Shown here: positions 1 through 64,000 of the stretch, piece by piece | How positions within the stretch are numbered: the stretch's first letter is position 1 | Layout: the number at the start of each line of letters is the position of its first letter | Assembly: GCA_965240325.2 (NCBI GenBank) | Contig: OZ251222.1 | Location: 3,596,001-3,660,000 of the forward strand | Source: Rebecca billardiae RCC1528 | Lineage: Eukaryota; Protista; Haptophyta | Reading direction: 5' to 3' | Length of the DNA stretch: 64,000 nt | Program-made: the position numbers and the translations under genes | Notes under the pieces: model-generated | What the model was told of the DNA's origin: nothing | What the model saw: only the letters and a program-made list of their open reading frames with translations | Databases searched by the model: none

Positions 1-760
1 GCGGTGGCGAGCTGGGCGGCGGTGGCGACGGCGGTGGCGATGGCGGCGGTGGCGGCGGCGGAGCTGGCGGCGGCGGGCTTGGTGGCGGGCTCGGAGGCGG
101 CGACGGCGGTGGCGGCGGTGGCGAGCTGGGCGGCGGTGGCGACGGCGGCGGCGATGGCGGCGGCGGCGGCGGCGGAGCTGGCGGCGGCGGGCTTGGTGGC
201 GGGCTCGGAGGCGGCGACGGCGGTGGCGGCGGTGGCGAGCTGGGCGGCGGTGGCGACGGCGGCGGCGATGGCGGCGGTGGCGGCGGCGGAGCTGGCGGCG
301 GCGGGCTTGGTGGCGGGCTCGGAGGCGGCGACGGCGGTGGCGGCGGTGGCGAGCTGGGCGGCGGTGGCGACGGCGGCGGCGATGGCGGCGGTGGCGGCGG
401 CGGAGCTGGTGGCGGCGGGCTTGGTGGCGGGCTCGGAGGCGGCGACGGCGGTGGCGGCGGTGGCGAGCTGGGCGGCGGTGGCGACGGCGGCGGCGATGGC
501 GGCGGTGGCGGCGGTGGAGCTGGCGGCGGCGGGCTTGGTGGCGGGCTCGGAGGTGGCGACGGCGGTGGCGGCGGTGGCGAGCTGGGCGGCGGTGGCGACG
601 GCGGTGGCGATGGCGGCGGTGGCGGCGGCGGAGCTGGCGGCGGCGGGCTTGGTGGCGGGCTCGGAGGCGGCGACGGCGGTGGCGGCGGTGGCGAGCTGGG
701 CGGCGGTGGCGACGGCGGCGGCGATGGCGGCGGCGGCGGCGGCGGAGCTGGCGGCGGCGG
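1..760. repeat. 114-bp (38-aa) coding tandem repeat, about 6.5 copies
   Basis: The unit gcggtggcgagctgggcggcggtggcgacg recurs at 1, 115, 229, 343, 457, 571 and 685. Confidence 0.9.
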
Positions 761-3700
761 GCTCGGCGGCGGGCTCGGCGGCGGGCTCGGCGGCGGGCTC
801 GGCGGAGGCGGCGGTGGCGGGCTCGGCGGCGGCGAGGGCGGCGGAAGCGGTGGCGGCGACGGCACGGCCGACGGCGGCGGGCTGGGCGGCGGCGACGGCG
901 GCGGGCTGGGCAGCGGCGAGGGTGGCGGGCTTGGCGGTGGTGACGGTGGAGCCGATGGCGGCGGCGACGGCGGCGGGCTCGGCGGCGGCGATGGCGGCGG
1001 CGGCGGCGGGCTCGGCGGCGGAGATGGCGGCTGCGACGGAAGTGGGCTCGGCGGTGGTGACGGTGGCGGCGGCGGCGGGCTCGGCGGTGGCGATGGCGGC
1101 TGCGACGGCGGCGGGCTTGGCGGTGGCGACGGCGGCGGTGACGGCGGCGGCGGCGGTGGGCTCGGCGGTGGAGATGGCGGCTGCGACGGCGGCGGACTCG
1201 GCGGTGGCGGTGGCGGTGGGCGCGCTGGCGGCGGGCTGGGCGGCGGGCTCGGCGGTGGCAACGGCGGCGGAGGCTGCGGGCTTGGCGGTGGAGACGGCGG
1301 TGGCAACGGCGGCGGGCTCGGCGTCGGCGACGGCGGCGGCGGCGGCGGGCTCGGCGGTGGAGACGGCGGTGGCGACGGCGGCGGGCTCGGCGGCGGGCTC
1401 GGCGGTGGCGGCGGCGGCGTTGGCGGCGGGCTCGGCGGTGGAGATGGCGGTGGCAACGGCGGCGGGCTCGGCGGCGGCGACGGCGGTGGAGGCGGCGGGC
1501 TCGGCGGTGGAGTCGGCGGTGGCGACGGCGGCGGGCTCGGCGGTGGCGGTGGCGGCGGGCTCGCCGGTGGCGGGCTCGCCGGCGGGCTCGGCGGTGGCGA
1601 CGGCGGCGGCGGCGGCGGGCTCGGCGGCGGAGATGGCGGCTGCGACGGAAGTGGGCTCGGCGGTGGTGACGGTGGCGGCGGCGGCGGGCTCGGCGGTGGC
1701 GATGGCGGCTGCGACGGCGGCGGGCTTGGCGGTGGCGACGGCGGCGGTGACGGCGGCGGCGGCGGTGGGCTCGGCGGTGGAGATGGCGGCTGCGACGGCG
1801 GCGGACTCGGCGGTGGCGGTGGCGGTGGGCGCGCTGGCGGCGGGCTGGGCGGCGGGCTCGGCGGTGGCAACGGCGGCGGAGGCTGCGGGCTTGGCGGTGG
1901 AGACGGCGGTGGCAACGGCGGCGGGCTCGGCGTCGGCGACGGCGGCGGCGGCGGCGGGCTCGGCGGTGGAGACGGCGGTGGCGACGGCGGCGGGCTCGGC
2001 GGCGGGCTCGGCGGTGGCGGCGGCGGCGTTGGCGGCGGGCTCGGCGGTGGAGATGGCGGTGGCAACGGCGGCGGGCTCGGCGGCGGCGACGGCGGTGGAG
2101 GCGGCGGGCTCGGCGGTGGAGTCGGCGGTGGCGACGGCGGCGGGCTCGGCGGTGGCGGTGGCGGCGGGCTCGCCGGTGGCGGGCTCGCCGGCGGGCTCGG
2201 CGGTGGCGACGGCGGCGGCGGCGGCGGGCTTGGCGGTGGAGATGGCGGTGGCGACGGCGGTGGGCTCGGCGGTGGCGGTGGCGGCGGGCTCGGCGGTGGA
2301 GGGCTTGGCGGCGGGCTCGGCGGCGGCAACGGTGGTGGTAGCGGCGGCGAGCGGGGGGGTGGTGGCGACGGCGGCGGCGATGGCGGCGGTGGCGGCGGCG
2401 GAGATGGCGGCGGCGGGCTGGGCGGCGGGCTCGGCGGCGGCGACGGCGGGGGCGGCGGTGGCGAGCTGGGTGGTGGTGGCGACGGCGGCGGCGATGGCGG
2501 CGGTGGCGGCGGCGGATTCGGCGGTGGCGGAGACGGCGGCGGGCTCGGCGGCGGCGACGGCGGAGGCGGCGGTGGCGAGCTGGGCGGCGGCGGTGACGGT
2601 GGCGGTGAAGGTGGTGGTGGCGGAGGTGGGCTGGGCGGCGGGCTTGGTGGTGGGGTGGGGGGCCGAGTCGGCGGCGGGCTGGGCGGCGGACTCGGCGGTG
2701 GGCTCAGCGGTGGCGCCGGAGGCGGGCTCGGCGGCGGGCTCGGCGGCGGGCTCGGGGGCGGGCTCGGGGGCGGAGTCGGGGGCGGACTGGGCGGAGGCGA
2801 CGACGGTGGACTCGGCGGTGGGCTGGGCGGAGGCGACGGCGGCGGGCTCGGCGGGGTGCTCGGTGGTGGGCTGGGCGGTGGGATCGGAGGCGGGCTCGGA
2901 GGTGGGCTGGGCGGCGGACTCGGCGGCGGTGGCGGCGGTGGACTCGGCGGAGGCGACGGCGGCGGATGTGGCGGCGGGCTGGGCGGTGGTGCAGACGGCG
3001 GGCTGGGCGGCGGGCTCGGAGGTGGGCTGGGCGGCGGGCTCGGGGGTGGGCTCGGAGGTCGACTGGGCGGCGGGCTGGGGGGCGGGCTGGGCGGCGCGCT
3101 CGGTGGTGGGCTCGGGGGGGGCGGCGGCAGCGGACTGGGCGGAGGCGACGGCGGGGGACTCGGAGGTGGGCTGGGTGGTGGCGACGGCGGTGGGCTCGGC
3201 GGCTGGCTCGGGGGCAGGCTGGGCGGCGGGCTTGGGGGGGGCGCCGGTGGCGGACTGGGCGGAGGCGACGGCGGTGGATTCGGCGGTGGGCTCGGCGGCA
3301 GCGACGGCGGCGGGCTCGGCGGCGGGCTCGAAGGTGGGCTGCGCGGCGGACTTTGGGGCGGGCTGGGAGGCGGCGACGGCGGCGGCGGAGGGAATGGCAA
3401 ATCTGGAAAGCTCAGGAGGGTGACTGGCGGCACGGCTGCGAGCAGCTCCGGGGTGCCGGTCCCGACGGAGCCACCCGCCGACGGCTGCCCGAGCTGGCCG
3501 TCCCCGTTCTTTCCCCTGTGGACGCAGCGGCGCGGCAGGGTCGTGCAGGCGGGTAAGCGCGCGACCCCACCACGCCGCCGCCGGGCGTGGCAGGCGGGCG
3601 AGCGCATGGCCTGGACACCACGCCGCCACCCATGCCAGCCAGCCGTCTTGGCCGCCACGCTTCGCGCGCGCGCTCCGGGCGCGCGGCGCGCCGGGCCGCG

Positions 3701-6700
3701 CACCAGCACTTGACGAGCGGCTCGTCGGGCGAGGTCGCGTCCGTGTACATACAGCACGTGTGGTACTCGCCAACGCCCACGCGAAGCACCGAGACGGGCG
3801 CGGCGCTCGACACGCTTATGGCGGGCAGGCTGGCGTCGAGGGGAAACACGGCTGATGTGTCGCTCTCGTCCAGGCCGAGGGAACCTTGTATGTTGAGGCC
3901 CCTGCGATCGCAAGCGAGCGGCAGGAGTGCGCGCACGCCGGGAGGCGGACAGGCCGCACCTCATGCATGTGCGGGCGTGCGAGCGCCCCCGCCGCGCGCG
4001 TGGAACGCCGCATGGATCGGTGCGTCAGCCGCCGTGCGCCCGACTGCGCGCGCACCAGCACTTGAGCTTGTTGCCGCTCGGGTCGGCCGAGTCCCAGTAC
4101 ACCGCGCACGCGTGATGGAGGTGGATGGAGATGTCGAGAGCGCCGGACGCGCCCCCAGCCGGATACAGGTCGAGCGGCCCCAACTGGTTGGCCTCGAAGG
4201 GATCATCGCCCAGGCTGTCCGTGCGGCTGCCTGCGAGCAGTGGGCGCGCCGCGCTCGCGCCGGACGTGAGGCGCGCGCGCGCCAAGCAAGCACGTGGGCG
4301 TGTGTCGCATGTGCGCGCGACACGCACCCCGCCCGGCCTGGGACCAGAGGTTGTAACCCCAGCACTTGATCGCGAGCGCGTCGGTCTCTGGGTCGCACGG
4401 CGCTCCGCACAGCAGGGCGCACGTCGAATGGCCACCGGCCGACACGCGCACCACGTTGAGCCCGGACTGGCTCACTTCGTGGAACAGGTAGACCTCAGGC
4501 AGCAAATTGCTCATGCCGCCATAGTCCAGCTTGCCGCGGTCGAATTGGTCGCCGTAGCCGAGCTGGCCGTAGTAGTTGTCGCCTGCGCGGCGATGGCGGC
4601 GGTTCGCGTGGACGCGCATACGGCCGAGCACAGGCGGCAGCGGCGTCAGCACGCCGCGAGCGCACCGCGCCAGCTCCACCTGGCCCGCCGAGATCGGCCG
4701 GGCTGGCCGGGCGTGCTGTGCGCGCGGGGGGCATCGCGCGAGCGCGCACCCCAGCACTTGAGCCGGGTGCCCACCTGAGCGTTCAGCACGACGATCGCGC
4801 ACGTGTGGTCCCGGCCAGCGTCGACATCGACCACCTGCAGCACGTCCGGGCCCAGTGCGACCACCTTCGGATAGCGCACGAAACTCTCGGCGGAGTAGCT
4901 CGTGCCGGTCTGGCCATTCCCATCGGCCCCGAAGCAGCTGAGCGCCGTCGTGCCCGCGGTCTCGTGCAGCACGCACGAATGGAACCTGCCGGCTGCCACC
5001 TTGAGAGCGCGCGCGCCCGCGCCCAGCGCCAGGCTGCGCCCCGAGTCGTACAGCGCGCCCGCGCGGTAGTCCTCGTAATCGCCCTGGCCGAGCTGACTTT
5101 GGCCGCCCCGACCGAAGCAGTACGCATCGCCCGAGGCCAGCACGACGCACGTGTGCTGTTCACCAGCGCCCACGTCCACGATGGGCTCGCCGCCAAAGTG
5201 CGCGTTGAGCGCGTCCGGGTGCGGCTCCGCCCAGAGCAACGGATCGGCGCCCTCGCCGGCCTCGCCGTAGAAGTTGCTGCCCCAGCAGGCGGTGGTGGCG
5301 AGTGCGCGCACGCACGTGCGATCGCCGCCGAGGGCGAGCTCCGTGACCGCGTTGGGCACGCCCGGCGGCGGCGGGCTCGGCGGCGGGCTCGACGGCGGGT
5401 GCGGTGGCAGGCTCGGCGGCGAGCTGGGCGGCGGCGGGCTCGGTGGTGGGCTGGGCGGCGGGCTCGGCGGCGGGCTGGGCGGCGGGCTCGGCGGCGGCGG
5501 GCTGGGCGGCGGGCTCGGTGGCGGCGGGCTCGGCGGCGGGCTCGGCGGCGGGGGCGGCGGCGGGCTGGGCGGCGGGCTGGGCGGTGGGCTGGGCGGCGGG
5601 CTCGGCGGTGGAGGTGGGCTCGGGGGCGGGCTGGGCGGCGGCGGGCTGGGCGGCGGGCTGGGCGGCGGAGGTGGGCTGGGTGGCGGGCTGGGCGGCGGGC
5701 TGGGCGGCGGGCTGGGCGGCGGGGACGGCGGCGGGCTGGGCGGCGGAGGTGGGCTGGGTGGCGGGCTGGGCGGCGGGCTGGGCGGCGGGCTGGGCGGCGG
5801 GCTGGGCGGCGGGCTGGGCGGCGGGCTGGGCGGCGGGGACGGCGGCGGGCTGGGCGGCGGAGGGCTGGGCGGCGGGGACGGCGGCGGGCTGGGCGGCGGG
5901 CTTGGCGGCGGGCTGGGCGGCGGGCTTGGCGGCGGGCTGGGCGGCGGGCTCGGCGGCGGGCTCGGCGGCGGGCCGGGCGGGCTGGGAGGCGGCGACGGCG
6001 GCGGTGGGAACGGCATGTCGGTGAAGCCAAGCGCCGGCACGGCTGCGAGCAGCTCCGGGGTGCCGGTCCCGACGGAGCCGATGGCAGTCGGCTGCCCGAG
6101 CCGGCCGTCCTTGTTCCATCCCCTGTGGGCGCAGCGGCACGGCGGCGAGCGAGCAGGCGGGTAAGCGCGCGACCCCACCACGCCGCCGCCGGGCGTGGCA
6201 GGCGGGCGAGCGCATGGCCTGGACACCACGCCGCCACCCATGCCAGCCAGCCGTCTTGGCCGCCACGCTTCGCGCGCGAGCGCCGGGCGCGCGGCGCGCC
6301 GGGCCGCGCACCAGCACTTGACGAGCGGATCGACGGGCGAGGTCGCGTCCGTGTACATGCAGCACGTGTGGTACTCGCCAACGCCCACGCGAAGCACCGA
6401 GACGGGCGAGGCGCTCGACACGCTTATGGCGGGCAGGCTGGCGTCGAGGGGAAACACGGCTGACGTGTCGCTCTCGTCCAGGCCGAGGGCGCCTTGTATG
6501 TTGCGGCCCCTGCGATCGCAAGCGAGCGGCAGGCGCGCGCGCACGCCGGGAGGCGGACAGGCCGCACCTCATGCATGTGCGGGCGGGCGAGCGCCCCCGC
6601 GCCGCGCGCGTGGAACGCCGCAAGGATCGGTGCGTCAGCCGCATCACGCGCCCCCGCCGCGCGCGCACCAGCACTTGAGCTTGTTGCCGCTCGGGTCGGC

Positions 6701-9700
6701 CGAGTCCCAGTACACCGCGCACGCGTGATGGAGGTGGATGGAGACGTCGAGAGCGCCATGCTGGGCGCCGATCGGGTGCAGGTCGATCGGCCCCAACTGG
6801 AAAACCTCGAAGGGGTCGTCGCCCACGTTGTCCGTGCTGCTGCCTGCAAGCAGTGGGCGCGCCGCGCTCGCGCCGGACGTGAGGCGCGCGCGCGCCAAGC
6901 AAGCACGTGAGCGTGTGTGGCGCGCGCGCGCAACACGCACCCTGCCCGGCCTGGGACCAGAGGTTGGAGCCCCAGCACTTGATCGCGAGCGCGTCGGTCT
7001 CGGAGTCGCACGGCAGTGCGCACAGCAGGGCGCACGTGGAATGGCCACCGGCCGACACGCGCACCGCGTCGACCCCATTCCCATTCTGGCTCACTTGGGG
7101 GTCCAGGCGGATCGGAGGCAGCCCGTCGCCCATCGTCGACGCTGACTCGCCGCGGTCTAGGACGTCGTCGTAGCCGAGCTGGCCGTAGTAGTTGTCGCCT
7201 GCGCGGCGATGGTGGCGGTTCGCGTGGACGCGCATACGGCCGAGCACAGGCGGCAGCGGCGTCAGCACGCCGCGAGCGCACCGCGCCAGCTCGACCTGGC
7301 CCGCCGAGATCGGCCGGGCTGGCCGGGCGTGCCGTACGCGCGGGGGGCATCGCGCGAGCGCGCACCCCAGCACTTGAGCCGGGTGCCCACAAAGAAGCTC
7401 ATCGACACGATCGCGCACGAGTGGTCCCGGCCAGTGTCCACATCGAGCACCTGCAGCACGTTCGCGCCCAGCGCGACCACCTTCGGATAGCGCACGAAAT
7501 TCTCGGCGGAGTTGCTCGTGCCGGTCTGGCCATTCCCATTGGACCCGAAGCAGCTGAGCGCCGTCGTGCCCGCGGTCTCGTGCAGCACGCACGAATGCAA
7601 CCTGCCGGCTGCCACCTTGAGAGCGCGCGCGCCCGCGCCCAGCGCCAGGCTGCGCCCCGAGTCGTACAGCGCGCCCGCGCGGTAGTCCTCGTAATCGCCC
7701 TGGCCGAGCTGACTTTGGCCGCCCCGACCGAAGCAGTACGCATCGCCCGAGGCCAGCACGACGCACGTGTGCCATTTGCCAGCGCTCGCGTCCACGATGA
7801 GCTCGCCGCCAAAGTGCGCGTTGAGCGCGTCCGGGTGCGGCTCCGCCCAGAGCAACGGATCGGCGCCCTCGCCGGCCTCGCCGTAAAAGTTGCTGCCCCA
7901 GCAGGCGGTGATGGCGAGTGCGCGCACGCACGTGCGATCGCCGCCGAGGGCGAGGTCCGTGACCGCGTTAGGCACGCCCGGCGGCGGCGGGCTCGGCGGC
8001 GGGCTCGGCGGCGGCGGGCTCGGCGGCGGGCTCGGCGGCGGCGGGCTGGGCGGCGGGCTGGGCGGTGGGCTGGGCGGCGGGCTCGGCGGTGGAGGTGGGC
8101 TCGGGGGCGGGCTGGGCGGCGGCGGGCTGGGCGGCGGGCTGGGCGGTGGAGGTGGGCTCGGGGGCGGGCTGGGCGGCGGCGGGCTGGGCGGCGGGCTGGG
8201 CGGTGGAGGTGGGCTCGGGGGCGGGCTGGGCGGCGGCGGGCTGGGCGGCGGGGACGGCGGCAGGCTGGGCGGCGGAGATGGGCTGGGGGGCGGCGGGCTG
8301 GGCGGCGGGCTGGGCGGCGGGGACGGCGGCGGGCTGGGCGGCGGGCTTGGCGGCGGGCTGGGCGGCGGGCTTGGCGGCGGGCTGGGCGGCGGGCTCGGCG
8401 GCGGGCTCGGCGGCGGGCCGGGCGGGCTGGGAGGCGGCGACGGCGGCGGTGGGAACGGCATGTCGGTGAAGCCAAGCGCCGGCACGGCTGCGAGCAGCTC
8501 CGGGGTGCCGGTCCCGACGGAGCCGATGGCAGTCGGCTGCCCGAGCCGGCCGTCCTTGTTCCATCCCCTGTGGGCGCAGTGGCACGGCGGCGAGCGAGCA
8601 GGCGGGTAAGCGCGCGAGCCCACCACGCCGCCGCCGGGCGTGGCAGGCGGGCAAGCGCATGGCCTGGACACCACGCCGCCACCCATGCCAGCCAGCCGTC
8701 TTGGCCGCCACGCTTCGCGCGCGCGCTCCGGGCGCGCGGCGCGCCGGGCCGCGCACCAGCACTTGACGAGCGGATCGACGGGCGAGGTCGCGTCCGTGTA
8801 CATACAGCACGTGTGGTACTCGCCAACGCCCACGCGAAGCACCGAGACGGGCGAGGCGCTCGACACGCTTATGGCGGGCAGGCTGGCGTCGAGGGGAAAC
8901 ACGGCTGACGTGTCGCTCTCGTCCAGGCCGAGGATGCCTTGGATGTTGAAACCCCTGAGATCGCAAGCGAGCGGCAGGCGCGCGCGCACGCCGGGAGGCG
9001 GACAGGCCGCACCTCATGCATGTGCGGGCGGGCGAGCGCCCCCGCCGCGCGCGTGGAACGCCGCATCGATCGGTGCGTCAGCCATCGCGCGCCCGACCGC
9101 GCGCGCACCAGCACTTGAGCTTGTTGCCGCTCGGGTCGGCCGAGTCCCAGTACACCGCGCACGCGTGATGGAGGTGGATGGAGACGTCGAGAGCGCCATG
9201 CTGGGCGCCGATCGGGTGCAGGTCGAGCGGCCCCAACTGGAAAACCTCGAAGGGGTCGTCGCCCACGTTGTCCGTGCTGCTGCCTGCGAGCAGTGGGCGC
9301 GCCGCGCTCGCGCCGGACGTGAGGCGCGCGCGCGCCAAGCAAGCACGTGAGCGTGTGTGGCGCGCGCGCGCAACACGCACCCTGCCCGGCCTGGGACCAG
9401 AGGTTGGAGCCCCAGCACTTGATCGCGAGCGCGTCGGTCTCTGGGTCGCACGGCAGTGCGCACAGCAGGGCGCACGTGGAATGGCCACCAGCCGACACGC
9501 GCACCGCGTCGACCCCATTCCCATTCTGGCTCACTTGGTGGTCCAGGCGGATCGGAGGCAGCCCGTCGCCCATCGTCGACGCTGACCCGCCGCGGTCTAG
9601 GACGTCGTCGTAGCCGAGCTGGCCGTAGTAGTTGTCGCCTGCGCGGCGATGGTGGCGGTTCGCGTGGACGCGCATACGGCCGAGCACAGGCGGCAGCGGC

Positions 9701-12700
9701 GTCAGCACGCCGCGAGCGCACCGCGCCAGCTCGACCTGGCCCGCCGAGATCGGCCGGGCTGGCCGGGCGTGCTGTGCGCGCGGGGGGCATCGCGCGAGCG
9801 CGCACCCCAGCACTTGAGCCGGGTGCCCACAAAGAAGCTCATCGACACGATCGCGCACGAGTGGTCCCGGCCAGTGTCCACATCGAGCACCTGCAGCACG
9901 TTCGCGCCCAGCGCGACCACCTTCGGATAGCGCACGAAATTCTCGGCGGAGTTGCTCGTGCCGGTCTGGCCATTCCCATTGGACCCGAAGCAGCTGAGCG
10001 CCGTCGTGCCCGCGGTCTCGTGCAGCACGCACGAATGCAACCTGCCGGCTGCCACCTTGAGAGCGCGCGCGCCCGCGCCCAGCGCCAGGCTGCGCCCCGA
10101 GTCGTACAGCGCGCCCGCGCGGTAGTCCTCGTAATCGCCCTGGCCGAGCTGACTTTGGCCGCCCCGACCGAAGCAGTACGCATCGCCCGAGGCCAGCACG
10201 ACGCACGTGTGCCATTTGCCAGCGCTCGCGTCCACGATGGGCTCGCCGCCAAAGTGCGCGTTGAGCGCGTCCGGGTGCGGCTCCGCCCAGAGCAACGGAT
10301 CGGCGCCCTCGCCGGCCTCGCCGTAGAAGTTGCTGCCGAAGCAGGCGGTGATGGCGAGAGCGCGCACGCACGTGCGATCGCCGCCGAGGGCGAGGTCCGT
10401 GACCGCGTTGGGCACGCCCGGCGGCCGCGGGCTCGGCGGCGGGCTCGGCGGCGGGCTCGGCGGCGGGCGCGGTGGCGGGCTCGGCGGCGGGCTGGGCGGC
10501 GGCGGGCTCGGTGGTGGGCTCGGCGGCGGGCTGGGCGGCGGGCTCGGTGGTGGTGACGGTGGCGGGCTGGGCGGGGGGAACGGCGGTGGTGACAGCGGCG
10601 GGCTGAGCGGCGAGCTGGGTGGTGGTGGCGACGGCGGCGGCGATGGCGGTGGCGGCGGCGGCGGGCTTGGCGGTGGCGGGCTTGGGGGCGGGCTCGGGGG
10701 TGGCGACGGCGGCGGCGTCGGCGGCTGCGTCGGCGGCGGGCTGGGCGGTGGCGACGGCGAGGGCGGCGGCGAGGGCGGTGGCGACGGCGGATGCGACGGC
10801 GGCGGGCTTGGAGGAGGCGACGGCGAGGGCGGCGGCGAGGGCGGCGGCGTCGGCGGATGCGACGGCGGCGGGCTGGGCGGTGGCGACGGCGAGGGCGGCG
10901 GCGAGGGCGGCGGCGACGGCGGCTGCGTCGGCGGCGGGCTGGGCGGTGGCGACGGCGAGGGCGGCGGCGAGGGCGGCGGCGACGGCGGATGCGACGGCGG
11001 CGGGCTTGGAGGAGGCGACGGCGAGGGCGGCGGCGAGGGCGGTGGCGTCGGCGGATGCGACGGCGGCGGTGATGGTGGCGGCGACAGCGAGGGCGGCGGC
11101 GAGGGCGGTGGCGACGGCGGATGCGACGGCGGCGGGCTTGGAGGAGGCGACGGCGAGGGCGGCGGCGAGGGCGGCGGCGTCGGCGGATGCGACGGCGGCG
11201 GGCTGGGCGGCGGCGAGGGCGAGGGCGGCGGCGAGCGCGGCGGCGACGGCGGATGCGACGGCGGCGGGCTGGGCGGCGGCGACGGCGAGGGCGGCGGCGA
11301 GGGCGGCGGCGACGGCGGCTGCGACGGCGGCGGGCTTGGAGGAGGCGACGGCGAGGGCGGCGGCGAGGGCGGCGGCGTCGGCGGATGCGACGGCGGCGGG
11401 CTGGGCGGTGGCGACGGCGAGGGCGGCGGCGAGGGCGGCGGCGACGGCGGCTGCGTCGGCGGCGGGCTGGGCGGTGGCGACGGCGAGGGCGGCGGCGAGG
11501 GCGGCGGCGACGGCGGATGCGACGGCGGCGGGCTTGGAGGAGGCGACGGCGAGGGCGGCGGCGAGGGCGGTGGCGTCGGCGGATGCGACGGCGGCGGTGA
11601 TGGTGGCGGCGACAGCGAGGGCGGCGGCGAGGGCGGTGGCGACGGCGGATGCGACGGCGGCGGGCTTGGAGGAGGCGACGGCGAGGGCGGCGGCGAGGGC
11701 GGCGGCGTCGGCGGATGCGACGGCGGCGGGCTGGGCGGCGGCGAGGGCGAGGGCGGCGGCGAGCGCGGCGGCGACGGCGGATGCGACGGCGGCGGGCTGG
11801 GCGGCGGCGACGGCGAGGGCGGCGGCGAGGGCGGCGGCGACGGCGGCTGCGACGGCGGCGGGCTTGGAGGAGGCGACGGCGAGGGCGGCGGCGAGGGCGG
11901 CGGCGTCGGCGGATGCGACGGCGGCGGGCTGGGCGGCGGCGACGGCGAGGGCGGCGGCGAGCGCGGCGGCGACGGCGGATGCGACGGCGGCGGGCTGGGC
12001 GGCGGCGACGGCGAGGGCGGCGGCGAGGGCGGCGGCGACGGCGGCTGCGACGGCGGCGGGCTTGGAGGAGGCGACGGCGAGGGCGGCGGCGAGGGCGGCG
12101 GCGACGGCGGATGCGACGGCGGCGGGCTTGGAGGAGGCGACGGCGAGGGCGGCGGCGAGGGCGGCGGCGACGGCGGCTGCGTCGGCGGCGGGCTGGGCGG
12201 TGGCGACGGCGAGGGCGGCGGCGAGCGCGGCGGCGACGGCGGATGCGACGGCGGTGGGCTGGGCGGTGGCGACGGCGAGGGCGGCGGCGAGGGCGGCGGC
12301 GAGGGCGGCTGCGACGGCGGCGGGCTTGGAGGAGGCGACGGATGAGGAGGTGGAGACGGCGGCGGCGTCGGCGGCTGCGTCGGCGGTGGGCTGGGCGGTG
12401 GCGACGGCGAGGGCGGCGGCGAGGGCGGCGGCGACGGCGGCTGCGACGGCGGCGGGCTTGGAGGAGGCGACGGCGAGGGCGGCGGCGAGGGCGGCGGCGA
12501 CGGCGGCTGCGACGGCGGCGGGCTGGGCGGCGGCGACGGCGAGGGCGGCGGCGAGGGCGGTGGGCTCGGCGGCGCGCTCGGCTGCGCGGACACGATGGAT
12601 GCTTGAACACTCAGCAGCAGCGCGCACATGCCCAGCAGGCTGCGCTTCGATGCTGATCCGCGCCCCGCAGCGCCGCCCTGCGAGTAGTGGCTGCGCCGCG

Positions 12701-13004
12701 CAGGTGCGCGAAGGCGAGACGTGGCCCCTGCGGGCATCGGCCTTGAAGGTGGGCTTGGAGGGGTACGCTGGCTCTGTGTTTCACCAGCGTGCACGCACAC
12801 GCGCGCGCGCACGCCAGCACAGGGCGCGGGAGCGCGCGTGCCGCGCATTCCGCGCGTGGTCAGTGTGCGTGCGCCATGATCGCCCCGCGCGAGGCGCGCA
12901 CAGGCACGAGGTTTACAGCGCCGCGCATGCGGTGTCACCTTGGGGAGCCCGCGGGCGGCTGCGAGTGCGCAGAAGAAGATGATCGCACTCGTCAGCATCG
13001 TCAT
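1..13004 (-). CDS. Giant secreted Ser/Pro-rich (extensin-like) protein with three tandem RCC1/BLIP-II-like beta-propeller modules; multi-exon, 3' end beyond the window start
   Basis: Signal-peptide-like start MTMLTSAIIFFCALAAARG at ATG 13004, followed by a possible GT donor at 12938. SPPP rods lie at about 12580-10420, 8450-7980, 6005-5365 and 3390-1. Each module has seven xAGxxHTC...C(W/F)GxNxxGQLG-type repeats. Module-3 introns 4583-4749, 4231-4327, 3902-4055 and 3516-3703 (GT-AG) restore the frame. The 5' exon structure is uncertain. Confidence 0.8.
1010..2230. repeat. 609-bp near-perfect tandem duplication within the Pro-rich rod
   Basis: gagatggcggctgcgacggaagtggg occurs at 1021 and 1630, and the downstream sequence appears identical. 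Confidence 0.85.
3400..10420 (-). repeat. Three tandem ~2-kb RCC1-module copies (exons plus introns) separated by variable SPPP linkers
   Basis: Copies at about 3400-5365, 6005-7980 and 8450-10420. The period is 2440 bp between 6961 and 9401. Intron sequences are nearly identical between copies. Confidence 0.95.
10740..12560. repeat. Coding minisatellite (66-bp-type PSPPPSPPPSHPP units) with a 528-bp higher-order duplication
   Basis: Regular gagggcggcggcgagggc spacing. The variant gatggtggcggcgacagcgag recurs 528 bp apart (about 11071 and 11599). Confidence 0.85.
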
Positions 13005-13299
13005 GACGAGCAGCACGGACGCAGGTGACGGCAGAGCTGGTGCGACGGCGAACGTGCACCCCCTCGCCGACCCGGCCGACTCGCCAGACCTCGCTGCAGC
13101 CATGGCGGTCTTCGGGGCGCACAACTTGTCACAACCCACTGCATCTGCGAGCAAATCGAGAAGAGGCGGAGGTCGGGTGGCGGCCGTCGCCCAAGCAGCC
13201 GTCGCAGCGAGAGCATGCTCGGCCCGAGCAGCGCCACCGGCCGCACAGCGTGACCGGCCGACGCGTGCGTCGGCGGCCGGGTCCGGACGAGAAGTCGCC

Positions 13300-14773
13300 T
13301 GAGCACGATGGCGCACGCTCGACCGGGCGGGCTGCACGGCGTTGGTCGCCTCGCTCGTCGAGCCTGCGCGGCGAGCGGCGGAGGGTCGACGCCGCAGTGC
13401 AGGGGTCGCACGCGCGAGCGCGCGCAGCCGGTCAGCCCAGCGCAGCCGTGCACGCCGCGCGACGAGCGCGAGCGCGAGCGCGCGCGCGCGCCGCGTCGCT
13501 CGCGCGCACAGCGGGTCACGCCGCCCGCCGACGAGGCGCGCGTCTTGGTGGTCTTGATGAGCTTGGCGTCGAGCACCTCCGCATGCTCGTGCGCGGCGCT
13601 GACGATGCGGCGCGCTGCAGCGTGGACGGGATGGAGAGGCGACCGGCCATCGGCGCAGGTGGCACTCGTGGCCCCGGTCGTCGGTGTCGTCACGCGCGCT
13701 CGCTCGGCCCCGGCGGCGGCGGCGGGGGCGGCGGCAGGCGTGACCAGCGCGTGCGTGGCGGAGGGCACAGCCGACGAGCCGACGGCAGCACAGATCTTGG
13801 ACGGGATGGGCGTCGCGACCTCGCTCGTCTCGCAAGCCGAGCCTGCGCAACGGGGCAGCGGGCGGCGGCGGGCGCGCGCAGCCAGCCAGTCATCATCAAT
13901 CAGGTCAGCCCCAGCCGCGCGCTGCGCGCCGGCGAGCGCAGGTCGCCCGCGCGCACCGATGGCCGCGTCGCCCTGCGACGCGCGCGTCGCGAGAGTCTTG
14001 ATGAGCACGCCGCCGAGCATCTCCGCCTGCTCGTGCGCGCCGATGGCCTTGTGAACCGCTGTAGCTTCAGACTGAGCCGTGCTGAAGAAGGCAGCGGTGT
14101 TCGCCGCAGCTCCACTTGGCGGCGAAGTCGTCCGTGCACGCACGCACGCCGCGTGGGCATCCGCGCCCGAGGCACTGGCAGCAGGAGCGGCGGTGAAACG
14201 GTCGTCCTCGGCAGCGACGGCGACGGTGGCAGCCGCAGCGGACGACAGGCTGTCCGAGACGGCTGGCAGCAGCACGGACGGCGACCGGGTGTCCGTGTTG
14301 GCGGGAAGCGGGGTCTTCTCGCGCGTCAGCGTGGCATCAGGCTTCGCCGTGAGCACGGTCAGCTCCCGCTCTGAGCCTGCGCGGCGGGTGCGGGTGGGCG
14401 TGATCGAACGGCACCAGCGGCGCGCGCGTGAGCCGGCGAGTGTACGGACGATGAAGCCCGCGCGGGCGCGCGCGCGGGCTCGCGCCCTCGTCTGCAGTCG
14501 GCCGCCCGCGGCGCAGGGAGCTCGCGGTTGGTGGACGAGGACAATGCCGCCGCGCGTGCGATCGCGTAGCGTACCATGCGGCACCCGGCGCTCGGCGGCC
14601 TCCTTCGCCCAGGCACCGACGCCACCGCGGGATGCCAAGCTCACGTTGAGCAGGTGTTCGTCGGCAGCCGCGTACGCGCAGCCAGCGACGACAGCGGCGA
14701 GGAGGAGCGCTCGAGTGAGTGCTGCTGCGGCCGGGCGGGCCAGCGGGACACCGCGCTGCTTGCTCTGGCGCAT
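13300..14773 (-). CDS. Hypothetical secreted protein, probably with introns
   Basis: ATG 14773 starts MRQSKQ...ALLLAAVVAGCAYAAA, which is signal-peptide-like. An internal repeat AHEQAEMLGGVLIKTLATRAS / AHEHAEVLDAKLIKTTKTRAS is present. The 3' end is uncertain. Confidence 0.35.
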
Positions 14774-15503
14774 GTTCGTCGGCGAGGAGGGGTGATGCGT
14801 CCGCGCGCTCGGCGAACTTTGCGTCAGCGCTGTAGGTGGCGCGGACGAAGGGCGGAAGGGTTCCGCACTTCGCATTTGCGGTCTGACTTTGCGCTCGTGA
14901 TGACAAGCCAATTTGTCCGCGCAGGGCGATCCGCGCATCTTCGTCAGGCCACCGCACGGACCAGGGTAGATACCGTCGTCGTGGTTCTTCTTCTCACTCT
15001 CGCTTTCTCAAGGCCTGGCCAGGGTCGTGCAGCACATGTACAACGCAGCGAATTAATTTGCACTACGGCCCTCGGTCCAAGCTCGGTCCTTGGCTGCACC
15101 AAGCCTCTGGCGGATTCCCTTCGCTCGCCCCAAAAGAACATTGACGAACATCATCATCCTTGGCTCCCCAGCACCTTCGGATCAGACGGGGTTGAAGGAA
15201 CAAGGTACCGCCGTACCGGTAAGGTAATACCCTCATAAATGAGTGGTGATAGTTGCCTACTGTATCTCGCCTGCCTACCGGTAAATTCTAGTATGATAAA
15301 CAGTAGAGCCTGGATCCTGGTTGATGAAGCCGGGTATCACCAGGGATATCTTCATACGAGACATCATATCGGCAGGACTCACCTTCCTGAGAGCTGGGCG
15401 TCTCATATTCTTAGTATCAAAACGTGTACCCGCTGATGAACGACGGTCTGATGAAGTGATGAACAACTCTGATGGCCTGATCCACTCAAGTCCACCCTCC
15501 CAC

Positions 15504-16083
15504 CAAGGGAGGTCCGGGCCGGGAGCTCCTGACCAGCGAGCGGCCAGCGCGACATCACTGCAAAGTTTTCCCTGAGCGCCGGGCGGCGGCAGCGGCGAGG
15601 GCGAGTACTCCGCTGGCGGGGCGCGCACGGGGCACAGCGCTGCGGGCGCGGATGTGCCCGCAGAGCCGGCGCGCGCGGACGGGCTGTTGCGGGAGAGCAC
15701 TCGGCGCCCTCCTGCGCCGCGCGTCTTGCGCCACGCCTCTTTCGCCTCGGCTCAGGGCAGCGCGCACGGCGCGCGCGCGGTCGGCTGCGGCGCAGGCAAG
15801 GCTGGCCTTGACGCGGCGCGAATGTGCGCGCTGCCCTGAGCCGAGGCGAAAGAGGCGTGGCGCAAGACGCGCGACGCAGGAGGGCGCCGAGTACTCTCCC
15901 GCAACAGCCCGTCCGCGCGCGCCGGCTCTGCGGGCACATCCGCGCCCGCAGCGCTGTGCCCCGTGCGCGCCCCGCCAGCGGAGTACTCGCCCTCGCCGCT
16001 GCCGCCGCCCGGCGCTCAGGGAAAACTTTGCAGTGACGTCGCGCTGGCCGCTCGCTGGTAGCTCCCGGCCCGGACCTCCCTTG
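15504..16083. mobile_element. Non-autonomous foldback DNA transposon, copy 1 (P/Galileo-like)
   Basis: Termini CAAGGGAGGTCCGGGCCGGGAGCT ... AGCTCCCGGCCCGGACCTCCCTTG with ~260-bp inverted arms. Flanks ctcccac / ctccgac match at 6 of 7 positions (TSD). Confidence 0.85.
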
Positions 16084-19059
16084 CTCCGACCGGCTCAGGT
16101 ATCGTGTACGCCGAGAGCCGCAGATTTCTGGAGATTCTCCCCCGTCGTCGGACAAGATGTTTCAGGGCGCTGGCCGAGGCTTCCTCAGCTCCACGCGCCC
16201 GGCACTGACTACTGACGACGCTGAGATCAAGATCGGCCCCTCGCTGTGGTCGGATGGTCCACTCGATGCAGCGGGCTATGCTGATGAGCTGAATAGTGGG
16301 CTCAGCGACGCCGCGATGACAGTGTCGTCGGTGCCCTGTCCGAGGAGGCTGGAGGACGCCGATCGATGTCGGCCCAATGCGGTCCATCCCAGCTCGCGGG
16401 GCTTCATCATATGGAGCGCCCCGCAAGACAGTCTTGCCGAGCCCGTCCGCCGTCGGCGGTCTCACGGCGGAGCAGCGGCAGCTGGCCACGGCCCACAGAC
16501 GCACGGCACGCACGTTGTGAGGCCGCAGTGCAGCGGCAGTGCTGAGTGCAGGCGGCGCGTCAGCCCTTGGCACGGCTGTTTTCACACTCCGTCGTCACCG
16601 TAGATCGAACCGCCTACGGTCTCGGTGACGCGAACGCCCAACCGCCCGTCCGCCGGTCCGCGCGCCGCCCGCAGAGGCCAAGGCGGTCCGCTCAGGGCGG
16701 CTATCAGTAGTCGGCTCGGATTCAGCTCATTCAGCCCGCCCGCGACACTTCCGGGACGCCAGCAACCATCAGTACTGCATACTGCTCGTATATAAGTTCC
16801 CGAGTTATCTATGATATTATGGCGCACGCCCCCCCCGAAAGGTCTGAGCGTGAGCGAAAGCCGGGGGGGGCGGCGCACGTGCTCCGCAAAATCAAAAAGA
16901 GGATGCGCGCAGGATTTTGGGGATTTTTCGGTAGGTGGCCACCGCGTATGAGTGGATATCGCTGCCGCAATGATTGCGTTTGTACTGCCCCTTAATTTTA
17001 ACGATAGTAACACTTAGGGGAATGCAGGGTGGAATAGCACATAACACCAGCCGTGTGTTAGAACATTCCGTCATAGTAAGATGCCTGAATTGTAAGAGCC
17101 TGAAACAGCTCGCCAACCATAGAAACGATAGGTTGGGTCGTCAGCTTTGATTCACGCGCTTCTGAAAAACAGCGTTTTAGATTAGACGCATCCCTCTTCT
17201 CTTAAGAGAACTGGTGGGCCGTTCGTGATGGTGGGCCGTTCGTGATTCTCCTGCTGATATACACTTTTGGTTTGCTGTTTCCAATTCAAAGAGTAAAGTA
17301 TCGTCTCCTATTATCCTTCTCCTCTGAAGAGAACCACACTTCAAAAACAACGTTTCAGTATCAACGTATTACAATGCGGGTGGGATTCGACATCTCTATC
17401 TGCGAGGATTAACAGCTCTCTGAAAACGAGTGTGTCCTGGACAACTTGAAAGGGCAGCGATCGGCTTTGATTCTGCCTCTTGTAGTAAAGTTTTATGGTA
17501 CGAGTTAACGAACCGTCACTTCTGGTATCTCTGGTCGCGAACAGTCACGATCCAACCGCCGCCCGCACGTCGGCGCGAGTCCCGGTGCGATGCGGCGGCC
17601 TTTGTAGCGGCCAGGCGGAGGCGTCGGGGGCGGCGGCTGAAGGGAGCGAGGGCGGTGGTGGCGGCACGGACGAGGGAGGCGCGCCGAACGGCATGTCCGT
17701 CCTCACCCTCGCCAGCGGCGGCCGCCCGCGCGTCACCGCCGCCGGCTCTCAGCCGACGCCGCCGCCCGCGAGTGCCGCCTGAATGAACGGCGCGCGGCGA
17801 GCGCGTCACGGCAGGCGGCGGGGGCGGCGACTGCAGAGAGCGAGGGCGATGGTGGCGGCGCAGTCGAGGGAGGTGCGCCATCCGGTCAGCGCGGCGGCGC
17901 GGCGCGCGGCCGAGCGCGGGAGCCTGGGCGGCGGCGGGCGCGCGGCGGGGCATGTGCCATGTGGCGCATGTGCTGCCCGAGAGGCTGGCGCACTCGCCCA
18001 GCGCCGCCGCGCACACCGCCGCCGACCTCGCGCGCACGACCTCCGTCAACTCCTCCGTCAGCGGCGGAGAGCGCGTCGCCTCGCCGCCCACGCTGCCGCC
18101 CAGCCGGTTCGTCATCCGAGCGCTCGCCGGGCGCCCGCGGCGTCACGGCGGCGTGCGCCGGGCCGCGGTCGCCGCCTACTAAGTGGTGGGACCGCCGCTG
18201 GGGGGCGGGGCGGGCGGAGGAGATGGCGGTGGCGAAGGAGGACGCGGTGGTGGACGTGGACGTCACGCAGTCCGAGCTGCACTGGCTCATCCACCTCCTC
18301 TCTGCACTCGACCCGCCGCCGTCACCGACGGCGCAGCAGCTGGCGGCGGCGATGGTGGCGGGCGCGGCCGCGGCCGAGGCGGGCGCGCGCCGCGCGCGCC
18401 GCTGCGGCGGCGTGGAGCGGCGGGAGCTGAGCGGCGCGCTGCTGCACACGCAGTCACGCTGCGCACGTGCTGCAGACGCTGTACGAGCGCGCCACCGCCG
18501 ACGCCGTCGCGCCGCCGCTGCCCCCGCCGCACCGGCACCGTCCGACCGTCCGACCGTGTCGTCACAAGCCGCGGCTGCTGCTCACATTCACAAGCTCACT
18601 AGCTGCGTGATGGTGACTAGCCACTAGGGCCGTGCGCCCTCAACTTCGTTGTTCACTACCCGAAGATCGGCGTAGCCGATCATATTTATATATATATATA
18701 TGGTCCGCTCGTAATAACGAGTCACAACTCACATCAGCACCATCAAGTAGCAGCAGTCCCACTGATGCCACTGCTGCAAGCTTCGACCAGTACCACTACA
18801 GACGAATCAGGAGAGCTGCGCCCTCGTCAGTCGTCAGGCTGTGTCACTCGTCATCTTTAAATTCTGGCACTATTCTTAACTAGTCTTAGAATTATTATTA
18901 GTGAGTCCAGCATGGTAATCAGTTACGACCATAGTCAGACCCCGGCCCCGGTCAGTCGCCACTGACAATGTCCGGCCACAGGCGGCCATTCTCACCCTGG
19001 AATCGGGTTCCGACTGTTCCCTTCCGTCTGGTGACCGGTAACGGTTCCAGAACTGACGA

Positions 19060-19616
19060 CTACGAGTCCGCCTCGTCAGCTTCTCTTCTCGCCTGCTCGA
19101 ACAGCTCTTGCTGCTGCCTAGCGAGCTCATCTGCACTCAGCCCACTGCTGCCTGCGCGGCGTCGCTTCTTCTTCGCTCCGCGCTCGGACTTGACGCCCGT
19201 CGTGTCGAGTGCATCTGCGTGTCGGTCAAAATCCAGCGCGCGAATGGCACGTACTGCATGATCTGGCGTGATCACCTTTTTCCGGTCCTGCTCGCAAACG
19301 GTGCTCGCCTCAAAGGCAACCGCGAGGATATACTCTCGAATGCACTCGCGGACCGCATCCAGTGCACTTGCCGAACATCGCATACCTGACGGAAGTGCGG
19401 CCGTCATCACGTTCATTACACTGGCTGGGAGGGGGGGGGGGAGTTCGGGTGCAAACGCCAAGGGGAGGCAGATGAGCTCGCGAAGGACGCCGACAGACGC
19501 ATACACGCAGTCGCTGTGGGAAGCACTTGCTCGTCTTCACCTTTTGGCAGCTGCGTGTCCGGTCGGCTCGAGCCGCCCGCCAGGTCCTCGTCCATTTCAT
19601 CGCCGCCATCCTCCAT
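19060..19616 (-). CDS. DR1: Negative cofactor 2 beta / Dr1 histone-fold transcription regulator
   Basis: LPKASVMNVM...CIREYILAVAFEASTVCEQDRKKVITPDHAVRAIRAL and C-terminal LSADELARQQQELFEQAR. GT-AG intron 19425-19540 joins the frames. Confidence 0.9.
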
Positions 19617-19642
19617 TGAAGAACAGTGGGAGACGGGTGGTA

Positions 19643-19690
19643 CAGTTTACTAAGAATAAGAGACGCACACAGCTCAGGCAGGCGAGACAG
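19643..19690 (+). mobile_element. 48-bp TA-flanked insertion, a solo transposon terminus (CAGTTTACTAAG family)
   Basis: acgggtggTA[cagtttac...gagacag]TAtggagcgctcgttggaactt. The reverse complement of 20281-20310 shows the same site without the insertion. Confidence 0.75.
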
Positions 19691-20302
19691 TATGGAGCGC
19701 TCGTTGGAACTTGACGCCGGTTTGGCGCCCGCGCGGCGAGGGCGACGACGGGCGTACACGGGGCCTGCGGCGGCGGGAAGCGCGCGGGCGCGGCCGAGAA
19801 CGGAACGGTCCGGACGCCTCTCGCCAGCCGCGGACGCGCACCGCGCCTCCTCCTCGCACGCTGCTAACTTGATCCGGGTTAAACGGTGGTTTTGCTGCCG
19901 ACCAGCTCAAGTTTCACGGCTGGTCAAGGTTCGGCTTGCGACCTCGCCGCTGGTGCTTGCAAGAAGGTACACGAGTTGGTCGAACTCCCACGCACCCGCT
20001 CTGCGCTCGTCGACGCCCTCTGAAGGTGACTCGGGGTGCATGCGGGGCAGTGGAATGCAGTGGTTCGGCGTTGCCTCTCAGTCGTCCAGCGCGCAGGCCA
20101 TGTAGCGCGGGTGTGGTGCGCGCATGGCCCGGTAATTCGGTCGCGGCATGTCTGTCTGGGCTGCCCAAGGCCTGCCGCACCGCGAAGCGAGCGCTCAGGA
20201 GCGTGTGCCGACCGTGCCAGCCCCGCCGAGATGGGGCACTTCGCTGGGAAATGCGGTGTCAAGTTCCACCCCCGCTCAATAAGTTCCAACGAGCGCTCCA
20301 TA

Positions 20303-21590
20303 CCACCCGTTCCACGGGGTGTTGTTCCGCCTCCAGGCGCCCCGCACCCGGCTCGTGGCGGCAGGATGGCGATCAAGTGGCGCGTGGCCGACGTGCGGCC
20401 CGAGATATACGTGACTTGGGCGCCGCGCGCCGCGCTGGCGGGGCGGCCGGGACCCATGCGCGCCTTCGAACCCCCGGCGCCCGCGTGCTCATCGGCTTCC
20501 TCCGCCTGCGAGTAGCCCACGACCGCGCCCGCCGCGCTCTTTGAGTGGGTTGACCGCGCCCGAGCCTGCTCGCCGCCGAGCGCAGGGATGAGTTGAGCAC
20601 GGCGCGAGGCGGCGATGGCGGTCGGGCGATCGCATGAGCCCATTTGGGCCCCATCTGCCACGGCGCGACCGCTTCAGCATGCGTATGTGACCCCACATGT
20701 CATGGTTGTCTCATGTCGGGCAGCAGGTGAGCACTGTCGGCCAGCATGTCAGCGCGCGCGCGCGCGCTCGCGCAAGGCTATACAGGTCGGATGCCGCTCC
20801 GTGGCGTCTCGTGATGTCTGCACTACGCAAACTGGCTGGCACGATTGGTCCGCATCTGTAGTTATGCGACGCCTGCCGTGTTTGCGACGAGAAGTCAAGC
20901 AAGTTCTTCTGGTGACCAGAGTTGCCGTCAGCATTGACGCACGTTGCGAGCTGGCAGAGCAGTGAAGGTCATGCCCTTGCTGGCCCACGCTGGGCAATAC
21001 ACGGTAATCAGCATGTCCTGATGCCAACTGTGATGTGTTTCCGACCCGTCTGGCCCTGCACAGGCGCGGCGCGCGCGGACACGCTGGCCAACAGTGCTCG
21101 CCCGCTACCCGACATCCATGACAAGTGGGGTCACATACGCATTCTGAAGCGGTCGCGCCGTGGCAGATGGGGCCCAAATGGGCTCATGCGATCGCCCGAT
21201 CGCGATCGCCGCCTCGCGCCGTGCTCAACTCATCCCTGCGCTCGGCGGCGAGCAGGCTCGGGCGCGGTCAACCCACTCAAAGAGCGCGGCGGGCGCGGTC
21301 GTGGGCTACTCGCAGGCGGAGGAAGCCGATGAGCACGCGGGCGCCGGGGGTTCGAAGGCGCGCGTGGGTCCCGGCCACCCCGCCAGCGCGGCGCGCGGCG
21401 CAAACAGCAACTCCTCGACAGCAGAGCGCGTGGATCGCCGCGACGTCGACGTCGCCCGCCCGCCCCCGCCCCCTCTCAACGGCCGCGGCCCCGCGTGCGC
21501 CCACTGTGGTCCGGGAGCTCATGAGGTCGTGTCACGACCTCATGAGCTCCCGGACCATGTCCGAACTAATCGCCTTTCTGGAACGGGTGG
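20303..21590. mobile_element. Putative foldback element with 12-bp terminal and ~340-bp internal inverted repeats
   Basis: CCACCCGTTCCA (20303) and TGGAACGGGTGG (ending 21590), with ATA on both sides. Inverted arms at about 20420-20760 and 21070-21401. Confidence 0.6.
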
Positions 21591-21680
21591 ATACCCTTAC
21601 CAGTCCTGCCCGCGTACAGTTTACTATAAGGTAAGACTACAGTTTACTAAGAATACGAGACGCACACAGCTCAGGCAGGC

Positions 21681-24600
21681 TAATAAATTCCCCTTTATAA
21701 CGGGCTCCGGGTGATCAGACTGGCGGCCGAAGCCTCCAGCCCTACCCTGGCCAGCCCCCAACCAACCACCACCCTCACCCAACCTCAAACCACTGACCGA
21801 GACACCTAGTGCCTTGACACCACTCCACTGCGGACAGCCCGCCTCCAGAGGGGGCGGGGGTATGCCATTGCCAGCAGCATACAAGCCCAACACTGTGGGG
21901 TGGTCCCAGGTACAAGCAGTGCACTGCCTTGCAATTCGAGATCATCGGGTGTGAGCCGAGTCGGCAGACGGGGCACCCCCTAGGGTGCCCCAGTGTGGGC
22001 AGAGGACCAGCCACTAGCCGATCCCTGCGCGGGGAAGGGGACGGAGGGGACTATCAGCGAGCCCAGTAGCTGGGCAGGGGTCTGGGCCACTGGCCCTGGC
22101 CATGAGGCGCCTGTACTTCACTCGTGCTGCTATGGAGGCAGAGGGGGTCATGTCAGACATGTGTGCGACATCGGGCATCAAGTCAGGGCGTGGGCCGCTG
22201 TAGGACGCAAGCAGAGTGGTGGCGATGGCTAATATGTCTGGGGAGGTGTCGTTTGCGCGCCTCTTCCTGCTGCTCTTTGCAGGGGTTAGCGTGCTCCGCT
22301 GCGTAGGCTGAGCCTGCCTGCCAGTTGGTGCTAGGATAGGCACATTTGCCTGGCGGGGTGGGCAGTGTCGTTTGGACGGGGGGCTGTCTTGCTGAGCTTG
22401 ACGAGGAGGAGGCGGCCTGCGCCTGGGGGCTGCCAGTGGCCTGGCAGAGCCAGCAGGTGGCTGTGCGGCCTGCTGTCCAGTGTCTGACTGTGCAATGCAG
22501 TTGTGAGCTCCGTTACCAGTGTGACTGCCAGCAGCGGGGTCTGCCTCAATCTCAGGGCCCCCATGTGTCAACACATTGTCAGACGGACGCACATCGCGGC
22601 GGGCCAGCGGGGTGGCATATTGGAGCGGCCATGCCACAAGAGGTGTGGCAGGCTGCAGAGGCCACGCAATCACCATAGGGAGGGGGCGCGCACGCTGTAG
22701 AGGCCATGCCCGCAGGAGTAGCTGAGGGCGCACGTGGTGACCGCGCACTATTGCCTGGTGCAGGTTGGCCTGCCCCGCGTCTGCCTGCCAGCCCTGGCCA
22801 GCCTGGGCAGGGGGTTGCTGCTGGATGACAGGTGGCCCTTGTAACTGATTATTAATGGCAATTGCCCCTCCTGGGCCTGCCTGTGCCTGTGGGGGAGGGG
22901 GCTGCCCCCCCGGGTCGCGCCCAGGCGGCGGCCGAAGCTCCCTGGCATGTCGAAGGAGACGCCCTGCCTTTGACAGCTGGGAGTCCACGTCCTTGCGGGC
23001 CTGCATGATGCCTAGCCCTGCCTTCAGTAAGGCCACGTGCATGGTCCTGCCGAGATGCACGTTGCCCCCCACAGTGGTCTTCAGTGTGCTGGGCACCCTG
23101 CCCATGAGGGCAGCCCCAGAGCACACATGTCGTGCCAAGTTCCATGCTGCGGCCTGTCCCTGCATGAAGGGCTCAATTATATGCGATATGCTTCTGACAG
23201 CAGCCTCGCGGTAGGCATCGACCTCAGGGCACTCGGAGAAGAGGTGGTGCTCAGTATCTGGCGCTGGATGTAGCAGTGGAGCATGATCGCAGAGGGGGCA
23301 GGCATCGCTAAATGCCGCCCCCGACTGGAATCGCACAGAGAACAACGTCGGGTCTCGCAGGGCAGCCGGCTGCAGGAACTCATAGCCGTGGTGGAGTATG
23401 TAGTAGGCAGGCACAGTGCTGGCCTGCCAGGTCCGTAGGACGCCTGTGGAGGCCTCTGGCCACACGCCAGTCCATTCACCCACCAAGTCACAGCTGGACT
23501 TGGTGGCTTGCAGGTGGGTTGCCCTTTGTGACAGCACACTGCCATACACAAGGGGCTTGATTCTGCCTGCCACTGGCTCTCCGTCTGCTAGCTCAGCTAG
23601 CTGCACCAGCGCATGGGAACCAGCACTTGGGTGGCCACCTCGCTTGTGAGTCACACAGGGGGTTGTGGGGTCAGAGCAGCAGAGCTTGGCCCCAGCATCG
23701 CTGCATGCGTTGAGCAGGGTTTTGGGGTTCATCCCTGCTTGGCGCAAAGCTGCCACACTGTGTTGGCTGACAGTGCAGTGCTGGTCCCCCTGGGTGTGTG
23801 TGAGGTGGAGGTGTAGCGCAGCCGCATCGTCAGCAGAGTGTGCCTTGACATGCTCAAATGAAGTGGTGCTGCCATGCCGCAAGCGACGCCAGCCCACCAG
23901 GCTCATGACCCTGGCGATGTATGGGGCGTACGCGTGGTGCCCCTGCCGCAGCCGTCGGTCCCAGGGGTCGTTCTGCCACATTTCGGCGGCCTTTACCATT
24001 TCCTGCAGGTCAGTGCACACCAGCAGGTTGGCAGTGGGGTCTATCTGCACCAAGGCATCAGTGATGGCCATGAATTCGGCTGGGCCTGGCGCCTGGTGCC
24101 CCTCGAACTTGGAGCAATACACATGCACAGGGGCAGTGTAAGTGTTGCTGCTGTAAAAGGAAAAGGCACACGCAGCCTGCCCGTTCTCCGCATCGAATGA
24201 GCCGTCTGTGGCCACCATTAGCATGCCAGGTACAGGAAGTGCCGGCAGATGGCGGGGATTGGGTGGGTCACAGATATTACGCTTGGCGGCAGGCACGTGC
24301 CCCAGGTACCTGTAGTAGCTCTGGTCGGTCAGGACTGCCCTCAGCATATCCCTCACTGCCAGTATCACCGCTGGGCGGGACCTATGTGGCAGTGAGGACA
24401 GCTCCGCATAGAACGCAGTGGAGACCATCTGTCTTGGCGGCTGCTGCATGAGCACACCTAGCAACACGTGCTGGGTACCGTTCACCAGTGAGTGCTCGAT
24501 CCGGCTGAGCATCTCTCCGTTCGCGTCAGGGAGGCCGTGTGGTGCCAAGCAGGGGAGGGCAGCTGCCCCTGGCATTGCTGCGAGTCTTGTATATGCCCTG

Positions 24601-25050
24601 TGGGTCCGGTTTGTGGCCAGCATCCCGAGCCCGGGGGCCAGCTGCTGCATCAGCTTGCTGCCGAGGTTCACTTCGGATGGGAGCAGTGCCCACCCCATGC
24701 GTCGTACAGAATTTCTCCCTGTGACGATGGTGGAGGCAAATGTAGAGGCGCCGCGTACGCGCGCCCGCGCCGGGTGCTCGACTGATTGCAGGGCACCCAT
24801 GGCTGCCATGGACGTGCGCGCACATAGCCCATGTGGGTCATCTGCCAGGAAGTGGTAGTACGCGTGTGCCTGGACACTCTCCAGGTGCGCATGTAGGTTG
24901 ACGAGGCCGAGGCCCAGGAACTGGGGAGGAAAGCACGCTGCCTCGTATGCGATGCGCCCTGGCAGGGCAGCACTCCTGACCACTGGCTCCACCATGAGGC
25001 TCTGCAGCTGGTTGAGTCTGCCCCTGGACATGCCAACCACCTCGCAGAAG
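21681..25050 (-). mobile_element. 5'-truncated non-LTR retrotransposon (end of RT region, RNase H, CCHC finger)
   Basis: Intronless ORF 22014-25050 with lower CpG content than neighbouring genes. Motifs: GLGLVNL; RNase H VATDGS...AEFMAI...VCTD...HVKAHS...NACSDAGAK; CPLC-x13-HLFSEC. Flanked by a duplicated agaata..gagacgcacacagc..ggc sequence. Confidence 0.85.
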
Positions 25051-25151
25051 TAGAATAAGTAAGAGACGCACACAGCGACTCCAAGGGCAAGGCGAGATTA
25101 CATCATCAGTATTTTTGGTCCGGGCGACCGGGCCGGAGCTTCTCCGCGGCG

Positions 25152-25514
25152 ATGGGGTCGGACTTCGCCTCCGCACCCGTCTTCAAGGCTATCGCCGAGG
25201 TCGTGAAGGATCCAGACCTCGCCAAGAAGGCGAACGGCACGTTCCAATTCAACATCACGAAAGGGCCAGGCGGTGCCGCGGCGTCATGGGTCGTCGACGT
25301 GAAGAATGGGGAGGTGAAGGAGGGAAAGGCGGAGAAAGCAGACGTGACGATGACGCTCTCGGATGACGACTTCGTGGCCATGGTCTCGGGAAAGCTAGCG
25401 GCGCAGCGTGCATTCATGACGGGCAAGCTCAAGATAAGTGGGAACATGGGCCTCGCGCAAAAGTTTAACGCCGTCACAAGCAAGCTTGGCAAGGCCCCAG
25501 CATCCAAGCTGTGA
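25152..25514 (+). CDS. SCP2: Sterol carrier protein 2 (SCP2) domain protein, peroxisomal
   Basis: WVVDVKNG...ADVTMTLSDDDFVAMVSGKLAAQRAFMTGKLKISGNMGLAQK, with C-terminal SKL (PTS1). Intronless. Confidence 0.92.
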   Translation: MGSDFASAPVFKAIAEVVKDPDLAKKANGTFQFNITKGPGGAAASWVVDVKNGEVKEGKAEKADVTMTLSDDDFVAMVSGKLAAQRAFMTGKLKISGNMGLAQKFNAVTSKLGKAPASKL

Positions 25515-26682
25515 TCAATCATCTGGCGCCGCTGCGGCGCAGCGGCGCGCTCGGCGCTGCGGGTCAATTGGGCCTTGGGGATGGTCACGCCGCCCGCTGA
25601 GCCCGAGGGGACTGTCTGGCGACAGTCTAACATTATTGGGTGCTGTGTATGGTGATGACGGGGCATGCAGCACAAATCGTGGCAAAACACTGCTGGATAG
25701 TCGGCGCTGACTTCAGACCCGACTGACCCGGCGAGTCGCGAGACCGCTGACACTGTCTAAACATTGGCACTGACAGCTGATCCAATAATTTATAATAATA
25801 TTATAATATATGTAGTCGGGCGCCATGATTCAGAATAATCAGCCGGCATTCCGAGCGGTCTGTGAGTGCAAAGTAACTACTGCATCACGGGCCCCGGCGG
25901 CTCACGCCGGCTCGCCGGCTCAGGGCCAGGCCGGCGCAGGCCGCGGCGGCCGGCCGCCGACTCGGACTCCGCCGCTAGTTACACTTACGCCTTACGGCCG
26001 TACTTCGTCTTCAGACTCTTCAGGGCGCAGGACAGCACCTAGTTCAGACTGTAAGCTCAAAGCTGCTACCGTAGCAGAATTACTAGATTAGATATAATAC
26101 AGTGACGATGAGACCGGATGGAACTGCGCCGAGCGCCGTGACGAGCGGCACGGTGGCCGTGAACGGCTGCTGCGCTCCCAGGCCCGAACCCGCGATTCCC
26201 GAACCGCGCGGGCCGCAGTAGTCCGCACTACTAAGTAGTGAACGTACATACTAACTAGCTACATCCTCATCCTGTCGAGTGTCGGCGCGCTGTCGCATCG
26301 GCGCCAAGTCGGAGAGTTCGGACGACGACGTTATTTTGTCGGGTCGACGGTGGGGCGAGGATGACGGGCGCTGGCGCGCCGCGAGGCCGGCCGCAGCCCT
26401 CATGGCTCATCCAGGCCTCGCACTGGCGGACGGCTGAACGAGTCTTCCGACGGCGCTACCATCGGCGACGGCTTTCATGGGAGGCCTGACCGTTGGCGGG
26501 CGTCAATCTCGCCTGCCTGAGTCGCTGTGTGCGTAGCTCTTATTCACTTATTAGTAAACTGTAGTACTAGCTACTAGTAGGCTGGCGGTCCGTAGACCGT
26601 ACTACCAGATCGTGTTAAGCTTTGCGTCGAGTACTTAACTCCACTCGGACACGCAAAAGCTCCCACGACGCGCAAAGCTTAA

Positions 26683-26684
<2 letters not shown>

Positions 26685-26751
<67 letters not shown>
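26685..26751. repeat. (GT)n microsatellite
   Basis: Uninterrupted gt run. Confidence 0.98.
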
Positions 26752-26754
<3 letters not shown>

Positions 26755-27170
26755 CATAATATAATGTGATAAGTGCTGCCCGATTTTTTCAGTAGTCGCA
26801 TCAATTATCAAATATAGTTGACTGCTTGCGTTGTCATCGTGATCGATCACCGTCGGACCCCAGGTCATTTCAGGCGAATATTGATGACATTGCGAAGTTT
26901 GAGAGCCTCATCCCAAGACGACAAAAAGTTCCGGATTTTGGGCCACACACCCCACAGTGCCAGGGCTCTGACTCCTCTCAGAATTTGATCCGAGCGGCGG
27001 GGCCGCGGGGTCGGGTCACAGTGGCAGACGCCGACGTGATAACGAAGTTGCCACATCGCCATTCGACGACTCCGTCAACCGCGGCGGGACGTCAAACGCC
27101 CGACGGCGGCGCAAGGCGTTCGACCCGCGCTGCATGACAAGCCAGGAGCGGCCCGCGGCTGCGCATCCCC

Positions 27171-27740
27171 TCAGTAGGTCACGACCGACTCAGTCATCCA
27201 CAAGCCATCGCACTTTTCGAGTGTCCAGTTGATGTGTGTCCACGAGGTGTCGCCTGCGCGCCTGACCATGACCTCCTGGTACGCGCGCTCGCCGCCATCC
27301 GTGAGCTCGAGCTCGTCCTCGATCTCCATCTCGTCCCACTCGCAGAAGATTTGGTACGCGCCCTCAGACAGGTACTCTGCAAACTGCGACGGCGTGAGCT
27401 TCGAAGCGCCGTTCGCGGGCGAGGAGAACGCGATGGCGACCTGCGGGCCGTAGTTTTCGTAGGGCTCGTCCGGCGAGCGCAGGGCTTCAAGGACCTTCTT
27501 GATGACGTCCAAGGGCTCGAGCTGCGCCGACGGCTGCGCCTCCACGGGGAGCGCGGGCAGCTCTTCCATCTCGTCATCGAGTCCAGCGCTCGCGGAGGCG
27601 GAGGAGCTCGCGCTCCACGGGTGCGGCGCGTCCATTCGCACTGCCACCGCGCGCCGTGCCCCCACGGGCATGTCCACGCGCACCCGAGCGCCCGACCAGG
27701 CGGTCGCTGCGATGACGACAGCCGTCGCGGCCCACGGCAT
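27171..27740 (-). CDS. DUF4864-like / NTF2-like hypothetical protein with bipartite-targeting-like N-terminus
   Basis: LEPLDVIKKVLEALRSPDEP...AIAFSSPAN...WTLEK...WMTESV. A hydrophobic N-terminus is followed by an Arg/Ala-rich stretch. Confidence 0.6.
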   Translation of the reverse strand: MPWAATAVVIAATAWSGARVRVDMPVGARRAVAVRMDAPHPWSASSSASASAGLDDEMEELPALPVEAQPSAQLEPLDVIKKVLEALRSPDEPYENYGPQVAIAFSSPANGASKLTPSQFAEYLSEGAYQIFCEWDEMEIEDELELTDGGERAYQEVMVRRAGDTSWTHINWTLEKCDGLWMTESVVTY

Positions 27741-28248
27741 GACGGTGAGTAAACGCGCGCACTGCTCGGTGCTCAAGCTTCGGACAGTCGGACACGCTCA
27801 ACGCACAACGGGCACAGCATGGCGATTTGACGAAGCCGCGAGGCATTTTAATTATTCTTTGGCGGGGGCAGCGCTGGCGCAGGACTGCAGGAGTGCTCGA
27901 GCTCGCTCGTGAATTGCTGGTCATCAAGAAGACGACATCAAAATGACAATAACATCGGAAACTCGCTCGTCGTCATCAACCCTCTTCCTGGATTCCGGCC
28001 GTCCGCGGCGGGCCGAGCTTTCCGAGAGTCCGAGCTCGATCTCCGCCGTGGCGATGACCGAGTAGTGCAGCCTGACGACGACGATGACGACGACTTCAAC
28101 TTCCTTCCCGCTCTGCTTAGTAGTGTCACTGGTCAAGCTGGCATATTGGCATTCCGAAGCGCTTGCGACTCGCTCCGCGACTCGTCGTGGCACGGCTGGC
28201 ACGCACTCCATTCGGGACCCCGAGCAGTGCCCGCCTCGCTCCGAGGCA

Positions 28249-29646
28249 TCACCCATCGTCAGCGAGCGCGTGGCGTGCCATCGTCTTTGCGGTGGCGCGA
28301 TTGGCCTTGCCCGCGATCGGGAAGCCGTTCCGGTCGCCGTCGCCGTCGCGCGCCTCCTGCTGCACGCGCTCCGCGTCGGCCTCGTGCATGATCTCCTCCT
28401 TGCGCGCGCGCTGCGTCCTGAGCTCGGCGCACTCGTGCTTGTGCCCGCCCTTCCAGTGGGCGCGCTGGCAGCGCTGCGAGCAGTAGCCGGCGACGCGGCA
28501 GCCGGAGCACGTGGACGGCCCGTCGTTCTCGCAGTCCGGCCCCCAGCAGCTGTTGGGCACGCGCGGCACGGAGGGCACGGCGCCCAGCCCGCGCAGCACG
28601 TGCATCAGCCCCTCCGCGTCCGCGTGCTGCTGCGTCTTGGGCTGCAGCGCAAAGTGGCGGCGGTGCAGCGCGACGCAGCCGACGCCGCGCGCGTGCAGCG
28701 CGGCCATGCGCTCGACCTCCGCCGGGTGCGCGCGCGCGAGCTCCTTGGGCGACGAGCCCGACGCCCTGGCGTGCATCTTGACCCACAGCGTCGAGCGCCA
28801 GAACGCCGCGTTGGCGCTGAAGTGGTGGCAGTCGGGCGCGTGCTGCAGGAACTCGTCGAGCAGCTCGAGCACCTCGCGCAGGTGGCCCTTCTTCTGCAGC
28901 GCGGTGCCGCGCTCGGGGATCTCGTTGTACCGCACGGTCGCGAGCGTGTACAGCGCGCTGAACCAGTGCACGCGCCGCGGGTCGTCCTCGCCCAGCTTGC
29001 GCGCCAGCTCGACCGAGCGGCGCAGCTCCTTGACGGCGCGCCGCGTGTCGCCGAGTCGGATCGCGCGGCCGGCGCTCCACCGCCACACGCGCGGATCGTC
29101 GGGCGTCGCGTTGCGCGCCTTGTCGGTGTACTTCTCGTCCTGGTCCTCCGCCTGCCGCATGGGCACGACCAGGACGGGCTCCGACGCGTGCTCCGCCCAC
29201 CTGCCCACGAACGCGCGCATGCACGCAGACACGACCACCGCGCGGTTGCGGTTCACCTCGGCCGGCGTGCCCTCGAACTCGTACGCCAGCAGCGGCGCGA
29301 GCACCACCTGCACGCCGCTCATGCCCTCCGCCTCGTACGCGTCGTCCACGCGCGAGTAGAAGGGCCACATCTCGATCGCGCGCGCCTCGTTGAGCAGGGC
29401 GTCCGCTATGCCCGCGCACGCCGCCTCCGTGAAGTGGCCGTCCGCCTCGTCGAACGCCTGCACGCCCGCCTTAAAGCTGGCGCGCGCCTCCTTGTACACG
29501 CGCGCGGTCGGGAGCGCATCGTCCAGCCGCGCGTCGTCGAGCGGGCCGAGGTGGATGTTCGGCAGCTCGGGCGCCATGACGTGGAAGTCGCACGTGCTCG
29601 CGGCCCCGCGCCCGCCCGGCCCCCGGCGCCGGGCGAGTCCGGACAT
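28249..29646 (-). CDS. MYND zinc-finger protein with helical (TPR-like) middle region
   Basis: CWGPDC...CSGCRVAGYCSQRCQRAHWKGGHKHEC. Strong GC3 bias. Alternative ATG at 29577. Confidence 0.85.
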   Translation of the reverse strand: MSGLARRRGPGGRGAASTCDFHVMAPELPNIHLGPLDDARLDDALPTARVYKEARASFKAGVQAFDEADGHFTEAACAGIADALLNEARAIEMWPFYSRVDDAYEAEGMSGVQVVLAPLLAYEFEGTPAEVNRNRAVVVSACMRAFVGRWAEHASEPVLVVPMRQAEDQDEKYTDKARNATPDDPRVWRWSAGRAIRLGDTRRAVKELRRSVELARKLGEDDPRRVHWFSALYTLATVRYNEIPERGTALQKKGHLREVLELLDEFLQHAPDCHHFSANAAFWRSTLWVKMHARASGSSPKELARAHPAEVERMAALHARGVGCVALHRRHFALQPKTQQHADAEGLMHVLRGLGAVPSVPRVPNSCWGPDCENDGPSTCSGCRVAGYCSQRCQRAHWKGGHKHECAELRTQRARKEEIMHEADAERVQQEARDGDGDRNGFPIAGKANRATAKTMARHALADDG

Positions 29647-29756
29647 TAAGACAGTCTAGTCGGCTTACTGAATACTGAGCACTGTCAGTGACTCAGTGTC
29701 GGCGGCTTTGGCCGCTTTGTCACAGCCACACGGGGCCGCGCGGAATCGGCGGATTA

Positions 29757-29807
29757 CAGTTTACTATGTTTTCTATGTTTTAACGTGCACACTTGGTTAA
29801 GGCGTGA
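29757..29807 (+). repeat. TA|CAGTTTACT terminus, second subfamily; inverted partner at 49474-49515
   Basis: tacagtttact...tttaacgtgcacac(t/g)tggttaaggcgtga is shared with the reverse complement of 49474-49517. Confidence 0.7.
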
Positions 29808-30116
29808 TAGTATCCGACGATCAGAGTGCTGGACCTGGAGTGCGGTGCGACAGCGACTGCGCCACTGCCAAGCGCCCCTGATGTCGACCGGGTAGCCTGA
29901 GGTGATATGCAGCGCGCCGCCGAACGGCCTAAATTGTGCGCCAGCCTACTATGGTAATTATAGTACTAAACTCGGGACCGTAGCTCTGTAATCCTGTATG
30001 ACAGAATTTATTGCGCTATGATCGGACCGACAGGCCATGCCCATCGGTCCTACCGTATAGTAATTTTATAATTAGTAACGGCATAGTTAGTATCTGACGA
30101 GCGGGCAATACATTAT

Positions 30117-31383
30117 GGCCCGCGGTGCAGGGCGGAGCGCGCAGCGTGGAGCCCGCACCAGCGGGCCCGAACCACGTTTCAAAAGATCTTTGATCAAGAA
30201 AAAAGGGACGGGGGGCGAAAAAAAGGGACGGGGGGCGATCATTTTAGGGCTGGCGGAGACCGAGTTTCGAGTTTTTGAGATCGCATAGAGAGGTCTATTA
30301 GGCCGAAAAAGAGCGCGCCCACGATATTCCCTAAGTAAAGTGCGATCTGGACGTCAGCCGGACGTGACTTTAGCGTAACGGTTCGTTACGAGCGAATCGT
30401 ATTCGTCGTCCCGGATCGCGTGACGTCCGGACTGGGCCACATCCGGATCGTCGGAGGTGATGTGCCCCGGCACGATGGCGTCGGATGCGGGACGGCGCCT
30501 GCACGTGCCTCCGGACCCGCCTCCCGCTTGCTGCTCACGCAGTCAGCTGCGACCGTGGCGCATGATCGCAGAAGCAGTGCCGGCAGTACGGCCTGCATCA
30601 GCTAGTGCCGCGCCGTCGTGGCGCGCGCGGTACGGTTGCGCGTTTGCAGCGCTCGCCGCTCGGCGACGGCACGCGCGTGCGGCTCAGGTGTGTCAAATGC
30701 GGTCTCGTCGGCGCGCTTTCGCCTGCCACCTCGTGCACCCGTGCCGCCAGTTTCATCGTCTTCATGAGGACTGCTGCTGCTGTCGCCATCCGCTCTCCAT
30801 CACCCCGAGTCGCGCGCGGCGCGCGCGGTAGGCACTAGGGCAGGGCGTACGGTCACTCACCCGTGCAACGGGTCAAGTGGCCAGAGTACGTCTGGTCGTT
30901 GGCTGGCACGGGCCGCAGCGCTAAAGCACCCTGCTGTCACACCCGACTCCTTCAGTACTCCGAGCTCCGCGGCACGACTCACTCGGCACGATCGCGGACG
31001 GGTCGGATCCGAGCTGATCAGCCAGAGTTGGACACAGTTTGGCAGCTACTAGTAGTAATTCCGATGCCGATGGCACGATCGCGGACGGGTCGGATCCGAG
31101 CTGATCAGCCAGTTGGACATTTGGCAGCTAGTTGTCAGACGGACGTCCGATTTGACGACCGGTGCCGGGTGCGGTCTCATCAGGTCCGCTGCTGTGATTG
31201 TGTGAAGTGTGAATGAGTCTCGCGGTCGCGCAGGCAGGGCGACGGTCGGACTAATAGCTTCAGTCATCTCAGAACCGACTTCAACTGGCGAACTGCCACT
31301 ACGGCGGAGAGCCGCGATTGCACGGCCACCGCGGGCCCCCAACTGCGTTGATTCTATGCAGAAAAGGACCGCGGAACGCGGTC
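30117..31383 (+). mobile_element. 1.27-kb non-coding repeat, copy 1 (non-autonomous DNA element)
   Basis: Near-identical reverse complement of 58421-59712. Ends AT|GGCCCGCGG ... GACCGCGGAACGCGGTC|AT. Internal direct repeat at about 30985 and 31072. Confidence 0.85.
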
Positions 31384-31703
31384 ATATATATATATCATAA
31401 AATCAGTCTGTCTGAGGACTTACACGACTGTGTGTATAACTAGTTAGTCGGACCGTGAATATTAATGACGGTGTCGGTCCAGCCTGCCGCACGACCCGTG
31501 ACGACGGCGCCGCTAAGCCCGTGCCGACGCGGCGACGCGGCCCGCCAGTCCCGCTGCCAGCGGCCTAAACTCAGAGTTAGATCGACGGGTCGGACCGGCG
31601 GTTCAAAGACCGATGTCAACGAGGGTGACACTCGCAGATGGTCGCCAGGCGTGATGAGCGTGATGAGGGTCCGCTACGGTACAGCTTGCAATCCTTGCAT
31701 CAG

Positions 31704-32246
31704 TTAGAGTCCGAGCTCGGATAGGCCGGGATGGTCTTCTGGGCGCTTGCCCAGTGGCCAATGAAAGAGGCGATCCTGTTCACGAATGGGCACGTCGTTG
31801 ACACTTGCATGGCGTTCTTTCATGTACCCCTCCTCGTCGAAGCACCAATTCTCATTGCCGCAGGCGCGGAACCAGTTGCCCGAGTCGTCGTGGTACTCGT
31901 AGGCGTACCGCACTGCGATGCGGTCGCCAGTGTATGCCCACACCTCCTTGATGAGGCGGTAGTCGAGCTCACGCGCCCACTTTCGCGAGAGGAAAGCGCG
32001 CACCTCGTCGCGCCCTTTTATAAACTCTGCGCGGTTGCGCCATTGGGTGTCGACAGTGTATGCGAGCGACACTCGCTCGGGGTCACGAGAATTCCATGCA
32101 TCCTCGGCCGCGCGCGCCTTCTGGGCCGCCGACTCGGCGGTGAACGGCGGGAGTGGAGGCCGCGCAGATGCCAAGTGACGCACCATCGCAAGCGATCGAC
32201 GCATGGGGAACATGCCCGCCCCGGTTCGGCGGAGGACGATGGACAT
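31704..32246 (-). CDS. DUF1348 SnoaL-like (NTF2 family) protein with presequence-like N-terminus
   Basis: RPPLPPFT...[18 protein letters not shown]...WRNRAEF...[13 protein letters not shown]...GNENW...HPGLSELGL. Intronless. Confidence 0.92.
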
Positions 32247-32745
32247 CCCACGGCCGGCTTCCTACCTCGGCACGCCGCGGCCTCGGTCGGAATTCGCGGC
32301 GGGCCGCGGGCGCGGCGCGAAACACTGTGCGATGTGCGACGAGAGTCCGGATGGTGCTGCAGTGTGTAGTCCGGTTGTCGATTTCGCGCCTCTTTGACGG
32401 CCGCGTTCGCGCGCTCCCCGCTCGCGACTGTCCCAGCGCTCGCGGGCCGCGCTCGCCCTGGCGAGTGGCCGCGAGCGCCAACGATCATATCTGGTGTGCG
32501 CCGTGTCGGCTGCGCGGGCGGTCAGCGCGGGTTGGCGGGCGAGGAGGGGGCGGGGGCGGGGTCCAGGCCGGGTGCCGGGTGTCCGCTTCGCCTGGACCTG
32601 CTGGCGCGCATGCCCCGCCGGTCGCTCGGTCCTCATCGTGGCCGCGCGCCCGCGCGCGCCGTACCGCGCATGCGCCGTCGCGCTCGCCGCGCAGTCCTCG
32701 GCTGAGTCGTGCGCAGCAGCTGCGGCCGGCGGGGAGCGCGGCGCG

Positions 32746-35270
32746 ATGGCGAGCCAGCCGCCCGACTACGAAAAGGACGTCGAAGCCTTCGCCGAGTTCT
32801 TCTCGACGTACCAGGAGGATGACGACGACGGCCAGTTGGCGTACAAGTACAAGAACATGCTGCAGCGCATTGCCAACCGCGAGACGCGCGTGCTCGAGGT
32901 GGACCTGGACGACGTGGCGGATCAGAGCGAGGAGCTGGCGGACAAGGTGACGCGCAACACCAAGCGCTACCTCGACCTCATCGCCAAGGCCGCCGACAAG
33001 ATGATGCCCGAGCGCGACGTGCTGGGCACGCCCGAGCCCGACGACATCCTCGACCACATGATCGAGGTGCGCCGGCAGCGGCGCGACGCGCAGCGGCGCG
33101 AGGGCGCGGCCGACGACGGCGCGTCGTCGGCCACGCCGGGCCCCTCGGACGACACCATCCCCGACAGCCTCTTCCGCCGGTACCAGATCTCGATCCTGCC
33201 GCGCTCGAGCGCCAAGGACGTGCCGATGCGGCGTGTGCTCTCCGCCTCGATCGGCTCGCTGCTCTCGGTGAAGGGGCTGGTGACGCGCTCGTCGACGGTG
33301 CGCCCGCAGCTCGACGTGGCGACGTACACGTGCGACCAGTGCGGCTTCGAGGTGTACCAGGACATCACCGGCCGCACGTTCATGCCGCTGCACGTGTGCC
33401 CGTCGCCGCACTGCGAACAGAACCGCACCAACGGCCAGCTGCGGCTGCAGACGCGCGGCTCCAAGTTCTCGCGCTGGCAGGAGCTGCGTGTGCAGGAGGA
33501 GGCGGACCAGGTGCCCGTCGGGCACATCCCGCGCGCGATCACGGTCTACGCCTACGGCGAGACCGCGCGCGAGGCCTCGGCGGGCGAGGTGGTGACGGTG
33601 ACGGGCGTGTTCCTGCCCGTGCCGTTCACCGGGCTGCGCGGGCTGCGCACCGGGCTGCTCGCCGACACGTACGTGCACGCGCTGAGCATCCACCGGCACA
33701 AGAAGGCGCAGGCGGAGGAGCACTCGGGCGACGAGACCAGCGCCGCCGTGCGCGAGCTCGCCGCCGCCGGCGGCACGTACGAGCGCCTCGCGCGCTCGAT
33801 CGCGCCCGAGATCTTTGCGCACGACGACGTGAAGAAGGCACCGCTGCTGCTGCTGGTCGGCGGCTGCACCAAGGTGGTGGGCGACGGGATGCGGATCCGC
33901 GGCGACATCAACATCTGCCTGATGGGCGAGCCCGGCGTGGCCAAGTCGCAGCTGCTCAAGCACATCGCGCAGGTCGCGCCCCGCGCCGTGTACACGACGG
34001 GCAAGGGCTCGTCCGGCGTCGGCCTCACCGCCGCGGTCGTGCGCGACTCTGCGACCGGCGAGGCTGTGCTCGAGGGCGGCGCGCTCGTGCTCGCGGACAT
34101 GGGCGTGTGCTGCATCGACGAGTTCGACAAGATGGACGAGACCGACCGCACCGCGATCCACGAGGTGATGGAGCAGCAGACCGTCTCGATCGCCAAGGCG
34201 GGCATCACGACGACGCTGAACGCGCGCACGTCCGTGCTCGCCGCCGCCAACCCGGCTTGGTCGCGCTGGCACATGGGCAAGTCAGTCACGGAGAACGTCA
34301 ACCTGCCGGCGGCGCTGCTCTCGCGCTTCGACCTGATGTGGCTGATCCTCGACGCGCCCGACCCCGACCGCGACCGCGCCCTCGCCCAGCACGTCACCTA
34401 CGTCCACCGCTTCCAGTCGCACCCGCCGATGGAGTTTGAGGCGGTCGAGGCGCGCGTGCTGCGCGCGTACGTGCAGGAGGCGCGCGCGTACGAGCCGAGC
34501 GTGCCCAAGGAGCTCTCGGAGCACATCGTCGACGAGTACGTCGCGCTGCGGCAGAAGGTGCGCGCGCGCGTCGCCGCGCGCGCCCGCGCCCGCCGCGCGC
34601 CCGCGCCCGCGCGCTGACAGCCGAGCGCTCGCGCGCGTCCGCGCCGCCTCGGGCCGGCCTCGTGGCCGGCACACCGCGCGCGCCGCGCGCGCCGCGCTTG
34701 GCGCTTGGCGCTTGGTGAGCAGGACGCCTCCGACGTGGGCAAGAGCGACGGCTTCACGTCGGCGCGCACGCTCCTCGCCACCCTTCGCCTCGCGCAGGCG
34801 CTCGCGCGCCTCCGCCTCTCGAACGAGGTGGTCGAGGCCGACGTGGCCGAGGCGCGCAGGCTGATGGAGATGTCCAAGGCACGGCGCACGCACGGCGCAC
34901 GGCGCACGGCGCACGCACGCGCGCTCACGACGCGCGCGCGCCCGCGCACGCGCGCCGCGGCGCTCACGCGCCCTTCACCGCCGACCCGATGTGGCGCCTG
35001 CCGCGCGCGCAGGACTCGATCGAGGGCGAGAAGGGCGCGAAGAGCAACATGAGCCCGCAGGACCGCGTGAACAAGGTGGCGGAGCTGATCAACGACAGCA
35101 TCCGCGCGGCGGGCGGCACCGCGGTCGACCTGTCGGACGTGATGCCGCGGCTGGTGGCGATCGGCATGACGCAGGCGGACGTGGACCGCACGCTGCACGA
35201 GTACACGCAGGAGCTCGGCGTGTGGCAGCTCAACCCCGCGCAGACGACCATCCGCCTCGTGCCCGTCTGA
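32746..35270 (+). CDS. MCM7: DNA replication licensing factor MCM7
   Basis: Zinc finger CDQCG...[51 protein letters not shown]. Introns 34558-34722 (GT-AG) and 34879-35012 (GC-AG). Confidence 0.96.
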
Positions 35271-36038
35271 GCGAGGCGCCAGCGGGCCGCCCAAGGCGAC
35301 GGCGCGCGCAGCGGCTGTGACGCCGCGTTGCGCGCGCCGTCAGCGCGCACGCCGCGCGCGTGCCTGTGGCCGTCGCATCCGTCGATGCGCCGGGCATGCG
35401 CGCCTGGCGCCGCGTGCCACGGCGGCCTGAGCGCAGCGCGCAGCAAGGCGGGACACCAGGCGTGGTGCCTCTCGATCTCCTCGCCATCCTATTTAAGTGG
35501 CACCGGCTTGACTCGGCTCGAGGACAGCCCTGTGCGCGCAGGCGCGACATCGCCCACGGCCGGGTGCGCACGCACGCGCGTACATCTCGGAGCGGCCAGT
35601 CGCCATGCACTGCGCGCCGCCGGTAGCCGTGGCGCATCAATCATCGTCATCATCGTCGTCGATCGCGGCCATCGTCGTCGCGGCATCACCGTCGTGACAC
35701 CATCAATGGCGCCAATGCTGATGCTGCGCATGCTGCATTGACATCGACTTGCACCCACGTGGGACGACGCCGACCGGCCGGACCGGGTGCACATCACTGA
35801 TGACTCACTGTCATCAGTATACCCCCATAGCTATTAAATTATGCTAGTTGATGATGATGATGCTGGCGGAAATACTGAGCTATATACGGCCAGTCGAGGT
35901 ACATATTGAAACAAAAATTTATTCGATCCATAATAATAAATAATAACTTAATTTTGCTGTCTTATTCGAGTAGTATTATAATATTAATTATAATACGAAT
36001 AATAAATAATATCGTCATGTCTCTGAGTTACTCAGCTA

Positions 36039-37169
36039 TCAGCAGCGATCACAGAGGCTCGGCCACTGGCAAGCGCATGGCGTGTTGATGCAGCGCGCTT
36101 CAGGACTGGGCCCATCGCGAGCATCGCACATCTCGCTGCCGACCTCGTCCGGGCCGAGCGCACCCTCGGCAACATGCCGGAGCGTGACCGAGACGCGTAG
36201 CTGGCGCACGCACACGGCAGCCGCCTCGCTGACAGTAGGGCAACCGCCCAAATCGTCATACTTGCGCGCTGCAATGGAGTGCTGCCAGCCGTAGCGAGCC
36301 TCGTCAGCCAGCACCAGCATCGACCTCGCCGGGAGCACCAGCCCGTGCGGCGCCGGAGCTTGCCGATCAGCATCGCAGGCGGCCGCCAGCTCGCGCGCTG
36401 GCCTGAAGCGCATCACCGCCTGAGAGCACAGCGAGAGCGAGCACAGCACGGGACCAAAGGCGCTGTGCGTGTCGCAGTGGAACGGAATGCCCTCTCCAGG
36501 CAAGTACAGATTCACCGTCACCTGGTTGGGTCGCAGGGGCACGAGCGCCTCGGCGACCAGGCGCTCACATAGCTCGGCGCACCATTTTGGCCACGGGCAG
36601 GGTGCTCCCCGCGTGTCCGCGCGGCCCGTGCTGTAGTCGAAACGCAGGCCGAAGTGGCGCACGCGTCGTCCGCCGTCGGAGCGCCTTTCCCACTCGGCGC
36701 CGAGGGCACCGTCGCTCGTCACACCGAGCGCCAGCAGGAGTCGCGCCTCGTCCTCCGGCGTGACGAAGCCTGGAAAGAGTTGCATGCCAGGAATGCACGG
36801 CGTTGTGTGCACACTGTCGCGAGCGGCAATAACACGTGCTGCCGACGCACTGTCGACGAGCTGTGAGGGCATGTGGCCTAGCTCGAGCTGAAGCGCCGCG
36901 CCAAACCCCGGCGCGGATCCCAAAACGAGCGCCCAGTGCACGTTCTCGTCGTGCAGCACGAGCACCTCGTTGCCGCTCGCCGCACGTTCAGCCGCCGCGC
37001 GCAGCTCGGCGTCAACCACCTCCAAGCGCGCACCGTCCCCACCATGCCACACGGCAAGCGCCGCCTGGGCATCACTCGCAGCGCCCTCCACGCGAGCAAG
37101 GCCCTTCTTCACGCACGCCCGGTCCAGAGCCCTAGACCTTCGTCGAGAGGCCCGCAACGCAGCCGCCAT
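36039..37169 (-). CDS. AlkB-family 2OG-Fe(II) dioxygenase, ALKBH8-like, without methyltransferase domain
   Basis: RRVRHFG, PNQVTVNLYLPGEGIPFHCDTHSAF, RYGWQHSI, RVSVTLRHV, and terminal Zn motif CACQWPSLCD. Confidence 0.88.
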   Translation of the reverse strand: MAAALRASRRRSRALDRACVKKGLARVEGAASDAQAALAVWHGGDGARLEVVDAELRAAAERAASGNEVLVLHDENVHWALVLGSAPGFGAALQLELGHMPSQLVDSASAARVIAARDSVHTTPCIPGMQLFPGFVTPEDEARLLLALGVTSDGALGAEWERRSDGGRRVRHFGLRFDYSTGRADTRGAPCPWPKWCAELCERLVAEALVPLRPNQVTVNLYLPGEGIPFHCDTHSAFGPVLCSLSLCSQAVMRFRPARELAAACDADRQAPAPHGLVLPARSMLVLADEARYGWQHSIAARKYDDLGGCPTVSEAAAVCVRQLRVSVTLRHVAEGALGPDEVGSEMCDARDGPSPEARCINTPCACQWPSLCDRC

Positions 37170-37283
37170 CGTGCCCAAAGAGCAAGCCTCAGTGCCTCAC
37201 CGGTGGCCGTGAGGTGCGATGATTCTCTCGAAGGTGCAGGCAAGGACACCCTTCCGCTTGGTGCAGGGCACCCCGGCTCGGCG

Positions 37284-38445
37284 ATGCACGGGTGCACCCG
37301 CATGGCCGGCGACGCATCATCTCCACCAGCGCCGAAGGCGATGGCGGGCGAACCGGCCGCAGATACCTCGAGCCCAGAGCGTGGTGGCTCGGTGAGCTCG
37401 GGCACATTCAGCCTGATCCACAGCCTGGAGGATGACCTCCTGCTGCAGGTGCTCGCACACATCGGCGATGCCCGAGCCCTTGCTGGGGTGCGCATGATCT
37501 CGCGCCGCCTGCGGCAGCTCGGCTCGGAGGACATGCTGTGGAAAGAGCTGTGCGCGTCGCGCTGGCGCAATCGCCTCGAGGAGGAGGAGTGGACTCGCGC
37601 TGTGGGCAGCGCTCCGGGCAGTGCGAGCGGCGGTGAGTGGTTCAGGCAGTACAAGCAGCGGGAGGAGGATATCCACAAGTGGCACCCGGTGAGCACGGCC
37701 TCCGCACCCCGCGACGCGTGCAGCTGTGCTTCAATCGCATACTCTCTTGCCTGTGCCTTCTTGCGCGCCGCTCCCCCAACAGCGCGGCTGCTGGGCACGT
37801 CCGCACGTGGCGCGAGCCCGGTGCAAGCCTTTGCGCGCCCCACTCACCTCGCCACCGTTGCCCACCTGCGCGTGCGCGTAGGTGTTCTTTATGCACGGCC
37901 ATCTGCGCCTTGCCATCCCCAACGGGTTGCACTTCTTCGAGCCGCGCTACCGCAGGCTCGTGCAGAGGGCCATGGCATCGGACGGGCGCTTCGTGTTTGC
38001 CGTGAGCCAGCCGGTGATCAACAGCATCGCCTATCTGTGCGAGCTGCACAACGTGACGGTGTACCCGGACGGGCGCGCGGACGTGCACGCGCTGCCGGTG
38101 GCGGAGTGTAGGCTGCTCGCGAACCACTTTGAGGACATCTCGTCCAACCACCCGCCACTCATGTGGTGCATGGCCGAGTCCTTGCCGCTGCCTTCCGCAC
38201 AGATGATTGACAACATCCAGAATGTGCGCAGGTTTCTCGTCCGTGCGCGCCAGGCCGCCGCTGCCCACGCGGCCGCTGCTGCCGAGGCAGAAGAGGCCAT
38301 GGCCCACGCCGAGCTTGCAGGGGGGGCGGGCCATGCCGCCGAGCACGGCGAGGATGACAGCGAGGACGACGAGGATGGCGAGGAGGACGACGGCTCCTTC
38401 CACGACGCCGATGGCGATGGCAGCGAACCGACGCTGCAAGCGTGA
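37284..38445 (+). CDS. F-box protein with LON N-terminal (substrate-binding, PUA-like) domain and acidic tail
   Basis: F-box SLEDDLLLQVLAHI...DMLWKELC and LHFFEPRYRRLVQRAM. Intron 37689-37881. Start ATG uncertain (37284, 37302 or 37341). Confidence 0.8.
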
Positions 38446-38716
38446 GGCTGAGACTCGGCTTCTGTCAGCAAGCAGAGGTGAGACTGTCCGATGGCGCTGC
38501 CAAGCATGATGCGCCCTTGACAGCCATGGCATGGGTTACCCCATCATTGGTAGCCGGTCCATCAAGGCGAGAAGTATAGACGAATAGAGAGAGACGGCCC
38601 GCTGCGGCTATAGTTGAATGAGTGGCGGTCCGCGCCGGACTCGGAGGTGACGAGTAGCTGAGTGGCACGAGTGCCGGCGCGGCACTTAGTCCGATGACCA
38701 CTATTATTGTCATCGA

Positions 38717-38718
<2 letters not shown>

Positions 38719-38774
<56 letters not shown>
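38719..38774. repeat. (TA)n microsatellite
   Basis: Pure ta run. Confidence 0.97.
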
Positions 38775-38778
<4 letters not shown>

Positions 38779-39092
38779 GTGAGAGTATTGTAGTGCCACT
38801 ACTTGACCGCCGGGCTAGTAAGTGCCGTCAGCACTGTCTCACAGCAGTCACACTGGACATCTGCCGTCAGTAACTCACTTACTCACTACTCAGTTAGTGA
38901 CTCAGTACACGTATTCGTCACTTTCGTGACGTATGACACTGCGGTACCAGTATTACGGTGACAAACGACATCACGGATTTCGGTGCCAGCCGCCCGCGGG
39001 CCCCGGGCCCGCCGGGCCGGCGGGCCGCGACCCGACTCGGGCTCAGCACAGACAGCAGTCCGGTACTCGACGACGACTGCGCGAATCTGTAC

Positions 39093-39095
<3 letters not shown>

Positions 39096-39164
<69 letters not shown>
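39096..39164. repeat. (TA)n microsatellite
   Basis: Pure ta run. Confidence 0.97.
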
Positions 39165-39166
<2 letters not shown>

Positions 39167-39479
39167 CTTATAAGTTGGGCGCACCGAGTACCGCCCTGGC
39201 CGCTAGCCGAGCGGCGCGCACTGCTCGCACTGACTCCGAGGACGTAACTCAGTCACGGAATCCGGGAATCGCGCGCATGCGAGCTCAGCAACGTGCTGAG
39301 TGCACTACTGAGTACTGGCCCGTCAGACCGAGCGCGCCCGCGTGAGGCGGCTGGCCCCATCTAATCACGACGGGCCGCGCCGCCCGCGTCCAGGCAGGAC
39401 GGAAGCCGGCGGGCTGGGGGCGCATCATCGCAATAAGAAGAACGCAACGGTCCGAGTAGGCTGCCGCAGCTACCCAGAC

Positions 39480-40295
39480 TCAGCGCCAGAAGCGCACCGC
39501 GGTCATCACTGCCGTGGCAGCCGAGAGCGCAGCCCATGTCACCGAGTACACGATGTGCATTTCGGGCATCACGCGAAAGGCGAGATGCGAATCCGCAGGC
39601 CTTGGGCGCGGCCACGTGCCCGGCGGGGCTGGCTGCTGGGCTGACGGCGCAGCATCCACGAGCGGCGGCACCGAGCTGAAGAGCTCCGCGCGGAGCGCCA
39701 TGGTTGGCACATCGACCCAGAAGAAGCGACCGGTCTCCGTGTCGTTGGCGATTGTGAACGAGCCCTGCTTCTCCCCCTCGCGGATGACGCCTTCGACGCG
39801 GACTGCGCCTGTGGGCCGATCGATGTCGTTGACGCGGTCGCGTGGGACCCAGCCGCGGTTGATGATGGCGCCCCCGCCCTCGTCGCCGTCAGCATGCAGC
39901 GGCGTGAAGACGAGCCAGCCCGAGTGCACCTCGGGCGTACTGGATGCCATGCCCACAGTGCCCGGTGGTGGGCTCCGCGGCCCCACGAGGACCTCCTTAT
40001 CGTGATCGAAGCGGCCGGTGACGGCGACGCGGGTATATTCAGTCGGCGACGAGGTTGACGTCTCGCGCATCACGTCTGCAAGCTCGCGCGGCGGCGCATC
40101 GAGGAGTGAGGTGCGCTCGACGATGAGCTCGCGCTTCCAGAAGTACCGCTGCGCTTGCCAGCCAGAAAGCGCACCGGTGCCAACGACGAAGGACGAGAAC
40201 AGCCAGCGGCCGCGCACGTCTGGGCGCGCCGCTGCAGCCGCCGCCTCGGCGCTCCGCGTCGAGAGGAGCCGCCGCGCGCAACCGAGGGCGTGCAT
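39480..40295 (-). CDS. SURF1: SURF1/Shy1 cytochrome c oxidase assembly factor
   Basis: LSGWQAQRYFWK, EYTRVAVTGRFDH, IINRGWVP, HIVYSVTWAALS. Presequence-like N-terminus. Confidence 0.93.
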   Translation of the reverse strand: MHALGCARRLLSTRSAEAAAAAARPDVRGRWLFSSFVVGTGALSGWQAQRYFWKRELIVERTSLLDAPPRELADVMRETSTSSPTEYTRVAVTGRFDHDKEVLVGPRSPPPGTVGMASSTPEVHSGWLVFTPLHADGDEGGGAIINRGWVPRDRVNDIDRPTGAVRVEGVIREGEKQGSFTIANDTETGRFFWVDVPTMALRAELFSSVPPLVDAAPSAQQPAPPGTWPRPRPADSHLAFRVMPEMHIVYSVTWAALSAATAVMTAVRFWR

Positions 40296-40424
40296 CGTGC
40301 GACGATATCGAAGTTTCGTGGCCGCCCCCCACCGCTCCCCGTCCAGGCTGAAATCTGGCGCTCCGGCTGGCTGGCGGGTCCGGGCGCGCGAGCAGAGCGG
40401 CGCCTCCGCCACCGCGCTGGCGCC

Positions 40425-41624
40425 ATGGCGAGCTCGTCGATCGCCGCGACACTCGCGGAGCAGCGAGGCGGGTTTGACTTTGAGCTCTCGAAGAGGTGCG
40501 CGCGCGCGCGCGCGCGCACTCCTGCTGCTTTGCAGTGGGTACAGCCCTCCAGGCGACGCGCGCGCCCGAGCGCGGACTCAGCTCTGCGTTGCTGCTGCCG
40601 TTTCCGCCTGCCGCCGCAGGAATGCGCTGCTGCAGGAGAGTGGGATGAAGGTGCCCGGTGCGACGAAGACGGGGACCACCATCGTGGGCATGGTGTACAA
40701 GGTGCGGGCCTGCGTCTCGCCCCGCGCGCGCGTGGCACCAGCCGCGTCGCCAACACCCCAGCGCTCGCGCGCGCGCCCCGCGCGCCGCCTCGCAGGACGG
40801 CGTTGTCCTCGGTGCCGACACACGATCGACGCAGGGGCCGACCGTGGCGGACAAGAACTGCCAGAAGATCCACTACATCGCGAAGAACATCTACTGCTGC
40901 GGCGCGGGCACCGCCGCGGACACGGAGTTCACGACTGCGCTGATCGCGTCGAAGATTGAGCTGCACCGGATGGCGACGGGCAAGCTGCCGCGCATTGTCA
41001 CTGCGCTCACGATGCTCAAGCGCCTGCTGTTCCGGTGTGCGCGCGCGTGCGCGGGCCGAGCACGCGGGCCGACGCATGAGCCATCGCCGGCCCACCACGG
41101 CGCCATGCGCCCGCGTGCGCTCACTCTCCCGGCCGTCTGCGTCGGTCGCTCGGCCTGTCGCGCGCCCCGTGCTGCGCAGCTACCAAGGGCACCTCGGCGC
41201 GGCGCTCATCCTGGGCGGCTTCGACTGCAACGGGCCGTCGCTGTACCAGGTGTACCCGCACGGCTCGACGGACTACCTGCCATACGTGACGATGGGCTCG
41301 GGCTCGGTCAACGCGATGGCCATCTTCGAGACGGAGTACCGCGACGGCATGTCGAAGGACGAGGCGATCGCGCTCGTGCACAAGGCGGTGCTGTCGGGCA
41401 TCTACAACGACCTGGGCTCGGGCTCGAACGTCGACCTGTGCGTGATTGACAAGGACGGCGCGAAGGAGCTGCGCAACTACGACACGCCGAACGAGCGCAA
41501 GTTCCGCTATCCCGGCGGCTTCAAATACCCGCGCGGCACCACGCCGACGATCTCGAGCACATTCACACCCGCCACAAAGGAGCTGGTCACAGTCGTGCCC
41601 GGCGGCATGGAGGTGGACGCCTGA
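40425..41624 (+). CDS. PSMB7: 20S proteasome subunit beta-2 (PSMB7/Pup1)
   Basis: GGFDF...[48 protein letters not shown]. Introns 40496-40619, 40702-40795 and 41035-41179. Confidence 0.97.
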
Positions 41625-42472
41625 GCTCGCACGAGCGGCCAGGTGCGGGCGGGCCGTGCGACGTGCGCCATGCCGTCTGAGCGGCGGCCGCCCTCGTGGC
41701 AGCGGACGCCAGGCAGGAAGGTGATGAGGTGTCCGCGTCCTGCGGTCGGCAGTCACGGCTGGTGCGGCGGCCTGCACACGTTGCGCTGCATTCGCGGCCT
41801 AAAGTGCCGCGCCATCATCATGCGGCACGTTTCGCGGTCCCACCAACGTTCTGCGGCGCCCTTCTCGCTTCTGGCCGACGACGATGGCAACGGCGATGTT
41901 CATCAGGCGATTGACTCGGTTGCCGCGCGGTCATCGAATCACGCCGCTGCAGTCTCGGACGGCGGCTCAGCCGCATGTCCGGACTCTGCTGCACTCACGT
42001 CTGTCGTCTCACTGATGACTGCATGACGATCGACGTCCGGACTGTCGACTGTACTGACGACTGTCGACTGACTCTGAGTCATCAAGACATCAATGGCAAT
42101 GCATGCGCGCGCTAATATAATAGTTATACTGTACTGTATGAGTCTGACTCGTCAGTGTCACTGCGCAGTAACTACTAACTGAATACTGATGTACTACTGA
42201 GACTGCAGTCGTCGCTGACGCTGCTGCGCCTGCGCAGACGACCGTTGCAGCAGTCGCAGACTCGCAGAGGCGTGGCCCGCGGGCGCCCCAGGCGGGCGCG
42301 GGAGACTCTGAACAGACTGGCTCCCGCCCCCGGGGCAGGGTGAGGGAGACTCCGCCGGCTCCGCGCCGCGCCCGCGCTGCCACGTCAAAGTCGTCAGACC
42401 GCGCCTGTCAAGTGTCAGCTGTCTCCGCTCAGTGACGACTCTCCGCAGGTCTACTCTTCAGTCAGTCACGAA

Positions 42473-45021
42473 TCACTGGGTGCTTCTGACGCGCGTGACA
42501 GCAGCAGCAGTGCTGCCGACTGCTGTGCTGCTGCCTTGGCGGCTTGCCCGCTCCGGCATCACCCCTGCACCGGCGGTCGGTGCTGAGCTCGGCGGCAGCG
42601 CGTTGCTGCCCGCGGTGTTAGTCGCCTGCTGCTTATTCGACGGCACGAGCGTCGCGGTCGTGACGCTCTCAGCATCGGCACCCACGCGACTGTCCGCGGC
42701 GTTGGAGTCAGGGTCTGCACCCGCAGCCATGGTCCGCTTGCGCTCCTCCTCCGCCTCAATCGCCTGCAGCAGCGCGGGGGCGTTGCACGGAGGCGCGGCG
42801 CGCGTGTCTGCGTGAGCGCGCCGGCTGCGAGCGGCTGCAGGTGCGCGCGCGCGTCCGCGCACCTCGTCGAGCGAGAAGAGCACGAGGTGGTGCTGCTCGG
42901 TGCCGCACACGATCTTGCGCAGCTTGCGCAGCAGCGCGAGCGAGCGGATCGACTCGTGGTGCGTGTACTCCTTGATGAGCCGCTTCTCGCCGTAGTGCCA
43001 CACGCGCACGCGCTTGTCCATCGCGCAGCTCACGAGGAAGCCCGTCTCCGGCACGATCAGGATCTGCTCGACCGCGCCGTCGTGCGCGTCGATCGTTTGC
43101 AGCAGCTGCGCGGCGCGGGGCGCCGCGAGGCGCGGCGACGCGCGTGAGCGGCGTGCGCGCGCGGCTCGGTGCTCGCGCGCGCGCGCGCGCGCGCGCACCG
43201 TGTGAGCGTGCAGGTCCCACACGCGCACGGTGCTGTCCTCCGAGCCGGAGAGCAGGAAGTTGCCGTCGAGCGCGAGCGTGGTCACGGAGTCGGTGTGGCC
43301 GCGCAGCGTCGCGACCAGCTCGTACGTGTAGATGCTCCACACCTTGATGCTCGTGTCGTTGCCCGCGGTGATCACGGTCATGTGCATCGGGTCGAAGCGC
43401 AGCGCGAGGATCTCGTGCGGCGCGTGCGCCTTCCAGATCGTCTCGATCTGCGGCATCGAGTAGCGCCGCTTGGTGATGTCCCACGCCGCCACGTGCCCGT
43501 CAAAGCCGGCCGAGAGCAGCAGCTCGGAGCGGCCGCGCACGGCGACGTCGAGGCAGCACACGGTGTTGGTGTGCTCGAGCAGGTTGATCGTCGAGCCCGA
43601 GTCCGGGTTCCACAGCCGGATCGAGCCGTCGTCGTTCCCCGAGATGAGGAAGCCGTTCACGTGCGCGTACAGCAGGCACGCGATCTCGGAGTGCACCTCG
43701 TGCAGCGTGGAGATGCAGCTCATGTCGTACGGGTCCCACGCGCAGATCGTGTTGTCGAGCGAGGCGGAGTAGAGGACGTGCTCGTCGGCGCGCGAGCCCT
43801 CGCACGCCTGCACCGCGATCACCGGCCCCTGGTGCCCCAGCACCTCGCGGTACGCCAGGTTGCGCACGACGTTCCAGATGTGGCAGCCGGTGCTGTCGGC
43901 CGCGAGCAGCTCGTCCGCGTGCGTCGACACGCACACAAAGCCGGCCGCCTCGGCCGCGGGCTGGAACTTGCGCGGCTGGAGCAGGCGCTCGCGCTTGATG
44001 CACAGCTCGCGCTGGATGGACCAGACCGCGACGTCGCCCGCCTCGTCCACGAGGAAGAGCTGCTGCTCCCCCGCGTCCCAGCACATGCCCGTGTGCCGCA
44101 CCATGTGCGGGTTGGGGATCGTGAGCAGCGGCTGGCCCGTGGTCGCGTTCAGCGCGCGCACCGTCTGGTCGTACGAGATGGTGAGCAGCAGGTTCTCGTG
44201 GTGGACGAGCAGCATGTGCGTGATGCCCAGCGGGTGGATCGACGGGTGCCGGTGCCACCGCTGCAGCCCCACCTGCCGCCCGTTCATGCTGAGCTGGTAC
44301 ACCGAGAGGCCGCCGTGCTCGTCCGCAACGAACAGCTCGCCGTTGTCACCCGTCACGTGCACCGCGACCGCGTTCACCCAGCAGTCGAAGTCGCTCAGCG
44401 TCTCGTGCAGCGAGTACCACGGGTAGAGGAGCAGCTCGCGGCCCGCGTCCATCTGCCACAGCCGCAGCGTGCGGTCGGTCGAGACGCTGAAGAGCAGCCT
44501 GCTGTGCATCGCCAGCCCGGAGACCGAGCCCTCGTGCCCGCGCAGCGTCTGGATGCACGCGCGGTTCGGGTCGCGCAGCCACGGGTCCCATACTGCGCGC
44601 GGCGCGCGGGCGGAGGCGCGCGGGCGCGTGCCACCGCGCTGCGTGAGCCTCACCGCGACGATGCCCGTGGCGCCGCACCGCCGCACACGTGCGGCGCGGC
44701 GCGCCGGCGCACACGTCTGATGGTGCGGTCGGACGAGCCGGACACGAGCAGGATGTTCTCGGTGCCTGCGTTCGGGAAGCGCAGCACCTCCAGGCAGCGC
44801 ACGGCCCCAAGGTGGCCCTGCAGATAGAGCGGCTCACCCTCGGGCTGCGGCTTCGCCCCTCCGCGGAGCCACCACGCGATGCGCCCGTCGGTCAGGCCGA
44901 GGAAGAGCGCGCGCTTCTCGCGCACGTAGCACTGGCAGGTGACGGCCGCGCCGTCGCCATTGGGGTCGGAGCGGAAGTGGTGGAGTTTGACCAGGTTGAT
45001 CTCACCGGAGGCGTCGCCCAT
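42473..45021 (-). CDS. WD40-repeat protein (probably two propellers)
   Basis: Many GH...WD repeats, e.g. LRGHTDSVTTLALDGNFLLSGSEDSTVRVWD. Introns 44593-44714, 43106-43198 and 42764-42862. Confidence 0.9.
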
Positions 45022-45493
45022 CGCGCGAGCCTCACGCCCTCGCGGCGCGGCGGCGTCGATGCGCCAAGCAGGCCGTTCACCGGCGACAACTTACTGCGCA
45101 GCGCCCGGCATGCTGATGTCAAATGCTGCAACGGCCGTGTTCAGTTTTTTTTAAACGAATTTTGCAGCGGCCCGAGTTCTGTTTTTCGGATTTTTTGCAA
45201 AACTCGACAACACCAGGACTGGTGGGAAGGCCGCAAAGCGCCACCGATGAAGATCGATGATGTTTATTCTGGCGGTGCCCACACCACAGCACCACCGACA
45301 TCGCACAACTGACTTCTGACGAGCGCTGCGAGGCGGCTCGGCGGCTGAGTGCCACAGAGCAAGTGAAGCCCATGCTTGCGATGCAGCTCAAGCGGGTGCC
45401 GGTGTCGTCAGGCGGCGGCGTCCAACCTCCTACGCGCGCACGCGCCGCGCGCGTGCCTTGGGCTTGGCAGCGCAGCCGCGCTGGCGCCGAGTG

Positions 45494-47458
45494 TCAACGC
45501 GCGCGCAGCCGCAGCGCGCGGCCATCGCCCGCGGGCTCGGTCGGCGTGGCGCCGCGCGTGCGGCCACCGCCGCGCTCGCTGCCCGCATTCGGATTGCGCT
45601 GCTCCTGCCCGTACCCGCCGCCTCGCGCGGCCGGCTCCTCGGCGGAGGGGCGCGCGCGCTCCTCCCGGCCGCCGTCCTCTGGCGCGTAGCAGCAGCAGAA
45701 GCGCTCCTTGTCCATCAGCGCAAGCACCTCGCCTGAGTGCCCCCACTCAATCTCAAAGACGCGCAGCTCGAGCTCGCCAGGCAGCGCGACCACCGACACG
45801 CCCGCCGCCGACCAGAGGTAGAGCTGCGCGCTCGAGGTGCAGAACGCGAGCGTGCTCGCGCGCGGGTGCCAGTGCGCCGCGCGCACCGCCGCGCGCATCA
45901 CGATCACCGTGTGCAGCCGGAGCGTCGACGCCTCCCACACCCAGAGCACCGCGGGCATCTGCTCGTTGCGGCTGAGCAGGAAGCGGCCGTCGGCGCTCCA
46001 CGAGCACAGGCCGATGCCTGCGGGCGCGCGCGCGGGCGCAGGCCCGGACGGGAGCGTCAGCAGGAGGGCGCGAGGGCGCACGCCCGGACGGGAGCGTCAG
46101 CAGGAGGGCGCGAGGGCGCACGCCCGGACGGGAGCGTCAGCAGGAGGGCGCGAGGGCGCAGGCGCGAGGCGTCGAGCGTGCGCTCTCACGCGCGCCCTCA
46201 CGCGCGCGCGCACCCACTCTCGGCGTGGGCGTGGCGCGGTCGACGGACGACTTGAGCTGCGGCAGCTCGATGGACTCGGCCGCTCCGCCGTGCGGCGGCG
46301 GCCACAGGGCGACGAAGTGCGTGTGCCTCGGGTTGGGGTCTCCGACGGGCGTGCTGCGCGCGAGCGCCTTGCGCGTGTCCAGCTCGAATGCGTCCGAGTC
46401 CGAGTGCGTGTGCCCGAGCAGCTCCTCGCGGAACACGAGCGGGTCGGGCGTGCGGCCGCGCCCGCCGTCGCGCTGCGCGCGCAGCGTGCTCGGGTGGAGC
46501 AGCACGCCCACGCAGTGCGCCGTCTGCCCGCTCAGCACGCGCACGCTGCCCTCGTGCCCGCCGACTGCGAGCATCTGCCCCGCTGGGCCCCACACGCTGA
46601 GCTGCGCGCCGAGGCCGACGCCGGCAGGGGTGTACGTGCCCATGTGCTCGCCTCGCCGCGAGTACACGTACACGCCGTACTCCAGCGCCGAGTTGAGCAC
46701 GCACAGCCACGGCTCGTCGCCGCTGTCCAGCGCGTGTGCGTAGCGCGCGCCGCGCGGGCTGGGCGCCCAGCGCAGCTCAGCGAGGTCGGGCGAGGCGACT
46801 GGGAAGTGGCTCACCTGCTCCCACGTGGTCGCGTCGTATACGCCCACCGAGTCTTTGCAGTCCTGCCGCTGGGCCACCGCCAGCCACCTGCGGCGCAAGC
46901 AGGGGCCATCGAGCGCGCGCGTGAGCGCTCAGGACATGGCGCTCAGCCGCGCTCAGCCGCGCGGCAGCGTGCGCGCGCGCGCACGCACCGGCCGTCGGAC
47001 GAGAAGTCGACGCCGGCGACGGGGTACTTGGGAAAGCGGATATAGCACACCGAACGATCGAGAAGCGACCACACGGTGAGCCGCATGCCATGGTCAGTCG
47101 AGCTCACGATGTGCCGGCCGTCAGGCGCCCAGCGCGCGTGCACAAGGCCGAGCGGACCCTCGTCGATCTTGCAGTGCCACTCGGTGTTGTCCACCGACCA
47201 GACCTGGCACACGCCGCGCCTGGGCACCGCGCACAGCACGAAGAGCGAGTCGCACGACCACTCGATGCGCGCGATTTCGTCCACGTTCGTGTACAGCTGC
47301 ACGATTTGAAGCGAGTCGACATCCCGAATGGCCAGGCGGAAGTCGGTGGCGACCGCGACGAAGCGGCCGTCGGGCGAGAGGCGCACGAGCCCAAAAGACT
47401 GCCGCACCGCCTCGCTGAACTGCGGCGGCAAGGGCGCCTCCTCCGTCGGCTCGTGCAT
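45494..47458 (-). CDS. WRAP73: WRAP73/WDR8 centriolar WD40 protein
   Basis: SPDGRFVA...LQIVQLY...WHCKIDEGPLGL...WAPDGRHI...RLTVWSL, and WSADGRFLLSRNEQMPAVLWVW. Introns 46888-46988 and 46018-46213. Confidence 0.9.
46042..46160. repeat. 40-bp x3 intronic tandem repeat
   Basis: gcccggacgggagcgtcagcaggagggcgcgagggcgca at 46042, 46082 and 46122. Confidence 0.92.
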
Positions 47459-47609
47459 GCCCACCGCGATCCCCGACTCGTCGCCCCGGCGACAGGCCAC
47501 CCACCAGCCCTTCGGCTTTGGCACCGTGCGTGCGCGGGAGCCGCTGCGCAGCCTGCGCTTGCCGGCGCAGCCGCAGGGCAGGGGCCGTTGGCCGAAAGGG
47601 ACTCTGCGG

Positions 47610-48716
47610 CAAGGGAGGTCCGGGCCGGGAGCTCCCAGCGAGCGGCCAGCGCGACATCACTCCGAAGTTTTCCCTGAGCGCCGGGCGGCGGCGGCGGCGA
47701 GGGCGAGTGCTCCGCTGGCGGGGCGCGCACGGGGCACGGCGCAGCGGGCGCGGATGTGCCCGCAGAGCCGGCGCGTGCGGACGGGCTGTTGCGGGAGAGC
47801 ATCTGGCGCCCTCCTGCGCCGCGCATCTTGCGCCGCGCCTCTTTCGCCTCGGCTCAGGGCAGTGCGCACGTGCGCGCCGCCTCAAGGCCAGCCTTGCCTC
47901 CGCCGTAGCCGACCGCGCGCGCGCCGTGCGCGGCGTGGTCGGGAAGGAACGGGCGCTGCTGCCGGGCGAGATGGCGACGCCATATGCGCACGCCATGCCG
48001 CCCTGCCACGCCTTGACGACCGTGTCGTCGGTCCGTTTGCATGCCTCTTTGACTTGTCACAAATGGCGTGCACGGCCTCGCGGTAGTGACCCTTGTCGGG
48101 ACGATCATTGAGACACAGAACAGTGCCAGACGGGCGTGCGGGCTACCCTTACATGGATGTGCATCACCGCGTGATCATGTAGAAGTGCTGGATGCGACGC
48201 TTTCCCCGCGCTGATGCTCTTTCATCATCTTCTTCGAGCTCAGGTCTGGCTTGGCACGACAAGTGATCAGCACTCGTCCACAGCTGTGCAGATCTATTGC
48301 GGTGCCCTGTCGCGGCATCGCAGGGCGGCATGGCGTGCGCGTAGGGCGTCGCCATCTCGCCCGGCAGCAGCGCCCGTTCCTTCCCGACCACGCCGCGCAC
48401 GGCGCGCGCGCGGTCGGCTGCGGCGGAGGCAAGGCTGGCCTTGAGGCGGCGCGCACGTGCGCACTGCCCTGAGCCGAGGCGAAAGAGGCGTGGCGCAAGA
48501 TGCGCGGCGCAGGAGGGCGCCAGATGCTCTCCCGCAACAGCCCGTCCGCACGCGCCGGCTCTGCGGGCACATCCGCGCCCGCTGCGCCGTGCCCCGTGCG
48601 CGCCCCGCCAGCGGAGCACTCGCCCTCGCCGCCGCCGCCGCCCGGCGCTCAGGGAAAACTTCGGAGTGATGTCGCGCTGGCCGCTCGCTGGGAGCTCCCG
48701 GCCCGGACCTCCCTTG
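47610..48716. mobile_element. Non-autonomous foldback DNA transposon, copy 2 (P/Galileo-like)
   Basis: ~397-bp TIRs (47610-48006 and 48320-48716) starting CAAGGGAGGTCC. Perfect 7-bp TSD TCTGCGG at 47603-47609 and 48717-48723. Confidence 0.92.
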
Positions 48717-49756
48717 TCTGCGGCGTTGCGCCAGCTGGGTGCAGACAAACGCCTTCCGGTCTTTTCAGATCGGCGCTTTTCAAAAAGAAATGTTCCGCGC
48801 TGTCCAATGGCAAAGCGCGGCGGATGGCGGCTTCGCCGCCGCATGGGCGCGCGAGTCGCCATTGCCCGCAGAAAACGTGCGTCAGAGGCAAGGAAGCGGG
48901 CAGATGGCGCGTCGCACGCGTCGTGGAACTCGGTCGCGACGCTCGCCAGCCTCAGCGCGCGCGGCAAAGCCACGTCCATGGGCGCCCAGCGTGCAGGCGG
49001 CACGGCCACGCCGCTCGGCCGCGGCGACCGATCTCGCACGCGTCCTTGCGGCGCGAAAGGGCATCCCAGCTGCGGTCATTCGCCTTGTGCGTCGGGAGAC
49101 GTGTGCCAGCTAGCCAATGCGCACGCGCCGCGAGCTGCACGGCGTGCACACACGTCGCCCGCCGCGCGGCCGGGCGTGCGCCGAAAGCGGCACAGTGAGA
49201 GAGGGCCCCGATCCGAGTGCAGGTCTCGCCGGGGCCCTCCACAAGTCCAAGGATCCTGGGTCTTGGGTCCTTCGCGTTTGTCCAGCTGGCGCAACGCTCC
49301 GCGGCGAAGCCCAACCCACCGGCACCGGCACCGGCACCGATGCCCGTCGTCCTACCAGTACGCCGCCGCACCGGCAGGTACGTCTGCATGATTTTTTGAT
49401 TAATTCATGATTTGCCACCCGTCGGAACGGACAGACACTAAGCTACTGTGGCGGTGTCTATGTGAGTGCAGTGTCACGCCTTAACCACGTGTGCACGTTA
49501 AAGCAGAGTAAACTGTACAATGCTGTCAACACCATGCTAATATAATTGCGGTCGTCGCTCGGCGCGGCACAACGGTGGTCTCCCCATCAGGCTGGCAACC
49601 CGGACATGGTGGCTCGCAGTCACGACGGCGGCGAGTGCCTTTGCGAGGCGCCCTGAGGCCGAGAGCGGCGTTGAGGCCTAGCTGCTAGCAGTAGCACGAA
49701 TAACCCGCGGATGATGTCACCCAGCGACGGCCTCCCCTCGCGCGAGCTGGTGCACC

Positions 49757-51000
49757 CTACACCAGCTCCGTCTCGGCGAGACCGCTCCCGAGCTTCTGAA
49801 CCTCGCCATCGTGCGGCTGCGGGACGCCGGCGACCGGGCATGCCTCGACGCCGATCGTGGAGCGAGTGAGCGCCTCCACCTGCGCCTGCGCTTGCAGGGG
49901 CGCATTCACCCACGTCTTGTAAAAGTCGAACGGGCACTCTGCAACGCCCTTGTCGCCGTCGCCCGAGTTGAACACGCCCGTGTACCCGCGGTGCAGCAGC
50001 TTGAAGAGGTGGTTCTGTCACGGCGGGCGGCGCAACGGGCGGTGGCAGGCGCAAGCGTGTGGGTGCGCGGGCGCAGCGCGCGGGCGATGGGCGGCTCCAC
50101 GCAGCGCGGCGAAGGGCGCCCCGCGCCCAGCGCGGCGAAGGGCGCCCCGCGCCGAGCGCGGCGTGCGGCCACGCGCACCTGCGACTGGTCGTTCTTCCGC
50201 GCGTCGCGGATGGCGGAGACTGAGAGCTGCGCGTACTGCACGCCATCCGTCTCCTCGCCGCACTCGCCAAGCGTCCGGCCGTCATTGCCCACGATGGAAG
50301 AGCGCCCAAAGTAGCAGTAGACGCCGTCGTGGCCCGACGCGTTGGCCACGGCGACGTACACGTTGTTCATCCACGCCATGCACTTCGCCGCGAGCACCTG
50401 CTGCTCCTTCGCCGGGTACATGTAGCCCTGGCAGCGCACGATCAGCTCGGCGCCCTTCATCGCACAGTCCCGCCAGATCTCGGGATAGTTGCCGTCGTCG
50501 CAGATGATGAGAGACATCTTGATGCCCTTCGGGCCCGTCGAGACGTACGTGCATGAGCCCGGGTACCAGCCCTCGATGGGGCACCACGGCAGGATCTTGC
50601 GGTACTTCTGCACGATCTCGCCCTGGTCGTTGATCAGCACGAGCGTGTTGTACGGCGCCTTGTGCGGGTGCTGCTCGTGCCGCTCGCCCGTGAGCGAGAA
50701 GACGCCCCAGCAGCCGGCCTCCTTGCATGCCTTGCCAAAGGCATCCGTCTCGGGCCCCGGGCACGTCGTCGCGTTGGCGAACATCTCGTCCTTGTCGTAC
50801 ATGATGCCGTGCGTCGAGTACTCCGGGAAGACAATCAAATCCATGCCGGGGAGGCCCTGCTTCGTACCCTTGACGAGGGAGCAGATGCGCGCAACATTGG
50901 CCATGATCTCCTCGCGCGTGTGCAGCCGCGGCATCTTGTACTGGAAGACGCACACGCCCACGGTATCCGGAGAGGACGAGATGTCACCGTGGCGAGACAT
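49757..51000 (-). CDS. amiE: Aliphatic amidase (nitrilase superfamily), AmiE type
   Basis: [16 protein letters not shown]...YKMPRLH. Catalytic E-K-C in FPEYS / KYRKI / [22 protein letters not shown]. Intron 50015-50178 joins NDQSQ to NHLFK. Confidence 0.96.
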
Positions 51001-51335
51001 GATGAGGACGTCCGCGCTCCTGGCTGTGCTCCGACTCCGACTTCGCGTCCGATCAAGGTCCACCGATTCCCGCGCACACGCGCCCGTTCGCCTGTTCCTT
51101 TCCCCTCCCGACCGCCAGGGTAAGAAGGTAAAACTCTGATGTCGTCCAGGACGGTCTGAACCATGAAAGTGGTATTACCAAGTCTCTGAATGTGAGCGTG
51201 GACGCTCAGGCTCTCAGAACAATGGCGACGACGGGCACACTGACACCGGATCGGACGCGCAGGCCCCCAGCCGCACGTGCTGCATCGCGCATGGACAGCC
51301 GGCGGCGACGCCGCGCACGCCCTTCATTCAGTCCC

Positions 51336-53845
51336 TCACTTGAGGAAGCCGCTGGGCCGCATGCGAGACACGCCCGCCAGATCGCGTCGGCTCTCGTCCA
51401 GGTCGCGGTCGAGCTCGGCATACTTGGTCGTCGACTCCTCCGCCGCGGCCGCCGCGGGCAGGTAGAAGCCGACCGCAAAGCTGACCAGCTCCTGCTCGCG
51501 CTCCTCGAGAAGCTCAGCCGGGCCCTTCTCCTCGACCACCTGCGACGACTTGAGTGAGGACTTGCCCTTGGCGAGCTTGGCGCTCGACGGCGCGCGCTTC
51601 GCGCCGCCCGAGGGCTTGGCGCTGCCCGCCTTGCTGCCCGCCTTGGCGGCGGGCGCGGCCTTGCCCTTGGCGCTGGCGCTCTTGTCGCTCAGCCTGCTGC
51701 TGACGGACTTGCCAGAGTCGGGCCGGCTCTTGGTCGACTTGAACGAGTCGCCGCCCAGGCCGCCTTTCCTCGAGTTCTCGCGCATGAGGCCGATGCTGCC
51801 CATGCCGTCCACGCCGCCCTCGGCAAGCATGCCTCCTGTGGACATGAAGTCCTGCCGAATCACCAAGTCCTCCAGGTCCTGCAGCTCGTCGCGCAGCACG
51901 GAGAACTCCGCCTCGAAGCACGCGGCACGCGCCGCCTCGCTGCGCGCACGGGAGGGGGGGGGGCGCACGCGGCGTGGCGCAGCGCGGATCGATTGTGGGT
52001 GGCCGCGCGCACGGCGGCGCGCCGACCCTCGCCGGCGCGCGGGCGCGCGCGCGCGCGCGCGCGCGCATGCGCGCACGTTTGTGATCGCTTGCGCAGCGAG
52101 CCCAGCTCGCCCGAGCGCACGCGCAGCACGTCGCGCGCGCGCACTTTGAGCGCATCCACGCGCAGCTGCTCGCGGCACGCGGCCTGCTCGCGCGCGATCG
52201 CGGCCTGCTGCTCGTACAGCCACTCGACCGAGTTGGCGCCCGCGCGCATGCGCTGCGCGCGCAGGCTGTCCTGCCCGGACCTGTACCCGTCCGACCGGCG
52301 GGGCTGCGGCAGCAGCACGCCCGGCGGCGTGTAAGGCCGCCATGGCAGCCGGTCGCGCAGCGATTCAGGCGGGTTGGCCTTGCGCGACGCCGGCCCGTAC
52401 GTCGCGACGTTGAACGTGGGCAGGTCGCCCGCCACGTCGACGTGGCCGAAGGGCAGCGAGCTCAGCGCCGCTCGCATCTCCGCCCGCCTGCGGTGCGCCG
52501 CCGTGTCGGCGAGCAGCGAGGAGGAGGTCGAGGGCCGAGCACCCTGCGCGCCGGCCGCAGGCGGTGCAGGCGCAAGCTTTGCGCCCGCCGAGCCGACAGT
52601 GCCCGCGGTCGTCGGCCGCGCAGCCGGGGCCGAGCCGCCGGCGCGCCGTCTGTCGTGCGCCTCGTTCGGAGGCGTCTTTGGCCCCGCGTGCGGCGGGTGC
52701 GTGAGCACCAGCACATCGGCGGTGCGGCCGCCGTCCACGTGCTCGGTGCGCGCGATCGCGATCGGCTCAGATCGGTACAGCGCGGGCGTGGACCCGCGCG
52801 AGGAGGCGCGGCTGCGCGCGAACGGCCGGCCCGGGTTCGGGTTCCGCTCGACGAGCGGCGTGAACGCCTGCGCGCGAGGCGCGCGACGCCCGGCGTGGTG
52901 TCCGCTGCTCAGCTGACGGCCACACAGCGTGGGAGGGGCGGGCGCGCGGCGCGGTGCGGCGCGGTCGGCGCACGCGCACCTGGCCGTTCGGCGTGAGGAT
53001 ATTGCGCTTGAACGTGGGGAACGGACTGGCCTCGTCGTGCCCGGCTGGCAAGCTCGGTGGTGGCGCGTGCATCGTCGAGCGCCAGTGCGGCATGGGCGGC
53101 GTGCGCTTGATGACGCGCTCCGTGCGCTGCGGCAGCACCGCCGAGTGGAAGGTGGTGGTGCCGTGCTTGCCCCACTCCTCGTTCTCGAGGACGAAGCCGT
53201 CCTCGGCGTGGCCCGCGGCGCGCGCGGTGTCGGTCACGGCGAGCGCGTCCCGCGCCGCCTGCAGCTCCGTGGCGAACTGCGCGGCGAAGTGCTTCGTCTG
53301 CGCGGCCAGCTCCTGCGTGCGCGTGATCATGTCGATCCGCTCTTCGAGGCTCTCGATCGTTGCCTTGCGCGCGCGCACGCGCTCGGTGTGCTGCGCATAG
53401 TCCGCCTTGGCGGCCTCCGTCGCCGAGCGCTGCTGCTCCAATGCCCGTTCCTCCTCCTCGATCTCCGCCTTCGACTTCTTCTTGGGCGCCTTGGCGCCCT
53501 TCGCAGCCGGCTCGGGAGGCGGCGGGTTGGTCAGCAGCTCGAGGGCGGCGCGCTGCTCCTTGTACGCGTCCTCGGAGGCCTTCGCCGTCTGCCGATCCCG
53601 CAGGAGCTCGTCTCGCTCCTCGTCAAGCCGCGTCTCCAGCCTGCGCGGACCGCGCACGCACGCGCAGGCACACCGCGTGAGTCACGCGCGGCTGGCACGC
53701 AGCCGGCCTGTCGCGGATGCGCGCACCGCCTGATCTCTCGCGCGTCAGTCTCGCTGATCTCCGCCTTGGGCCCGGCTGGAGCCTTCCGGGTGTTGCGGAA
53801 GGCCGCCTTGCGCGAGTGCAGGATGCCCTGCACATCCGGCTGCAT
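51336..53845 (-). CDS. Multi-exon hypothetical protein with coiled-coil and Lys/Ser-rich regions
   Basis: GC3-biased exons (RLETRLDEERDELL..., ACFEAEFSVLRDELQDLEDL...) separated by (GC)n-rich GT-AG introns. No family recognised. Confidence 0.65.
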
Positions 53846-54176
53846 GGTGCCCGGCGCAGGCAGCCACGGCTACGACTGCCAGCTGCGCCTGCACGGCCAG
53901 CAGCACGGCCAGCCGCGTGCTGAGATCGCGTATCCGAAAACTGCTGACGCCCACCAAATAACATACGGAAACTGGAGCTCTCATATTCGTGATCGCGTAA
54001 CGACCAAATCGCCACCAGACCTGCCGGCGCGCACCGGCGCTCCCGAGCGACCGCGCTGGCTCCGGCTGGCTGGGAAATAACAGATGTACAGACGGGGGCC
54101 GCCATCGCGAGGACCGCGTGCATTCTTTTACGACAACACACACCAACGGCGGGCGAGCGCGCGGGCGCGCGCGGCC

Positions 54177-55028
54177 ATGCGGTGGCTACGCCTGCACAAC
54201 GTGCCGCTTCTGCGGCAGCTACGGCTCGAAGAGGCGCTCTATCGAGCGCGTGATCAAGGATCGTGGCTCGTCACGAACACCTTTGGGCCCGCGGGCTACG
54301 ACGACACGACCTCGTCCAACCAGACGCCGGCTGCCTCTGACCGGCACGTGCAGGCGATCGCCATGGGCATCAGCGGCAAGCCCGAGGAGCTCGTCAACGA
54401 GGAGCGCTTCCGGACGAGCCCGGTGCCGATCATTCGACGCTTCACGGGCGGTGGAACGGTCGTGATCGATTCCGGCTCGCTGCTCGTCTCACTCATCTCG
54501 AGCACGCGCGAGTTGCCGCACGTGCCGCCGTACCCAAATGAGCTCATGAGATGGACGGCGACCGATGTGTACGCGCCAATCCTCGGCCCGTATACGGCCG
54601 ACTCGTTCCAGCTGAACGAGCAGGACTACTGCCTGAGAGAGCGCAAGGTGGGCGGGAACGCGCAGGCCATCTCAGGCGGCCGCTGGGTCCACCACACCTC
54701 CTTCCTCTGGGACTTTGACGTGGAGCACTGCCTAGCCCTCCTCAGGCTGCCACGCCGACGGCCTGAGTACCGCGGCGAGCGCTCTCATGCTGACTTCCTT
54801 GTCGGGCTCAGCGCCGTGCTTCCAAATCGTGCTGCATTCTGGGAGCGCCTGGGGCCGGCCGTTGCGGCGGCGTTTCGGATGCCGAACGACAGCTTCGTGG
54901 AGGTGTTGAGCGCCTCGGGCAGCGATGATGCTGCACTCGCGATGCTCGAGCACAAGCTCGAGAGCGAGGCCGGCGACGCTACCGCAGTGCTCAAGACGAG
55001 GCCTGTCGATTGGCTGCTCCCAGAGTAG
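54177..55028 (+). CDS. Lipoate-protein ligase A-like (BPL/LplA/LipB family)
   Basis: QLRLEEALYR, IIRRFTGGGTVVID, RKVGGNAQ, WVHHTSFLWD. Confidence 0.9.
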   Translation: MRWLRLHNVPLLRQLRLEEALYRARDQGSWLVTNTFGPAGYDDTTSSNQTPAASDRHVQAIAMGISGKPEELVNEERFRTSPVPIIRRFTGGGTVVIDSGSLLVSLISSTRELPHVPPYPNELMRWTATDVYAPILGPYTADSFQLNEQDYCLRERKVGGNAQAISGGRWVHHTSFLWDFDVEHCLALLRLPRRRPEYRGERSHADFLVGLSAVLPNRAAFWERLGPAVAAAFRMPNDSFVEVLSASGSDDAALAMLEHKLESEAGDATAVLKTRPVDWLLPE

Positions 55029-55299
55029 AATCGGCGTGGCGTCCTAGAGCGGCATCCGCGGACAACGTCTTCATTCTTCAACTCGGATCAGAAGGTCACC
55101 CGACACCCCGTCACGCCCGGGGCCCGTGTCGGCTGTGAGTCCCAGCCACCAGCGGTCAGCGGACAGCGCGGCCTGGCGCGGCCCGTGACGGCCGTGGCAT
55201 GCCAATACATATTGTCATGCAAAGCAGTCGCGTAGTTAGTTATAATCCGGCGTACACTAGTAGGGATTCCGGCGCGTAGCCGTCCGTGGACGGTTGGGC

Positions 55300-56130
55300 C
55301 GCCGCAACTCTTTTAGTGCCCGGCCCCGAATATAAACTCTGCCCTGGCGGGCGGGGGGGTCGGCGGGCCGTGCCAGTGCTGTCGCAATGTATCCTCTGAG
55401 GGTTCGCGTCTTTCCACATTCGCTTGTGGCCGTGGGTGACGGACAGTCGAGTGCAAGGACCAGCAACGCGAGGCCGCCCACACCCACGAGGGAATGTCAG
55501 CACGCGGGGCGGGACGGGTAGCCCGTTGCTCCGCGCGAGCGCGGGTACGCGCTGTATGTGCCGCATGTCGACCGCGATGGCGTAATCGAGCGCCTCGCCG
55601 CCGCCGAAGCCGCCAGAGTAGATCATGTGCATGTCCTCCTGCCGCCAGCCGAGAGCGGTCGTCGCGAGGATGCTTGCCGATGTCCGCTCCAGGCACGATG
55701 GGCTCGGCGCAGGTCGCGTTGACGTCGTACACGGCCGCCACGCTGAGCACGAGCGCGTTGACGTTCACGCGGTCGTGCGCGCGCGCGCGCGCAGCGACAG
55801 CGTGTGCCACTCGCGATTGAGAGTAGGCAAGCGCTGCTCACGCGGGCACACGAATCGCAGCGCATCAGTCACCGGCGTGACGACTTCCGCCTCGTCCCGC
55901 AGCGCCTGCGCCATGGACGAGGATGACGCGGCGATGTTGCATGCTCGACGATTCATCTCTCTGCGGATGGCATCACGGGCTTGTCTGTGTCGCGCTGCGG
56001 CGAGGGTCGCCAACTCGCGAAGAGGCGGTTGCTGCCACGGCGACAGACCCGGGAGGTGCGTCCGCTGCGCGTCGTACGCCGTTAGCGCTGCGCTTCCGTC
56101 GCATTGGTCACCGTCGACGCCATGCGCCAT
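55300..56130 (-). CDS. Possible hypothetical protein or gene fragment
   Basis: Coding-like minus-strand segments in different frames (MAHGVDGDQ..., DRVNVNALVLSVAAVYD...). Gene structure unresolved. Confidence 0.25.
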
Positions 56131-56854
56131 GCAGGCCGGACGTGGGCTCGGCTGAGGGACCGGACCGCGAGCAATGACTGAGTCCGGTGCGCGGATTCCG
56201 GCGATCGAGTTCAGAAGGCCGCGCCAAATCTTGCGTCGCGTGCGATGGCGCTTCCCGCCCGCGAGACACCTCGTGATGAGGGCCTTTCCGCACCGAGCTC
56301 GACGCGCGACGGTGGATCGCGCGAGGTGGTTGTCGTGCGCAGCGCTTAATACTATGGCTCGTGCGAGCGCTCGACGTGCAAGTCGGGCGAGGACCGCCCC
56401 AGGTCGCACGATCGTGTCGACGCGCCGAGCGTGCCTCCAAACGCGTCGACTTTGGCCCCCGTTCGACCTGCACGCGAGACGACGAGGGCAGCAAACGCGA
56501 ATCGGGCGAAAACACGTCTCGGGAATCCCCGCGCGATGTCCGCGCCGGCGTTGGATTCGGCGCGCGCGGCCCACGCGCTCCGCGCCATCCAGGACTCTCT
56601 TTCGGCCGAGCGTCCCCAGTGGGAGCTGCGAGGGCGCCCGGTAGTGAGCGAAGCGACCCGGCAGTGAGCGAGGCGATTTTCTTTTCTTTGCGAGGCGATT
56701 TTCTTTTTTCCTTTTCTTTTTCTTATCTTTTTCCCGGGCACTACAAGGGGCGGACCTACGGCCCGCCATTATAATAATTTTCTGTAGCAATCAACAAGCA
56801 GCAACGATCGATCGTCAATTGTCAAGCACTCAGGCTCAAGCCGGCGTGACAATC

Positions 56855-58399
56855 ATGCCGCCAACGACGGGACGCCAGCGTGTGCACGAGCGCGGGGTGC
56901 TGATCACCAGCCTGCCGATCGAGGTGATCGAACGCATTCTCGCACATCTCCCGTTGCACTCACTCGCCGCCGCCAACGCCACCTCGCGCCTGTTCCGCGG
57001 CGCACCGGGCAGCCGCTCACCTGTGGAGAACGCGCTGCGCGAGCGAGCGTCGCGGCGCGGACACGTGAACGCGTTGCCTGTCACGCTGCCGCGTGACGTG
57101 TGCACGTGGACGGGCGAGCTCATTGCGCGCGAGCGTGTCGTCGAGCTCGCGCGTGCGCACGCGCACGTCGTCGCATGTGGAAGCGCGCAGCTCTTTCTGC
57201 TGAGCATGAGCGCGATGGTGAGCGCCGACGGCGGGCTGCACACGTGCGGCGAGGATGGCACGCCAGTGGACGACGACGATGACGACGATGGTGACGGCGT
57301 TGACGTGCAAACGTATCACGCCTGCGCGGCGCTGGGCCATGCTGACGCGCACGAAGCCCTTGTCCCGACGCGTGTCGCCTCGCTCGCTTCGGTGCGTGTG
57401 CGCGCCGTGTCTGCGGGCTACGACCACCTGCTCGCGCTGAGCGACATCGGCGCCGTGTACGCGTGCGGCCATAATGATAAAGGCCAGCTCGGACTCGGAG
57501 ACCGGGCGACGCGTCGCACGTTCGCGCAGGCGATGGCGCTCGCGCACGAGGTTGTCATCTGCATCACTGGCGGCAGCCGCTGCAGCTTTGCCCTCACCGT
57601 GGCAGGGCGGGCGTACAGCTGGGGCAACAACTTCAACGGCCAGCTCGGGCACGGCGACACTCAGGAGCGTTGGGAGCCGAGGTGCATCGAGGCGCTGGGC
57701 AGCGTGCGCGTCGCCGGCGCAAGCGTGGACATGTTCCATGTGCTCTTCCTCGCAGCCAGCGGCGCTGTGTACTCGTGCGGCCGGGGCGACTCCGGTCGGC
57801 TGGGGCACGGCGACGCGCAGCACCAGCGCGCGCCGAAGCGCATCGAGGCACTCGCGGGCGTGCGCGCGGTGCACGTGAGCGTGGGCCTCGCGCACAGCCT
57901 GGTGGTGGACAGCGCGGGCGGCGTGCACTCCTTCGGCCACGGCGGATCTGGCTGCCTGGGCCACGGCGGAGATGACGGCGGAGATGACGGCGTGATTCAT
58001 CTGGTGCCAAAGCGCATCAAGGCGCTGGCGAGTGTGCGCGCTGTGCGTGCCATCGCAAGCTCAAAGAGCAGCGCGGTGCTGGGCGCGGACGGCAGCGTGC
58101 ACGTCTTCGGGGCGAACAGGTGCGCCCAGCTCGGCATTCCACGCAGCCATGGACATTACGTCGAGCGGCCAACCTGCGTGGGCGCCCTCGGGGAGGCGCC
58201 TGTGGTGGACCGCGCGCTCGGCTGGAACCATGCGCTCTTTGTGACTGCAGACGGCCGCGTGCACTCGTGTGGGGAGCAGTCGGCCGCGCTCGGCCATGGC
58301 GTGGGGCGTGAGCCCAACGACCTGGGCGACGTGCTCAGGGCGAGCCTGACGCGTGTTGCTGCTGCGCCGCTCTTGCTCGGGCCGCAGCAGAATCAATAG
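56855..58399 (+). CDS. F-box plus RCC1-repeat (UVR8/HERC-like) protein, intronless
   Basis: F-box SLPIEVIERILAHL, and RCC1 repeats VSAGYDHLLAL...CGHNDKGQLGLGD and WGNNFNGQLGHGD. Confidence 0.9.
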   Translation: MPPTTGRQRVHERGVLITSLPIEVIERILAHLPLHSLAAANATSRLFRGAPGSRSPVENALRERASRRGHVNALPVTLPRDVCTWTGELIARERVVELARAHAHVVACGSAQLFLLSMSAMVSADGGLHTCGEDGTPVDDDDDDDGDGVDVQTYHACAALGHADAHEALVPTRVASLASVRVRAVSAGYDHLLALSDIGAVYACGHNDKGQLGLGDRATRRTFAQAMALAHEVVICITGGSRCSFALTVAGRAYSWGNNFNGQLGHGDTQERWEPRCIEALGSVRVAGASVDMFHVLFLAASGAVYSCGRGDSGRLGHGDAQHQRAPKRIEALAGVRAVHVSVGLAHSLVVDSAGGVHSFGHGGSGCLGHGGDDGGDDGVIHLVPKRIKALASVRAVRAIASSKSSAVLGADGSVHVFGANRCAQLGIPRSHGHYVERPTCVGALGEAPVVDRALGWNHALFVTADGRVHSCGEQSAALGHGVGREPNDLGDVLRASLTRVAAAPLLLGPQQNQ

Positions 58400-58420
58400 T
58401 ATCGCGTCGTCATCAATTAT

Positions 58421-59712
58421 GACCGCGTTCCGCGGTCCTTTTCTGCATAGAATCAACGCAGTTGGGGGCCCGCGGTGGCCGTGCAATCGCGGCTCTCCGC
58501 CGTAGTGGCAGTTCGCCAGTTGAAGTCGGTTCTGAGATGACTGAAGCTATATTAGTCCGACCGTCGCCCTGCCTGCGCGACCGCGAGACTCATTCACACT
58601 TCACACAATCACAGCAGCGGACCTGAGACCGCACCCGGCACCGGTCGTCAAATCGGACGTCCGTCTGACAACTAGCTGCCAAATGTCCAACTGGCTGATC
58701 AGCTCGGATCCGACCCGTCCGCGATCGTGCCATCGGCATCAGAATTACTACTAGTAGCTGCCAAACTGTGTCCAACTCTGGCTGATCAGCTCGGATCCGA
58801 CCCGTCCGCGATCGTGCCGAGTGAGTCGTGCCGCGGAGCTCGGAGTACTGAAGGAGTCGGGTGTGACAGCAGGGTGCTTTAGCGCTGCGGCCCGTGCCAG
58901 CCAACGACCAGACGTACTCTGGCCACTTGACCCGTTGCACGGGTGAGTGACCGTACGCCCTGCCTAGTGCCTACCGCGCGCGCCGCGCGACCGGCGACTC
59001 GGGGTGATGGAGAGCGGATGGCGACAGCAGCAGCAGTCCTCATGAAGACGATGAAACTGGCGGCACGGGTGCACGAGGTGGCAGGCGAAAGCGCGCCGAC
59101 GAGACCGCATTTGACACACCTGAGCCGCACGCGCGTGCCGTCGCCGAGCCGGCGGCGAGCGCTGCAAACGCGCAACCGTACCGCGCGCGCCACGACGGCG
59201 CGGCACTAGCTGATGCAGGCCGTACTGCCGGCACTGCTTCTGCGATCATGCGCCACGGTCGCAGCTGACTGCGTGAGCAGCAAGCGGGAGGCGGGTCCGG
59301 AGGCACGTGCAGGCGCCGTCCCGCATATCCGCCATCGCCCATCGTGCCGGGGCACGTCACCTCCGACGATCCGGATGTGGCCCAGTCCGGACGTCACGCG
59401 ATCCGGGAAGACGAGTACGATTCGCTCGTAACGAACCGTTACACTAATGTCACGTCCAGCTGACGTCCAGATCGCACTTTACTTAAGGGAATCAGCTGGG
59501 CGCGGTTTTTTTTGGCCTGATAGACCTCTCAATGCGATCTCAAAAACTCGAAACTCGGTCTCCGCCGACCGCCAGCCCTATAAAAATCGCCCCCCGTCCC
59601 TTTTTTCCGCCGCCCCCCGTCCCTTTTTTCTTGATCAAAGATCTTTTTGAAACGTGGTTCGGGCCCGCTGGTGCGGGCTCCACGCTGCGCGCTCCGCCCT
59701 GCACCGCGGGCC
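58421..59712 (-). mobile_element. 1.27-kb non-coding repeat, copy 2 (inverted relative to 30117-31383)
   Basis: Reverse complement of copy 1 with a few small indels. ATTAT on both sides (58416-58420 and 59713-59717). Confidence 0.85.
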
Positions 59713-61109
59713 ATTATACTACTATAGCAGATGACTACGTACGCAGCCTGTTAGACCGTCACGATTGACTCAGTGAGCCTCGACGAATGAGTCGAAAGTC
59801 ACTCAAATCGGCGCCGACACTCTCGGACACCGAGGTACTGATGTCTGATGGTCGTCACTCGCCGACCCGACTAAGTAGTACTGAGTCGGACTAACTGTCG
59901 TACAGACTGATTCCGATGACTAGCAGTGACTTCTGTATCGACGAGCTTCTTTGTCTCAGAGCAGCGCGTCGACCCGACGACCGTGCGTGTATTTTCCTTT
60001 CCGAACAGGCGCGTCATCCTTAGTCTATTATTAATAATTAAAGTAGTTGATTCTGCATCACGGTGCGGTTACTGTTCGGAGAGCGTGCGATGAAGGATGG
60101 CGCGGCAACCTGCCACCGTGAGCCTTACGCACGTTAAAACAAATAAACTGTATCGTGATGATGTTTTTTAAAGTCATCTGACTGGCAGCAAGTCCTGACG
60201 TCCAGCGAATTCTCTGTGTTAGTGGCTGCCGGCAGCGTTGCCAGCGTGAAAGAAAGCAAGTGCGATCAGTTTGATCTCGAGCGTCAGGAAGCACATGTAT
60301 TACCGACGGCCCGAGCAACACGGCCGAGGGGACGACCAGCAGGCTCTACACCGCGCGACCCTACTCAGAGTACTCGGGCGCGTACTCGCGGGGCCGGTGG
60401 ACGTGGTTCCAAGCGCGTCCGAGGGCAGCGTTCCGAGAGCAGCGTATGCGCGACCTCGAATGTCGCGCCATCGCTGGACCGTCACCCCGATGTGCTACCG
60501 AGCATACCGTAAATGCCGACGACGAAGACCCCGCGGCCATCGCCGGGACAAGCCCTTGGCCGGGAGGCCGTCCGGCGGCGCTTCAGTCAAGGTCTGGAGC
60601 CACTCTTGGCTTGTGTTCAAGCATCGATTCAGTGCTATAATCAACAGTGATGAACTGTGATTCATTGTCAACGCCTTGTTCACAAAGCTGACGAATGGAG
60701 CCCGCCCCGAAGCTGGCAATTCTGTAGCAGCGACGAATCAGAGAGCACCTTTTGCAAAGGAGACATCAGATGTTTTTTTCCGAAACGACATTGTCGCTCA
60801 TACGTGGAGTCGTGGACCCGCAACCACCCAACGAAAGAATCAAGGGCACTTCAGATTTTTCCGCAGAAACACCATCATGACACATTTGATTCCATACATA
60901 ATAGGCGAGTGCATCCCGAAGATGACGTCACCTTCGGGGCGACGAACCTCAAAACCAGATCAACCGCGAGATGCCGATCTTGTGCGCGAACGAAGGCGGG
61001 CAACCGACCACGAAGGGCCGCAAACTTCGCGGCTGGCTCGGTCTTCGGAGCTCGCGCACGCCCGAGCCCCTCCCCCCGGTCCTCTCCGAGCGCCCAACGC
61101 CTCCGAGCC

Positions 61110-62593
61110 ATGTCCCGCGACGCGTCGCCCTCCGCCGAGCGCATCGAGCCGTCGACGCCGACCGACGTCATCCTCATTGGCTGCGGCGTGCCCTTCACCA
61201 GCGTCGGCGCCGTGCACCTCCGCCAGCTTCTCGAGGAGCCGACGATTTCGGGGCGCGCGCACGTGGTTGGCGTGGTCGAGCCGTTCCTCCTCGCGCCGGA
61301 GAACGCGGCCAAGGCGGAGGAGACGGGGTTCGCCGACTTCCAGGGGCGGGTGGCGCGCGACCACCCCGACGTTGTCTTCGCGCCGTCCATCGCCACCCTT
61401 GGGTCACGTGCGCACGCTGGCGAGCGGCCGTGCATCGCGTTCGTGGCAACTCGCACGCTCGACGTGCCCAAGCACATCGATGCGCTGATCGCCAACAACG
61501 CCCAGCTCGGCGTGACGCATCTCTACCTGGAGAAGCCGGGTGCCATCGACGTCCCCACGCTCAAGCATCTCAAGGCTAAGCTCGACGTGCGCGCCCGCGC
61601 CTCGCTGCGCCGCCATGCGGCCGTGCGTTGCGCCTGAAGGGCCCTGACACTCACGCCGTGCGGATTCTCCCTGCAACACCTCGCCCGCAGGCTGCCGGCA
61701 TCGCGACGTGCATTGGGTACAACAAGTGCGTTGCCAAGTACACCGACATGGCGCTCACCTGCGCGCACAGCAGCCAGGGGCCCGTGGACGTGACGCTCGT
61801 GCACCACAACGACTACGCCTCCGACTCGCTGCCTGAGGTCTTTGAGCGCTGCGGCGAGGGCATGCTCAAGAACATGGCCTGCCACGAGCTCTCGCTTGCG
61901 GTCTGTGCCTTTGGCCTTCGCGCTGTGGACATCCGTGAGAAGGATGGCGCGCCGAGCGTCACGATCGACACCGCGAACTCGTCGCTCGAGACGCACGGCG
62001 GCCGCACCGACTGGGCACGCCTCGCCTTCACCGTGCACCTCGGCTCGCGCGACGAGCCGGCCAGCGACGACGGCACCGACGCACCGTCGGAGGAGCGGGG
62101 GGAGGCACCGAACGTCCGCTCGATCAAGCTCGTCGAGGACCGCTGCGCTGGCGACTCGTCCGCGATCCGCATCGGCACTGACGAAGCCCTGCCCAAGCAG
62201 TTTGACTGGCCGCTCGCAGAGGAGCGCGAGGCGGTGGGCTCGCTGCTCAAAGCCGAGCCGACGATGCGCACCATCCTCGCCGTGGCGTACCCGACTTACC
62301 TGGAGGCCAAGCAGCGGGTCTTTGCGCACATCGAGTCGACGTGGCGCGCCGATGGCTGCAGCGAGGTGGTGGCGGACGGCGAGGGTGGGTGTGTGACGCC
62401 GCGATCTGCTGCGTGGCCAGCAGGCATCTGCTCACTGTCGGACGCGCTCACCGTGCTGGAGATCATCGAGAAGCTCGAGCCTATGCTGCGCGAGCAGGTG
62501 GGCGTCAAGCAGCCCTCGCTCAACAGCCTCACCAACCTGTCCACGCTCTCGCTCGCCAGCACCGTGCACAACTCGACGCCTACTGCCACCTGA
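61110..62593 (+). CDS. Gfo/Idh/MocA-like NAD(P)-dependent oxidoreductase
   Basis: Rossmann VILIGCG, HLYLEKPG, IGYNK and NMACHEL. Intron 61587-61690. Confidence 0.8.
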
Positions 62594-63270
62594 GCGGTTC
62601 GGCCCCGCTCCGGGGGCGCGGAGGCGGCCGGGAGGCTGCACTGCTGTGACGAACCGTCAGGCGCGGTCAGCATCTATCACTATCTGCATCGCGGGCCACA
62701 TCGGCAGTCGTCAGGCTTCAGCAGTCAGAATTCGGCACCGGCTTCGCGTCGACAGTATATATATCTAGCTGCCAGCTGGCGTCTCTGGCTCTGTCTCTCT
62801 CTCGGCTCTCTCTAGCTCTCTAGTCTCTCTCTCAGTCTCACTTCTCAGAGTCTCAGACAGACAGACTCTCTCTCTCAAGCTAGGACCCTCTACTTCCACG
62901 ACGTATCGATCGTGCGGTATCGTCCGGCGGACGAGTCGTCGCTCACGGCTCAGCCGATCATCACTACGAAGCCGGCCTTGAAACGACCAATCAAACGCTT
63001 CTGGACCGTTGACGCGGCCGCCTCAGTGACTCACTCGGCCCTCACTCCTCACTCAGGCTCCGGGACCGGGGGCCGCGGGCGCTCCGAAGGCCGCCCCTCA
63101 CAGTCGCGGAGTGTCGTCAAACATATCAATGCTTGACTCAGCCCCTCACTCAGAGCAGTGAACACTTGACTCAGCGACTCTGTCTCAGACATCGTGCGTA
63201 GCTACTCACGTCTCACTGCGTACAATGAACAATGCGTACAATTACATGCCGCCTCCCGCTCGCCGAGTAG

Positions 63271-64000
63271 CTAAGACGACGACGAGACGATGCGCTCGAC
63301 CATGGTGCCGTCGGCGATAGAGCTGCAGAGGCACGCATTGCACACAATGCCCGCGCCTCGCACCCACACGAGGCGCTGCTGACCCTCCCCCGCGGCTGCG
63401 CACTGCGCCCCAAGGTTCCAGCCGCACTGGCTCATGCCGGTCCCCGCCTCCGCGCGCGCGCGCCCAGCCTGCTCGGCCAGATCGGCTTGCGACGGAACCG
63501 CCTCGATGGCAGCGTCAAGCCTGTGCTCGCTCAGCGCCGCTTCGACTCCGAGCGAAATGTCGTGCGCCTTCGACGCAACCCAAAGCATCCACGAGCCGTC
63601 ACTCGCTGCGTTGGTGCGCTGGAGCATCATGCGCGCGTGCTGCTCGATGCGCACCGGCTCGCCGTGCTCTCCGGTGTCCCAAGCGCCACCGCTCGCGGAG
63701 ACTAGGCCAGGGAATGCGCCGAACTCGAAGAACGGGGTGTAGCCCGGCTGCGTCTGATACACCATGCGCTCGAGCGTCGCCAGCTCCGTCTGCAGGCGCG
63801 CCTCGTACGCGTCATCGCCCGCGCAAAGAGCAACAGACGGGCGTGAGTCCTGGTCGTGCTTTGCCAGCGCCCGCGCGGTGGTGCCGAGGGCATTGAGGGA
63901 GTCGCCGATGGCCTGCAGCCATTGCGCCTCGAAGACTTTCGTGGGCGTACGCTTCTGCACGCGATAGGCGCGCGCGCTCTTCTCGAGCGCGACGCGGTGG
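63271..64000 (-). CDS. Hypothetical protein, 5' part beyond the window end
   Basis: Open, coding-biased minus frame running to the window edge. True 3' end uncertain. Confidence 0.45.
   Translation of the reverse strand, partial: HRVALEKSARAYRVQKRTPTKVFEAQWLQAIGDSLNALGTTARALAKHDQDSRPSVALCAGDDAYEARLQTELATLERMVYQTQPGYTPFFEFGAFPGLVSASGGAWDTGEHGEPVRIEQHARMMLQRTNAASDGSWMLWVASKAHDISLGVEAALSEHRLDAAIEAVPSQADLAEQAGRARAEAGTGMSQCGWNLGAQCAAAGEGQQRLVWVRGAGIVCNACLCSSIADGTMVERIVSSSS

What the first reader, a model, noticed from the sequence alone, without database searches (positions are those of the whole stretch)
1..13004. Giant beads-on-a-rod secreted protein: extensin-like SPPP rods carrying repeated RCC1-type propellers
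Seen: a signal-peptide-like start, a ~700-aa Ser/Pro rod, then three modules of seven Cys-paired RCC1/BLIP-II-like repeats. Linkers are about 155, 215 and more than 1100 aa, and the gene runs off the window. Known: Ser-Pro(n) tracts form hydroxyproline-glycosylated polyproline-II rods in extensins, pherophorins and algal agglutinins, and seven RCC1 repeats make one propeller. Inferred: a multivalent cell-surface filament or adhesin (scale, hair, haptonema or matrix protein) that spaces binding domains at defined distances. I do not recognise this architecture as a characterised family.
Basis: partly seen in the sequence, partly recalled or inferred. Interest (0 to 1): 0.8.

Follow-up and report, generated by a model that had tools for sequence, protein, structure and literature searches.

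The report
Giant algal surface protein: propellers on rods
The stretch is the first third of one enormous gene (about 10,250 amino acids) of a very GC-rich alga. It encodes a cell-surface protein that carries three RCC1-type propeller "heads" on stiff proline-serine rods. The design is built from known parts, has not been described in this combination, and recurs elsewhere in this genome.

Summary
On the minus strand I find a signal-peptide-like start, a 722-aa Ser/Pro rod, and three 458-462-aa modules. Each module has seven C-X9-19-C[W/F]G RCC1 repeats, and the linkers are 153, 210 and more than 1,123 aa.

Twelve GTGCG...CAG introns sit at the same four positions in each module. Removing them rebuilds the C-W-G-x-N-x-x-G-x-L-G motifs and gives 3,601 codons without a stop. 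Each linker lies in one exon with the propeller halves on both sides, so the modules belong to one gene.

The gene continues about 20.3 kb beyond the window. It carries a rod of about 2,590 aa in all, an SEA-like domain, a 1,500-aa globular region, another 1,600-aa rod, about 50 Cys-rich repeats, a transmembrane exon and an IQ-like tail. Three single-base indels in the tail rod must be assembly errors for this one-chain reading to hold.

No relative outside this genome exceeds 36% identity. The Cys-paired repeat is the common extracellular RCC1_2 or "crinkly" type. Paralogs on contigs 8 and 29 and a EukProt protein share the propeller-plus-proline-linker grammar. This scan also noted RCC1-on-rod genes elsewhere in this genome.

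My reading is a new variant of known kinds, with no expression data and no known ligand.

The parts
12585..12629 (-). Candidate start codon and signal peptide MCALLLSVQASIVSA, with predicted cleavage before QPSAPP
   Evidence: Reading of the sequence and a hydropathy peak. It has the same ...A|Q-(S/P) junction as the C8 paralog's canonical signal peptide.
12939..13004 (-).
   Evidence: Same frame as the rod, strongly hydrophobic, GC3 0.86 against flat GC downstream. I could not decide between the starts without RNA data.
10419..12584 (-). Rod 1: 722 aa Ser/Pro tract, mostly 28 copies of a 22-aa unit PSPPPSPSPPPSPPPS(Q/H)PP(S/T)PP
   Evidence: TRF finds period 66, 28.2 copies, 91% matches and 0% indels. 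Variation by codon position is 17/9/72. Composition.
8438..10418 (-). Propeller module 1 (458 aa, 7 blades). Exons 10418-9806, 9638-9381, 9283-9109, 8954-8757 and 8567-8438. Introns 9805-9639, 9380-9284, 9108-8955 and 8756-8568.
   Evidence: GTGCG...CAG introns, whose removal restores the CWGxNxxGxLG motifs. Pfam RCC1_2 and RCC1. Model and Foldseek. Seven C-X9-19-C[WF]G motifs.
7979..8437 (-). Linker 1: 153 aa Ser/Pro rod, in one exon (8567-7366) with blade 7 of module 1 and blades 1-3.5 of module 2
   Evidence: TRF periods 12, 39 and 57.
5993..7978 (-). Propeller module 2 (458 aa). Exons 7978-7366, 7198-6941, 6843-6669, 6509-6312 and 6122-5993. Introns 7365-7199, 6940-6844, 6668-6510 and 6311-6123.
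   Evidence: Compared with module 1 it is 98.6% identical in exons and 96.9% in introns, with a 5-nt indel in intron 3.
5363..5992 (-). Linker 2: 210 aa Ser/Pro rod, in one exon (6122-4750) with blade 7 of module 2 and blades 1-3.5 of module 3
   Evidence: TRF period 12.
3371..5362 (-). Propeller module 3 (462 aa). Exons 5362-4750, 4582-4328, 4230-4056, 3901-3704 and 3515-3371. Introns 4749-4583, 4327-4231, 4055-3902 and 3703-3516.
   Evidence: Compared with module 1 it is 90.3% identical in exons and 95.6% in introns. dN/dS is about 1.0.
1..3370 (-). Tail rod: at least 1,123 aa of Ser/Pro in the window, becoming a 114-nt (38-aa) tandem unit. It continues about 4.3 kb past the window start, for about 2,590 aa in all.

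Best explanation
Window 1-12,629 (minus strand) is the 5' third of one gene of about 33 kb and 15 exons. The gene spans G000:C1 from about 3,575,700 to 3,608,629 and encodes a type I cell-surface glycoprotein of about 10,250 residues in a GC-rich photosynthetic eukaryote.

Proposed mechanism:
1. An N-terminal signal peptide sends the chain into the secretory pathway.
2. The Ser-Pro3-4 tracts form extended polyproline-II rods, probably hydroxylated and O-glycosylated. At 0.31 nm per residue they would measure about 224, 47, 65 and 800 nm.
3. These rods carry three seven-bladed RCC1_2 or "crinkly"-type propellers. Each blade is braced by a Cys pair in a C-X9-19-C[W/F]G motif.
4. The propellers act as ligand-binding heads, held far from the membrane and about 50-65 nm apart.
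5. The chain continues through an SEA-like domain with an invariant Gly-Ser at the beta2-beta3 turn, which is a possible self-cleaving, force-sensitive joint.
6. It then runs through a 1,500-aa globular region, a 1,600-aa rod and about 50 Cys-rich 35-aa repeats. It ends in a single TM helix and a short cytoplasmic tail with an IQ-like motif.

The most likely role is a long-reach adhesion or recognition receptor of the cell surface.

Shown here: the gene structure, reading-frame continuity, RCC1 identity, the Cys motif, the coding frame of the rods, and the TM exon.

Inferred: rod conformation and glycosylation, disulfides, ligand binding, self-cleavage and signalling. The one-chain reading also assumes that three 1-nt indels in the tail rod are assembly errors.
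For: - Twelve introns, all GTGCG...CAG, sit at the same four positions in each module. Removing them recreates the canonical C-W-G-x-N-x-x-G-x-L-G motifs and gives 3,601 codons without a stop.
- Each linker is in one exon with the flanking propeller halves.
- Pfam RCC1_2 (2e-15) and RCC1 (2e-12) score above their cut-offs. The best PDB sequence match is UVR8 at 6.6e-34. The half-module model (pLDDT 71.6) matches UVR8, RPGR, HERC2 and RCC1.
- All eight Cys of blades 1-4 are invariant across nine paralogous modules. There are seven Cys-paired motifs per module. The same motif defines the extracellular CR4 propeller (PMC4617170) and is the rule in bacterial secreted RCC1_2 proteins.
- Third-position variation shows that the Ser/Pro frame is the coding one.
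- Downstream, a 5,200-aa open frame holds real domains. The TM exon TILGLVASIVCFVGSCTLAFIVLRRRRKAFLE is flanked by the same intron type. The last exon carries an IQ motif (Pfam E 5e-4).
- The length of the giant exon fits its entry and exit phases only if the net -1 of the three indels is corrected.
- The SEA-like domain model (pLDDT 83.9) matches IA-2 at Z 8.7 and the MUC16 SEA domain at Z 8.0, with G56-S57 in the beta2-beta3 turn.
- The paralogs use the same grammar with canonical signal peptides. The C8 gene runs in one open frame into TIG, REJ (2.7e-34) and GPS (7.7e-11).
- The genome has at least 54 matches to the P4H-type oxygenase domain.
Against: - There is no expression or protein evidence. 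No transcript-derived protein of this gene exists in the public sets searched.
- As assembled, the tail rod has three 1-nt indels at about window -2796, -3133 and -3724. Read literally, they lead to Arg- and Ala-rich sequence and a stop near -4560, which cuts the propeller part off from the TM anchor.
- The start codon is ambiguous.
- dN/dS between module 3 and modules 1-2 is about 1.0, which would also fit relaxed constraint.
- The full seven-blade closure and the disulfides were not modelled, because the spliced module was not joined for any search or fold.
- The SEA-like fold match has Z 7-8.7, a range where ferredoxin-like folds often match by arrangement alone.
- No ligand is known.
Confidence: 0.62

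Rival explanations
1. It is a structural protein of the cell covering or extracellular matrix (scale, knob-scale, hair or wall component) and not a receptor. In this reading the rods and propellers are building blocks that are shed or cross-linked, with no signalling role.
For: - Half of the chain is Ser/Pro rod of the kind found in wall glycoproteins.
- RCC1-repeat proteins have been recovered from diatom biosilica proteomes (10.1101/2021.09.18.460806).
- An RCC1-domain protein was listed among proposed coccolith proteins (PMC11685980).
- A self-cleaving SEA-like joint would allow shedding.
Against: - The rods have no Tyr or Lys cross-linking motifs.
- The chain ends in a TM helix and an IQ-like cytoplasmic tail.
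- The C8 paralog is fused to a polycystin-1-type REJ/GPS module, which is a receptor architecture.
Confidence: 0.2
2. The three frameshifts in the tail rod are real. The gene would then give a secreted, unanchored product of about 5,100 aa ending in out-of-frame Arg- and Ala-rich sequence, or it is a decaying pseudogene. The downstream 5,200-aa open frame would be a remnant.
For: - The indels are in the assembly as given.
- All three frames are open across the rods, so a shifted reading is not stopped quickly.
- dN/dS is about 1 for module 3.
Against: - All 12 window introns (and the two flanking the TM exon) keep the GTGCG...CAG boundaries, there is no stop in 3,601 spliced codons, and the scaffold Cys are invariant.
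- The rods show third-position variation.
- The indels lie in about 45 near-identical 114-nt units, a context that short reads cannot polish.
- Correcting them gives exactly the phase required at both ends of the exon.
- The downstream frame has no start or signal peptide of its own.
Confidence: 0.12
3. The three modules are separate genes, or the triplication is an assembly artefact.
For: Modules 1 and 2 are 98.6% identical in exons. The region is highly repetitive.
Against: - There is no stop, start or signal sequence between modules, and the linkers share exons with both neighbours.
- Modules 1 and 2 differ at 19 exon positions and 19 intron alignment columns (12 substitutions and 7 gap columns, from a 5-nt length difference in intron 3).
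- The modules are flanked by rods of different unit structure (66-nt, 57/12-nt and 12-nt periods). Module 3 is only about 90% identical.
Confidence: 0.05

Closest known systems
CRINKLY4 (CR4/ACR4) receptor ectodomain of plants
   Same: It is an extracellular seven-repeat RCC1-like propeller in which each repeat carries a C(X~10)CWG motif thought to form an intrablade disulfide (PMC4617170). It sits on a single-pass membrane protein.
   Different: CR4 has one propeller, a TNFR-like Cys-rich domain and a cytoplasmic kinase. This gene has three propellers separated by long Ser/Pro rods, no TNFR-like domain or kinase, and about 10,250 aa. CR4 structures did not appear in my PDB sequence search, which listed only matches up to E 0.001.
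Bacterial secreted multi-propeller RCC1_2 proteins (Pfam PF13540) and BLIP-II
   Same: The closest sequence relatives (27-36% identity) are giant bacterial proteins from Myxococcota, 'Deltaproteobacteria' and Actinomycetota. They carry many Cys-paired RCC1_2 propellers.
   Different: The bacterial proteins join propellers to Ig, FN3 or CarboxypepD_reg domains and have no long Ser/Pro rods. BLIP-II is a single small propeller. By my recollection it lacks the Cys pairs, as the CR4 paper also says of its templates.
Hydroxyproline-rich rod-and-head glycoproteins (extensins, Volvox pherophorins, Chlamydomonas sexual agglutinins)
   Same: They have long Ser-Pro(n) tracts expected to form glycosylated polyproline-II shafts that carry globular heads, and they are secreted.
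   Different: These rods lack Tyr cross-linking motifs. The heads are RCC1 propellers. The chain is TM-anchored and about three times longer. Homology of the heads was not tested and is not expected. Hydroxylation is untested.
Membrane-tethered mucins (MUC1, MUC16) and other SEA-domain surface proteins
   Same: They have a very long O-glycosylation-type low-complexity ectodomain, an SEA-fold domain with Gly-Ser at the beta2-beta3 turn, one TM helix and a short tail. SEA domains self-cleave and come apart under force (PMC10556640).
   Different: Here the SEA-like domain lies mid-chain between two rods and not next to the membrane. There is no sequence match to Pfam SEA. The fold match is only moderate (Z 7.4-8.7), and cleavage is untested.
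EukProt protein P0018 (1,983 aa, species not given) and the paralogs on C8 and C29 of this genome
   Same: All share the same grammar: a signal peptide, then repeated Cys-paired RCC1 propellers joined by Pro/Ser linkers. P0018 also ends in a TM helix, and the C8 gene ends in a REJ/GPS receptor-type module.
   Different: Their linkers are mostly 25-125 aa, although C8 also has one of 1,220 aa. P0018's propellers are 45-53% identical to bacterial ones but only about 34% to this gene's. Their membrane-proximal domains also differ. C8 has TIG, REJ and GPS. P0018's proximal domain shows no similarity to the SEA-like domain.

Membership tests
RCC1 / RCC1_2 repeat beta-propeller (Pfam PF00415, PF13540) | Repeats match the family profiles above the curated cut-off | tested here: met
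   RCC1_2 scores 56.4 bits (cut-off 22) and RCC1 47.9 bits (cut-off 21.7) on exon 1 of module 1. The same holds for module 2. The later short exons give only weak hits (E 0.03-0.05).
RCC1 / RCC1_2 repeat beta-propeller (Pfam PF00415, PF13540) | Seven repeats per domain, closing into a seven-bladed propeller | tested here: inconclusive
   There are seven C[WF]G-x-N-x-x-G motifs per module. A model of blades 1-3.5 superposes on half of UVR8 and RCC1 (TMq about 0.7, TMt about 0.4). Ring closure was not modelled because the spliced module was not joined for folding.
CRINKLY4-type receptor | C(X~10)CWG motif in each of seven repeats (PMC4617170) | tested here: met
   C-X9-19-C[W/F]G occurs in 7 of 7 repeats in all three modules. 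The Cys are invariant in nine paralogous modules.
CRINKLY4-type receptor | TNFR-like Cys-rich domain after the propeller, and a cytoplasmic protein kinase | tested here: not met
   Blade 7 runs directly into a Ser/Pro linker. Pfam finds no TNFR or kinase hit in the regions scanned downstream (the rods and short junctions were not scanned), and the cytoplasmic tail has only an IQ-like motif.
Extensin / hydroxyproline-rich glycoprotein | Repeated Ser-Pro3-5 motifs | tested here: met
   SPPP counts are 117, 31, 43 and 174 in the four rods. Pro is 68-76% and Ser 19-24% of residues.
Extensin / hydroxyproline-rich glycoprotein | Tyr-containing cross-linking motifs (YXY, VYK) | tested here: not met
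   Tyr is not among the six commonest residues of any rod (the sixth is at most 1%), and none is seen in the printed rod translations.
Extensin / hydroxyproline-rich glycoprotein | Prolyl 4-hydroxylation and O-arabinosylation or O-galactosylation | not testable with these tools
   Plausibility only. The genome has at least 54 matches to the P4H-type 2OG-Fe(II) oxygenase domain PF13640.
SEA-domain membrane mucin-like protein | SEA fold with a Gly-Ser cleavage site in the beta2-beta3 turn | tested here: inconclusive
   The model has pLDDT 83.9 and topology beta-alpha-beta-beta-alpha-beta, with invariant G56-S57 between strands 48-54 and 58-67. The top structural matches are SEA-type ectodomains: IA-2 at Z 8.7, MUC16 SEA at Z 8.0 and 7.4, and PCDH15 MAD12, Gpr126 and TMPRSS6 SEA at Z 6.8-7.7. 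Z is near the background level, there is no Pfam hit, and cleavage is untested.
SEA-domain membrane mucin-like protein | Single TM helix and short cytoplasmic tail | tested here: met
   A TM exon flanked by GTGCG...CAG introns is followed by RRRRK and a last exon of about 177 aa. This holds only if the three tail-rod indels are errors.

The most novel reading that the evidence does not exclude
The protein is a micrometre-long, force-gated "fishing-line" receptor. RCC1 heads at the far end of glycosylated polyproline rods would capture a ligand on prey, a mate, a bacterium or a surface. Tension along the rods would pull apart a self-cleaved SEA-like joint, and the membrane stump would signal through its IQ/calmodulin tail. 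In this alga, RCC1 heads would then form a modular recognition family plugged onto different self-cleaving mechanosensory anchors: SEA-like here and polycystin-type REJ/GPS on contig 8. That would be an independent algal counterpart of animal mucins, polycystins and adhesion GPCRs.
Probability: 0.15. Interest if true: 0.85.

Novelty: new variant of a known kind. Interest (0 to 1): 0.58.

Why it matters
Almost nothing is known about the surface proteins that non-model marine algae use to touch prey, mates, bacteria and viruses.

If it is expressed, this gene would be among the longest surface proteins I know of. Its rods alone would span about 1.7 micrometres if fully extended, which I recall is a substantial fraction of the diameter of a small flagellate alga. 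It would also show that the extracellular, disulfide-braced RCC1 propeller serves as a reusable recognition head in a eukaryote. That domain is otherwise known from plant CR4 receptors and from many uncharacterised bacterial surface proteins.

The pairing of such heads with self-cleaving anchor modules gives concrete, testable hypotheses about algal mechanosensing and adhesion. The anchor here is SEA-like, and in the paralog it is REJ/GPS.

There is also a practical point. All three reading frames stay open across the rods, and one non-coding frame is open for 7,750 codons. Standard gene callers are therefore likely to mis-annotate this whole class of genes.

Tried and rejected
- **Close homologs outside the genome: none found.**
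  - Two word-index searches covering candidate lengths 220-700 and 517-1,646 aa gave at most 34% identity.
  - An exhaustive profile search of 1.84 billion representatives gave 118,972 RCC1 hits. The top 150 reached at most 36% identity.
  - Caveat: that list is ranked by summed repeat score, with a cut-off of about 353 bits. A single-module relative of 50-60% identity could therefore sit below it.
- **The many RCC1 hits on contig 31 as members of the same family: rejected.** They are cytoplasmic, F-box-like RCC1 proteins without a signal peptide or Cys pairs.
- **Differences between module 3 and module 1 concentrated in loops: not supported for exon 1.** The counts are 11 of 87 strand residues against 12 of 120 non-strand residues (p = 0.66).
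- **A donor copy elsewhere in the genome explaining module 3's divergent exon 2: none.** The best matches are modules 1 and 2 at 69-71%.
- **P0018's membrane-proximal domain related to the SEA-like domain: no.** hhalign probability is 0.1%.
- **Pfam on rod 1, the SEA-like domain and the Cys-rich 35-aa repeats: no significant hit**. TMEM132 (E 3e-5, below cut-off) and cohesin (E 0.009) in the 1,500-aa region are weak.
- **PDB sequence search with the SEA-like profile: nothing**.
- **Literature searches:** "RCC1" mostly returned Roscoff culture strain numbers. No paper describing this architecture was found.
- **Not done:** the spliced (joined) module was not sent to any search or fold. Exons were searched by reference one by one. 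Joining was done only inside a local script, to count codons, stops and motifs.
- **Organism:** species identity was not established. The at least 51 LHC genes show only that it is photosynthetic. The contig is not human.

Full report
**Setting.** The first 13 kb of the window are 73-85% G+C, with a strong G excess on the plus strand. The gene therefore lies on the minus strand, where Pro codons give C-rich coding sequence. The window is G000:C1:3,596,001-3,660,000 of a 72-Mb, 41-contig assembly. The genome has spliceosomal introns and at least 51 nuclear LHC genes, so it is a photosynthetic eukaryote. I did not establish the species. Other notes of this scan guess a haptophyte or pavlovophyte. 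The contig is not human.

**Observation.**
- a hydrophobic N-terminus;
- a long Ser/Pro tract;
- three blocks of Cys-containing RCC1-like repeats, each broken into five frame pieces;
- Ser/Pro tracts between the blocks and after the last one.

The four frame changes per block are introns of 167, 97, 154-159 and 188-189 nt. All 12 begin GTGCG and end CAG, and they sit at identical positions in the three blocks. Three of the four fall inside the C-W-G triplet. Splicing recreates the canonical C-W-G-x-N-x-x-G-x-L-G motif each time (KCWG|DNYYGQLG, KCW|GFNIQGILG, KCW|GWNKDGRLG).

I joined the exons only in a local script, for counting. They give 3,601 codons with no stop, divided as follows:

| Segment | Residues | Length |
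|---|---|---|
| Signal peptide | about 1-15 | about 15 aa |
| Rod 1 | 16-737 | 722 aa |
| Module 1 | 738-1195 | 458 aa |
| Linker 1 | 1196-1348 | 153 aa |
| Module 2 | 1349-1806 | 458 aa |
| Linker 2 | 1807-2016 | 210 aa |
| Module 3 | 2017-2478 | 462 aa |
| Tail rod (to window edge) | 2479-3601 | at least 1,123 aa |

**One gene, real coding sequence.**
- Each linker lies in a single exon (8567-7366 and 6122-4750). That exon also carries the last half-blade of one module and blades 1-3.5 of the next. The modules therefore cannot be separate genes without unseen internal promoters.
- The Ser/Pro frame is truly coding. Among the 28 in-register copies of the 66-nt unit of rod 1, minor-variant counts are 17, 9 and 72 at codon positions 1, 2 and 3. 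The copies share ancestry, so these are not independent events, but the skew is clear.
- The triplication is not an assembly duplication. Modules 1 and 2 differ at 19 exon positions and in the introns (12 substitutions plus a 5-nt length difference), module 3 is about 90% identical, and the flanking rods have different unit structures.

**What the heads are.**
- Pfam RCC1_2 (E 2e-15) and RCC1 (E 2e-12) pass their cut-offs on a module's first exon.
- A profile of nine paralogous first exons finds UVR8, RPGR, HERC1/2 and RCC1 in the PDB (best E 6.6e-34).
- An AlphaFold model of that exon (pLDDT 71.6, pTM 0.74) superposes on half of those propellers (Foldseek E 2e-10, TMq about 0.7, TMt about 0.4).
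- Each module has exactly seven C-X9-19-C[W/F]G motifs and 17 Cys. The eight Cys of blades 1-4 are invariant in all nine paralogous modules.
- This motif defines the extracellular "crinkly" repeats of plant CR4 receptors, where the Cys pair is thought to brace each blade by a disulfide (PMC4617170). It is also the rule in giant secreted bacterial RCC1_2 proteins.

The heads are therefore the ordinary extracellular, Cys-paired branch of the RCC1 superfamily. I did not fold or search the joined module.

**Relatives.** Outside this genome nothing is close.
- The word-index searches gave at most 34% identity.
- An exhaustive profile search of 1.84 billion representatives gave at most 36% identity among the top 150.
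- That list is ranked by summed repeat score. It excludes any protein with two or more close modules, but not a single-module relative of 50-60% identity.
- The best hits are bacterial, from Myxococcota, 'Deltaproteobacteria' and Actinomycetota.
- One hit is eukaryotic: P0018 from EukProt. It has a signal peptide, four Cys-paired propellers joined by Pro/Ser linkers of 25-125 aa, and a C-terminal TM helix. Its propellers are 45-53% identical to bacterial ones.

Inside the genome the grammar recurs.
- On C8, a canonical signal peptide (...VTA|QNPPPS) is followed by five propellers with 31-58-aa linkers, then a 1,220-aa rod and a sixth propeller. The same 3,216-aa open frame continues into TIG, REJ (E 2.7e-34) and GPS (E 7.7e-11) domains, a polycystin-1-type receptor module.
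- On C29, a signal peptide is followed by many propellers with short Pro linkers.
- The numerous RCC1 hits on C31 are a different, cytoplasmic F-box-like family.

**The rest of the gene.** I fetched 30 kb beyond the window start.
- The tail rod continues as about 45 near-identical 114-nt units.
- It then runs into a 100-aa globular domain, a short rod and a 1,500-aa globular region. That region has weak TMEM132 (E 3e-5), cohesin and Big_2 hits.
- Next come a 1,600-aa rod and about 50 copies of a 35-aa repeat, GCTDxxAxNYDxxAxxDDGSC, which has no Pfam match. A helical insert and a short Pro-rich stretch follow.
- Two further GTGCG...CAG introns then flank a TM exon (TILGLVASIVCFVGSCTLAFIVLRRRRKAFLE). 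The last exon has an IQ-like motif (Pfam E 5e-4, just under the cut-off) and a stop near window -20,302.
- The total is about 10,250 aa in 15 exons over about 33 kb.

**The main caveat.** Three single-base indels (-1, -1 and +1) lie inside the 114-nt array at about -2,796, -3,133 and -3,724, and they shift the Ser/Pro frame. With them corrected, the giant exon has exactly the length class (1 mod 3) that its entry and exit phases require. Read literally, translation drifts into Arg- and Ala-rich sequence and stops near -4,560. I take them as assembly errors in an array that cannot be polished, but this needs reads.

**The SEA-like joint.**
- The 100-aa domain has at least 59 copies in this genome, many in giant open frames.
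- An alignment of ten copies shows an invariant Gly-Ser followed by a hydrophobic strand.
- The model (pLDDT 83.9) is beta-alpha-beta-beta-alpha-beta, with Gly56-Ser57 in the beta2-beta3 turn.
- The best structural matches are SEA-type ectodomains: IA-2 at Z 8.7, MUC16 SEA at Z 8.0 and 7.4, and dystroglycan, PCDH15 MAD12, Gpr126 and TMPRSS6 SEA.
- Z values of 7-8.7 are near background for ferredoxin-like folds, so this is a supported lead and not proof.
- SEA domains self-cleave at this turn and separate under force (PMC10556640).

**Mechanism.** Shown: a secretory start, coding Ser/Pro rods, three RCC1_2 propellers in one reading frame, and a downstream TM exon.

From established knowledge, the polyproline-II rise is about 0.31 nm per residue. 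The rods would then be about 224, 47, 65 and 800 nm long, and all rods together about 1.7 micrometres. The genome has at least 54 P4H-type oxygenase domain matches, so hydroxylation is plausible but untested.

Inferred: the propellers are binding heads held far from the membrane at fixed spacing, on a long-reach adhesion or recognition receptor. The pairing of RCC1 heads with self-cleaving anchors (SEA-like here, REJ/GPS on C8) hints at force sensing.

**Unexplained.** Between module 3 and modules 1-2, exons have diverged about twice as much as introns. Counting substitutions only, from the figures, that is about 8.1% against 4.3%. With gap columns it is 90.3% against 95.6% identity. dN/dS is about 1.0 overall and 1.2-1.5 in exons 1 and 2. 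No donor copy explains this, and the changes are not loop-biased in exon 1. Diversifying selection and relaxed constraint cannot be told apart with three copies.

**Verdict.** The gene is a new variant built from known kinds: an extracellular RCC1_2 or crinkly propeller, hydroxyproline-rich-type rods, and a mucin-like SEA-plus-TM anchor. It belongs to a family in this genome that the scan has also noted elsewhere. No expression data or ligand exist.

Noticed in passing
L011:5332-5670 (-), which is window about -4,340 to -4,680. Paralogs are in L026-L036.: A domain of about 100 aa with an invariant Gly-Ser at a beta-hairpin and an SEA-like predicted fold (IA-2 Z 8.7, MUC16 SEA Z 8.0). It has at least 59 copies in the genome, many in tandem inside open frames of 7,750 to 21,132 codons (C36, C21, C37, C32). 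There is no Pfam or PDB sequence match.
   Followed up: partly
L012:980-5800 (-), which is window about -14,200 to -19,020: About 50 copies of a 35-aa Cys-rich repeat, GCTDxxAxNYDxxAxxDDGSC, split by a roughly 270-aa helical insert. None reaches a Pfam cut-off.
   Followed up: no
L011, window about -2,796, -3,133 and -3,724 (G000:C1 about 3,593,204, 3,592,867 and 3,592,276): Three single-base indels (-1, -1, +1) lie in otherwise near-identical 114-nt units of the tail rod. They shift the Ser/Pro frame and are probably assembly errors. If they are real, the protein is truncated before its membrane anchor.
   Followed up: partly
G000:C8:2,073,600-2,098,500 (+), in L014-L017: A paralogous gene. 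It has a canonical signal peptide, five RCC1 propellers with 31-58-aa Pro/Ser linkers, a 1,220-aa rod and a sixth propeller. One open frame then continues into TIG, REJ (E 2.7e-34) and GPS (E 7.7e-11), a polycystin-1-like receptor module.
   Followed up: partly
G000:C29:1,026,168-1,034,000 (+), in L022: Another giant gene. A signal peptide is followed by many Cys-paired RCC1 propellers, largely intronless, joined by short Pro-rich linkers and then a long Ser/Pro tract.
   Followed up: no
G000:C31 (for example L018-L021): Dozens of ORFs of about 500 aa combine an F-box-like N-terminus with classical RCC1 repeats that lack Cys pairs. This is a separate, apparently cytoplasmic, expanded family concentrated on one contig.
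   Followed up: partly
window 3,371-10,418 (-): Between module 3 and modules 1-2, exons diverged about twice as much as the introns between them. Exon 2 is 81% identical, while the flanking introns are 99% and 94%. dN/dS is about 1.0-1.5.
   Followed up: partly
window 1-3,815 and L011-L012 (-): All three reading frames stay open across the Ser/Pro rods. A non-coding frame is open for 7,750 codons, reading as Ala-rich or Arg/His-rich repeats. ORF-based gene calling is therefore unreliable here.
   Followed up: no
whole genome G000: There are at least 54 matches to the prolyl-4-hydroxylase-type 2OG-Fe(II) oxygenase domain PF13640. This is a large family, consistent with heavy use of hydroxyproline-rich proteins.
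   Followed up: no
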